Assembly: GCF_000315625.1 (NCBI RefSeq)
Contig: NW_005434648.1
Location: forward strand, 534,974-598,973
Source: Guillardia theta CCMP2712
Lineage: Eukaryota > Protista > Cryptophyta
DNA length: 64,000 nt
Direction: 5' to 3'
This document shows, piece by piece, positions 1 through 64,000 of the stretch. The notes under the pieces are model-generated. The model did no database searches. It was not told the origin of the DNA and saw only the letters and a list, made by a program, of their open reading frames with translations. How positions within the stretch are numbered: position 1 is the first letter of the stretch; each line of letters starts with the position of its first letter. The position numbers and the translations under genes were made by a program.

Positions 1-1463
1 TATAAGGTATGTTCACTTTGTTTCTCAAATCTTTTTTGTTTTCCACTTAGCCACATAACTGACATTTCACTTTTTTCTTCAGATCGATTCTTATCAACTG
101 GCTGCTTGCGGTGATCGACGAATTTCAGAGCACCAATGTCTTCGGCAAGCCCGCTGTTCATCACTTGACAGTATCAATTCTGGACAACTATTGTTCTTCT
201 GTTCGGGAGGTCATTGCAACAAGTGAATTGCAGACGATCGGAGCGGCCTGTGCTGTTTTGGCACTCCACCCTAACTCAGAGTTGGAGGACATCTGTCCAA
301 AATACTACAAACGAGCAGCTTACTACACAGATGGTGCATGTACAAGTGAACAAGTTAGGGCTGTTGCAGAGAATATCCGGAAGTTTTTTCCAAGACTCCG
401 CATACGGGAAACCAAAACAGCATTTCACACCATAGATGCACTTTTGGGAGCAATGCAGAAGAATCATCCATCCTCTTCCACCTTCTGCTTAGCTCATTAC
501 CTTGGTGAACTCAGTCTCCAAGCCGAAGCTTCATTGAAGTTTACTCAAACTCAGATAGGGGCTTCTTCATATGCTTTGGCTTGCCACACGTTGGGTTGGT
601 CTGAGTCACTTTGGATGTCTATTATCAAATCTCATCTACCAAATTATTCTTTTGGGGACTTGCAGGAGTGCATGTCGAGTTTGCAAGAGCTCCTGAAACA
701 GGCTTTGAATATGCTGACCAAACGGAACAAGAAGACAACTCTTCCTCATGTGATCGTCAAGTATAGCCGCCGAGACAGACAGCACGTCGCGAAGGTCGTG
801 GTGACACCTTCAGCTTGGCCTTTGGTTTGCCCTCATGGCATCAGCAGAGAGCAGCCGATTCCTTGTACAGAATGCCAGGTGACAGGATCTGCAGTGCTTA
901 ACTTGAGCTTGGATGGTGAAATTGACGACGATGACGGTCAAGTATCGGTGTTCTCACTGGATGAAGATCCAGATTTTTTGGATGGCTCCATAGAGGAATC
1001 GACCTTCGCTATCAACGGAGGAGCTGATGAGGACATCGAAAGACTGCCTGTGCTTGAACGCCATGACGCTCACACGCCGATCAATGCTCCACCACCAGAG
1101 GACAGCTTGCTAAGGGCCCCGAGCGACTCATCTCCGTCCGTCACCTGCACAGGGCAGGGGGAGAACGAGAAGGTTCAAGACCAGCGGGGCTTGCAAGACG
1201 TTTCCTTTGGGATGATGAGCGATGCCTGCGACAACAGCTTCATTCATGGTCCGGATGCCGCTTTCGAGCCCTTCGACGATCGCAGGTCATCCATGGGGGA
1301 GCGTCGTGCTTCAATGGGCAGTGTCCTTGGGGCAGTCTTTGAGGAGGACGATTCCTACGCATCGGAGACTTCTGAGAAAGAAACATGCTCTTCGCTCTGC
1401 TGCGAAACCAATGTTGGGAAACACAACAAAGCCAATATCAGCCTTGCTGATCACAACAAATAG
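1..1463 (+). CDS. Cyclin (A/B-like), 5'-truncated by the window edge; acidic C-terminal extension
   Basis: Splicing intron 7-82 (GT..AG) gives IR-SILINWLLAVIDEF (cyclin box R.IL..WL), then LQTIGAACAVLA, AYYTDGACT and YLGELSL, typical cyclin N/C motifs; stop at 1463. Confidence 0.85.
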
Positions 1464-2409
1464 AAGGTATCCATTGAATCGTTAGATGGATTTGTTGGAA
1501 GGTTGCAAGCTCAAACAACAATACACGACTTTCTTGGGGGTTACACGATTATTCCTTTTAAACTAGTAAGAAATTAAATGTAAAAAAACAAGCAAAACAA
1601 GTAGAAGTCTGAATGCATGTGCCACCCTTATGACTGGTCATCGTGCCAAAGAACTTCATACTCGCAGCGATGCCGAAGCTGCTCCGAACGGTCTAGTTGC
1701 TATCTCCTTCAGATCGTTAGGCCTTGAACCTAAGGTATATGACCACTTCCAGATCATATGCCTTGCTCGATACGTTCCGATCGTCTCTTCTCCATGATTA
1801 GGCTCTGTTTGAATCGATAGTAGTAGCTTGCTACTTGATTGATTTTGTGACTGACGTTTTTTCAGAAACTACATTCATATGATATGCTGCCCTGAACTGA
1901 TGCGACAGGTTCCTGTCGAACCACAAAGCCTGCTGAGGGTAATTATGTAGCAGTAGGGCAGGGAGTGGCTCCATTTCTCCTTCCTGCCTTCCTGATTTAC
2001 CTCGTTTTTTCGAATGCTCTATTAACAATCACTGTCCCTTCTATCTCAGACATTGCTCCGTTCCCACGTCATTGCGGTGTCAAGTCGCTTTCTCCAAAGC
2101 AATTGCTTCTCGTCTTCACATCATGCTTCGTATCTCACATTATCCTCAGCGCTCTTTCTGATTATCTCGTCAATTATTTTCGCCCCCCTCTCCACTCTAT
2201 CTTTCCGTCATCATAATCTCAATTTTCTATTTACACCTTTATCTTGCCACCTCATCTCTTTACCTTTTGCCACCTCTATTCATCTTTCTCGCTCCTCTGC
2301 TGGTCTTTTCTCTCTGTCGTTCTGCATTGTCGTATCTGCTTATTGCTTTCTCTGTTCTTTCACTCGATTTTGTCTGCTCTCTCCTCTCTCTTTCTTCCTT
2401 CCCTCCGCC

Positions 2410-2780
2410 GTGCCCAAACTTTGTGGCGGACCTCATTTGCATTTGTCGGGCGAAAGATGCGAGTACCGGTAGTTTCAACTTCAAGAAAGGGGGTAGTACA
2501 AATACATCCTCCAAAAAGAAGGTGGTGGAGGGCGATGATGGTATACGGGTGATTCGGACCACTATTGAGGGGGTACTCATTTTATATTATGAGTACCCGT
2601 ACTTTCTAGAGTACCCAATAGGGTTAAGGTAGCGCTACGAATACCGGTGTCTTTGACTATCTCATGCAGTGGTAGGGTAGCGCAGACGGGTTGCACGAGG
2701 GCAAAAAAGGAGGGAAGATGAAATCAATTCGAATATTGTACTGTAATTTGAAATTTAGAATGTTAAATTGATTAATTTCA
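2410..2780. repeat. GGGGTAC/GTACCC-rich non-coding block, probable transposon remnant
   Basis: Multiple GGGGTAC/GAGTACCC motifs, and AAATTTAGAAT (2751) also found near the Fanzor right end (about 42206); flanked by a CT-rich arm (2030-2400) and a GA-rich arm (2790-3250). Confidence 0.4.
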
Positions 2781-3336
2781 CCAGAACCTCATTCCCTCCA
2801 GGAAGCTCGTGAGAGGAAAATTAGGGTTGGGAGAATGGCAGGCAGAGGGGAGGCAACAGTGGGGAGAAGAGGCGAAGAGGATGCGGTTTAGATGGGAAGA
2901 GAGGCCGAATATGCAGAAGATAGGAGATCGTTGATATGAAGTGAATGTGAAATCAAAGGCAATCAGAACATAAGGATCAAATCGAAATGTGTGAAATAGA
3001 GCGACTGAAAATGTTCGCAAGATGAAGGTGTGACATAATTTGATAGGGTAAGAAAAGGATAATGATATGATGATGAAGAGATGAAATCAGTGGAAATGTG
3101 GCGGCAGAGGAACCGGGACAATGGGTTCAAAATGTACTGACATACACAAGTGCTGGGAATATTTTGGCAGAGGATAGAAGAAAAGTGAATGGACGGATGA
3201 AGCATTGTTTCATGAGGTTACCAAGAAGGTTAGAAGGAGAAGGATAATATTGAATCAGACATTCACTTCTGAGCAAGTTGGAAGCTAGCTCTGCCATGAC
3301 GGCTTGTCCGCGATCATTGACGTCTAGGTATGGCAG

Positions 3337-4058
<722 letters not shown>

Positions 4059-4126
4059 GCATGCACGTCGAAACAGAATTGTTTTGTATAAAAGAATAAC
4101 CAGAATCTCCTTGCGTGTTCCTCTTC

Positions 4127-5813
4127 TCAGATGAGAAGAGCGTCTGCATCCGCCTCATCCTCCGAGCCTTTCTTGGACGGCATGTCGGCTCCCTGAGACC
4201 CAGTCAACCGGAGCTCATGCACCCTGAACCCCTTGCTACCTGCTTCTCCTGCATGATGTTCGTAGGGTAGCTCCAGTCCACGAGACCTGAGGAGGTGATG
4301 AGGTTATGGGGAGCGGGAGAGTGAAGTACCAGGAGGAAGCATCGAATCTCCTTCTGTTTGCTGCTCCAAGAGCTCTTCTTGCTCATCCTCCATCCCAAGT
4401 GTCTTCTCGGGAGACAGAGCAAGAGAATGGAATGTTGCGCTGCCTCCCTCAATGCTCTTCGCTCTATCAGCCACACAGCGCAAAGTTGACCCACGTACCT
4501 CAAGGAAGGACTTGCAGTTCTCCGCGGTGAGAGGAGCGGGGAGCACAGCAGCTCTGTTCCTTCTGACTTTCCAGACGACAAAAGCTGGGTCTGCCTGTCA
4601 AAGACATCAGGGCTTGCAAATTTGAGATATGTCAGCAAAACCTGTACAAGACCTTTGAATGCATTATAAAGAGTTTCCTAGGAAAATCATCAAAGATTCA
4701 TTCCACTGAACATCGTTTCCTGATCCCCTTATGTCCCTCACCTGAGCAGATGAAGCCCAGACAAACTTGGCCGTTCCCGATCTTTTCTTCAAGCTCTGGA
4801 GAGCACGACCGGGATCAGGATTGCCAAACAGTTGTGTGTGAGGTACCTTGAGGAACGTAAGGGCTTCGTTCGCAACTTTCATACGCTTCCTTCGCTCCTG
4901 CAAGAAGTGTTACAGGAGAAACACAAATTTGAGAACAGAAAAGAGCGTCAAGACATAGAAGGGGGCGTACTTTCAAAGTCTCCTTGTCGTTCCCATGAGG
5001 AATAAAAACGATGAAACAAACCTCGTCGCACAATGTCCGGAAGGTCTCATGGGTCAACTGACTCATCCCAAATGTTTCAGCTGGTGCGATCGACTCATCT
5101 ATTCTCGTCCCTCGGTTCTCATCAACTGCGCTTCCTCTCAGGAACTCTACCAGCTCCTTGCGCTTCATCTCCCCCTTGTAGGAGATGAAAGTTCCGCTCG
5201 TCGCATTCACCATGACAACGGCTGGAAGGGACTCAACGCGGAACCGCTCGCGGACGTCAGAGGACAAGGACCGGATCTCAGCAAACGCGTGCGAGGATCT
5301 CAACATAGTCGCAATGGCCGAGATAGAGTGCGGGAGCTCGAACTTGTCATGGAAGCAGATGACAGCCTTCCTTCCCTTCACCTCTGTCTGGAGCCACCAA
5401 TCCAACAAACGGGTGCTGAGCTGGGCGACGGGAGGGAGGACATTGTTGGTGACAAAGAGGAAGATGGCCTTGGCGGTCATGGGGCCCGAGTACATGATCG
5501 GATCGCCTGCCATGTAGAGGATGGTCTGAGGAAAATGCGCTACCTTGACGCTCAAGCAATCATCCAGAAAGTCGTCGCAGTTGATCATGCCCACGTCCAC
5601 AAGACCTGAAAGGGGAGAGGACACTTGCTTCCACACTTGCACGGAAGCCTCTGACTCCTTGGAGTTGACGGGAGACGAGTAGAAGAGCACGAGCATGTTT
5701 CTCGACCCCAATCCGCTCCTTATGCTTCCGAACTTCTCGCCGTCAAGTTCCACCACGTTACCAGCACATACAGCGAAGCAGATCAAGAACAGGTAGACAA
5801 CAAGAGTGATCAT
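4127..5813 (-). CDS. Secretory multi-thioredoxin-fold (PDI/DNAJC16-like) protein lacking CxxC
   Basis: Signal peptide MITLVVYLFLICFAVCAG; Trx-like LVLFYS...VGMINCD...VAHFPQTILY; further Trx-like domains; spliced 3' exons ending ...DADALLI*. Confidence 0.7.
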
Positions 5814-5889
5814 CTTTGCTAGAGGCTGGTGTCCTCCGCTCCTCCCCTCTTCCCAAACCTCGCGCCTCTTGCGCCTTCTGCTCTTCCTG

Positions 5890-5971
5890 CTCCTGTTTTT
5901 CTCCTGCTCCTCCTGCCGCTCCTGCCGCTCCTGCCGCTCCTGCCGCTCCTCCTGTTCCTGCTCCTCCTGTT

Positions 5972-6046
<75 letters not shown>
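5890..6046. repeat. (CCTGCT)n/(CCTGCCGCT)n microsatellite
   Basis: Direct inspection; the same unit occurs at about 17127-17190 and 43243-43297. Confidence 0.95.
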
Positions 6047-6059
6047 TCTTTCCCTCGTT

Positions 6060-6530
6060 CGTTCCCTAGCACACTTGCAACCCCTGAGTCACCACCCGGC
6101 GGGCCGCAACTCAGTGTGATCCGGCAAGGCCCCGGCGCCTCTCCAGTCCGAGCCTCCCGAGGCTGGTGAACGATCCGTAGCTCTCCCTTCAACGGCCTTG
6201 TCCTCTGACGTCTTCCCAACGAGTCCCAGGGCTCAGCTTGTCGTTCACTGCCTTCAAGAGTGCATCATTGCCGCGCCGCTACCTATGCAAGCTTGTCACA
6301 CTCAAAAGCGTTAAGAGTTAACGCTCAGGTTGTCTCAATGACGAGCGACTCGGATGTGTCGACTCAGCTGGGCCCGGCGTCCGACACTGAGAGCTCAGTG
6401 GGCGGCCGGCGGTTCCGGGCCGGGCCAAGTCTGAGCCGCTCTGCAGCCTGAGGCGGGGCAGTGCTGGGCCGTACCTGGTGTGAGGGTAATGAGGGTGATG
6501 AGCTTCTGCCTTGTCAGGCATGGCGGAGCT
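6060..6530. repeat. GC-rich palindrome-dense dispersed block
   Basis: Many CCGG/GGGCCC sites and CACTGAG-ag-CTCAGTG hairpin near 6385; similar in character to 31840-31900, 43600-43900 and 47260-47460. Confidence 0.45.
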
Positions 6531-7161
6531 AAGGGTAAGTGAGAGTGAGGGAGGGGGAGGGGAAGGGGGAGGAGAGCGAGGAAGAGAAAGATAGCATGAA
6601 GGAGAGAACAGATGGTGCACCATGAACCAGGGGATAAGGAGGAACAGGAAGATTGATGGAGTTGGAGAGGAAGGAGGGAGCAGGCTGTAGAGAGGAGGGG
6701 GTATGGCGGAATGACTGGTAGGGTAGGGGGATATCAAGAGAGGAAGGCAGACAGAAAGCAAGAGAGTTGGAGAAGAGAAAGAGATGCAGGGATAAGGAGG
6801 GTAGGAGAGACTGAGAAGCAAGGAGGGAAGAAGTGAATGAGTGAAGGATACCCGGAGGTGTGTGGGTGGGAAAGAGACTAGGGAAAGTCAAAACAAAGGA
6901 GAGGGACCATGGTAGCAAGTAGAAGGGAAAGAAGACAAGAGAAATTTATTCATGGTATGATCTTGGAGTGATGGGACAGAAGGAAGCTCCACGTCGTCTA
7001 GTTTTGTCAAGACATTTTCAGACGATGGAGGGGGAGGGATTTGGCTGAAAGATGTGTTCTCAAACTGATTCCCGTGCGCAGAAACTGAGCTGGAGGGTAA
7101 GTGATGGCAGCGAGGAAGCAGATGTCTGACTTGAGAGGTTTCGAACTTGGCGCAGGCGAGG

Positions 7162-9180
7162 ATGAAGCGACGGTTCCTGTTTCATTTGGAGTATTCCATC
7201 GTCATGATGATGAAATGTTTTGACGTCGGGCTGAGAGCCATGGGGCCGGTAATCAAGATGACTTCCTGGGAGAATGCCTTTTGATTGTTCGCTGCTGTCA
7301 GATTTTTGTGTGTTTTGCGATCACTCTCATCTCGGGTGTGATATGGACATGGTATGTATCACTGCAAATCAGCACCAGTGTCGTGACAAGTGTATCAAGG
7401 TTCACATACATCCTCCACAAGATCTCAGATGAAGGGACATGGCTGAGATACTTTCACCTTGCCATCGCCTTCACGCTCATCTTCAACGTTCTCTACAACT
7501 ACATCGCTACCGTCTTGACGCCGCCGGGGTTCCCAACGGACGAATACGTAGTGCGCTTGCGTGCGAGGAGGGGTGGTGATGGACAGGGCAGGAGGACCCC
7601 CCGGTAGACATTGAGGCAAGGACGGCTGAAGCTGTACAGTTCCACATCGACGGCTTCGGAAGATGGTGCAAGAAGTGCAGGAAGGCGAAACCTCCAAGGA
7701 CGCATCATTGCTCGATATGTAGGAGGTGCGAGCAGCTACTGGAGGAGGCTCTGTTGGTGCAACTGCTGTCCTGACGTGTTGTGCTGACGTGCACTGACAT
7801 GTTATCCTGACATTCTCTGACATGTTATCCTGACATGCTCTCTGGTGCAGGTGTGTGTTGAAGATGGACCACCATTGCCGTATTCTTTGTTTTCTCCCCC
7901 TCTCGCCTTAGTGGTGATTTCGTGGAACAGCATGGGTTGCTCAGTGCGTTGGTTTCCGCAACTACAGGACTTTCTTTCTGTTCATGTTCTGGTTGTGGGT
8001 TGGTTGCATTTATGTGCTGATGACCATGGCGCCAAGTTTTCTGCTTCACTTTCGAGTGGTGAAGAAGACGAGTTGTGCTTTTTCCTACCTTCTGAGATGA
8101 TTATCACGCAGAGGAGGCACAACCAAGAGCAGTCGGCTGTGGTGTTTTCTTGCATCCTTGCTTTCTCTGTCTCTCTTGCCGTCGGGTAGAAACACGTCAT
8201 GTTCCTGTCATTGTTGGATGCTAACGTCTTGTTGCTACTGTAAGGTTTCTCCTCTCGTGGCATTTTTATCTCATCCTGACCGGACAAGTGAAGTTGAGAT
8301 GTGAGATTTTCAGAAGGTGACATTCCTCCTTCAGACAACCATCGAGTGGTACAACAACCGGATGAGAAGTGCCGAAGCGAAGAAGGCTGGGATGGTGCGT
8401 CATCAAGTTTTCTTATCTTTTCTTCTTCTTGGCTCTACTTTTTTCGTGTTCTCTTCGCTCTCGTTTTTATATTCTGCTGCAACAAACAATCTTGACACCC
8501 TCTTTACTGCTTCCCAGACTTGAGTGTGTGAACTTGCTGATTTTCATCTTTCTTTGTTGTCTCCTGCCTCCTCCTCTTCCCCTCCAATCCTCCTCTCCTC
8601 CTCTCCTAATCCCACTCTTCTCTTCCTCTCTCTTGTACATGTTCTTACGTGATCTCTGACTACAAAAACTTCAGGTGTATCACAATCCATGGGATCTCGG
8701 CAATAACACGTTGGTACCTCACGCACCTACTGACCTCCATGTGCAGGTTACCACGAAAACTTGTCGGCAGTGCTGGGAAGCAAATAGTGAGAAGCTTGCT
8801 CCACTGCTCCTCTCGCGCTGATTTTCACTTCAAGCTTCCTCCCTCTGTCTTCTTCTCTCACCTTGTCTTATCACCTCCAGTCCCTGCGTCCTCTCATCCC
8901 CTGCGCTTGCCCTGAATTCCCGCCTGAACCTCCTCCTCCTTCTCCTCCTCCTCCTCCTCGTCCTCCTCATCGTCCTCCTCATCGTCCTCCTCCTCTCCTC
9001 CTCACCTTTCTGCTTCTTTCCCCTAGTTCCATCTCCTGTTTTGACTCCATGCTGACACTTCCTCTCCTCCCGTCTCTTCACAGTTGTCAGAACAACCCAT
9101 TGCTCTGGTTTCTTCCCACGTTGTCTTCTCCTCTGGGAGACGGATGTGCATTTCCTCACCGCTACACAAGAAGGCTAGCA
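7162..9180 (+). CDS. DHHC palmitoyl acyltransferase (ZDHHC16-like), multi-exon; ends approximate
   Basis: Exons encode TPPGFP, RWCKKCRKAKPPRTHHCSICR, CVLKMDHHCP, WVAQCVGFRNYRTFFLFM and QTTIEWY. Confidence 0.9.
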
Positions 9181-9744
9181 GGAGGAGGAGGAGGCGGAGG
9201 GGGAGGGGGAGGGGGAGGAGGAAAATCGCAAGACAACGAGGAGGAGGATAAGTCGCGTGCAGAGACGACTATCATCGTTAACCTCCAGCCGCACAGCGAG
9301 TGAGAAGGAGGAGGGCAGGGAGGAGGACGAGAGACGAAGATTTTATTCTTTACGATTACAACCTGCGGGAAGGTTGAGAACGAAGAAAGAAAATGAGCGG
9401 AGGAGGGAGAGCCAGGAGCGAGGATGGTGGGAACAGGGACGTCGACCGGGCCATGAGCTTGTGGAGGAAGTGGGATGGAGGAGAAAGCAGGAGGAAGCGA
9501 TTCAGTGGCACAGAGGAAGAAATTCGATCAAGGCTAAAGCTGACGAGGTGGTGGTGGTGGTGGAGAGACAGGGCAAAGCCACAGTGCGAGGACATGATTG
9601 AAAGTCAACAGCAACGGAAAGTGAACAAGTAAGGGAAAGGTGAAGGGCAGGAGGGGGAGGGGAAGGAGGAGGAGGAGGAGGAGGAGGAGGAGGAGGCAGA
9701 CCTTCGAACGGACGTTTTATCGTTTTTTCTTGGTCTTGGACGAC

Positions 9745-12594
9745 TTAGTTGGCGGCAACTGAAAGGAAAAAAAGCGTGAAAACAAGACAAAGTCTAGTTC
9801 GGAAGAGAAGAAGAAAGATAGCATGTGGAAATTTAGACATGTAGTGAAATGCTTCTCTCACTTTTCTCTTCTTCACGTATGTTGCTTTTCGGCGGATTAG
9901 ATCTTGCTTGTCTGCTTTCGCCTGGTCTCCGTCTTCTTCTTTCTGAGGAAATCGAATCAGAAGGTTTTTGGTATCATCATTCATCACAATCACCATCATC
10001 ACCATCACCATCAACGTCATCTCACCTTTTGCTTCTTCTCTTCCTTCGCCTCTTCCACTCCGAGCCAGTCGTCCTTGCAATGGCTTTCACCCTCCTCCTC
10101 CCCTCCTCCTCTCCTCTCACCTCATCACTTTCTTCCTCCTTCTGCAACAACGTCAGCCAAGTGCCTCTTGATGGTAAAGGTCACCTTCGGCTTTGTTTCG
10201 CCTTCTCCCGCGAATAGCAAACAGTTCAATCTCTGTCAACCTCGTCATCGCTGCTGTTGTTGATCTCCCCCTCCTGCCCCTTCTCCTTTTCTTCTTGCTC
10301 CTCACCTCCTCTCTCTTTCTTCCCTCCTACCTCTACCCCACCACCTTCTCTCTCTTTCTCCCCTCGTCTCTTCACCTGCTTGGCGTAGATTCGCGATGTC
10401 ATCATCGTGGTGTTTGCGTCGTAAACTTCACGTCATGTAAGGAGATGTGGGACAGCAAAAGAAGCAGGAGAACAAAGGCGGAGGCGAAGAATGCGCGGGA
10501 CCGTGAGGAGGAGCAAAAGGAGGAGCAGGAGGAGGAGCAAGAGGAGGAGGAGGAGGAGGAGGAGCAGGAGGAGCAGGAGGAGCAGGACGAGGAGGAGCAG
10601 GACGAGGAGGAGCAGGACGAGGAGGAGCAGGACGAGAAGGGGTGTTGGGGGTGCATGGGGAAGGGAGAGAGGCAGGAGGAGGAGGAGGAGGAGAAGTTTC
10701 ATACCTCTCACGAATCTGTCGAGACTTGCAGCAGCTACGAGAGGAAGGGAGGGATGGAAATCAACAGCTCTGACGGATCCAGCTATGTGCCTGCCGCTCC
10801 ATCAAATCGCTTCCTTGCAATCGTCCGCCAGCACTTGAATTTGCCGCAGACTTTTCCTTGCTTGAGATCGATCTTTCTCAGTCCTCCAAGGGCATCCCCT
10901 GATACGATCGTGATGAGTCATGCAAACTGCATGAAACTCTTGCAGCCGTTGATCCTCCTCTCCTCTCCTCTCCTCTCCTCTCCCCCCTCTCCTCTCCTCT
11001 CCTCGCCCCGCCTCCTCTGCACTCCTTTCTCTCATGGTTCACCGGCAACAACGTAAGATTCATCCGGCGACAACGCCATGCACGTGAAACGAGTTCCCGC
11101 GTTCAACCTGACCTGGTCGGGTTCCTGCAGGCTTGTCAAACCACTTGTCAAACCACCAGGTCAACGGATGGAACGTCACCGGGGAGCAAGAAGCGTTTAT
11201 GACTGGTCGACGTTGCGCTCGAATGTCATAAAGTCGGATCTGAGCCAAGAGGTGTTAAGAGAAGCATAGTGACAGTGACAACGGACCTGCCCGTAGGCTG
11301 TACAGATCACAAGCTTGTTCTCATCTTCGGAGGAAAGATACTGCCAACATCATCATCGGTGTGGCTACGATCGTCGTCATGGCCGTTGAGACCTGGAGGT
11401 CTGTCACCCAAACAGGCAACCTCAGTCGAAGTTTGTTCTCAGGAACATTCTTAGCCTTCCATGACACCTGCAAACAGCTCAATATAATCCGCTACAGCTG
11501 CTGCTTCTCCTCCCCCTCCTCCCCCTCCTCCCCCTCCTCCTCCTCAATCACATCGTCCTCCACTTGCCCTTCCCGTCCTCCCCGTCTTCCTTTTGTTTGA
11601 CTGAACGACATCACATTCCAGGTCTCTTACCGTCTGTGTCTGCAGATCGTAAACTTGCAACTCGTTCTCCTGTCCGCCATAGGCGATCTGAAACAAGAAT
11701 GTCACTGACTGCCTTCGTTACATGTTGAACATGCGCGTGCATGTTGACATGCCTTGGTACATGATGGAGACGGTCTTGCTCTACTTACAGGACCCTTGAT
11801 GCTCAGAGCAGTCTAGAGAGATGTTCAGTGTCTTCATGTCAAACTTATTCACCCACATGCTCCTTCACCACCCGAAGGGTCTGGTCCAAACTCTGCAGCA
11901 GCACCTTTCCTTCTTCATTCACGGTGACCAACTTGGTTGAATCGCTCTGCAAGCCCATCACATCGCTGACGTCTCCTCCTCCTCTCCTCAACCTCACGCA
12001 GCATGAAGACGCTCCTCGGCTTCGTACACGCCTCTCGCCCAAGTTCGAAATTTGCCTGGCGCTACTTCACACGAGGAAGAGAAAGAATCTGATGTCACAC
12101 CAGCTCAACAGACGCCTGCGCGTCCCAAAGCTTGACAACGCCATCAGCTCTGAGGAGGAGGCTCAGCAACCGCTCGCCCCTCCACTCTTTTCACCTCCCC
12201 ACGAAGAAGCTGAGCTCGCTGGCATCTGCTCCCCCAAACATCAGACCCTCACAACTACACAGCCCTCAGACCTCTCGACCAGCACATGCACTCAGCTGCC
12301 TGTCATCATCATCGTCACGTCTCGCATGGCTGCATCAAAGTCGTTACATGCTCTCGCTTCTGTTCCCCAAATTTTGCTATCACTGCGCTCTCCTCCGGGG
12401 CTGAGATCTAATTGCAAGTCATGTGGAAGAAGGAAGAGAGAGTGAGAAGTGGGGAGAGGTGATGTTCAGAGCAAACAATCGAATTAATGTATGAAGTTGA
12501 TGAAGTCACCTTGATCAATCCGGTCTCGTCGCCAGTTATTATCTGCAACGATACTTCATTCATGCACCTTTGAAGAAGAATTTCACACCTTCAT
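9745..12594 (-). CDS. WDR74: WD-repeat ribosome biogenesis factor Nsa1/WDR74, multi-exon; 3' end approximate
   Basis: MK|IITGDETGLIK, IAYGGQENELQVYDL, SWKAKNVPENKLRLRLPVWVTDL, QIRLYDIRAQRRPV. Confidence 0.85.
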
Positions 12595-13031
12595 GGTACT
12601 CGTTGATCTTCCTCTTTCCTGTGTGGCAGACTGCTTGCCACTCTCGCTCTTCGCTCTTCCTTCTTCTCTTCTTCCTCTTTTCTCTCCTTCTTCTCTTCTC
12701 CTGCTTTCAATTCGCCATCTTCACGTGCCGCACCCTCATAAAGCCCCTCGTCCCCACCCTTAAACAAGGTGACCACATCCCCGCTCTTTCATTTACCCTC
12801 GTCCCCGCTCACTCCCCTTTCGGCTTCAGCTTCGGCAGTAGCTGCGGCTTCGGTGGCAATGGTCACTAGCTCCGAGGGAGGAGGAGGAGGAGAAGGAGGA
12901 GGATGGAGCGGGTGCGAAGGGGAGAACGAGAGAGAGAGGAGGAGGCGGAGGAGAGGTTGCTGATAGAGGCTCCCTTGAAGCTGCTCAGTCAAGCACCGGC
13001 GTTGTAGATTGAGGTCGGAGCGAAACGAACA

Positions 13032-16000
13032 ATGGACCATTCACATTGTCGACTGAGGCGAGATCCGATCTGCTTTGAGGTTGACCAGACTCAGGTGTTC
13101 TACGACGAGGCCAATAGATATCTCATTACGTTTCATAATGGGATATTTAAGATCCTCTCGGTAGATGACCCCGGAATCCCTCCTCAAACAATCGATTTCG
13201 TGCGCCATGGTGCGGTTTTGGGAGTTTCATTGTCCTTGGACAAGAAGCATCTTTGTGTTCAGAGATCAAGTGCAGATGTAGACATCATCTGCTTGCAGGA
13301 TGCGAGTGAGATGTCGTATTCTTGCATGGCAAAATCGCAGGGTTGCATGGTAGTGGGGTTTGTGTGGGTGAACACAGGTTTATGCGACATTGCCTTGATA
13401 ACGACTGGTGGGCTTGAATTGCTGAGGATAACCAGCAAAGATGTCGTTCAACTTGTAAAACATGACCGGCGAGCCATCCATTGGTACAGGTACTACCATG
13501 AGACAAGGCTCGTCATGGTTTGTACTGGAAAAGAAGCCAATACCATTCAATGCTTTCAGTTCCTCCCGGACAAATTGATGAGGATGCCTGACTTCGACCC
13601 TGACGTCGCTCTCAATGCAAACGGAAAGAGGAGTCGACTGGAGAGAAACGACTTCATCCTGTGTAAGATATACGAGAAACTTTGTTGTGTCTACGTGTTC
13701 GCAAAGAGACAAGAGATGATTGTGTATCAACTGGGGAAAGATGCAATTGGACGACTGTGCACCATCAATCTCTACTCGGCATGTGATAACTACGCTCTGA
13801 GCATCGTTGACAACCTGCTGATTGTTCACAACCTTGACTCGAAGATAACTTTGATCTTTGACATCTGGCTTATGGTACACTCTCCTCCTCTATTCTTCGA
13901 TTCTGCAAGAGGTTGACAGGGATGTGCAGCAATGGAGCGACCATCCTGTAGCGGCTCCTCTTCCTCTCGGTGCTCCAGTCTCTGCTCACAACGAAGACAG
14001 AGTAAGGAGCTGTTGGTCCATGAAGAGGAATCTGGCTGAGCGATGGTTGTTGTGTTGTGTTGTTCGACATTGTCTTAATTGGACTGTCATGAACTTCCCG
14101 TGTTGTTGTTTGCTGCATGTGATCTGATCGAAGTGATCAGCATGAAAATCTGCCGTCTGAACTCTCGCACGCGGACAGCTATCTGCAAGAATGGTATGTT
14201 CTTTGTGGTTTTGGAAATCTTCAACCTCGTGACTGCTAGAATTATCAAAGGAACTTTGAGCAGCCGAACATTATTCTTGACAAGAAAGCAGGGAAGTTGT
14301 GGTTCTTAGAGGTGCGCTTGAGGCTTACCACAGTATGATCTTGTTAATCTTTGAATCGCAACAGATCAGTTTGCAAAACCTGTGCATCATCAGCAGTGAC
14401 AAGGTGAGTCGGCATATCCTTGTTCTGTCGGACATCTTGAACGGTCTGTGTGACGTGCGTTGTTGGAACAGGTCAACCTTGTTCGATGTCTGTTGAAACG
14501 AAGGGATGGGATCAGCGAGACGCTGTCGGTGATCAGGTAACTTCCTCGTTGACTTGCATCTTGTCCCTCGGTGGTCATTGGTGTGCAGGAATGCTGTCCG
14601 GGACCGGGAACCGCTCTTTTCTCTCTATCAGATGTTCAGGTGCTTTCCATACTGACGTGTTGAGTGCTGTTGTCTTGACTGGTCTTGACTTGTTTGACTG
14701 TCAGTGTGGTTGTGGAAGCTTCAGTTTCGCTCTCATCGGCATCGTCGAATGTCAAGATGAGCAAGTGGTGGTATTACCAGCCAGACAGACATGATCCAGC
14801 CGTCAAGAATGCTGAGGAGAAGACGGCGAATGGTGTGAACACCCGTTCAAACACAGGGGAAGACGGAAAATCGTCCAACACAACACAAGTTATCGATCAA
14901 GAAAAGATGACAGAGAATGTTTTTAAGGCAAGCACCTGAATTGCGTGCATATGAACAGTTGATTGGTGTACACCTTATGCATATGAATGCGAACTGTCTT
15001 GAGTATTCCATATAGTTTTGTTTCTGTTTGTCAACTCTCTAGGACATGATGATCCTGTCCTGTGTCTGAAAAAGATTTTCCCATTGTTGACCAGAGAACC
15101 TTCTTGCTGACCTCATGTTGATTCTAAGGACCAGAACGCTCATCTGATCTTTCCTGTGCAGATAATTCATCAGGAGAGTGTTGTCGACTCTTCATATCTC
15201 ATGGCAGTTGTCACTGAATATTTGAGGAGTTTGAGCGCAAGGGGGATCATGGCGGAGGTAAGTCAGCAATACAACCTCTCATCTCAAAATCAGCATCATC
15301 AGCTCCAGTGTAGTACTGTGATCTCTTCTTCCCTCTTCTCTTCATGCTCTCTCCTCGATTCTTTCTCACCTGGTCCTATTGATCGAGATTTGACCTCTTT
15401 CTTTGCTCGCAGACCTTCCTCGTTGACTTCCAGCTGGAGCTGATCACCTCGTCCGACCCTCCTCGTTTTGCTGTCCTTCATCAACTTCTGCAGTACCATG
15501 TGCTCTCTCTTCTAGCTATCCGTCCTCCTCCCTTACCCCAACTCTTCCTTGATCTCTTCATTAATCCTTACTCCTTCCTTCTTTCTCTTCCTTCCTCTCA
15601 CTCCTCCCCCCACAACGTACAGGAACTTCTCACTCTCTCGTCCTACAGGTCATCCAAGACTCCCTCCCCGTTGCCAGGAGGCTTCTCAGCTTGATCTCGA
15701 GATACCCTCCTGCATTTCAGCTGGGGTTGGACATGCTCCATCGTTTGCGGCTTCCGCAGGAGGTCCAGCTAGCTTGACATGGTAGTTTGAGGGCCTGACT
15801 TTTCGTGTCATCTCAGGTTGCCCGGGTCCTGCTGGAGTATGGCAAGCTGACAGAGGCGCTGAGGTAAGAGTCATGTGTCCCTGCGCAAACTTCCCAGCTC
15901 TTTGGGAAGTTCGTTGATGTCTCGCCCAGCTGCTCAACAGCTTGTCTGCGGCCTCTTGCCCGCCTTCTCAGATTGTCTGCTCAGGTACATCAACACCCGC

Positions 16001-16439
16001 GCAAGCGACGTACACGTGCCTGCTGCTGAGATCCTGGAGGCCGCCAGAGCGACAGGTGGGAGAAGGGAAGAGGGAGGAAGAGAAATGCTGCTGCTGCTGC
16101 TGCTGTTGATGATGATGATGACGACGACGATGATGATGATGATGATGAGGAGGAGGAGGAGGGTGGTAGTGGCGGGGAGCGGGATGCGGACAGGAAGGAT
16201 GATGATCGAATCTTCATTTGACATTCGAATGTCCAGGGGACAACCAGAAGTTCTACCTCGCTTTCCGGTTCGTCCAGGTGCGAGAGGAGGGAGGGGGGAC
16301 GAGCGAAGCTGAGAAGCAGCCGCAGGCAATGCACGCGGACCAGTACGAGCAGAAGAGGAGAAACTCTCCTGGGTTCCTTCCGTCCGACAGCTGTGAGGAG
16401 CATGTGGAGTTTTACAAGAAGATGTTCGAAAGCGTGTGA
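13032..16439 (+). CDS. RMC1: Regulator of MON1-CCZ1 (Mic1/C18orf8) homologue, multi-exon
   Basis: VFYDEANR, SLSLDKKHLCVQRS, ALSIVDNLLIVHNLDSKITLIFDI, YLMAVVTEYLRSL, C-terminal CEEHVEFYKKMF. Confidence 0.85.
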
Positions 16440-16541
16440 TGGGTAGCAGTAGCCTTTCTTGTTGATATTCTTTCCATCTTGTGTATGAATACCATCGGGC
16501 AATCTACATCAACTCCTTTCGTCCTCCCTCTTCTCCCTCCT

Positions 16542-17128
16542 TCAGCTCCTCTTCCTTCTCTCCCGTTGCTTCTCCCCCTCCAGCCCCTGGCTGGCGAACA
16601 AGGAGCGGAGGCTGTCGATCTGCCCTGACCGAAGGATGCGATCTAATCGATTCAGCTCGCTCCTGTAGTTTCCCTGCTCTCCCCTCGTCGGCAGCGTTTC
16701 CTTCCTCGCCTCTTCCCTCCTCGTCAGCGTGAAAAGGGACGACCAGACGCTCCCTTCCCGTGTTTCCTCCTGCTCCTCCTGCTCCTCCTCGTCCTGCGCT
16801 CCCTCATCTCCACCTCCCAGACCTTCTCTCCTCCTCCTCTCCTCCAACAGTAGTCTCCCCCCTTCACCCTGGTCCTCCAGGAAGCAGCTCACGGTAGGGA
16901 GCATGCTCAGCAGACGGTCAAACTTCTCCAGGAAGAGAGCGAGGTTAACGTCTACTACCTCCTCCTTCCTCGCTGCTCCTTGAGCTATCAGCGACACCTG
17001 CTCTTCCATCGCTGCCCGCAGACGCGGCTGCACCAAGCTCTCGTCCACCTCCCGCAGCCCCGCGATCATCGCCAGCCCCAGCTCCGTTGGTTTCAGGTGC
17101 CTGACCCCCAACCTCTTTTCCCCTCCTG

Positions 17129-17190
<62 letters not shown>

Positions 17191-20100
17191 CTTCCTCTTC
17201 CTCTTCCTCTTCCTCCATGTGTCGCCCCTCCCCGTTCTGCTCCACGTTCTCTCTCCCAACCCGCTGCTCCCTCTCTGCCTCTCCCTCGCCCTATCTGTCC
17301 CCCTTGCCCATCTCCAACACTCTCTATTCCTCCTACCTCGCCCTCCCCTTCTTCCTCCTCCTCCTCTATCGGGTTCCCAAAAGCGTCCACAACCTGCACG
17401 TACCTCCGCGCCAGGATGTTGGCGATATGGGACGAGATGGACGCGTCTGTTCCGATGCCGTGCTTGTCCATGAGCTGCACCAGCTCTGCCTCCTTCAGCG
17501 GCTCAGGAGCACTCGTCTCCTCCTCCACAACCCTCACGCTCCTCACTGGGACAGACCTTGTCCCCTCCTCCTCAAGGACTTGCAGGTCCTGCGAGAAGTT
17601 GAGGGAGGCGATCATGGTAGGAAGGAGTTGCCCCAGGTGAAGCCGCTGCTTGGTAGAGTGGCAGCAGAAAGTGAAGTACTCCCCCTCCTGCTCCTCCTTC
17701 CCTTGCCCCCTTCCTCTGCCTCTCCCCCTCCCCGCTCCTTGTGTCCGTCCCTTCCCCTCCTCGTCTCCATCCTCCGCCCCTCCTAGCTTGAAGATGCCTC
17801 GTCTCTCTAGGAAGCGGAAAGTGGGCATGAGGGACGCAACGGTGTTCGAAGCGACCAGCTCCCACAGTCTCCTCTCCTCCCTTCCCAAACTACCCATGCT
17901 CCCACTCTTCATCGGCGTGATCGGCGGCTGTCGAAAGAGTCAGAGTACGAGTCCGAGCCAGGGGAGGACGACGAAGACGAGGAGGCAAACTGCAAGGAGG
18001 GGGGAGGCGGCGGGACAAAAAAAGGGGGATCATGAGGAGGAGGAGGAGGAGGAGGAGGAGGAGGAGGAGGAGGAGGAGGAGGAGGAGGGGAGGAGGAGGT
18101 GTATGATGATGATGATGATGATGAGGAGGAGGAGGAGGAGGAGGAGGTGTATGAGGAGGGGATGGAAACGATGCGAAAGGTAGACTTACATGATCACCGC
18201 GATCGACTCCTCGGGATGGGACGGAAACGCATCCTTCCTCCAGCATCTTCTCCACAAACCTTCCCAGCTGCGACCCGTCCACGAGCGGTCGCAAGAGGTC
18301 GGAGGGATCGAAGGAGGGAGGGAACCTGCTAGTCTCCGTCCTCGGGTAGGAGATGTATCCTCGCGTGTACAAGCGCTCAGCGATTGCCATCGTCTTAGCC
18401 GGGGAGAAGCCCAGCCGGAGAGAGGCGAGCTGAAGGAGAGCAACGGTGTTGAGAGGAAGGGGAGGATCCAGGGATCGCTCTTTCTTCTCGACCCTCACTA
18501 GCCGAGCATGCGAGGTCTGCTGGCAGGACCTCAACGCAAGGAGAGCTTGGTTGCGATCGAAGGTCGACCCTCGCATCCACTTGAGGTCCAGCGTCCTGCT
18601 CCTGCTGCCCCCCACCAGCACCTCCACCTCCACCTCTATCCTCCAGAACTTCCTGGGGACAAATCGCCGGATCTCCTCGTCCCTACGGACGCAGAAGAAA
18701 AGGGTCGGAGTCTGACAGGGCCCGAAGGAGAGCAGCTTCAGCTTACTGTCGTTGAACTTTCTCCTCGCACCCTCCAAGAACCTCCTGGTCAGCAGGCGGG
18801 TGAAGGTCACGCCCACCTTGAGATCCATCTCCTGCCTCGCGTCCACCGCCATGGCCTCCTCCTCGTTGGGCTTCCCTGGGCTCGAGAAACTTCTCTTGAG
18901 GCTGTCGGAGGAGAGAGCAGAGAATCGTGCTCGGAACACCACGTCGTCAGACAGGAAGTAACCGCGAGACCGGAAGAGCCTGAGGATCTCGAAGCAGATG
19001 TTCTCCCCCTCCCTGTCGCAGTCCAACCAGAGGAAGAGGTACTGCCGTCCCTCCGCCAGGCTCAAGAGGTGCCGGTCCACCTCCTCCTCCTCCACCGAAG
19101 TCTCGAACACCTTTTTCACCCGGGCCCCGAACAGATTCCTCGGATCGCTACCAGTGTCTTCATCGAACTCCATGGCCTCGACGTGCCCAATGACCGAGGT
19201 GAAACTGATCAGGCTCTTCCTCCTAGCAGGTTGAAAGTGGTAGAAGAAATCGTGGATCCTGCACATGGGCGCATGCCCTGCAGGATTCGATCTGCTTCTT
19301 TTCCTGCCGTTGCTCAGGATGGTGGCAACGGTGTTGGCGACTGACGGTTTCTCTGCAATACAGAGCACACGAGGACAGTCTTGGTCCTCTTCGATTCCTG
19401 CCGAGCTGTCCTGCTGTTCATGGCGAGAGGACGGAGGTTGGTCATCGCAAGCTTTCGTTCTCTGCTTGCCCTCTTGCACGTTCGATCTGTTGTTTCGAAT
19501 CCTGTCCTGCTGTGCAGTTTTCTTTGTACCTCCCCCTTGGTTCTCTTTCCTCTGTGGACGAGGGCAGTCCTTGGTCTCATGGCCTTCAACGCCACAGTTT
19601 CCGCATGCTCCAAACTGCCGGCAGATCGCTTCAGGAGCGCTCTTGAGATGTTCTCTCCTCAACGCAAGGAGCTTCTCCATCTCTTCCTCCCTCGCTCTCC
19701 TCGTCCCGATCTTGTTGAGCTGGTACACATCGAGCGTCTCTCCCCTCTTCTTCTTTACCAGCAATTCTTCAATCTCATCAAGTTTCTCTTTCAAATGCCT
19801 GCAGATCAAATTTCACCCAGCATTCTGTCAGCAGAGAGAACGAATCGGGACATGTGGAGAAGACACTCGAACGACAGGGTTAAAATGAGATAGCAACATA
19901 GTGGAGACAACAAGGCAGGAAAGAGAAACGATGAGTAATGATGTTCAGACAGGTGTAAAGGATCAGGGCGGCTCCGAGGACGACCAGAAGGAAAAGAAGA
20001 AAGAGAGGACGAGAACGAGATCGAGGACGTGAAAGTGGACGAGGACGAGGATGACGAGGAAGGGGATGACGAAGACGACGAACATAACCAGGAGGAGGAG

Positions 20101-20220
20101 GAGGAGGAGGAGGAGGAGGAGGAGGAGGGAGGGGACAACGACGAGGAGGAGGAGGAGGTCGTGGTCGTGGAGGTCGTGGAGGTCGTGGAGGTCGTGGAGG
20201 TCGTGGAGGTCGAGAACGAG

Positions 20221-20262
<42 letters not shown>

Positions 20263-20357
20263 GAGGAGGTCAGGGTGTATGGATGGTTCAGCTATCTTGC
20301 TCGGTCTCACTTGATCTTGTAGCTAACGCTCCGAATGCGCGCTGCTTCTTCATCCAT
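16542..20357 (-). CDS. TOP3B: Type IA DNA topoisomerase III (beta-like) with N-terminal CCHC zinc knuckle
   Basis: Toprim IAEKPSVA and LWLDCDREGENICFE, GPCQTPTL, catalytic GYISYPRTET, GIGTDAS; exons about 20357-20311, 19799-18186 and 17925-16542. Confidence 0.88.
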
Positions 20358-20749
20358 GACCTCAAGGTTGTAAACAAAACAACCGTAAAACATAAAAAGA
20401 TTTCAATTGTGCAACAAAAAGCGATGGAGGGAATGGTAGGGAAGGAAACATGGAAGCTGTACGTTCTCGATTTTCTTCTATAACATTCAAACACAACATC
20501 ATAAAAGTGATAACTTGGTCCTTCATCTCAGTCTGCCACCCCAAGATCTGGAACGATATGTTACTAGCTTCGAAACAAGAGGAGGAAAAGGAGGAGGAGG
20601 AGGAGGATGGGCAGTGGCAGAAGGAGTAGGAGCAGAAGGAGTAGGAGCAAGATAAACGAAGAAGATATTTGCATCATCAAGAACAACTGGTCAACCTGGA
20701 CTTTAGGGAGTTCAGTGGTGGCAAACAATTTCTTCGCTCAAGTTGTTCT

Positions 20750-22733
20750 CCGGTTTGTGTGCCACCCTGCCCTCAAGGCGTTTAGTGGGAAGAAGCCACA
20801 AGCAAAATCTGAGATCCCCGTCTCACCAGAAACATCTCAGCGACTGAGCTCGGTCTTGATGGTGAGATATGCATAGGCAAGTACTTGAAGGTATGGGAAG
20901 AAGACGAAGAAACAGTTTCGACCTGAAATTCACAAGTAAATGTCTTGAATTTTTCTAGCATGAACTTGTTTCATATGCTCACCGCCTCGAACTGCTTGCT
21001 GTACACTGGTGCAGTGAAGAGATCTGAGATCGCAGGAGGTGATCGAAGAGACAACGAAGAGCTTGATATCGGGCTCGGATAGTAATTGAGATGCGCATTC
21101 TTCATATCAAATCCTCCCTTCCTGCGTTCCACTCAGATCAGCGGCTAACGGTGTTCACATTTTCCGCAACCTTCGCACGATCCCAACAGGGATGAAGATG
21201 CTCTCGCTGGACTTCGACGCAAGCTCGTCCATCAACGAGCTGGTGGTGGAACGGACGGAGCTGGGAAGTTGCGACTGACTTGTAGAAGGCAGATTTCGAA
21301 ACCAGCTCCCGCTCCTTGAAGGAGAGGATTCTTCAAGACCTTGTTGACAAGTCTGATCATTCAGAAGGCGTCGCAATGATTGTTTCTCACCCTGCACGCC
21401 ATTTCTTGCCCGATTGCTGACGAATATCTCCACGTGGCCGAAGAGCTCTTTGTCGAACCTACAGCTATGAGAACAAGTCAGCGGTCCATTGTCAATGATG
21501 AATTCACAAAGCACCTGATTGTAACGTCGCAGCTCCAACAGATCTGCGGTGCAACGTAGTTCTTCACAGTAGAAAAACTGTGAAGGTAAATCACATTAGA
21601 GATAAGACACCATCCATCGTTCTATTCACAAACCTGATGTTGACTAGATCCTCGATGTTTTTCGAGCACCTTGCTCTGAACAGTTGAGCAGAGTTGGAGA
21701 TATTCAACGCTAAGATCCTGTATTCGTTTCAGAGTTCTTGGGAACTTCAGCTTACAAATTGACCTGAAGCTTAATTTCTCAAAATATCCTTCAGGTACAG
21801 ACATCCCAAGGTAAACGCCACCCATCTCACTCCAGCATCTGGATCTGATCACAACAGATGTTTCTAGTTTCACATCAAAAGTTTGGCAAAGAGGAATACC
21901 TGTGGGGATGGGTGTTTGATTCCTATCAAACAAAGGTCAGAGTTTTTATCACATTCACAGGTAGCTCACAACTTGATGAAAGGAATATCCTCCATCACTG
22001 CGATCTCTAGCACGGTGAACTTGATTTCCGGACTTAGGGACATGGCATCGCATCAAATTCTCAAGACCTCGTAACATCTTCATGACGTACCTGATTCACT
22101 GCGGGACTCTTTGGTCGTGGTGCTGGTTCCTCCCGGTACTGACTTCCAAAAACGACTTTTGCTTTTCTTTTCTTGGTCTTCGACTTCTTGTTTCCCTTCA
22201 GCGATTTCTCCGTGCCAAAATATCCATCCAACTTGGACAAGGGATATGAATGAGGAGAGATGTTTCTAGCCAGTTCTGCTATTGTAGGAGATGCAAATAT
22301 CCCTGTTGTGTTGACCGGCAACGATTCATCAAGCCTGTGATCTTGATTGCTGCTATCTTCTTCTGCTCCATCCAGTAGTCCAGCTGGGATTTCAGTCTGG
22401 GATTTATCATAGAGGCAACAAACTCCAATCAGACACTGGCTGGTCTCCTGGACCTCTATGAGGCTTCTCGGCTTATCTCGAAAAAGAAAGTTGTAAGATG
22501 GAGACTGCACGCCATTCCAAAGTTTCTTTGCCGGAACTCTCCGCAGCAAATCGACGATCCTTGGGCAGTACGAGTCCATTGTTGTCGTGCGTGTGTCACT
22601 CAAGATGTGTCAGTTGTCTTCATCGACAAGTGAGGTCTCATATCTCTCAGTAACTTCTTCATCTCCTCTCATCTTAAGGACTTGCTCCATCTCCTCTACT
22701 CTCATCGCTTCCCTCTTTCGCCAGCCTCAACAT
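20750..22733 (-). CDS. Hypothetical multi-exon protein
   Basis: Series of minus-strand ORFs (22061-22603, 21622-21933, 21155-21538) separated by short AG/GT-bounded gaps; no motif recognised. Confidence 0.45.
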
Positions 22734-22827
22734 GGTCGCGACTTGACAAGGCTGTGTGCGGTTATCTCATAGCCCCATAGTGTACGGGCCTGCCTCAGCC
22801 GGCGCTGTTGGCTGATCGGATGATCAT

Positions 22828-24522
22828 TTGGATTCACAACAACGAACAGCGGAAACAGTCTGCACCTGTCCGAAAGAAAGCGAGCTACAAGTTGAAGACT
22901 GCAAGTCCTGTCCGGTCGGCAAATACAAGAACTTCACGTCATCGCTATTCAAGACGCTTCACGGCGAAATCTGCGTCAGTTGTGACATCAACACCTACAA
23001 AGACTTCATCGGGTACGATGCCTGTATCAACTGCCCTTCATACTCCATAACGCTTTCCAACCAATCTTCGTCCTTTGATCAGTGTCTTGCTATTGCTGGC
23101 TATAACCGGGACGGAAAGAACTGTCCTACCGCGAAATATCTACCTTGGTCCAGATATGCGAGCTTCGGAGCCGACCAGTGCAAGAACGTATCGAAAACCT
23201 GCCCTGCTGATTCATACATGATCGAACAGGCGAATATGTCTTCCAACATTCCATTTACCAAGCTCAGCAATAACGAAAATATCTACTGGAAATTTACCGA
23301 CACAGGCGGCGATCAGACCGCCTACAGTGTCAATGTCACTATGCCATCGCTGGTCATCATGCTGATCATTGCAGGGGGCGGTTCTGCGCGGTGACGCAGT
23401 CGGAAAGTACGTGGCTTTAGGTCAGTGTATCGGCGGTGGTGGAGCCGGTGGCACGATCCGTGTTCATGACTTCTGGCTGCCTGTTGGTCAGTATACCGTG
23501 AAGGTTGGCAGGGGACGAGTGAAAGGAAACAGTACAGATAGTTCTTTGACCAGCGCCAATCTTAGCTACGTAGCCATTGGTGGCGGAATGGGTGGATGGT
23601 ACGGGGTGAATGGAAACACGGTGGCTCCGGTGGCGGTGGCGGTGGAAGTTCAAGTGGTGGCGGAAGCGTTTCCGGTCAAGGCTATCCCGGTGTCACTAGC
23701 CCTTTTGGTGGAAGCGGAGGTGGTGGCGGCGCCGGTGGCATAGGAATAGGATACGATCAAACATACAACGGCAGAATCCCGGGTGTATGCATCTATTCAG
23801 ACATCACCGGAACTTCGCTGCCTTATGGTGGATCGGATGGCGATTTGACCATATCATGGAAGAATACAGCGAGCATGTGCGGTATCGGTGGGATCGGTGG
23901 TTATTCCGGCCGTATAACTGGAACGAATGGCGCTCCGGATACAGGATCTCGCGGTGGTGTCGGTGGATTCTCGGGTGCAATCATCGCGCTAGAAGTTAGC
24001 CTTCAAGGCGATACATCGCAGGCTTCTGGTGGAGCATCTGGCGTTGTTATCATTCGTTCAGCTTACTTGCGATATTGTCAAATCTGTCCTGCTTCAAAAC
24101 CTTACGCTCCAGTAGGATCAACAGATCCATGCCACTGCCAGCGCTGTCCGCTTGATTCATTCGACTTAGGTGATATCTGCGTGAAACGATGCCCTGCCAA
24201 TTCGAAGAAGCTGCCTACAGAATCTTACTTCAACTTTACATGCATCGCTTTTCCTGGATTCTATCGTTATGGACCTGACTTCCAGCGCTGCCCAACTGGA
24301 AGCTACAAGGATACGTATGGAAAGACTACCTGCCTTGCCTGCCCCCTTGGCACCCATTCCAACACCGAACAGAGCACGTTCTGTTTGAATTGCCCAGTGG
24401 GTTACTATACAGTTTCGACGGGCTCTTCGGTGTGTGTTGCTTGTCCCGCCTTCTTTTTCTCGGTCTCACGGACTGCCCCAGCGGAGCGCCAACTCATGAG
24501 ATCTCGTGGGCACCAGAGGTAG
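22828..24522 (+). pseudogene. Degenerate intronless Cys-rich repeat (GCC2/GCC3-like CPxGxY) plus glycine-rich domain gene
   Basis: CKSCPVGKYK, CPTGSYKDTYGKTTCLACPLGTH, CPVGYY; Gly-rich IAGGG...GGGGAGG...GGASGVVIIR split over three ORFs by a stop and frameshifts. Confidence 0.65.
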
Positions 24523-26869
24523 AAGACAGCTGGGCAGTCCTCCAGAGCCAAGGCCTGCCACGGTGGTCGGCCATCGACGCCACCGACCTCCATAACATCA
24601 CCAACACCCTGTCGCTGGATCTTCCGAGAGCCTATGATAATCAACAACACTACGGCCAACAATGTCCGCGGCGGCTTCTCTGAACCACCGCGACCTACTT
24701 GTAGGCTGAAGGGAAGACAAATCGGAGTTGTCAGGCGCATACTCGCCCAGACTGCTGGTGCTGGTGTTTGAGAGGACACTAGCAATTTTGATATGAAGAT
24801 GTAATGATAAGGTGGATCCACTCTCTGGAAGGACGCGAGTTTTCTCGCCCGCCTCTCAAACGCTAACACACGATCAGTCTTATGATGGCTCAAGAGAGGC
24901 AGCGTTACGCCTATTGATCTTGAATCCGAGTTTAAGCATCTCGAGTATCATATCATTGGTGTACAGACACAACCGCATCAACAGCTGATTTGGGGTCAAG
25001 CAGGTGCGATGGCATGATGGGTAAAGTACAAAAGCTTCTCATCTCTCATGGCATCTCCTCCTCCTCGCTGGCGGAGATGTACCATGCTATCCACTTAGGG
25101 TCTAAAGGATATTCTCCCTCGACTCGCTCGCTTCCGCCCTCCTCCTTCGACGCGTCCGTTTGCTTTCGCTGCTTCTGTTCTGCACGCTCTGCTTTCTTGA
25201 AACGAGACTGGCGCTCATACGGCCAGCGGGTGACGCCCAGCCGCCGGCATGCGCTCTTCAAGGCAGTGAGCGACAAGCCCTGGGAGTGGGAAGATGTCAG
25301 AGGACGACAAGGGTGGGAGAGGGTCACCAGAGAGGCGGCAGCCTTGGTTTGCGGGAGGTGAAACAGGTTCGTCAGGGTGGAGCGCTGCAGGCTGACGCCT
25401 TGCCTTCCCTTGCAGATGATGAGAGATCGCTGGAGAGTTTTCCTCCTCGGGAAGATGCGGACTGACGTGCTCATGAGGAAGGGAGAGAGGAGGGGAGAGG
25501 TAAGGCGCTGTGCAGGGAACTGCCCTTTTATGTTGTGCGCGCTGGGGACGAATACTTATTATCGTGTCTCTACGAGGATTTGAAAGGATGCGACGGTTGA
25601 ACCTGGTTTGTTTGGGAAAAGACTTCTTTTCGATGCTGGAGGGACTCAAGTTCAACCTCGAGGCGGCTACAAGGGACCCCCACCCTCCCCCCTTCCCCTT
25701 CAATAAGACTGGTACTTGCTGACAGAGCGGATGTAGTAGCCACCCCCTCACACCAGCTGATAATCGACCAGCTAGCCATGTTCGGTCTTCCAACCCCTTT
25801 TGGTTTCGTGCATCTCGAGCCCGCCTCAACCATCTGAGTGGCTGACGACAACGCAACTCTCCGGAGCGTCTCGGGGGCCCGGCCATGAGCAATGGCAGGT
25901 GACTGCAAATGTGGCGGTTGAGGCAGACAGCATATGAATCTACTAAAGCAACAAGATTCCAACACTCATTCAGTCTCTCGGGATCTCAACTATCAGACAG
26001 CATTCAAGGTTTGAACATTGCAGGGTCCACGTCTTCACGCGGTTCACTACTTTCATAGCATGTTGGTTTTGCCTCAAAATACACCTTCCGTGATTGCAAT
26101 CTGACGATTGCAATGACTGCTGCCTGAGTGCAGGTGATTTTTCAACGGTATGACAGCGTTGCGATGGTTGAATTCGAGAGTTTCAGCTCGTTCCCAAGAG
26201 TTTCGGATGTTTCAGAGATGTTGTTCGACTAATACAAAGTCGACCTCTCCTCCTCCCTCCACTCATAGCTCCTTACGAGCCTATTTCTTTCTTGCTTTGT
26301 CAGGCAACATTGGCTTCTTGTTTGCTTCTTCTCTACTAGTGCACCAACATGGAGGACTATTAACGTGCACTGGCATGGCAAGACAGAAAACTAGCCATGG
26401 CTGCTGATCCGACCAGATTCAAACAGAATCGTGCCAGCCTCTGATGACTGAGCCCGTAAAGCACTTGGAACAGCCTACAAGTCGTCAAGAAGAGCCTGAG
26501 GACAAGAACTTAAGTAGATTACTGTACTTTTGGCTGTTGTCAGCAATCAAAGAAAGACACTGGTGTGTTGGAGGGTGCACATGACTGAAGGAAGAGGTGT
26601 GAATATGCTCAGTGCATTTGTTGCCTTGCCCGAGAGTCCCTCTGGTGCCAGACTTCACGCACGCTAGATCATTCTTCCTTCTCTGCTGTTCCCTCTATCA
26701 TGTTTTCCATGCCCGAACGCAATTTGCGCATCAGCCCTCGAGTCACGTCAAATCTCACGTGCAAAGATGCTGCAGACAAGATGCCGGAGAGTAGGCAGAA
26801 TGCGACCTGACGGTCATTGGTAAGCAAAGCAAAACTATGGGAAGACAGTTGCAGATATTACCAGGAAGT

Positions 26870-29800
26870 AAACAGTGTTCCAATCAGTCGTCGGGTTGGA
26901 GCAAGACATCAAGACTTGATACATCGGCTAGTCCTCACTCGCTTCCTATCCGAGCTCTTCCTCTCTCTCTTCCTTGCCCTCTTCTCTCTATTCTCTACCG
27001 AGCGCTTGCTCTCCCTTGTTCTGCTCTCGCCAAGACTTTTTGAAACGGGGATCTCGCGAGTTTGACTAGGTTTGACAACCTTTTTTGGGCAGAACGATTT
27101 CGCTGTTCAGGCAAGGCAGGCAGGAGGAGAGTTGGGAGGGAGGAGGAGGCAGAGGACAAGGTGAACACGTATGATGGCAGCTTTGAGCAGGAAGTAAGTG
27201 CACAGCATCGGCCATCCTAACTTTCCCTCCGCTTCCATGGTGTCTCGCGCGGAGGGTCATGGCTTTCCAGTCAGGAACGATGAGTTCATGACAAGTTATG
27301 AGAACCTCTCAAGGGTGCAGCGGACTCTGAGACTGGACAAGGCGGCTAGTGAAAGCCTCTCAACTGAGTACAACAAGGTCTCCCGTGCAAACAGGCCCAA
27401 GTCTTCCATCTTCGATGTGTTCAAGTTCAAAGGTACACTTTCTGCCTTGCTCCAAAGTTCCCCTCTCCCTCCTCCCTCCCTTACCTCATCCTCCGAGTGT
27501 CTCACGTGAGAGTCTAGAGCTTCAGGACACTCAGCAGACAGCAAGAGATCACTGGCTGCCGGATACACCTCGACCACCAGCGCCTGTTGCGCAGGTAAAC
27601 TGAGCGATCACTGAATTTGCAAGACTTGACATGTCAAATAGCACACAAGTTTTAAAGCAGAGGAGCAGTTTTCTGTCAAAGACACCAAGAGTAATCTATC
27701 TTCATCATCACAAATTGAATCTCCATTGCCTTCGTGATCCTCTTCAATATCATCCTCTACTTTGCAATCATCGTCTTCATACCATCATCATCCTTCTCTC
27801 CGTCCCCACCTTTGTCTTAGATTGTCATCACGATCACTATCGTCGTTCCTTCATCATCGCAACTTATCTCATGCTCAGGAAACATCGAGACATGGGATGA
27901 AGTAAAGGCAGGATACATGTCACTCTCATACTACTGCATCTTCTTCATCGTCTTCCTTGCAGTCTTGGTATGTTCCTGACGCGAACATTCTTAAGAGAAC
28001 ATCTGTTGATGATCCATCTCTTCAGTCCTTGCAGAACATTCCTACAGATGCGTACGATATCGGCCAAAGTGTCCGGGGAACAGTCTTCAGCGAGGACTTG
28101 GACCTTACAGGGGTGACGGATTACTTGACCTTGTGGGATTATCTGGTCAGCGTGTCTTGTTTGTTCCGCAGTCTCCTCTCATTCCCCTTGCAACATCAGA
28201 TCGGAGAGGAAGAGGCCCAACCCGCGGATCCGACTGTAGCCTACACTCAGTACGCACAGACAGACTCGCCTGGTGAACTTGAACAAAGAGAGACCTTCCA
28301 CCTTCTTCTCCACCTCCTCCTCTCATGACCTCCTCCTATCATCCCCCTCTATCTGTCTCTCTTCCTCCCATCTCTCTCCCTCTCTCTCCCTCTCCATGAC
28401 TCACTTCTCTCTGCCTTCTCTCCTCCTCTTCTGATCTCACCCCCTCTCAGGCGCTTCCTCCAAGGGAGGGCTTCTCGGCAAGATTTTCATGGCGCAGTAC
28501 TACAACGACGAGCTGATACCCGAGAGAGACCTGGGCTACGGCATCACCTACATGAACCGACTGGTTGGGGGCCTGCTCATAGTCCAGCAGAGGTCTGATT
28601 ACGACAACAAGACTCGCTCCTCTTCGCGGTATAGCCAGTGGTACCTTCCCTTCATCTCCCGCCAGGAGTCCAGGGCAGACTTTGGGCTGGCTGTCTCCCC
28701 TCCAAGTGTCCAGGACCTAGGGCTTGTCGACGCTCGATTCTCCAACAACCAGGACGTGCTGGCACAGGCGGACGTGAAGCGGCAGGAGGTGCTTGACTGC
28801 TTCAGGTATCAGGAGAGCATCGGCGGGTACGGGAAGCTCTTCAGGGCGTCGGTGGAGCGAGACGTGCACATGGAACTAGCGTGGAGGCTCAGAGATTCGC
28901 TCTGGATCGACCAGCACACGAGGAGCATTGAGGTCAAGTTCGCTCTCTACAACGGCAACTATAACATATTCACCTTCTGCAAGCTCACCGTCCGCTTCTC
29001 TCCCAGCGGCGGCATCGACCGGCTCGACACGACGCCCTATTCCCTCGTCACGTCGGGGATACGAATGGAACCGTACGCGGGCAGCGGGGGAACGAGGCTG
29101 CTGCTTGTGGAGCTGCTCTTCTCCCTCATGATAGGATACCAGGTGGGCGAAATTTTCGTCACGGCCGCTCAGAAGCTAAGTAGCTCAAGGAGAAGCTTCT
29201 TTGCTTTCCTTACCTCCTTCTGGACCCTCCTGGACATTGTCAACCTCTTCCTCTTCATCTACTCTATAGTCAACCGATATCAGTTCATCGTCCACCTGCT
29301 GCAAAACCCCATCAAACTCCCTTGCAACCAGTACGAGCCCATCCTGGAGGCCACCAGCAACATGCAGCAGAAGCAGCTGCAGCTCAACGGCATCAACATC
29401 TTCCTGTGCTTGCTGCGCTTCTTCTCCTTCTATCGCTTCCAAGACAAACTCAACGTTCTCACCCTCACCTTCCAGATTGCCTGGGTCGACATCTATCACT
29501 TCGGCATGCAGCTGGGCGCGGCCTTCATCCTCTGCGCCCTGATGGGCTTCTTTCTCTTCGGCTCCAGCACCGCTTCCTACTACCGCATGGACTTGGCGCT
29601 TACGTCAATCTTAGAGATGTAATCAATTCAATGTTGTGACCAGTGCGCTGATCGTGGGAGAGAGAGTCTTGTTGGGGATTTCTTGTTCGCACAATCTGGA
29701 TGTTACGTTTTACTCTTGTTGTGATTCGTCTTCGAATGACATGTCATTTCTCAGAGTGACTTGTTCATGCAGGTGCGTCAACAACTACGACCTCCCAGCG

Positions 29801-30862
29801 CTCCGACGAGCTTCGCCGCTTCTTGCCGATGCCTTCATGCTGTTCGTCTCCATCTTCATCGCTCAGATTTTCCTAGGCTGCTTGCTCGCCATCCTCATGT
29901 CCTCCTTCTCCAAAGCTGTCACGGGGCCCAACTCCGACGGTTCCGACGGCATCAGTTTCACCATCGGCCAGCAGCTCGGCCAGGCTCTCTCCCGCCTCTA
30001 CTTCGCGTACCAGCAGAAGTTCGGCAAGGAGCAGCAGCGACCGCAGGAGGGGGAAAGAACGTCCAGGATGCTGGTGAAGATGTGCGAAGAGCTGCTGCAG
30101 GAGGGCGTGGAGGCCTTGAGCAAGGGCGAGCTGGCCGCCAGGATGAGGATAGAGCAGGACGTGCCGGAGGACAGAGCGAAAGAAATCAACCAGCAGCTGC
30201 ATACACACAGCTTCTGGTTCGTTCACACTGAGCCTCCTCCCAAGAACGTTACAGGCTTTCGTGATGACGTGGACTTTGGGGACGAGCAGCTATGGGACGA
30301 GGTGGAACTTCTACAGTCGGAGAACGAGCGTCTGCGCCAGCAGCTCAAGTTGTTCAGCACAGACACTCCAAACGCACAGGACGCAGAAGCTTCAGACAAG
30401 CATCTTACGCACAAGACAGGCTACTTGAGGAAGAAGGGAGGATACGGGGGAGGGTCCCAGTGGATCGCTGAGGGGAGCAAGCAACTCAGCGGGCTCAAGT
30501 GGGAGTGGAGATGGTTCTGCATCACTCCGAAGTACATCTCCTTCTACAAGAACCACAACCAGACAACTCCTGCCTTCATTATGTCCTGGGTCGAGATGGT
30601 CAACATCGAGATCGACGCTCAGCCGCAATCTTCGTCCCTTGACAGCAGCGCGATAGGAGAAACCCCACAGAAAGCTTGTTTAGGCTTCGCCCTGATCTTC
30701 AACACATGCAGGGTGGAGGTGATGTGTTATGACTTCAGGGAGCGCGCAGACTGGCTGGTGTCCATCAAGGAGTGTATCGACGAGCTTGTGCAGCAAGGAA
30801 AGGACAGGTACTTCCTCCTCAAGAATCGCAAGAGCTCGATTGCAAGGATGGACGCTAGATGA
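26870..30862 (+). CDS. Polycystin-2 (PKD2/TRPP)-like cation channel with C-terminal coiled coil and PH domain; start uncertain
   Basis: LRDSLWIDQHTRSIEVKFALYNGNYNIF (polycystin domain), FWTLLDIVN, six TM segments with pore; KTGYLRKKGG...WEWRWFCI...ERADWLVSIKECI (PH). Confidence 0.82.
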
Positions 30863-31129
30863 GGCGGATCATGCGATGCTTGTTGTAGTTGTAATACATC
30901 AAATAGTATCAGGAGGAATCAGATTCCTTGAAGTTGAACGCTGGAGGGGGCGGATCGATTACATGATGACGACATACCTGAGAAGAAAACAGGAGGGAGA
31001 GAGGAGGGAGGAGGAAAACGAGAGAGTCAGTATCCATTCAACTCAACAGAACAGGTATGTTGGAAAATCCTATCGAAGGAGCAACAAATGAGAAATAATT
31101 TTTCATTTTGGAACCATCCTGCCATCTCT

Positions 31130-31410
31130 CCGTCTTGCTCCCTTAATTGTCATTTTTCACTGACTACTTGTTACACTTGGGCTATCATGTGCTTTATCAT
31201 AGTCTATATCTGCTGCCATGTCACATACTGTATCATATGCTACTTTGTCTGGACTATTCTATATCATGTGTCATATCATTTGCAATTTCTGTTGTGCAAC
31301 TTATCATATACCGTACCACTTTCTATCTCATTTCCCATAACACATTCCAAAATACGTTCTATACCACATTCCATATCACGTTCTATACCATATTCTATAT
31401 CATAATGTAC
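31130..31410. repeat. AT-rich degenerate minisatellite (TATCAT/TTCTATACCA units)
   Basis: Repeated ACGTTCTATACCAYATT and TATCAT motifs. Confidence 0.6.
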
Positions 31411-31679
31411 ATCAGAGGTTAATGTGGAGGGTGCCGATCCTGTATGTTCCTTCCTCGCAAGACATTGACTTACCCGCGGTAAGAGCCCTTGGGCATGTTG
31501 ACGAAGGTGCTCTGTCCCTCGACATCAGTGTTCTCTTGGCAGTCGGTGCATCCTGAGCAGCCATCGAAGCTTCCCCATCCCGTCTGGAGAGGAGGAGCGG
31601 AGAAAGGGCCTGTCCTGTACCCTCCCATGGGGTAGCACTCGAGCGCAGTGAGGAACGGCATTGCGATGGCTCTTCGATG

Positions 31680-32245
31680 TCCACCCACCCCTCCCTATCA
31701 ATTAGGGCAAAGTTTGGGTGGGGGTATACACCCCTACCTCCCCATGACCTCTCGTCTCGGTGACTCGAGTTTCACATACCTGGTATTTTCAGGGTGACAG
31801 ACCAGGTGAGGGTGGGTACCCTCACCTGGTACAGAAGACTTGCCTCGTACATTGTTCACTCAGTCCGGGCCGGTGGCGGGCGGGTGCCGAGGCCCGGCGG
31901 GGAAATGGAGGCGAGGAGATTGTTTTGTTAAATGGTAGGTGGGTGGGTAGTGAGACCCCTACCCCTTCATTTGATGCTTTTTGTTGGGATATTTCAGGGG
32001 TACTTTCCTTTCTCGTTCTATTTTCTGTCATACCCGACCCACTGATTCTGACACCCCTTTATTAAAGGTCACAAGAAGGGGTAATTGAACAACAACAACT
32101 TTTCCCAAATAATCATCATATTTGTTTGATTTAGTTGAAATCCTATGATTCAATTACGCATCCTCTCATTTATTTCAAATAATTGTCCAACTTGTGAAAA
32201 TCAAGTACCCCCCTTTCTCAACACACCAACCCTCTAAAAAAAAAT
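31680..32245. repeat. ACCCC/GGGGTAC-rich block with a perfect 13-bp hairpin; probable non-autonomous element
   Basis: ACCAGGTGAGGGT-gggt-ACCCTCACCTGGT at 31801-31830; CCCCTACCTCCCCATG near 31731 resembles the Fanzor right end CCCTACCCCCATG. Confidence 0.5.
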
Positions 32246-32279
32246 CCCTCGTGCAGGCCGACTGTGGACTTCACGAGCT

Positions 32280-33762
32280 ATGGCTGTCGGGTAACGCATG
32301 CTCCCGCTCTCTTCCTCCTCCTCCTCCTCCTCCTGTCACTGTGATGAAGTTCTACAATATCCTGAACGTCTCTGAATGCACGAGATGTGAAGGATGTGTT
32401 GAGTTTGCATTGTGTCTTGTGTTCTTGATGTTGAATCCTGTATTTCATGGCTTTCCAAGTGGTATGGAATGACAGGGGAAGATCAGGGGATGGATTCAAC
32501 TTTTAGTGGAGAACAGCTGTTGATGCATACAAAATGAGGGATATTTCCTCACACTTGGCATCCAGCGTGATAATGTGACATGTTGAGTGCCGACAAGCCA
32601 AGGATTGACTAGGATTGGAACGACTGCATTGAATTCCCGCAGGGGGCAACATGAAAGCTATTTCGCAGTTGCCGTAGAGGATTCGAAAATTGTTGGAACT
32701 TGGCTCAATAGGATGTGTATGAGGATTGTACTTGATGGTATTTCTGAACCTGTTAGGATTATGTCCCCCATGTGCTTTGATTTCGTGTTTCCTACCTTCC
32801 TCCCTCTGCTCACCGCAATCGTGGTCGCTGACTTCTGTTTCTCAGCAAGAACAAGCGTCTTAGCAAAGGTAAAAAGGGGAAAGGAAAAAAGCAGGTAGAC
32901 GCCTTCTCCAGAAAGGACTGGTACGACATCAAGGCGCCCAATGCTTTCCAGGTTCATTTCCCTTGCACGTTCGTCTTCCTCCCTCGTGATCGTCCTGCTG
33001 CAGATCCGTAACGTTGGAAAGACTCTTGTCACCCGTAGCTCTGGCATGCGCGTTGCCACCGAATACTTGAAGGGCCGCGTTGTGGAGGCCAACCTTGCGG
33101 ACTTGAACAAGGACGAGGACCAGAACTACCGCAAGATCAAGCTCCAGATGATGGTTAGCCGTCCTCGCCTTGCCTTGGGCGTTCGGTTGACTCGTCTTGC
33201 AGGACATCTCCGGAAAGAACTGCCTCTGCAACTTCTACGGAATGGACATGACCACTGACAAGATCCGCTCCCTCGTCAAGAAGTGGCAGACCACCATCGA
33301 GTGCACCGTCGACGTCACCACCACCGACGGCTACAAGTTGAGGATGTCCTGCATTGCCTTCACCAAGAAGAGGGCAAACCAGTTGAGGAAGACCACCTAC
33401 GCTCAGACTGCTCAGATCAAGCAGATCCGCAAGAAGATGACCGACATCATGACCAAGGAGGCTTCTACCGTCGACCTGAAGGACCTTGTCCGCAAGTTCA
33501 TCCCTAACTCTATTGGCACCCAGATCGAGCAGGCTTGCCAGGTTGATGTTAAAAGATCGTTGCAAGTTTGTTTCTGACACCTTCGTTTCTGCAGTGCATC
33601 TATCCTTTGAAGGATGTCTACATTCGTAAGGTTAAGACTCTTAAGGCCCCCAAGTTCGATATCACCAAGCTCATGGAAGTTCACGGAAACGCCACTGAAA
33701 CCTCCGCACCAGCTCCTGCTGCTGATGAGGGAACCAAGGTTGACCGTCCAACTGAAGCTTAA
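32280..33762 (+). CDS. RPS3A: 40S ribosomal protein S3a (eS1), multi-exon
   Basis: MAVG|[11 protein letters not shown]...[58 protein letters not shown]. Confidence 0.97.
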
Positions 33763-33908
33763 ATTTTTCTTGCAAACAAGTAAAAGATGAAAATACGCAT
33801 CAGTAGTCCTTGTTTCTTTCTTCATCCGATGGGGACAGATGCGTTGAAGATTTACTTCAATCTCAAAATTCCCTCCAAACATCATGCAACAAGGTCAATC
33901 ACTTGCCT

Positions 33909-34400
33909 TCACGTCTGACCCTGTTGCATCCTCTGCAGCCTTTCCGCCTTGAGGGGAAGGAACGAAGCGGAGGAGCTCGCGAGCACAGAGACGTCATGGT
34001 CGACATCGTGCATGGACTTCTCAATGCCATCGAGCCTTTCATCGAGGTTTACAAAGGATTTCTCGAGCTTCTCGTTCTTGATTCCCTCGCTCCACTTGGC
34101 TCGACGAGTCTCCAGTACGAGAAGGGAGATCCCGATGCCGAACACCACCCCCTCAGAGATCAGAGTGGCTCCTTGCTTAATAGCTTCTTCTTCTGCGAGG
34201 GGAGCAATCTCCTTCACGCGGATGCTCGTTCCGAACAACTTCATTCTGATCTCCATCCTGTGCATTATCTGTGCAGCCCCTGCGCATGTCCTTTTGACCC
34301 TGTCGTACTTGATGGATCGAGCTATCAGAACGTTGGCCATGGGCTTTGCTGCTTGTCGTATCGCTAAGATCGCAACCTTGAAAAGAGGCAGAATTGCCAT
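33909..34400 (-). CDS. OPA3: OPA3-like mitochondrial protein
   Basis: LPLFKVAILAIRQAAKPMAN...PLAEEEAIKQGATLISEGVVFGI is the OPA3 family signature. Confidence 0.9.
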   Translation of the reverse strand: MAILPLFKVAILAIRQAAKPMANVLIARSIKYDRVKRTCAGAAQIMHRMEIRMKLFGTSIRVKEIAPLAEEEAIKQGATLISEGVVFGIGISLLVLETRRAKWSEGIKNEKLEKSFVNLDERLDGIEKSMHDVDHDVSVLASSSASFLPLKAERLQRMQQGQT

Positions 34401-34679
34401 TTTGCTCCTCTACCTTGCTGGAGATAACTATGACGAACGTAGGTTATAGGTCCGTACTTGCCACTTCTTGGCGCTTGAAAATCACAGCACTTTTATGAGC
34501 AGCTCAGATGTGCGTCCTTGACGTTGTCCGAAGCTTTTCCAGTCTGCTCCTATACTACTCCTTCACTGTGAAGTACTGTGCTGTCCCCCTCGCTGTCCTT
34601 TCAGCAGCCCTTTCACCTGTGCTCTCCTCTACACACTCCTCTCCTCTCCAGTTTTTCTTTTGCTCTTCTTTCTCCTTCC

Positions 34680-34910
34680 CTCTTCTCTTCTCTCCTCTCT
34701 TTCTTTTACTCTTTTTCCTCCTCACCTCACCTCTCCTTTCCTCACCTCACCTCACCTCACCTCTCCTTTCCTCTCCTCTCGCCTCTCCTCTCCTCTTCTC
34801 TCTCCTCTCCTCTCCTCTCCTCTCCTCTCCTCTTCTCTCTCCTCTCCTCTCCTCTCCTCTCCTCTCCTCTCCTCTCCTCTCCTCTCCTCTCCTCTCCTCT
34901 TCTCTCTCCT
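34680..34910. repeat. (CTCCT)n microsatellite
   Basis: Direct inspection. Confidence 0.95.
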
Positions 34911-35103
34911 CTACCGTCTCGCCTCGTTCCAAAGTCCCACCTCCGTCATTCTTCCTCCTTTTCCACCACCCACCCCTCATGACCGCATCTTCCTGCCTGC
35001 TAGTACCCCTTCAGAAGTACCCCACCCTACGATCGAGGAAACTGATAACCCCCTCCTTTGGCTTGTTGGACCCCCTCTGATTGGGCCTGTCAATCCTGCT
35101 GTG

Positions 35104-36930
35104 ATGGCGACGGCGATTCTGGAACGGCGCCATGCCCAAGACATCAGGAGCCGCGACCGCTCACAGACTGAATGCAGTCCCGTTGCAGGACATCCAGCTC
35201 CTCCATCTTCTCGTTCTCTTCCTCGCTCATTCCAAGGAGAGGGACTAGAGGCCTCGCGTCGCTATGATGACATGGAACAGGCCAGGAGGTCTGGTGTCGG
35301 TTTAGCCTTCGACCATGGCAGCCTGCGCGTGGATGAGATCCTGGAGGGGTACTCTGCCATGTATAGCCACATCGTTGAGAAAGGAGACAAGCTTGTGTTC
35401 GTTCAAGGCGTTCCCGGACAGGGCGATGCACAGTTTCCCAACAACGAATTTGCCAAGTTGTTTGGAGAAGCCATTCCAGGAAGGTTTGCTCTCAATGCTG
35501 GGATGTAGAGCCTTCTTGACGGCATTTATCAGACAAGGAACGTTTGTGAAGATGGGGTTTGAGTGCTCCAATCCAAGACACAGAGATGTCGAAGACACTT
35601 TGTACAGCAAGTGATGATACCGTAGAGCCTTGATGGGGCTGTTCTGATTTGCCTTGCAGAGAATTCTCCTCCTCGTGGGACCACAAGGCATTCCATGTGC
35701 TACTGATGCGGGGAACCCGTCAGTATCTCCTCCTTGTCAGCAGAAGACTTTTGCTCGAGCGAACTGTCCAAGAGTTCAAAATCCTCAACGAGAAACTACG
35801 GGGGATGCTCGGCATGAGAACTTTTAACCCTTCATCGGTCTCGATGACTACAGAAGAGCTGATAAGTTCGATCTACGTGAACAAAGACATGATCTCGCAC
35901 AAGTCAGAGCGCGTGAACGTTGTCGAAGCTTTTGGTGTCTTCGACAGGGAAACGAACTCTGTTATGGGGCAAACTCGAGAGTTCATGATGCAGGAAAGCT
36001 ACCTTGCTGTCTTGGTCCTCTGTGTGAACTGTTTGCATGACAGGTGATTCCTCGTCCGGGCAATCAATTCAGCTACGTCAACAAACCGCTCGAGAGGTCT
36101 GTCACTGTTATGTCATACAGTGCATGTGATAGCAGAGGTCGTTTCAGCCAAGTATCTGCTAGATTCCAAAAGCTTCCAGGCGCCCAGTCTGCGTTCGAGT
36201 GGTTGAGGGAAGCAAGGAAGGTAACTTCACCTCCTGCCTCCTTCTCGATTATGTTCCGACGTGCATGCGCAGGAGCAAGATCTCCTGCAAGAGAGGAGTG
36301 AAGCGCGGCAGCGTTGCAAGGTCTGCGTACAGTGGCACGTTCCCCTCCTCGTCCCCCTCTGACTTTTGTCGTCTCGCAGGAGCTACTTTCTCGCCTGCAA
36401 GGGATTGTTGCGGTCCTATGAAAGACTTCGATTGACTTCCTTTGACCCCTTGACAGAAGCTGAAGAAGCTGGAAGATCAGCAGACGGGCATCGATGTGGA
36501 AACGGTGAAGGGAGAAAAAAGCTTGAGGTAATCTCCCTCCCTTCTCTCCCCTCCCCTCCTCCCCCCGCTTTCCTCTCCTTCCCCGTCCTCTTCCTCCCCA
36601 TTCCCCCTTCTTTCCCAGCAGACGCCAAAGTCTCACTGCTCCCATTTGCTGCTGCCCGGCCTGTTGCTAACTCCCCCGCGTCTCTACCTGCCTCCATCTC
36701 GCTCAACTCTTACCTGCAGGATGAGGGAGCTTGAGAAGAGGATCGAGGAGGCAAGGACGAGGCAGAAGGAGGTGAATCGCAAGCGGAGAAGAAGGAAAGG
36801 CTCACGCGTGTACAGGCGATAGAGGAATTTGAGAAGCAGCACAGGAGGAGGCGAGATGCGGAGCTGAGAATAGGAAAAGTGGGAATGGCGTCACGGGCCA
36901 TGGGGGGTCAGACGAGTTAAAGTCATGACG
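35104..36930 (+). CDS. Hypothetical multi-exon protein
   Basis: Exon-like segments bounded by AG/GT (GLEASRRYDD..., RTVQEFKILNEKLRG..., VIPRPGNQFSYV); family not recognised. Confidence 0.45.
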
Positions 36931-37148
36931 AAGGTGGGCGCGGAGCCGTTCATCTATGGTTAGTAGATAGGAATAAACGCTGGAGGACCAAACATGAAGG
37001 TCTGTGGGACGGCGGAGGTCCGATGATAGCGGGGATGGAGCAGCAGGAGGCAAGCGCTGTGAGAGGAGGAAGAGGGGAGAGGTGCGATGTGATCGATTTA
37101 TACACTCAAGAGGGTTGCTAGTCTAAGAGCGTTAGGTGCTTGCACAAG

Positions 37149-38685
37149 TTACTTGACCTTCTCCAGCGCCTGCATGGGCGTCATGCCGGGGTTGGCAACG
37201 AGCATCTCCTCGATGGCGATGATCTTGGTGACTCCGTCGATCATCTTCTGGACGAGCTCGACCTCGGAGAACCCGATGCGCTGCTTGTTGGAAATGTCCC
37301 ACTTCCCTCCTACCGCCTCCGAGTGCTCGCCCGACGACCCGCGCGGCTGCAGGTCGAAGGCATCGCAGACCTTCTCGAGGGCCTTGGGGTCCTTGTTGAG
37401 CTGGGGGATGCGGATCATGACAGAGGCGCGGAGGCCAGTGCCCAGGTTGGAGGGGCAGGTGCCGAGGAAGCCGAGCTTGTCGCTGTACATGAGCTTCGCT
37501 CCGTTCTTCTGCGCGGCCTCGGCGATGGTGTCGGAGATCTTGCAGAAGCGAGCGAAAACGGACCAGACGTCTCCTCCCTTCTGCATCGAGATGATGCGGC
37601 AGTGGTCCTCCTCGTTGCACCAGGCCAGGGCAGTCTTCTCGTTGTTGTGGAAGATGCCACGGTTGTCGGGCCACTGACGAGCAGCTCCAGCAACAGCAAG
37701 CAGCTGGGCTGGTCCTGGCTTCTGGAAGAGGAAGCCGTTGGACTGAAGCATCTCCTCCTCCTGGGCGGTGAGGTTGCCGAGAGGGTAGTACTTCCCTCGC
37801 AGTTCTCCCTGGAACATGCCGAACGCCTGCTTGAGAACGTTCTCCACCCCCTCGCGCTCCTTGGGAGTGGCGCCGCAGGGAAGCGAGAAGCCGCTGATGT
37901 TCCTCGCCGCGCGCACGCGGGTGGACTCGACGTACTGGTCGAACTTGAGCTGCTGCTCCCTGCTGAAGTTGAGGTGGAGGGGGTTGAGATCAGACCTGTG
38001 GGACTGGGTCTCCGGGTCGAACTTGTGCCATCCCTTAACGATGGGGTAGATGATCTCCTTGAAGAGGTCAAAGCACTCCTCGTCTCCTGCGGTGAAGCCG
38101 ACGCCAAGATGAGGCTTCAGGACTCCGCACTGGATGGCGTTGGAGAAGGAGTAGCCCTTGGAGGAGGTGATGTCCTTGTACTTGGCGAAGAGATCTGCAG
38201 TGAGGACCTTGGACATGAGCGAGCGATGGCCCGAGTGGAAGGGAGGCAGCTCAGTAAAAGTGATGAACTTAAAGTCCTCGGTGTCCTTGGGGTCGGGCTT
38301 CGAGTTCTTCCTCTGCTCCTCCAACCACTTCTCGAACTTGGCGACTTCTGCCTTCTCCTCGGCTGACATGCTCTTCTTCAGAGTGCTCTGATCCATGAGC
38401 ACATCACAAACAGCAAACTGACTATCTATTCATCCTCTTACCTTCTCAGACTTTCCTGCTTTGGACTTGGGAGCCCATGGCTCCACATCCTTCTGCAGGT
38501 GGCTGCGAACTCCTGCACGTCAAGGAGTCAGCTTCCTAACAGGTTCAATCATTGCCATGGTGGAGAAACGTCCGAGCGTGGAGGAGGAAGGAGGACAGCG
38601 GTAGCATTTCGCACTCACCATAGGCAGCAGCCAATCCAAGGCTCAGGGCGATGCCAATCTCGAAGGCAAGCTGGCGTCCCTGCAT
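37149..38685 (-). CDS. ATP:guanido phosphotransferase (arginine/creatine kinase family)
   Basis: STRVRAARN, WPDNRGIFHN, NEEDHCRIISMQKGG, CPSNLGTGLRASV, DISNKQRIGFSE; inferred 5' exons give MQGRQLAFEIGIALSLGLAAAYG. Confidence 0.95.
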
Positions 38686-39654
38686 GGAATGAGCAATAGG
38701 AAGAGGACGCGCTGCTTGTCACACCTTGATGGCGTCATTCGGTCCAGATGCAAAGGTGCGGATATAGACTTGCTTCGCGCGAGAAGCATAAACCTTGGAT
38801 ACCAGGAACCTACGAAGGAACATTCCCTGGCGCAGGTCATCAGCAATGTATGAGTGGAGAAAGGAGCTGAATCGACGAATGCTGGTCGTCCATTTCACGC
38901 TGGCATGCATTCTATTCCGGTTTCTTGCATCATTCATCCACCACATCTTCTTTCCAGCTCACAAAATCCTTCTCCTCAAGTATTCCTTCCCTGCTCTGAA
39001 CACTTTCACTTGTGTGTCATCAGTACCCCTTCATAGGTGGGTCAAAGTCAAACATTCGATTCTAGTCGTCTTGTCCCACTTCCATCTCATTGTGACATGT
39101 CTTCATCCTTCTCCTATCTACTTCCTTCCTCTCCTCTCCCCTCTCCCCTCAGCATTTTCGTCGCTGGAACTGAAATGCCCTACATCTTCTGCATGCTCTA
39201 CACCCTCAAGCGATCCTGCGAGGCGGACATGCGTGTCCATGGGGGTGGGGGTAGATGCCGGGGAGGTAGCCAAGATCAAATTGCGGTAAAGACGGTATTT
39301 CAAGGGGTACTTATGTGGTAAATTGATGGTGGGGGTCCATCAATAAGGGGTGGGTGATCCCATACCAAATGACATTTCTATATTGGTTAAGTGACACACT
39401 ATGACCAATGGTGACCCAAAAATTAGAATCTCAAAAAAAAATGTCGAAATCGCGGTGAGGTGCAAACCCCGAACGGTAAAACAACAAAGGAGCAACGAGA
39501 ATATAGAATGTTGTGATTAAAAAAAAGAACATCCCTGCAAATCCACCTGTACAAATCAATTCTTCCGAAGTCTAAACACCCGTCTGTTTATCTATCAAAG
39601 TAGAAGTAGGGGTGGGTACCAGGTTTGTGGCTCAACAAACTTCGAATATTTCCC

Positions 39655-40017
39655 GCCTTCCCGCCCTCCCGCCTTCATCCGAAGTCTAATAACTACCCGT
39701 TTGTTTATCTGTCGAACTTGAGTAGGGGTGGGTACCAGGTTTGTGGCCTTCCCGCCCTCCCGCCTTCATCCGAAGTCTAATAACTACCCGTTTGTTATCT
39801 GTCGAACTTGAGTAGGGGTGGGTACCAGGTTTGTGGCCTTCCCGCCCTCCCGCCTTCATCCGAAGTCTAATAACTACCCGTTTGTTATCTGTCGAACTTG
39901 AGTAGGGGTGGGTACCAGGTTTGTGGCCTTCCCGCCCTCCCGCCTTCATCCGAAGTCTAATAACTACCCGTTTGTTATCTGTCGAACTTGAGTAGGGGTG
40001 GGTACCAGGTTTGTGGC
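39655..40017. repeat. 90-bp tandem repeat, about 4 near-identical copies plus one degenerate copy at about 39565-39630
   Basis: AGTAGGGGTGGGTACCAGGTTTGTGGC recurs at 39721, 39811, 39901 and 39991. Confidence 0.97.
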
Positions 40018-40161
40018 TCTGTAAAGATTTCCCCGCCCTCCCGCCTTCTCTCCCTCCCTCCCATCCTCCCTCCCGCCTTCCATCACTCCCTTCTTCCCGC
40101 CCTCCCTCCCTCCCTCCCTCATTCCCGCCTTCCGAAGCTCCCGCGTTCACCCTGATCAAAT

Positions 40162-42090
40162 ATGGGGAAAAGGAAAAGAGGAAAACAAAGAAAGTCTTGT
40201 TCTGATTCACAGACGACTGTCAAGATGTGTTTGAAAAAACATCTCAAACAACACACAATGATCGGTGTGATTGATGATTGGGTGAAACACATAAGCAAAA
40301 TAAGCCATCGAGGTAGCATCATCTTCAATCATCTATTGTTATGGTGTTTTGAGAAGGATTCAATGCAAGGTGATGATACGTACATTACAAGGCTGTTTGA
40401 TCAGATATACAATCGTACTAGAAAAGTAACAGACAAAGAAAAAGAAGAAGGGATGCAAGAAGAAACGGTCAAGACCAATGGTGGAGATAAAGTTTTCTTT
40501 CGGACCTGTTTTCTGATGGGTGAAAAACGCAGAGGTAATGCAATTCAGTTTGATATTTTAGACGAGTTTTGGCAAGAAAAAGGGAACAAGTATCCACCAA
40601 TACAACGCAGGAAAGAAGGGGATATTCGAGTACTGTACTATTCTGCTGATCAATATGCAACAAATTTCCAAAATTACATATTCTATACGATGGGACAAAA
40701 ACAGACTAGATACATAAAGGAATGGGGAAAGCTCAATGGGATTTCTTCAGAAAATGAGATACAGGATATACGGAATACAGTAAACGGATGGAGCTTTCCA
40801 CCAAAAACTCGTGTTCTCGAAAGACAGGATGTCATTGATTTCATAAGGGAACAAAAAGAGATCATTGGATGGGACAATCATTATAACTTGTCATGGACCC
40901 GTGACAAAATCAAGAAAAACCCTGATCAGCAAAAATGGATGCAATTACACATGCCAAATCTTGTCAAGTACCATTTTTCGGTTCTGAGGTTTTTGGAGAT
41001 TCATGATATATCTGATCGATACACGATCGCTCCGATTTTTCAGATACGCAAACAATTTATTCGCGTAGACATTTGGGGTTTATTCTACATTATGGATCAA
41101 TCTGGTCTGTTGCAATATTCAAAGGGTGGGAAAAGCAAATGCATGAAAAAGTTCACACAACAAAAACATAAGCGATTCTTGTCGGTGTTGAAGCTACAAT
41201 CAAATTTGAGAAAGAAAGGGACAGTTGATAGCATACAGACTGACGGAGTCGCACTCTGTGTGACGTTCAAGAAGAGAATACACAATGAGACAGACAATAC
41301 TACTACAAAGAAAAGCAAAACAAGAGATTGTGATGTGTCCTCAAGACGAGTTATTGCAATCGATCCTGGTCGCAATGTACTGATATGCGGTGTCGAGCAA
41401 ATACCTGGTCAAGAAAAACCAAAGCAGTATCGATATACTCGAAGGCAGTACTATCATGAGTCTCATATTACTCGGAATAACGCCAAGTTAGAAAAATGGA
41501 GACAAGGCATAACAGAGGAATCAAACGATATTGCAAGAGTGTCAGCAAAAACGTCTCGGTTGGATCACTTTGAAAGATACATCGACACCGTGGTGAGACT
41601 AAGCGAGATCCTGTTCGAACACAATTGTCAAAACAAGTTCGCACGCCTGAAGATGGATAACTACATCCACAAACACAAGGCGATTGATACGTTCTTCAAG
41701 AAGATGAAAGGTAATGGGACAGATCAAAATCCAATAATTGCATACGGTGATGCATCATTCGGTTGTACTGGGCGTGGAGAGAAGTCAGTGCCTGTAAAAT
41801 GGATCAAAAGGCGATGTCAGAACTTCTTCGAGGTGACGGCAGTTGATGAATACAGAACGACAAAATGTTGCAATCAATGTCATCAAGAATTGTATGATTT
41901 GAGACGCAAACAAATCAACAAGAATGGTATACTTGCTGACGAAGTGTCAGTGGTGCGGGGTTTGAAATGGTGCAGATCCACCAATTGTGTTCAAAACCGT
42001 ATCAAGTCTCGTGATGTCAATGCTGCTATGAATATTCTATTGTGCTACATGTCTCTACCAGCACGACCAGATTTTCTGAAACGGCCTTGA
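40162..42090 (+). CDS. Fanzor (Fanzor1-type) RNA-guided RuvC endonuclease, eukaryotic TnpB homologue, 642 aa
   Basis: IQTDGVAL; RuvC-I VIAIDPG (D401); bridge-helix region RYTRRQYY; IIAYGDASF followed by shifted glutamate VDEYRTTK (E563); Zn ribbon CCNQC...CRSTNC; RuvC-III SRDVNAAMNI (D618); N-terminal basic NLS-like MGKRKRGKQRK; no introns. Confidence 0.93.
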   Translation: MGKRKRGKQRKSCSDSQTTVKMCLKKHLKQHTMIGVIDDWVKHISKISHRGSIIFNHLLLWCFEKDSMQGDDTYITRLFDQIYNRTRKVTDKEKEEGMQEETVKTNGGDKVFFRTCFLMGEKRRGNAIQFDILDEFWQEKGNKYPPIQRRKEGDIRVLYYSADQYATNFQNYIFYTMGQKQTRYIKEWGKLNGISSENEIQDIRNTVNGWSFPPKTRVLERQDVIDFIREQKEIIGWDNHYNLSWTRDKIKKNPDQQKWMQLHMPNLVKYHFSVLRFLEIHDISDRYTIAPIFQIRKQFIRVDIWGLFYIMDQSGLLQYSKGGKSKCMKKFTQQKHKRFLSVLKLQSNLRKKGTVDSIQTDGVALCVTFKKRIHNETDNTTTKKSKTRDCDVSSRRVIAIDPGRNVLICGVEQIPGQEKPKQYRYTRRQYYHESHITRNNAKLEKWRQGITEESNDIARVSAKTSRLDHFERYIDTVVRLSEILFEHNCQNKFARLKMDNYIHKHKAIDTFFKKMKGNGTDQNPIIAYGDASFGCTGRGEKSVPVKWIKRRCQNFFEVTAVDEYRTTKCCNQCHQELYDLRRKQINKNGILADEVSVVRGLKWCRSTNCVQNRIKSRDVNAAMNILLCYMSLPARPDFLKRP

Positions 42091-42205
42091 ATCACACATG
42101 GGTCTGGTTATACTTCAACCTGTTCTTCATAGAAAGGATGAAGTACGAGTCAGACACAAGGAAATATTGGCGTGTGGGTCTTCAATGATCCATAATTTCG
42201 ACGGA
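42087..42205 (+). ncRNA. Candidate Fanzor omegaRNA (scaffold about 42087-42185 plus downstream guide)
   Basis: Begins at the Fanzor stop; long hairpin 42102-42155 (GTCTG/CAGAC, TACTTCA/TGAAGTA, CCT/AGG, TTCT/AGAA); outer pairing TTGAA-TCACAC with GTGTGG-TTCAA. Confidence 0.55.
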
Positions 42206-42269
42206 AAATTTAGAATTTTGAAATTTTATGTTTTGTGTCGTTTAGCTAATATCCTCACAATCTCCCTAC

Positions 42270-43239
42270 CCCCATGGAATGTTTTGTGTGCAAGACAATC
42301 GTCAGGAAGGCGGACAGACGAGGAAAGCGACCGATGGTTCCAGAGAGAGTGTAGGCTCGGCCTTGCCTTCTCGTGTATCTGATCAAACCTCGTCAAAACT
42401 GCCTTGACAGCATCAAGTCAAACTCACTCGAGCAACTTCTCTCGTCGTTTCTCACGAAGCTCAGTAGACTGCAGAGATTGAACAAACTCTCAGAAGATAT
42501 GGAGAGGAACAAATTAACGAGCAACAAAAAGAGCAGAAGAGAAGAGAAGAGAAGAGAAGAGAAGAGAAGGCTCGTCTTCGACCTTGGCGTATGTCGCCTG
42601 CATTTCTTTCCTTCGTTCTTCATACTCGTTGTAGTTGCCCTTGTGGTGGGTCAGACGTCGGGCTATGCCGCTGATGTGCAGCATGTCGGTGCAGACAGCA
42701 TCTAGAAACATGCGGTCGTGCGAGACGACGACGACGATCCTGCTCTTCCACACCTGCAGGCCAGTCGGAGAACTCAGAGAGCAACGACACGCTGAAGGGG
42801 TAGGACGAGCAGTAATGGTTTGGGGGCAAGCAGAAGTATGAGGTGGTGGTGGTGTAGGGAGGAGAAGGAGGAGGTGGTGGTCCATGTGGTGGTGGTGGTG
42901 ATGTAGGAAGGAGGAGGTGGTGGAGGAGGAAGAGGAAGAGGTGGAGGTGGAGGTGGAGGTGGTGGTGGAAGAGGAGATGTTTGTTTTACCATCGAGGTAG
43001 CAAGAGTTCGCTGCAGCCACAGCACGCCATCAATCGAGAGATGGTTCGTCGGCTGCAAGATCAAAATTTCAACTTCCTGCTCCTCTTTCTCCTCCTCTCC
43101 GCCAACCTCATCCAGCAGTAGGATATCGGGCTTTGCAAATAGAGCAGCAGCGAGAGCAACGCGCACTCTCCATCCTCCAGACAGTGCCTGATCAGAAACC
43201 GTCAACAACCTCATCATTTCCCGCTCCCCCTTCCCCCTT

Positions 43240-43299
<60 letters not shown>

Positions 43300-43509
43300 T
43301 CTCCTGCTCTCCCTCGCACCTTCATCGGTTCATCCTCCTCCTCCTCCTCCTCCTCCTCCTCCTCCTCTCCCTCGCACCTTCATTGGCCTTGATAGGAGCT
43401 CTTCCGAGAATCCCAAGCTCACCAGCATCGCTCTTGCTCGACCCTCAGACTGCGCGGGCAAGTCAATCCCCGCCCTCCTCTTCCCCATGGAATGTTTTGT
43501 GTGCAAGAC
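42270..43509 (-). pseudogene. Internal fragment of an ABC-F ATPase gene (introns retained) bracketed by a 27-bp direct repeat
   Basis: [41 protein letters not shown]|PTNHL, VVSHDRMFLDAVCTD, KGNYNEY; no Walker A and no second ABC domain; CCCCATGGAATGTTTTGTGTGCAAGAC at 42270-42296 and 43483-43509. Confidence 0.88.
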
Positions 43510-44164
43510 TACCCCTAAATTTATCAATTAATACCCCGTAATATCCCTATAGTAAAGATGGGGTACTACACCCCTACCCTTACATTCGACACATTTCCGT
43601 TGATCGAGGATTTTTTTCCTCGCTCAGGATCAACGGCTGTCGCCGGGCTCGGTGCTGTGACTGCCGGACCCGGCCCCCCCAACCCCCCCCCCCACCCGGG
43701 GCCGGCCCGGCCGAACCGTTGACTTGAACCGTCCGGTCCGGGTCCTGCGGCCGGGCGTACCGACGGTCACTGAATAGTTGCTGATTCAGTGACGGCAGTG
43801 AGTACCCAGTACCTGGGTACCTGGCCGGGTAGCGGCCGGCCGCCGCACAGGCTGCAGCGGGCCCGCCGGGGGGGGGAGTCACCTCCCGGCCCGGCCTTTT
43901 TATATTGTCTATTGTTATAACATTTTAGATGGATCTGATACCAGAAATGGAATTAGTACGACTTGATATTGTACCTGTTAGGCTATTTTAGGGTGATTCA
44001 CTGTGTGATCTCTGAGCCAATGGCTCAAAATTTAAAATTGAAAAACCACTTTCTGAATCCACAAACTTCTACAGCCCGGGTTCCTACCTCATTCGCAACA
44101 TTTTGAACCATTATCTGAAACATTGAAATTTTGGACCACAGATTCGAGATAGGTTGCCCTGACG

Positions 44165-45833
44165 ATGGCGGACAAGAGGCATGCCCTCCCCTCCTTCTCG
44201 TGCCCGATCACCATGGAAGTGATGAGCGACCCTGTGACCTCCTGCGATGGTCACACCTACGAGCGGTCCAGCATTGAGACCTGGTTCAGACAGAATGCCT
44301 CCAGCCCCCTCACTGGTGCTGTCCTCGGCTCCAAATCCCTCCTTCCCAACATTGCTCTGAAAAATGCGATCCAAGAGTGGCACACGCAGAATGCATTGCA
44401 CATAGAAAGACATGACATCGAATTCGATCAGGGCGGTCCGATATCAGCAGGTTCGTTCAAGACAAGTAGCTGTGCTCAAGGTGAGGCGAGGCGACGATGA
44501 CATGACTGAAGCTGGAGTTTTGCTAAAGTTAGGAAGACACCCTCGAATTGTTCGCTTCATAGGGCAATGTGAGGATAAGGATGGTCGCTTGCTAGTGACA
44601 GAGTTTGCCGAGTATGGGTCTCTTAGTGACGCTCTCTGTCACGAGCTTCGAGGTCAGGTGTCGTTGGAACATCAGCTTGTGATGATGCAGCAGATAGCTC
44701 AGGGCATGGAACATGTTGCAGACCATGCGGTTGTGCATCGTGACCTGGCGGCGCGTAATGTGCTACTATTCAAATTTGACGTGAACGATGTGCGGAAAAC
44801 ATCGGTGAAGGTGACAGACCTGGGGCTGGCAACAGAGCTGAACAACCGCACTCATGCTACACTGGGGGAAGGAGCGCAACCATATCGGTACATGCCTCCT
44901 GAGTCGATTCAATTCAGACAATTCTCAGAGAAAAGTGACGTTTGGGCATACGGCGTCACCTGTTGGGAGATCCTTACTTGTGCCAAGATCCCTTACTACA
45001 ACATAACACAGGACGACGGAGTCATTCAGTTTGTGTGCAGTGGAGGGAGGCTACAAAGGGACGAGATAGAAGGAGAATGCCCCGATACCCTCTGGGAGCT
45101 CATGGAAGATTGTTGGCGCACAAACCATGGCGATCGCCCCAAGTTTTCAGAGCTGGCAGTAGCACTTGGATGTCTGGACAGAGAAGAACGTATAAAGCAA
45201 TTGGAGTCGAGTTTTCAGGAAGACCTTGTTCGTAAAGAGACCGAACTTGCTGCTGAAAGAGAAAAGCTTGCCATCAAACGTACAGAGTTGCATGCAGTCA
45301 GCGAGAAGCTTGCCGCTACGGAGAAAGAGCTTCATGACACCAGGAATGAGCTTGGTGCAGACAAATCTAAGCTGCGTATGTTACAGGCTGAGACGATAGA
45401 TGTCAGCAACAAACTTGCCAACAGCGAGGCTGAGATTGCCATCAAACGTACAGAGTTGCATGCAGTCAGCGAGAAGCTTGCCGCTACGGAGAAAGAGCTT
45501 CATGACACCAGGAATGAGCTTGGTGCAGACAAATCTAAGCTGCGTATGTTACAGGCTGAGACGATAGATGTCAGCAACAAACTTGCCAACAGCGAGGCTG
45601 AGATTGCCATCAAACGTACAGAGTTGCATGCAGTCAGCGAGAAGCTTGCCGCTATGGAGAAAGAGCTTCATGACACCAGGAATGAGCTTGGTGCTGAGCA
45701 AGTGAAATATCGACAATCTGAAAAAGATTTGAAAGACACAAGAAAGGAATTAGAAGATATCAAGATTGTTGTTCTCAAAAGCGATGATGGGCCAGCATAT
45801 AAGAAGTTTAAGTTTTGGTCTTCTGGTTTGTAG
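44165..45833 (+). pseudogene. U-box plus tyrosine-kinase-like kinase plus coiled-coil gene, frameshifted near 44465
   Basis: U-box FSCPITMEVMSDPV...GHTYERSSIETW...SPLTG; Gly-loop ISAGSFKT lies in the U-box frame but VAVLK, HRDLAARN, DLG and SEKSDVWAYG lie in another frame; intronless. Confidence 0.8.
45268..45695 (+). repeat. 168-bp (56-aa) coding tandem repeat, about 2.5 near-identical copies
   Basis: CCATCAAACGTACAGAG at 45271, 45439 and 45607. Confidence 0.95.
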
Positions 45834-45985
45834 AGGATGAAATTGAACGACAGGAAGATGGGTCATACAACATACACACAGTCATTTTTGTCCTGTTTGC
45901 CTTTTATAAAAAGGTGAAAGGATTCTCAGCTTTGCCATGAGACTTCGAGCACCAAAGCAATTTTTCCAAGCGCAAAGACGAACTC

Positions 45986-47194
45986 TTAAACGTAGTTGAA
46001 TGCAGGAGAAGTTTCCGTAAAAATCAACAGCATTAGCGCCGATTCGACGGTAGAATTTTCAATATATTTTTGTAAATTACTGTAGATCATAAGAGCATTA
46101 ACATCACCGCTCATTCTGCATGCATGATTCAAGTAATACACATAGAATCTTGATTTTTCAATGTTTTTGAATTGCTGAGTAGGAAATGTCAAGACTCTTT
46201 CATCGTATGTGAGATTGTCGTTGAAATTTGCGTAGTTCGAAGACAAATTACGCTTTAGAGCTGCAATGCAATGAGATAATGGTCGTGTCCGCAAAATCGA
46301 TGCATCCTTTCCAAAATAAACATAGTATAACTTTCTATGTGCAAAACTCCGTTCCATGCCTTTGCAGAAAACAATGAAAGGTTCTCCGAACTGACATTTC
46401 GTACTGAGTTTTCGGTCCATATTATCAACCTCATCGGTCACGTATATGTTATTATTTGCATATTTGCACATTACGGCAATGCTCTGGCTCTCTTGCAACA
46501 AAGGTCGTATTCTCGAGAGGTCATTGTATAGATAGTAGAATACGCTGAATCTGATCTTAATTAAACTGTAGTAGCATAGGATTATTGCAGCTGTTTGAAG
46601 GAACCTCGTCATACTCTCATAATTCCCACAGAGGTCAACAGAAAATGCAGTGATAAAAGCGAGTGGAAACCAAACCAATACAACCCTGGGTGCTGGCCGG
46701 TATAACAATATTCTTTTAAAGTACTTCCTAGGTGCATCATCGAGGTCTCCCAAGTATGCATAATCTTTAAGGCACAGATATGTGATGCATACCAGGACAA
46801 GCTGTGCGATACACACTCGGCAGAGGTAACTTGAAAGAAAAACAGCACATCCTCCTTCTCTTGTTCCACTCCAAACGTCCAACAAAGTAAGGCCAGCGAA
46901 TCCAATTTCTAATAGAACAATCCCTAAACAAACCCAGAATAGAAGCTGGGGCAATGCTTCACAACAGCGCAGAAACATCAACGAAATTATCATCAACATG
47001 TAGAATTCATAAAATTTCATGTTGGCCTGATATTCAATCTCCGACAGCTTATTCGCGGAAGTCTCAGGAAACAAGTATTCATATACAGCCATCCAAATGG
47101 AACTGAACAGAGATGTATACGAGTCCATGGAATGGTCAGGCTCGCTGGTACAGGCCATCACATTCCATCTTGCTTGCTTCCACATCTTGGCCAT
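45986..47194 (-). CDS. Intronless AT-rich multi-pass membrane protein of unknown function (402 aa)
   Basis: Long open ORF with about 5 hydrophobic segments; composition differs from host genes. Confidence 0.6.
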   Translation of the reverse strand: MAKMWKQARWNVMACTSEPDHSMDSYTSLFSSIWMAVYEYLFPETSANKLSEIEYQANMKFYEFYMLMIISLMFLRCCEALPQLLFWVCLGIVLLEIGFAGLTLLDVWSGTREGGCAVFLSSYLCRVCIAQLVLVCITYLCLKDYAYLGDLDDAPRKYFKRILLYRPAPRVVLVWFPLAFITAFSVDLCGNYESMTRFLQTAAIILCYYSLIKIRFSVFYYLYNDLSRIRPLLQESQSIAVMCKYANNNIYVTDEVDNMDRKLSTKCQFGEPFIVFCKGMERSFAHRKLYYVYFGKDASILRTRPLSHCIAALKRNLSSNYANFNDNLTYDERVLTFPTQQFKNIEKSRFYVYYLNHACRMSGDVNALMIYSNLQKYIENSTVESALMLLIFTETSPAFNYV

Positions 47195-47949
47195 CTTGCC
47201 TCCCGTCCAAGCTCTCAGCTAAGAAATGTCAGTTTTACTCAATTCAACAACGTATGCACGGACCGGGCCTCCGACTCACGGTACGGTCGGCACCGTGACC
47301 GGGGCCAGATGGAGTCCCGGATCTGAGTGATTGCAGCAGACAGAGACTGAAGACGAAGTTCTGTAAGGCAGTGTGACTCACACAAAGTCACATCTCACGT
47401 GACTCGTCGGGTCTTGACGCCGCCTTGGCCCCCGGGCGGCCAGTACGGCCGCTTGGCGTTAGGGAGGTGGGCGGTTATTGCCACAAACCCGTCCATTCTA
47501 GCATTTTACAATCGGAAACAGAGGGGTGGGTGGGTGCATACGGGGGAATTATAATTGGAGGATGACGGGGAAGCGGCGAAGGCTGTAAGGCTGCCTCCAT
47601 ACATCTTTTGACTACAGTACCCCAGGTATAGACCACCCCCTGTTCCCCCTCATACTATAGTACCCCTTCATGTGTCATCAAAGTAACCACCGTAACAATT
47701 CAACCCTTACAGAGTTCCTGTCGCCCTTCGTATCTCAGCCTCGTACTACCCCACAGGCTCTTATATGTCTCCTGCTTCAGTCCACCCCTCCTTTCTCCAT
47801 CCTTCACCCCTGTTTGAGTCCACACCTTGTGTACCCACCATCTTCCCCACCCCTATTGCTGAAGTGACCCTACCCCTTTCGAAACAGCGACTGGCAACGT
47901 GATACCGAACCGTTGCAGTCTCAGATCTAACAAATCTCAGGTATCATAG

Positions 47950-49107
47950 GTGTTTGCCTGGTGCGGAGCTGGTTGGATTATGGCGATGATTCAAGAAAGG
48001 GGAGGGGAGAAAGAGAGTGTTGGAAGCTCCAAACATGCTGATAGCCGCATGCTCCGATCGAACAGCCTCTATGGGAAGCGCACATCTCCTTCAAATGAAC
48101 GTAACCCTGATAAGAAATCTCTGGTGTTGGGCCATCACAACAACTCAGGCCAACAGCTACAGCAGTATAACCTGAACAATACGAGCGAAGGCTCCGTTGT
48201 TTGCAATCAGAACAAGAATCTCCTGAACGAAGCTCGTCTGAATCGTCATCATTCCACTGACACGCACCAACATGCACCCGACAATCAACATCTGCCCAGG
48301 CCCTCACTGAAGAGTTCCAGTAGCGGAAGCCGTTTCTATGCCAACAAGATCTTTGCTAGCATGTCTAACTTGTCTTTGACGAATCAAAACAATCATAGTG
48401 AAACGGCCACTTGCGACTCCGAAACTCATCCTTCGGGGACAGCTGAAAATGATACGAAAGGAAAGAGCAACAGTCATCCCCAAGGGAAGGGTCCACCGCT
48501 GGCTGTTCTGCAGTCTGGGGCATGCCCGTTTGTTCAGACCAAGAAGAGCAGTCACTTGCTGAAGAATGCTCTGTGTACTTTAGAATCAGTTCAACCGACA
48601 CATCACGGTAACGAAATTCAGGATGACGAAGATCCAAGTTTCCAAGGTCAAGTTGAAATTCAAGGCAGTCTAGACTCCGAGCATTCTATCCCTGTCTCCT
48701 GCCAGATCACAGCAAGACATGACAACGGTGTGACGGAATCGAAACTTACACTATATGCCTGCTCCTTGAAGCTGTGTGAACTCTATCTGCAGCATGTCAC
48801 GGTAGAAGCAATTCCTGGAAAAGAATTTCTTCTTCGTATCAGCACGAAATCTGTGAAGAGTCCAGCTAGTCCAGATGAAACAATATTCTTGAAGTGTAAA
48901 AGCAATCTTGAACACCTTGTCTGGATCAAAGCTCTGCAGTCATGGGGCGCTGAAATCAGATGCAGCGAGGATTGCAAGTCTCGTTCCTCCTATCCTGCGA
49001 AATCTAAGAAGAATCTGCAGTCTATTATGTACTTTGTGTTTTTTGTGTTGTTTCTTGCCATTTCTTTGCCCTGTTGCCGTAGTATTATGCTTTCCAATTC
49101 AAATTAA
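47950..49107 (+). CDS. Hypothetical protein with possible PH-like domain and C-terminal hydrophobic segment
   Basis: 385-aa ORF; IFLKCKSNLEHLVWIKALQ resembles the PH C-terminal helix. Confidence 0.5.
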   Translation: MFAWCGAGWIMAMIQERGGEKESVGSSKHADSRMLRSNSLYGKRTSPSNERNPDKKSLVLGHHNNSGQQLQQYNLNNTSEGSVVCNQNKNLLNEARLNRHHSTDTHQHAPDNQHLPRPSLKSSSSGSRFYANKIFASMSNLSLTNQNNHSETATCDSETHPSGTAENDTKGKSNSHPQGKGPPLAVLQSGACPFVQTKKSSHLLKNALCTLESVQPTHHGNEIQDDEDPSFQGQVEIQGSLDSEHSIPVSCQITARHDNGVTESKLTLYACSLKLCELYLQHVTVEAIPGKEFLLRISTKSVKSPASPDETIFLKCKSNLEHLVWIKALQSWGAEIRCSEDCKSRSSYPAKSKKNLQSIMYFVFFVLFLAISLPCCRSIMLSNSN

Positions 49108-49225
49108 GGAGTTTTTTTTTATTGATGGTTTTCAGTATTCTATTCACTGTCTTTGACAATTAAATTGTGAAAAAAGAAAAATTTATTGGTTTGATAATGT
49201 ACAAATTTTATACAGAGAACAATCT

Positions 49226-50543
49226 CTAACCTTTCTGATATGGTTTTTCATGAATCCATTTCACGGCTACCCACTTTTCACCCCTCACAGGCGGCAGAGC
49301 TGCATGGATTGTTTTCTGGCACAACAAATTCAGCAAGCGCACCTTCTACATCATAATTGAATATTTCACTGACCTTCTCAACGCAATCAGGGTCGGTGCC
49401 GGAGCAGTGCTCCTTCAAGTTGTAGAACATTAGAGCATCTCCGGGTTGAGCTGTCAACTTCAGTCCCAGCTCCGGGAAGTGTGTCTCCCCCCCTTCAAGC
49501 GCAGCCTTCATAGAGAACGTAAATGTCAAAGTCTCAGAGTTGCAAGCAACAGACTGCAATACCTCGAGGTAAACTATCACAGTGATGTATCGATTTCCCC
49601 CTTGTTCAAAGCTTTCTGGGGGATCCCGGGCAGGGTCGAAGTAGTCATAATGCTCTTGGAAGAATTGTGCTCCGTTGGAGTAATGGAGCACCTGTAGAGC
49701 ACATACGATTTAAGACCAGAAACACACAGGACAAGAGCTTTGCTCGAAGCCAGACCTGCAGGTTCTCTCCTTGTTGAGGGGTGGTCTTCGTGAGCTTTCC
49801 CAAGGTTTCTTCCAGTCGACGAACAACATCATCTTGCAGGAAGTCCAGCCATGCTCCATCATTGGTTCTCGTTGTACTCTCTACAAGTTTGTGCGTCCCA
49901 TAAGGCATGATCATCGTCTTGGAAAGGCCTTTGCGAAAGGCCAGGAGCATCAAATGCTCACATTCTTGCTTGGTCAACAAATTTCTGATCCTGAATACTC
50001 GCGGTGAAGCATTGATCTGCTCCAGATAGGGCAGGTTGGACTTAAGGGACTCAAGGCCTCTCAAAGAGGGTGGCTGATGGAATGAAGCATGAAGGGCATC
50101 ATCCGAAGAGGGATGAAACCTCGTCGAGGGTGGAGCGGGCTTGGAGAGAGTTTCTTGTGTCAGCTTGTTTGTCTGGGATTTGAGCAGAACCATGGAGAAT
50201 CCCACTGAGTACACAACCACCTGAGAACGAACAAGTAAGAAGATCTACTGACTCATGAGCTCACACTTCTCACAAATGAACCACAGATAAGACAAACCCC
50301 GCTGAACGGGGAATACTATTGCCAGGATTTCAGGACATCAAGAAGAGTTGAACTTACTATGAAGAAGAGGACAGAGAGGCACTGATGAGTCTTGACCTTC
50401 TGTGCTCTCCCCTTGACCGGTCTGATGTCGTCAAACGCCGTCACCTTGCTAGCTCGCAACATTTCTCTCTCGCTTCTCGTCGCCTCCTCCCTCCTTCTGA
50501 AATATCTCCACAAACTTTCCCCACCCCACCCCTCCATTTCCAT
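49226..50543 (-). CDS. Prolyl 4-hydroxylase (2OG-Fe(II) dioxygenase), multi-exon
   Basis: SPRVFRIRNLLTKQECEHL, GENLQVLHY, EHYDYFD (HxD), GGETHFP, IHAALPPVRGEKWVAVKWIH. Confidence 0.92.
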
Positions 50544-51143
50544 TTTTGATTATAGTGATGGGGGGTACTCGTGTGTCAGCGGCTCTTCGAGAAGGGGTTG
50601 GCGTGCTGGAGCAATGTGAGGGATTTTGCGATGAACAAAAGAAAAAACAGAAACTAAACAGCATATGCTCTACGGTCAAAGGAAGCCAAAGGGGTCCCTA
50701 GCGCATAGTACAATACGGATGATGATCCTATCACATAAAAATGATACTTTAAAAACTGTTGGATTCTCGTTACGCTGACTGTGTTCAAGCTGGCGTCTGA
50801 CGCCAACGTTGGCTGGGCTGACATGATGGTGCGGGCTGAAAGAGGGTCTTTTTTGCCTCTTTTACAGTTCAAAAAAAAATGGAATCAATAATGGCAGCGA
50901 CCAGCCGGATCTTAGTTAGCAGTATAGAACGATCAACATGCATGTGACGAAGTTGAGTAGAGCTTGAAGCACTGCTCGTCATGCTAAGGAGGTGCAGGAA
51001 TGCAGAAGAAGAGGAAAGCAATCTGGGGTAGCTCGATACGTTTCCAATGGCTGTTACATTCTTCATTAGATAGCAACACTGATATTCACAGCGATGGATG
51101 TAGACGACTGCTCATGATTGGTCTCGCAGGCTAGAATCTTCAT

Positions 51144-52922
51144 ATGGTCTCGTCATTGAAGAGATTTCGACAAGGAAATACAATCATATGGGTGATGGTC
51201 TTGTGCATTCCGTGCGTTTCAAGTTTTGCAAGTCTGAAAACGACCGGTCCTTCCGGAGCTGTGAGGGTGAGGAGGAAGCTAGTCAAGTCATTGTATTGCT
51301 TGCGTCCTAAGACGAGCCGAACCTCGATGTACATGGACCGTCTGAAAATGAACTCAGGAAACAATCAGGTTCTTCGAAATCCTGAGGGACATGAAGACAT
51401 TGACTCTCTTTCGAAGGAACCGGAGTCAATGAAGAGGCGGAATTTCATCGTCCTTTGCCATGACGTGATATGCTGCAATTCAAACAGAAGAGCAATGTGA
51501 CGGATGTTGTTGAGTGACTGCCCGCAGGTGAGCGAAGAGGTGAGCAGAGGAAGTTTCGCGCCAGACAACTTGCTTGAGGGGAGAGTCGACGTTCTTTGTC
51601 GATGCGTCACGTCTGCACTTTATGTCTCTAACAACCTTCGACGGTGCATGAAGGATCTGCTTCTTTAGCTCACTCATCAACATTGTTTGCAGCGACACCA
51701 GTATCTGGTTCTTGCTCAGTCCATGGGGATATAGCGTACAAGTTGATGGCGATGCGGTATAATCCGCAGTGCTGTTACGAATGAGAACGTTATGATGCCG
51801 GTGGGTTCAAGGTGTCTGGACTGAATCCGGACGAGAAAACTGTTTCCTTAATGTACTCCTGTGAAATTCAATTCTTATTCGTTTAATTGATGCTGAATAA
51901 TGATTCTTTGCTTTCACGCAGGCTCCAGGTTTACATAGTATACCTTCAAAGTTAAAGGGGATAATCTTTCTTCAGAGATGTTTGCAGGTTCAAGACTTTC
52001 AGGACTTCGAGGCCTTTGAGGCCTTCCATCTCAAGGTATGAATCAGTCCTGCTTACATTTCAATGATATACCGTCCCAGTTTTTGATGGACGATAATCAA
52101 TCACCTTCAATAAAAAGCGGACGACTTGCTAAGTCAAGCCGGTTCTGAGCATAATGTTCTTGCGTGCTATACTTGGAGTGATCTGGTTCTTCAGCAATCA
52201 ACAAGAAGCGGATGAGAGGAGGATCAAAAGTTGGTGCCTAGCGATGACTCTAATTGCTAAGGGCTTGCTTGTGATTGGAATGCACCACTGCAGGATTGAA
52301 GGGCATGATCAGAAAAGGAGTCACTGTGCATGAAGGAAAGGTATTCGCGCCGCCAGGTGAGCTGAAGAAAATTCAAACAGCATCACTTGAATCTATCATC
52401 CACATTCCTGAGCGATGAATGCTTATCATGGATGGAGCAGGGTTCACTTTTCATCGGGAGGACTCCCTGCTTGCCCGCATTGAAAGCTTGAGAGCGACGA
52501 CCAATGATGTCTATGTGCTTGTGAGTGCATCAGCAATGACATCTTGGATGAAGCTGATTTCTCCTCAGCAAGAAAATGGACGATTCGTGCGAGATCTTCT
52601 TGATAGCAAGTCGTCACTTTCTGGTACAAGTCAGGTTTGATACGACAACAAGGATAAACTTCTGGATAAAATTGTTTAACATCAGGGTTCTGGAGTGTTC
52701 ATCATAGGAGATCAAATCGGATTCAGCGCGGAAGAGGTTTGAACGCTTCATAATACACACAATACAGAAACTGGATGGCACAAGCTAACCCTTGTTGTGC
52801 TGCAGGAGAAGACTCTCAGCGGGGTTGAGGGGATAGAGAACATATCCGTGGGCCCGATATCCCTTCTTGCCAGTCAGTGCATCACCATTATCCATCACTA
52901 TCTAGATCTGATGAGCAAATGA
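51144..52922 (+). CDS. TrmY/DUF358-like SPOUT methyltransferase (tRNA pseudouridine-N1 methylase family), multi-exon
   Basis: RRNFIVLCH, GRVDVLCRCVTSALYVSNNLRR, C-terminal FIIGDQIGFS...ISVGPISLLASQCITIIHHYLD. Confidence 0.75.
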
Positions 52923-52933
52923 AATATATGTAG

Positions 52934-53850
52934 CTATCTTCTCTTCACAAGGGCTGCTCCCACAGCAAGAGCGACGCCAGCCGCTGCTGCAACTCCTCCT
53001 GAGAAGACAGCGAGGCCGATTGCTCCCTGCAAGATAACGATTGAAGATAACATCAGTTGTCTACCAAAGCTTCACATCTGCTGCTCACTTCTTTTCTTAG
53101 AACATGCTCGATGAGAGCCTTCAGGTCTAGCGCAGGTTTGTTATTTGGGTCGATCGCCAGAAGCTGTAGACAAGTCACAAAGTTCTTCGTATGGTTGATC
53201 ATCGATTATAGGAAACCAACCTGCTTAAGAGTATTTCGTGCGAGCATATACATCTCTAGGCGATATCTGCATATACTTACTTCCTGTGTGAAAAGGCGAG
53301 CAAAGCTTACTGGGCAACAGCAAGGTAATAAAGAGCCTCCCTTTGAAGAGATTTGATTTCTGCCAACTCTTGAAGAAGCTAGCCAACAACATTCTTCAGA
53401 AAAAATATTTCAGCATAGGTTGTTAATACCGTGATTCCTGTTCGAATCTCTTCATGGTCTTTCATGTAGATCAAACACCAGGCATAGGTGAACTTCTTGT
53501 TTTCCAGCTGAAACCACTGGTTTCAGCATCGCATTTTTGCATGTCTTGAAGTACGAGATACATGCCTCACACATTAAATCACGAAGCAAACTCGTGAAAG
53601 ACGAAATGAGAAAGTGACATCAAACAAGCTTCGCACCAACACAAATCTAACTGAATCGCCTATGACAACATGGGGTTTCCAAATATGTGACGAAGGCCGC
53701 ATGCGGCAGGGAAGGGGAGGACAAGGTCACCTCTTCTCCCGTCTCGAGAGCTGTGAAGTACGCAGCTCTCGCTCGTTGCAGCTCCTCCTTGGGCTCCATC
53801 TTTCCCTCCGCCTCCATCCTTTCTGCCGCTACCCGCCGGTCCCCTTCCAT
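52934..53850 (-). CDS. FIS1: Mitochondrial fission protein Fis1, multi-exon
   Basis: KFTYAWCLI, RTGITVL, LYYLAVA, LLAIDPNNKPALDLKALIE, C-terminal TM GAIGLAVFSGGVAAAAGVALAVGAALVKRR*. Confidence 0.85.
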
Positions 53851-53967
53851 GTTGTGTACGATTCGTAACGGTGCTGCAACGTATATAGATCTATAACGTA
53901 GATCCAACGGTCATGGGGAGGGTACGTAACGACTTTTTAACGTTTTTTCGAAATCGGTTGAGCAACA

Positions 53968-56900
53968 ATGGCGGCGGTAATGCAGCCGATCAGCAGCGTA
54001 AGTGACGCAAGAGGATGACACATGCTGTGTAGAATGATCGATGAGATGCCATGCCATACATGATAAGCTTCACATGCTACGTGCCTGATGCCTCATCGAT
54101 CACGCATTCTACTTCCCCTTGTTTACATCAACCCGTGAATTCAACTCGTTACCTCTTCAACCGATGGAATTCGAAGCAACCATTGAATGCGGAATTTACA
54201 GAAGGACAATGACGACGACATTTATGAAGGCTTCGACAACCCCATGACTTCAGCGGTAATGCAGATCTTCTTGAAATTGAGTGGTCTGACTTTCGTGAGC
54301 AGATGCAGTACATGAATTTCGAGTCGGCGCAAGGCGTGTCAGCTCCTATGCAAGCAGCATCGATTCTTCGGGCGCAAGAGAAACGTGATGACAACATGCC
54401 CTCAGCAACGGCATGTCTGAGAACAGACGATGACAGGTCTGGGTACATCGCGATTGGGGACTGCGGCTCAGCGACAAGGGACTGCTCGCATGGGGACGGC
54501 TATGAGAGGTGATCATCGAATGTTGTGGGTCTGCTGCTCACTTGCAAGCCAAGGCTATCAAGGAGGAGAAGAAGCCAGACCCATGACCTCGATCAGAGCT
54601 GCTGGTTACACTTCACAGGGAAAACCAGGGTCGGCAGGTTTCATTTTGTTCTTGTGTAGCGTGTATGAGACTGAAACAATCAAGGGATGAATGCGTTTGC
54701 GAGTGCCGGCGGAGGATCGGCTCCTCCTCTGGTGAACATCTTGGATGGTCATCATCGATTCATTGCTCACTTATCGGAACAGGAGAAGAAAGACGCTTCC
54801 TCGCCCGAGGACGAGGCAAGGGAGCTGGAGAAAAAGGTAATGAAATCCATCGTGTGCAAGCTCTGATCATGGAGGGAAGGTGAACAAGTTGTTAGAGGAC
54901 AGTGCAATAGCAAGGAGCGAGAACAAACTGCAGCTCGCCCTCGACCTGGTACGGAGCGATGGTGATGGGTAGTGTTGATTTTTGACGTTCATCAGGCCAA
55001 GGAAGCAGCTCGCAAAGAAAGGCAGTTGGGAAAACTGAGGGAGCAGAAACAGGTGAAGATGATGGCATTGATTTCGCAGCTGTTGAATGTCTTTCAGCTC
55101 ATGGATCAGATGAACATCGATCTTACATATGCGGTGAGTCGAATACCAGTCAAAGACCTGTAGGAGTCCAGCAGCATTGCTGATGTTGTACCGGCGTTTA
55201 GGTTTACTTCAACCTCGCTAGCCAGCTGGAAGCAAACGAATATTGGCCTGAAGCTCTCAACTCTTACTCTCTCATCGTCAAGAACAAGCAGTACGCGAAT
55301 GCAGGACGTCTGAGGATCAACATTGGCAACATCTACTTCAAGCAGCAGAAATATCCAGCAGCTATCAAGATGTATCGGATGGCTCTTGACCAGATCCCAC
55401 ACTCAGGAGAACACTTGCGGTTCAAGATCATGCGCAACATCGGCAATGCTTTTGTTAGGATGGGAAATTACCAGGTGGGATATGAGAGAAGAAACGTAGA
55501 CTTCAAGCTTCTCCTCACCGACTTGATAGGATGCGATCATGTCATATGAAGCCAGCATGGAGGGAAAACCAGATTTCCAGGTGAAACCTATCCGAAGCTG
55601 TTTCTGTAGGCAAAGTTCTCACGGTTGTTGGTTCTTCAGTCTGGCTTCAACCTCATCGTCTGTTACTTTGCCTTGGGAGACAGAGAAAAGATGAAGCGAA
55701 GCTTCGCAAAGCTGGTTTGTCTTGATGTTGTTGATGTCCGTGACTAACATTTTATCGAATAGCTTGACATCAAGGATTCCAACTTTGGTGAGGAGAATGA
55801 TGATGATGAGGCCAACGAAGACGAGGATGAGGACGGTAAACGAGGCCTGCTGCGATGCTAGTTGTTGATCAGTTTGTAGAAGCTGTGATGGAGGAGGATG
55901 AGCTGAAGAAAGCGCACAAGGAGTATCGATCAAAGGCGAAGCATCTTGTGCTGCAGGCAGCAAAGCTCATTGCTCCGAAGATCGAGAAAGACTTTGTCGC
56001 TGGGTTTGACTACATCATCGAGATGCTGCAGAAGAGCCATAACTACATGGACGTTGCGAGCGACATGCAGATCTCAAAAGCGATCTACTTCTTGAAGCAG
56101 AAGAATTCCAAAGACGCCAAAGACAGCCTCATCGCATTTGAAAAGCAAGACAACAACGAAATCGATGCCACGACCATGAGCAGAGCTTACACCAACCTCT
56201 GCTTCATCTACTTCCTGGAGGGAAACATCAAGGAGGCAGATAAGTACGGCACTAAAGCCATTCAGTCTGATAGATACAACGCCAAGGCCCTTGTAAACAA
56301 GGGCAACTGTGAGATGAACAAGGCCTACGCGTATGAGGAGAAGGAGAAGTACGACGAAGCGAGAGAGCACTTCACCATGGCCAAGGAGCTCTACATGGAG
56401 GGCATCGGGGTTGAGGCGGACTGCATAGAAGCGATCTTCAATTTGGGTCTCTGCTGCAAGAGCATGGCGCATCTCGAGCACATGCTTCAGAACGACTTGG
56501 ACTACCAGAAGAACATCCGGGCGGCCCTGCAGGCCTTCGAGAAGCTCTACTCCATCATGCCGGACTCCCCCGAGTGCAACTACAACATCGCAGTCATCTA
56601 CGACGAGCTGCAGAAGACTAAGAAAGCCTCCGTCGCATACCAGAGGCTCATCGCCCTGGTCCGCCCTCTTGTCCTCTCCCGCCCCCTCTTTCTACCCTAT
56701 CCTTGTCCTTCCTTCTCCTCGCCCCTTCCTCCTGCTTCCTCCCCCATCTTCCCTCTGCAGCGACTGACTCTGCCACCTGCAGGTCAAGACGGATGCTGGC
56801 GTGCTTGCTCGCTACGGCAGTCTGCTGGCGAGAGAGGACGACGAGGCGGCGGCGTACGAGAACCATCACGAGTCGTACAAGTTCTTCCCCGTCGACATGG

Positions 56901-57505
56901 AGGTCATCTCTTGGCTCGGCGCCTACTTTGTCAAGTCGGAGATGTACGAGAAGGCCATGGAGTACTTCCAGAAGGCCGCGCAGATTCAGCCCAAGGAGGT
57001 CAAGTGGCGGCTCATGGTGGCCTCCTGCTACCGGCGCATCGGCTCCTACCAGCTGGCGCTGAGGACATACGAGGAGATTGAGAAGTCTCATCCCGACAAC
57101 CTCGAGTGCCTGAACTACCTGGTGAGGCTCTGCAAGGAGCTGGGGATGAAGGACAAGAAGGAGGAGTACCAGAGCAAACTGGCCAGGGCCGAGCAGGAGC
57201 AGGCGAAGCTTGCGTCCATGAGAACGATGCAGGACGTGTCGAGCATGCATGCTCAGCAGGAGTTCAATGGAGGAGGAAGCCGTCGGGACGAGGGATATGT
57301 AGGCTACGGAGAATTCCATGCTCGAGCACCGGAGACAGACTCGCTGATGCAGCAGGGGCAGATGGACGCGGCTGCTGAGGTTGCTCGAGCCGTCGCGGAG
57401 CGGCAGGCGGCAGGAGGAGCCAAGAAGGTGATCAGCAAAGCCAAGAAGGAAGAGGACGACGACTGGGGCGACGAGGAGCTGGGAGAAGATCTGCTGCCGA
57501 TGTGA
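53968..57505 (+). CDS. IFT88: Intraflagellar transport protein 88, multi-exon
   Basis: DDDIYEGF, RPMTSIRAAGY, AGRLRINIGNIYFKQ...AIKMYRMALDQIP, DRYNAKALVNKGN, VKWRLMVASCYRRIG, DDWGDEELGEDLLPM*. Confidence 0.95.
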
Positions 57506-57535
57506 TTGAAAGTTTTTAACACCAAGAGGAATGGG

Positions 57536-60412
57536 TCAGCCCCGCATGCACACGAAGTGCAGCGGAAGGCAACCGCTCGAGCCCTTCCCGATGATCCTCC
57601 TCCCTTCCTCCATCTGCCCTTGCATGTCAGCTCCTCCCTCTCCCTCCTTCTCCCTCTCCCTCTCCTCTTCCTCCTTCTCCCTCTCCCTCTCCCTCTCCTC
57701 TCCCTTCTTCTCCCTCTCCCTCTCCTCTCCCTCCTTCTCCCTCTCCCTCTCCCTCTCCTTCTCTTCCTCCTTCCTGCATCTCCTCACCTTCACGGCTGCC
57801 TTCACCGTGAGAGGTGGACGAGACTCTTCGGGTGACGAGGGAGGGACGAAAAGATCCTGCGCAGCATGAGACAGGCAGAAGGGAGGAGGCAGCCTCGTGC
57901 CTGAAGACTGAGAGCTCCTTCCAGCGCTGAAACTCGTCCGCACTTGCCTCCTCTCTCCTCCAGCAGCAGCACAGCTCGGCATGACAGATCGACGTCGCAG
58001 AGTTTGACGCAAGAAGACAGCTCGAGCGAAGTTGCTGTTTCCCACCTCACCTGCAAGAGCGTCAGCCCTCGTGCCCGCGCTCTGCTGGGGAGGAACCGAG
58101 ATCCTCGTGCCCTCCGAGTTGACGTGCGACGTCTCCGAACCATCGGAAAAGGAGGAGCGACTGAGAGCAGCCCACATGTCGAACGATTCCACCATCATCC
58201 TCCCGTCCACCTCCACCGCCAAGCTCGACGAGCTGGGTGCTCCTGTCACCGAGAAGGAAACAGAGTCGAGAACCATGCTAGAAGTTCCCTCCTCCTCCTC
58301 CTCCCCTCTCCTCCCCTCCTGCTCCTCCAGGCTCTCTCCTGTCTCTGCCAAGATCGCCTCCATCTTGTACTGGCCGGGCTTGAGCCCGAAAACTCGGACA
58401 GTGCCAGAAGAGGACAGAGGAGCCTCAACGACGAGCTGACGTCCAGCTGAGATGAGGATGGAGGCCTGCATGCCCCACGGGAGGAAGGCTCCCCAGACCT
58501 GCACCTCCACCACCTGTTGCTGGGGGTGAGCTGGGAAGGAGCAAAAAGTTGTTTTCTCACATCAAGCAGAGCGTCTCCTCCTGCTGGTCGCCAGATGGAC
58601 AGGACAGGAGATGTGCCGCAGCAGAGGAAGAAGGGAGGAGGAGGAGTGACGTTGAGCAGAGAAGCGTCGATCATTCGCTGCTCGATCACAAACAAGCTAA
58701 CCTCCCAAGTCAGGGTCAGCTCGCCGAGCAAGACCCAGCTAGGACCCACCTGAAGTTTGACGTGTCATTGACATTGGGAGGGTTCCCAACTCCGGGAGGA
58801 ACGACGATCACAGCAGCCCGGCTCATGATGATCTGCTGGCTGTCAAGTTGCCGCTGCTGCCCCGCAAACTCCCACCTGCTCCACAACAGCTTCTCTTGCG
58901 GACTCATCCCACCTGTTCGAGGAGGGGAACCTCTTCGACCCCAGGCTCTCTTCTACGAACCTGGTGCAGAGTTGAGCAGGAGGAGGAGGAGGCCAGCAGC
59001 CAAGCACATCATATCTTGCTCGTTGCCACAGTTTGTAGCGAGGAAAATGCCCGACAAGTCGAAACCGGCGATGACGTCTTGAACGAAACCAACCTATGAG
59101 GGACGGAGAGTGAAGAGAGGGAGAGAAAGAGCGGAAGAGAGAGAGGAGGATGTTGAGAGGAAGCAAGTGACAAGGCAGGAGGAGGGAGGAACCATTCTCT
59201 CCGGTGCAGTGAGCGCGACATCAACGTGGCCATGGATGTGCATTTCTTGTCGATACGCGCGATCACCTCGTCGCCAATGGATGGCAAGATACTGACCTTC
59301 TTTAGTCCAAGGAACAAGGAGGAGGGAGAGAGGAAGGGAAAGAGGCAAGGAGGGAGGGAGGGATGGAGGGAGGGAGGAAGGGAGATTCATGTGATAGACA
59401 GGAAGGAGGAGAGAAAGAGGGGAGGAAACCTGTCCAAGTCCATTGGAAGGATTCAAACCTCCACTATCAAGATGAGACAGTCGCGTCAAGATTCAATCCA
59501 GCCAACGCATTGCAAAACTCACAAATGTGCAGCGATGAAGTCTTCTGCTCTACGAACGAGATCCTTTGCCCAACTGAACGCCTTTCGAATGTCCCACCGA
59601 ACCTACAACAATCAGAATCCGCTGGAAACTTGACCAGAGTGACTTACGTCGGACTGTCTCCAAGAGGGAAACCTCAACTCAACGAACTTGGCAGGCATGA
59701 ACTGAGCATGTTGTTATCCGACATGTCGCTCATGATTCACAGACCTGGATTGCAACAATCTCACCCTCAACCAGGAGATTGAGAAAATCGTCGATTGATG
59801 AAAACTAGACAAAAAGAATCAGTTTGAATGCACTTTACCCTGAATCCCATTCCATCCCTCTCTCCCTCCCTCCCTTCCTCCCTCCGGCCTCACCTGCCAA
59901 GGAGACAAGCACTCGACAGCAGAAACGGAGAATTTGTAGCCGTAGGAGGTCACGGAGGCAGCTTGTCGATCGCAAGCAGGCAGACCAGGTCCTTGAAAGC
60001 GCAGGAGGCGATCTACCCGCCCTCCAGCCCGTGAGTGAAAACCTCCGAGGGGTTCGATGTTGGACCCGAGGAGCTTCTGCAGAGGATCGAGGAGGAAGAA
60101 CGAGCTGAGCGGCTCCTGAACGAGGCCGAGAACTCCCTCATGTATGACTTCGTTCTTGGCCTGCTGGTTGTTGTTGGAGCTTTCGAACCAAGTCCAATTG
60201 CGCGCACCGAAGCTGTACTGAGGCTCCACCAGCACTCGCTCAGCCATGAGTGCGAGATAGACCAGCTCTTCCATCCTACGAGTCTGCATGTTGAAGAGAA
60301 CATCTGTGTTCGGATCTGGCGATGATTCTAAGGTGAGCAGGACAGGTCGCGGCTGCGCTTGTGCACAGAGTGCGCATAGGAGAAGCACGGTCTTCAAAGC
60401 GATGGAGCCCAT
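57536..60412 (-). CDS. Secretory GDP-fucose O-fucosyltransferase-like protein, multi-exon; 3' end approximate
   Basis: Signal peptide MGSIALKTVLLLCALCAQA; FNMQ...ERVLVEP; YLAIHWRRGD; VIEQRMI. Confidence 0.65.
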
Positions 60413-60434
60413 CACAGCACAAGATATTGCTCTC

Positions 60435-60859
60435 TTAGTCCTCGTGCACTGGAATCTGAGAGAACCTGTATCCTTCATATCCCCGGTATGCACAATAAGA
60501 AATGAAAGTGACGTAGGATCCGGGCAGGAAAGCAAGGGTGCCTAGGATAATGAATGTGAGCGCTTGCTCCTTCCAGCTTGTTTCTGGCCACCAGTACGCT
60601 GAAGGAGCACACGAGGGCATGAGGTTGAAACGTTAACGACAAGTCAAGGTCACCTGAATCAATGTGCCCAGTGCAGATAAGCACTCCTACGGTAAGCAGT
60701 GAGGCTCCGGTGAGGAAGAGGAAGAAGGCCAGGAAGATTGCCCTGGCAAGAGAGCTCATCCAGCAGCTCTACCCCATCGCTGCCTCTCTACCTGTATGGC
60801 GGCTCCTCCACTATGAGCTCCTCGCCATCGACGTACTCCACGAACCCCTGCCGCCTCAT
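60435..60859 (-). CDS. TMEM230/TMEM134-family small membrane protein
   Basis: AIFLAFFLFLTGASLLTVG...ILGTLAFLPGSYVTFISYCAYRGYEGYRFSQIP. Confidence 0.85.
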
Positions 60860-60989
60860 CCCGCCATCGATCGGACGAACTGTCGAAATGCCGAAATGCT
60901 GTCGGACGGATGCTGGGCTGCGCGGGGACGAGGTCAGAATCTGAGTGGGGATGAGGGCCATGAGGTGCAATGGCAAGAGCGCATCTAGC

Positions 60990-63760
60990 GATGGCAGTCC
61001 TGATGGCATCGGCCGCCTGGCCGTCAGCGACAAGCGGCGGCAGATGGGAGGAGATGGAGAGGCGCATGCTGTACCTGAGGTGAGGGGGAGGAAGGGAGAT
61101 CCTGCTGGGTTCCTGCTCAGAGATCTGCTGCAGAGGTGGTCACGACGTCGACGACAGGTTCTGGAGCTTCCCGACCATAGAAAGGTCAGCATGCAGCGAG
61201 AGCGACAGACATCGCTGACTGACGTCTGCTCGCAGATCAAAAGTTAGCGAACCAGAGGTGTTTGATCCTGAGGATGATAAGACTTGCTGATGGCAATGAT
61301 GTTTTTGTAGAAGAAATCAACCCGATGCCATGTCAAGAAAGCGCAGAGAGAACCGAAGATGAATACTCCAAATTTGAGACTTGCGAGGCTTCTCTGGTGG
61401 AGACAAGAATATGAAAAAGCAGAGGAAAACTACTTGAAGACTTTATCTTGGAGCAGAAACGGTAAGGAGAGTTTGCGGGAGCGCCTTCACTCAGATTACT
61501 TTTTCGAACTCGCTCAGAATCAGACAGTCACTCGATCAAGTTCTGTGACGGAAGCTTCTGGTCTGCCGTGAGGTATTGAAGACAAGCATAAGATGTGATA
61601 GGTCTGCTGAGAGGTTTTTTGTGCTCTGCAGACCTCTTTCGGTATCTTCACATTTCAACGATGAAGCCGCGATTATCAGCGAGTTCTCCATGTTCTTGTA
61701 CGAAAAGCAAAGGTGCCCAAGGACCAGCGAACGTCTTCTGAGGTGATGATGAAGTCACCGATGTGGACATGTGAACAGGAAGACTGATCATCGCATGCGT
61801 CGCTAGGATGGTGCTAGAGGCAGATCCGATGTTCACCATCGCGATTGAATTTCTTGGAGACATCTTAGAGACGGTAGTGACCGCACGCGAGTCCATGGAG
61901 GAAGTGAGAGCGAGTGACTGCAGGAGGGGCGATGGGATGAAGCAGAGGCCTTTTACATGCGGTGAATCCTCCTGCTCCCAAACGTTTCGAACTGAATGTC
62001 TTCACTTCAAGAGCTCCCGGCCACACGGTTAGCAAGGAAAGAGATGAATCCAACAGCAAGTTTGTGATTGTCGACCCTTGCCCTGCGCATGCGACTTATC
62101 TTACAAGGTGTGAACTGATGTTCGATACCATGCAAGCCCTAAAGACATTACGATCAGGTTGGCAAGGGTGTTCAGACGATCGAATTATGTCGATCTTGCG
62201 ATGGAATACTTGAGGGCAGCCCTCACATTCAAACCTGATCATTCTCCTGCACTGCAACTGCAGGTAAATTCCCTCCTCCACATTTTCATCGTGTCCTTGA
62301 TAGAAGTCGAAGGGCGTCTGTCACTTAGACGTCGATGAACACATGTTGGCGATCAAGTGCTTCGAAGAGGTGTCAGCTTATAGTGCTCCTTCCATGTGAT
62401 GTGATGTCAGGCTTTGTCGCTCTCTCCTTCTTCTCTGGATGGTAAGCTTGCGATGGCTGAAGCAAAGAAAGGTTTGAATCGTTCCTACTATCACTTTAGC
62501 TTGAGATGATATCTCGGCTCGGTAGAGACTGGACAGTTCCAGGAGGTTGAAACCTTGTTCAAAGAGGCTTGCGAGAAGGAGGAAATTTGCAATTACTAAT
62601 AGATCTGCAATTCTGATTGGTATGTCCGATGCAGATGGTGTACAATCCTTCTTCTTCTGCTCTAGACTTTGTAAGGTCTCTCCAGCTGAAACGTGATGAG
62701 ATGCTTTTGTCGACGCCAGTCTGACGTTTCGCCTTGCAGGAGAAACTCTGGAATCGTATCATTGGAAACCTCTGTACAAGTACGCTGTGTACGCTCAGAG
62801 ACACAAAGATGATATCGAACTTGCGTCTGTCTTGTTCGAGAAGGCGTATGAAGCAGCGCCGCATAATGCCGAAGTTGGTCACAAGCTGTCTTTGCCTCTG
62901 ATTCATTTACATGTCATGTCAGTTGCTGGTTGGCTACACTCTATTTTGCATCCAAACTCCAGACAAGGAAAGATTTTGTTTTGCTGATGAGCCAAGAATT
63001 GTTCCCCATCATATACCATCCCATCCGAATTCCTTCCCTCTCCTCCCTTTCCTTCTCTCCTTTCGAATTTCCTAACATACCACTACAGATTTCAAAGGCA
63101 GAGAAGCTGGCTTACAAAGCCTACCAGCTACACCCGAAGGACCAGAACGTTCACAAGATCCTTGCCAATCTTCACCACAACCTCAACGACGACCGGTGAT
63201 CAAACATGATTCATCTTCCCGTTGTAAGAAGATTGATCTCAGCTCGGCCATGAAATCTCTGCTCAAAGCGCTGTGGCTGGAACCCAACGATCCTATCGCC
63301 CTCAATGATGTTGGCCATCTACTTGCAACTCAACACAAGTACGAGCATTGACTGCTTCATGTCTTTGAACGCTCTCTCTTCTTTCTCTCTACTATTGACC
63401 ACCCTGTACTTCACTTCTCCCTACTCGTTCTCTATGTGATTGTTTGTGACTTCATGGTAGCTATGACGAGGCAAGAAAGCGGTTCGAGCAGGCGAGAAGG
63501 GCGAATCCTCTCTATGTGCAGGCAGACATCTCCCTAGCAGCGCTCTACCTCGCCGTCGGTCAATATGAAGATGCGATGAAGTTTCGTGCGAGAGCTGAAA
63601 AGGTGATGGAAACATTGACGTGTACGTCTTAGTCCAGCTCTGGTGCTTTGGTACCTCGTCCTATGATGGTTGTTTGTCGGCAGCCTTGACTGCTCCACTC
63701 GTGTCTCTCCCTCACGTGCCCTCCTTGCAACGATTACAACGTGATTGACTAGTTCAGTAG
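60990..63760 (+). CDS. TPR-repeat protein, many short exons; ends approximate
   Basis: Exons such as QEYEKAEENYLKTL, LFEKAYEAAPHNAEV, AYKAYQLHPKDQNV and LLKALWLEPNDPIAL. Confidence 0.7.
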
Positions 63761-64000
63761 ACTGCGCCTGACTGCGCCCCGATGGAATTTGTCGCTGGTC
63801 TGGCAGAGCAGTATGGAGCTAAGTTCGGGGCGAGAGAAGGAGGAGGAGGTGTGGAGGTGGGGCTGGGAGAGGAGAAAGCGAGTAAGAAGCCTTGTGCTGA
63901 AGAAGGTAAAATGGTGAACTCTGCCTTGGTAAGTTCTACGGTGAGTTGGTAGAGGATGTGATTTGTGTGTCAGGGAGCGGTATCGATGGGAGATAGCAGC

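Follow-up and report, generated by a model that had tools for sequence, protein, structure and literature searches.

Fanzors, the counterparts of TnpB and Cas12 in eukaryotes, are candidate compact genome editors; to our knowledge only a handful of them have been tested. For bacterial TnpB, it has been shown that cutting followed by repair restores the element that encodes the nuclease. For Fanzors, a role in homing or retention has so far only been discussed (Saito et al. 2023, PMC10432273). SpuFz1 of Spizellomyces punctatus (PDB 8gkh) has a CATA TAM, and two conserved bases, CA, lie upstream of the 5' repeat of its element (PMC10432273); the dC at position -4 is read through R96 (Saito et al. 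2023, PMC10432273). In Guillardia theta the described protein is GtFz1, for which the measured TAM is TTAAN, the omegaRNA overlaps the ORF by 17 codons and no editing was detectable at eight human loci (Saito et al. 2023, PMC10432273). Its omegaRNA lies at NW_005434667:896451-896603 (Table S3), and the third of its catalytic residues, N658, is non-canonical (Xu et al. 2024, PMC11423790). The Fanzor1 class, with its solved structures, is known; what is new here is an additional lineage in G. theta, encoded in a window of 64,000 nucleotides of G. theta CCMP2712 DNA, the whole stretch that was analysed.

The gene is a 642 amino acid ORF on the plus strand (40162..42090), identified from the ORF listing, homology and a fold model; it starts with ATG and has no internal stops, as had been claimed in an earlier note made from the letters of the window. 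The same note called the ORF intronless, and this reading fits since six other copies in the genome share the identical uninterrupted frame. In a neighbouring gene on the minus strand, a 49-nt intron bounded by GT..AG is spliced out, which indicates a nuclear location.

Searches with the single protein sequence were nearly blind. Against Pfam only PF07282 (Cas12f1-like TNB) was seen, at residues 557-625 with an E-value of 2e-4 that is below the gathering score; NCBIfam gave no match, and phmmer against the PDB gave nothing relevant and did not reach the GtFz1 entry. A profile and fold search was therefore needed. Exhaustive phmmer searching of 1.84 billion representatives gave 1,827 relatives at E <=1e-3, and an alignment and profile were made from 96 diverse relatives, mostly full-length. 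The profile matches SpuFz1 (8gkh; E 4.6e-33), PpFz1 (9cf0; 4e-32) and GtFz1 (9cer; 4.4e-25). The AlphaFold2 model produced from the same alignment has a mean pLDDT of 92.2 and a pTM of 0.90. In a Foldseek search of the PDB its seven best matches are all Fanzor1 cryo-EM chains, aligned over their full length at TM 0.52-0.73; SpuFz1 matches at TM 0.66-0.73 over about 680 aligned columns, and Cas12f, Cas12h and TnpB trail at TM <=0.3. The model superposes full-length on SpuFz1, PpFz1 and GtFz1, with a WED-REC-RuvC-TNB order and enlarged REC and RuvC inserts. The earlier note had named such HMM and structure comparisons as the check on its Fanzor claim, and the absence of a RuvC/WED fold as what would count against it; the fold is present in the predicted structure. 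From the profile homology and the full-length fold match it is therefore virtually certain that the ORF encodes a Fanzor1, a eukaryotic TnpB-derived protein.

In the model the approximate domains are WED and REC (residues 15-372), RuvC (397-562) with a helical insert (436-516), the TNB/Zn ribbon (565-612) and the RuvC-III helix (617-630). The catalytic residues lie where they had been placed in the earlier note: RuvC-I Asp401 opens a DPGR motif that starts at 401 (codon 41362..41364, plus strand), RuvC-II Glu563 belongs to VDEYRTT, of which VDEYR starts at 561 (codon 41848..41850, plus strand), and RuvC-III Asp618 belongs to SRDVNAA, which starts at 616 (codon 42013..42015, plus strand). All 96 diverse relatives in the alignment have D401 and E563, and 95 of them have D618. 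In the BLASTP alignment with GtFz1 the three residues pair with D427, the glutamate of VPEHYTS and N658, respectively, and the third position is therefore a canonical Asp here and Asn in GtFz1 (PMC11423790). The proposed downstream shift of the RuvC-II glutamate is borne out by this pairing, and by the position of E563 just ahead of the Zn ribbon; the YGDASF motif starts at 528. The ribbon itself (41869..41988, plus strand), which lies within the PF07282 match, has the cysteine pattern CxxC...Cx4C, with CNQC at 570-573 (C570, C573) and CRSTNC at 604-609 (C604, C609), and its four cysteines are kept in 47-82 of the same 96 sequences. As to the suggested NLS-like N-terminus, the basic cluster KRKRGKQRK is indeed present at residues 3-11, inside a segment (residues 1-12) that is disordered in the model with pLDDT <50; its identity as an NLS is a matter of sequence resemblance. 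Fanzor1 identity together with likely nuclease activity is a joint reading in which we have good confidence, and it is probable that the 642 amino acid protein is, as predicted, a working RNA-guided nuclease.

The boundaries of the mobile element were clear from comparison of its copies. Judged from the sharp copy boundaries and the inverted repeats, the Fanzor gene is carried by a 2,864-bp element at 39384-42247, inserted in a TA-centred target. The left terminal inverted repeat (TGGTTAAGTGACACA) is at 39384..39398 and the right one (...TGTGTCGTTTAGCTA) at 42234..42247, up to which all copies are alike; pairing of 39380-39398 with 42234-42252 covers 19 nt at 79%. A sub-terminal inverted repeat, with its left arm at 39413..39436, pairs with 42216-42239 over 24 nt, again at 79%, so that both the terminal and the sub-terminal repeats are imperfect. 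The left flank at 39379..39383 has the motif Y followed by ATAN (here T followed by ATAT), and Y-ATA-N stands ahead of the left end, which then begins TGGTTAAGTGACAC..., in 9/9 readable left ends. At the other side, 17 right ends, including that of a metagenome copy, are alike to ...GTTTAGCTA, then show ATA and a variable base (17/17; ATAT at 42248..42251 here), and then continue into unrelated sequence. All of these features are given on the plus strand. The target-site duplication could be TA, TAN or ATAN, with ATAN the probable one. The fourth flank base is equal on both sides in 5/7 copies, a match that is only suggestive given the prevalence of A at this position; the other two copies mirror each other (A/C and C/A), a hint that they may have undergone an exchange. 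A piggyBac/TTAA type of carrier was rejected, as the flanks are ATAN and not TTAA. The GC content is 0.42 for the element versus 0.51 for the window, and the ORF listing contains no gene inside the element besides the Fanzor ORF. Upstream of this ORF are an array of 4.0 tandem 90-bp units (39655..40017; TRF, 99% matches), the number of which varies between copies according to BLAST offsets, and a CCCT-rich pyrimidine tract just before the start codon (40032..40120, plus strand; TRF, period 4, 22 copies).

The genome (87.1 Mb in 669 contigs) was searched in six frames. Seven uninterrupted copies at >=99% are present, on contigs 26 (twice), 78, 30, 14, 1 and 6, one of which bears a 2 amino acid insertion; two further full-length copies are frameshifted, a dozen or more are truncated and there are many fragments. 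Right ends outnumber left ends in the genome (about 23 versus about 10), and read depth in a DNA run climbs toward the 3' end of the element. Many of the truncated copies lack the left end and keep an intact right junction; most truncated copies have no target-site duplication. Direct repeats of 9 bp and 14/15 bp border two short fragments of the right end. The closest relative outside this genome is in the cryptophyte Hanusia phi. An environmental metagenome contig (L091) carries the element at 98-99% identity and, because none of the reference copies has its right flank, it represents an independent insertion. The element has moved recently and belongs to a young multi-copy family.

The carrier is a non-autonomous DNA transposon, whose imperfect inverted termini and TA-centred, probably duplicated target agree with the IS630/Tc1-mariner type. 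No transposase was found in the element or in a partner with matching termini by ORF, Pfam or genome searches. The IS630 target is CTAG. The same 15-nt terminus, with one base changed, bounds a young ORF-less family of 2.4-2.5 kb whose members are 99% identical and sit mostly in CTAG. This family was considered as an autonomous partner, but it has no ORF of >=100 amino acids and no Pfam signal, and as a "ghost" carrier of the omegaRNA, but it has no similarity to the scaffold. Immediately before the GtFz1 start codon lies a DDE_3 transposase of the IS630/Tc1 type, split over two ORF fragments. DDE_3 has just two matches in the genome, which adjoin the two GtFz1 copies and are not near the termini described here, and it was rejected as the partner of the window element; cross-mobilisation by it is unsupported, since the right end of GtFz1 is unlike that of the window element. 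The link between DDE_3 and GtFz1 nevertheless fits the TA-centred targets of the window element. The two families contrast in that each of the two GtFz1 copies has a transposase gene directly upstream, whereas in the window family seven copies are intact and no transposase was found.

Of the described proteins, SpuFz1 is both the best structural and the best profile match and shares the canonical D-E-D triad, although identity in the structural alignment is about 16%. The Spu-1 element is also alike in having one ORF, inverted-repeat bounds and no transposase (PMC10432273), and in having many ORF-less relatives. It differs in its length (2.1 kb versus 2.86 kb here), in its terminal repeats (30 nt versus about 15 nt, imperfect, here) and in its scaffold (about 89 nt versus a predicted 220 nt or so here), and the 90-bp tandem array is a feature of the element described here. 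Furthermore, the Spu-1 ghosts carry scaffold sequence whereas the ORF-less family with the termini of the window element does not. TnpB of IS200/IS605 elements (ISDra2, PDB 8h1j) has the ancestral RuvC/TNB core, and its omegaRNA at the right end, its guide drawn from the flank and its TAM equal to the transposon target motif are all predicted likewise here. However, TnpB is bacterial, has a small REC domain and matches the fold only distantly (E 4e-4, TM 0.2-0.3), and its elements, which lack inverted termini and duplications, depend for movement on a single-strand transposase of the Y1 type.

The last 220 nt or so of the element are predicted to be the omegaRNA scaffold (42027..42247, plus strand), since they fold better in sense orientation and stop at the point of copy divergence, as an omegaRNA would be expected to do; the scaffold would overlap the last 21 codons of the ORF, as the GtFz1 omegaRNA overlaps the end of its own. 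Hairpins are predicted at about 42040-42066, 42097-42160, 42174-42193 and 42199-42240 of the plus strand, the last of which ends 7 nt short of the element end. For 42027-42251 the predicted folding energy is -60.2 kcal/mol on the plus strand (z -3.0), a stability reached by 2 of 200 shuffled sequences, compared with -47.3 kcal/mol (z -2.1) on the minus strand. Eight copies share every base (100%) of the 161 nt that follow the stop codon. A stand-alone 225-bp copy of exactly 42027-42250 lies amid unrelated sequence on contig 101 (L037), and its junctions recur in contigs from two sequencing runs that are probably, though not certainly, RNA; this copy suggests that the functional RNA unit begins some 21 codons ahead of the ORF end, an overlap similar to the 17 codons of GtFz1. 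Among ten right-end variants there are no compensatory pairs; among changes to one side of a pair, 12 leave standard pairing intact and five disrupt it. An Rfam search of the predicted scaffold gave nothing relevant. A relative at 88% identity lacks 42061-42210, the central 150 nt or so of the proposed scaffold; the RNA may therefore do without hairpins A and B, or these may lie outside it. The candidate guide template is the unique flank directly 3' of the element (42252..42271, plus strand), from which point the copies are unrelated, although the guide might start at 42248 instead of 42252. That the guide would be drawn from the 3' flank is proposed by analogy with GtFz1, whose copies diverge right after the scaffold.

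One raw-read RNA run gave very little sense coverage of the element. Over the right end the reads are mostly antisense; these belong to minus-strand transcripts of neighbouring genes, whose poly(A) site, at 42209, falls within the right end (42209..42251, minus strand), and 37 reads have a non-templated T run before 42209. A marker (42230 G>A) shows that the right-end reads derive from the window copy and from one other copy (C82).

It might be supposed that the window ORF is the already characterised GtFz1 or an allele of it. Both are from the same organism, and the first 31 nt of the published GtFz1 omegaRNA match contig 7 of the genome at position 896451, so that the published start maps to the identical scaffold coordinate. 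The GtFz1 gene (L046:1432-3501), however, encodes 690 amino acids identical to PDB 9cer, 9ces and 9cet and is on a different scaffold, and BLASTP aligns the window protein with it at just 22% identity over 320 residues (E 8e-6), in the RuvC half only. With this pairwise alignment refuting it, with phmmer missing the GtFz1 PDB entry, with Asp in place of Asn658 at the third catalytic position and with different element ends and flanks, identity with GtFz1 has next to no chance of being correct. Since identity is only 22% over 320 amino acids, the window protein is, on sequence grounds, a Fanzor1 lineage distinct from GtFz1 and uncharacterised so far, within the same genome and with the same Fanzor1 architecture. 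Its locus is absent from the supplementary G. theta loci of Saito et al., which are on scaffold_7 and scaffold_348 only (PMC10432273), and a full-text search of the literature for Fanzor together with Guillardia theta gave nothing on another G. theta Fanzor family. At least two further Fanzor lineages are present in the genome, with about 41% and about 47%/26% identity to the window protein; the 41% paralogous family (L012, L013) was rejected as the same element, as it has neither shared ends nor a shared scaffold. Alternatively, this distinct lineage could be a domesticated host gene or a non-nuclease derivative, such as an RNA-guided DNA binder. The element holds no transposase, and some Fanzors may differ in function from TnpB (Saito et al. 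2023, PMC10432273). Yet the gene is multi-copy, with inverted termini, target-site motifs and a GC content set apart from that of the window; its insertion sites differ between the reference and the environmental contig, no single conserved syntenic cryptophyte locus was seen, and the full D-E-D triad is retained with no catalytic loss. Domestication is therefore very improbable.

A more serious concern is that, in spite of its intact ORF, this copy, or even the family as a whole, has lost its function as an RNA-guided nuclease; it would then be a young transposon copy in decay, its protein or its RNA partner impaired. Comparison of the six genomic copies of equal length with their majority gave 7 synonymous and 21 non-synonymous changes, where about 1:4 would be expected under neutrality; such a pattern is that of recent transposon copies, each drifting on its own, and because the copies within the genome evolve near-neutrally any single one could be impaired. 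The window copy has 5 private amino acid changes, sense transcription is barely detectable, and frameshifted and truncated copies exist beside the intact ones. Against this, the catalytic triad and the conserved positions are untouched, and the private changes are in variable or gapped columns, or are, as for D109 and P145, the commonest residue in the wider family. Over the longer term dN/dS is 0.23 against an intact relative at 88% (L058), and therefore the protein has been kept by selection; the right end, moreover, is 100% identical in 8 copies. Decay is thus unlikely, though it is the alternative with the most in its favour. Nothing in its sequence speaks against the window copy being functional, and we infer that it is likely to be an active nuclease, as the earlier note had also proposed.

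If the protein is an active Fanzor1 nuclease, its TAM may be read from the insertion sites. At the positions of the CA-TA bases of SpuFz1, the equivalent bases here are Y-A then T-A. The two genomic GtFz1 copies diverge right after ...CTCTAA, so that the GtFz1 right end is CTAA and a variable base, one base off its TAM, with the target judged from right ends only. The window element has AATA and a variable base at its right end, and YATA and a variable base at its left flank; as in GtFz1, the right end closes with a near-copy of the TAM or flank motif in which the first base differs, although the motif itself is different (a TTAAN TAM versus a YATAN flank). By analogy, the TAM would be YATA(N), equal to the transposon insertion motif, with the Y and ATA of the left flank as its predicted bases; this proposal, including the details of homing below, is tentative but possible. 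In the proposed mechanism, transcription of the last 220 nt or so of the element, overlapping the ORF end, would yield the omegaRNA scaffold, with the guide coming from the unique flank beyond the right end. The RNP would then recognise an element-free insertion site, as a YATA(N) TAM followed by a guide match, and the D401/E563/D618 site would cut it; repair from an occupied copy would restore the element. The occupied site is proposed to escape cutting because its right end shows AATA rather than YATA beside the guide match. Cut-and-paste movement would be performed by a transposase supplied in trans. The homing model is taken from bacterial TnpB, and the full picture, in which the Fanzor TAM is matched to the TA-centred site of its carrier, the right end masks itself by the first TAM base and the nuclease is a retention or homing device, is more doubtful.

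The picture of what Fanzors are is unchanged by this locus; the class is established and one G. theta member is already solved. What is added is a second G. theta lineage with a canonical active site, seven intact copies, base-precise ends and a concrete TAM prediction, and it is therefore a ready candidate for biochemistry. Its clear inverted repeats and target motif also open a way into the role of Fanzors for transposons. If the proposed mechanism is true, masking through AATA would be the same one-base trick as in GtFz1 (CTAA versus TTAA), and the surplus of right ends over left ends would give extra guide-RNA loci. The Fanzor would then be a retention or homing device for transposons that are moved by a transposase supplied in trans, and this element would be a clean natural example of a eukaryotic RNA-guided nuclease matched to a cut-and-paste transposon.

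Right ends of the Fanzor element outnumber left ends across the Guillardia theta genome, with about 23 of the former (L023-L045) against about 10 of the latter (L047-L057), and many of the copies are 5'-truncated, retaining an intact right junction without a left end. Two right-end fragments stand alone. One, of 225 bp (L037; contig 101, in the region of 173017-173177), is flanked by direct repeats that match at 14 of 15 positions, AGGTCAA[G/A]TGAATAA, and is present in high-depth contigs from probable RNA runs; the other, of 47 bp (L044; contig 191, 50179-50225), lies between perfect 9-bp direct repeats, ATTACAATC.

The copies also differ from one another internally and in their flanks. Upstream of its ORF, the element contains a 90-bp tandem array, with four units in the window copy (39655-40017) and a unit count that varies from copy to copy; this array gives rise to a 174-aa minus-strand ORF (39686-40210) that is spurious. 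L002 (contig 78) and L005 (contig 14) each differ between their two sides at the variable base of the target motif ATAN, and the two mismatches are reciprocal (left A with right C in one copy, left C with right A in the other), which suggests an ectopic exchange between them.

Minus-strand transcription over 42209-42470, at the right end of the window copy, comes from the neighbouring gene, which has a 49-nt spliced intron (42379-42427); its transcripts enter the element and have their poly(A) site at 42209. Antisense read-in with polyadenylation at the right end is likewise seen for the copy on contig 82, and it seems that this end of the element acts as a terminator for antisense read-in. 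In L058 (1910-2047; a contig of JGI 3300016466), an 88%-identical relative that comes from a different sample, the proposed omegaRNA scaffold keeps its first ~35 nt and its last ~40 nt, there is no counterpart of window 42061-42210, where the two central hairpins are predicted, and an 8-nt insertion lies close to the end of the ORF.

At least two further Fanzor1 lineages are found in the same genome (contigs 72 and 201; contigs 23, 87, 111, 29, 61, 40 and others), one about 41% identical and the other about 47% in the C-terminal and 26% in the N-terminal part. Each of the at least ten copies of the latter carries one in-frame TAA, which may mark an intron. Upstream of the window element, a 417-aa minus-strand ORF (37149-38402), a putative host gene, resembles by eye an arginine-kinase-type phosphagen kinase.

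Directly upstream of the ORF of GtFz1, the characterised Fanzor1 of this alga, lies an IS630/Tc1-type DDE_3 transposase (PF13358; L046, 560-1453, equivalent to contig 7, 893559-894452), split into two adjacent ORF pieces and overlapping the start of the GtFz1 ORF. The only other DDE_3 match in the whole genome (contig 345, 4420-4815) adjoins the other GtFz1 copy.

A family of ORF-less elements, of 2.4-2.5 kb, is represented by L088 (501-3036; contig 14, 255941-258476) and by further members on contigs 157, 199, 12, 26 (163883), 83 and 274; judging from the 99% identity of its copies, the family is young. These elements have inserted mostly at CTAG and carry a long perfect hairpin immediately inside one end. 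Their termini are perfect, TGGCTAAGTGACACA, and differ by one base from the left end of the Fanzor element; the ORF-less family and the Fanzor element probably share a common transposase.
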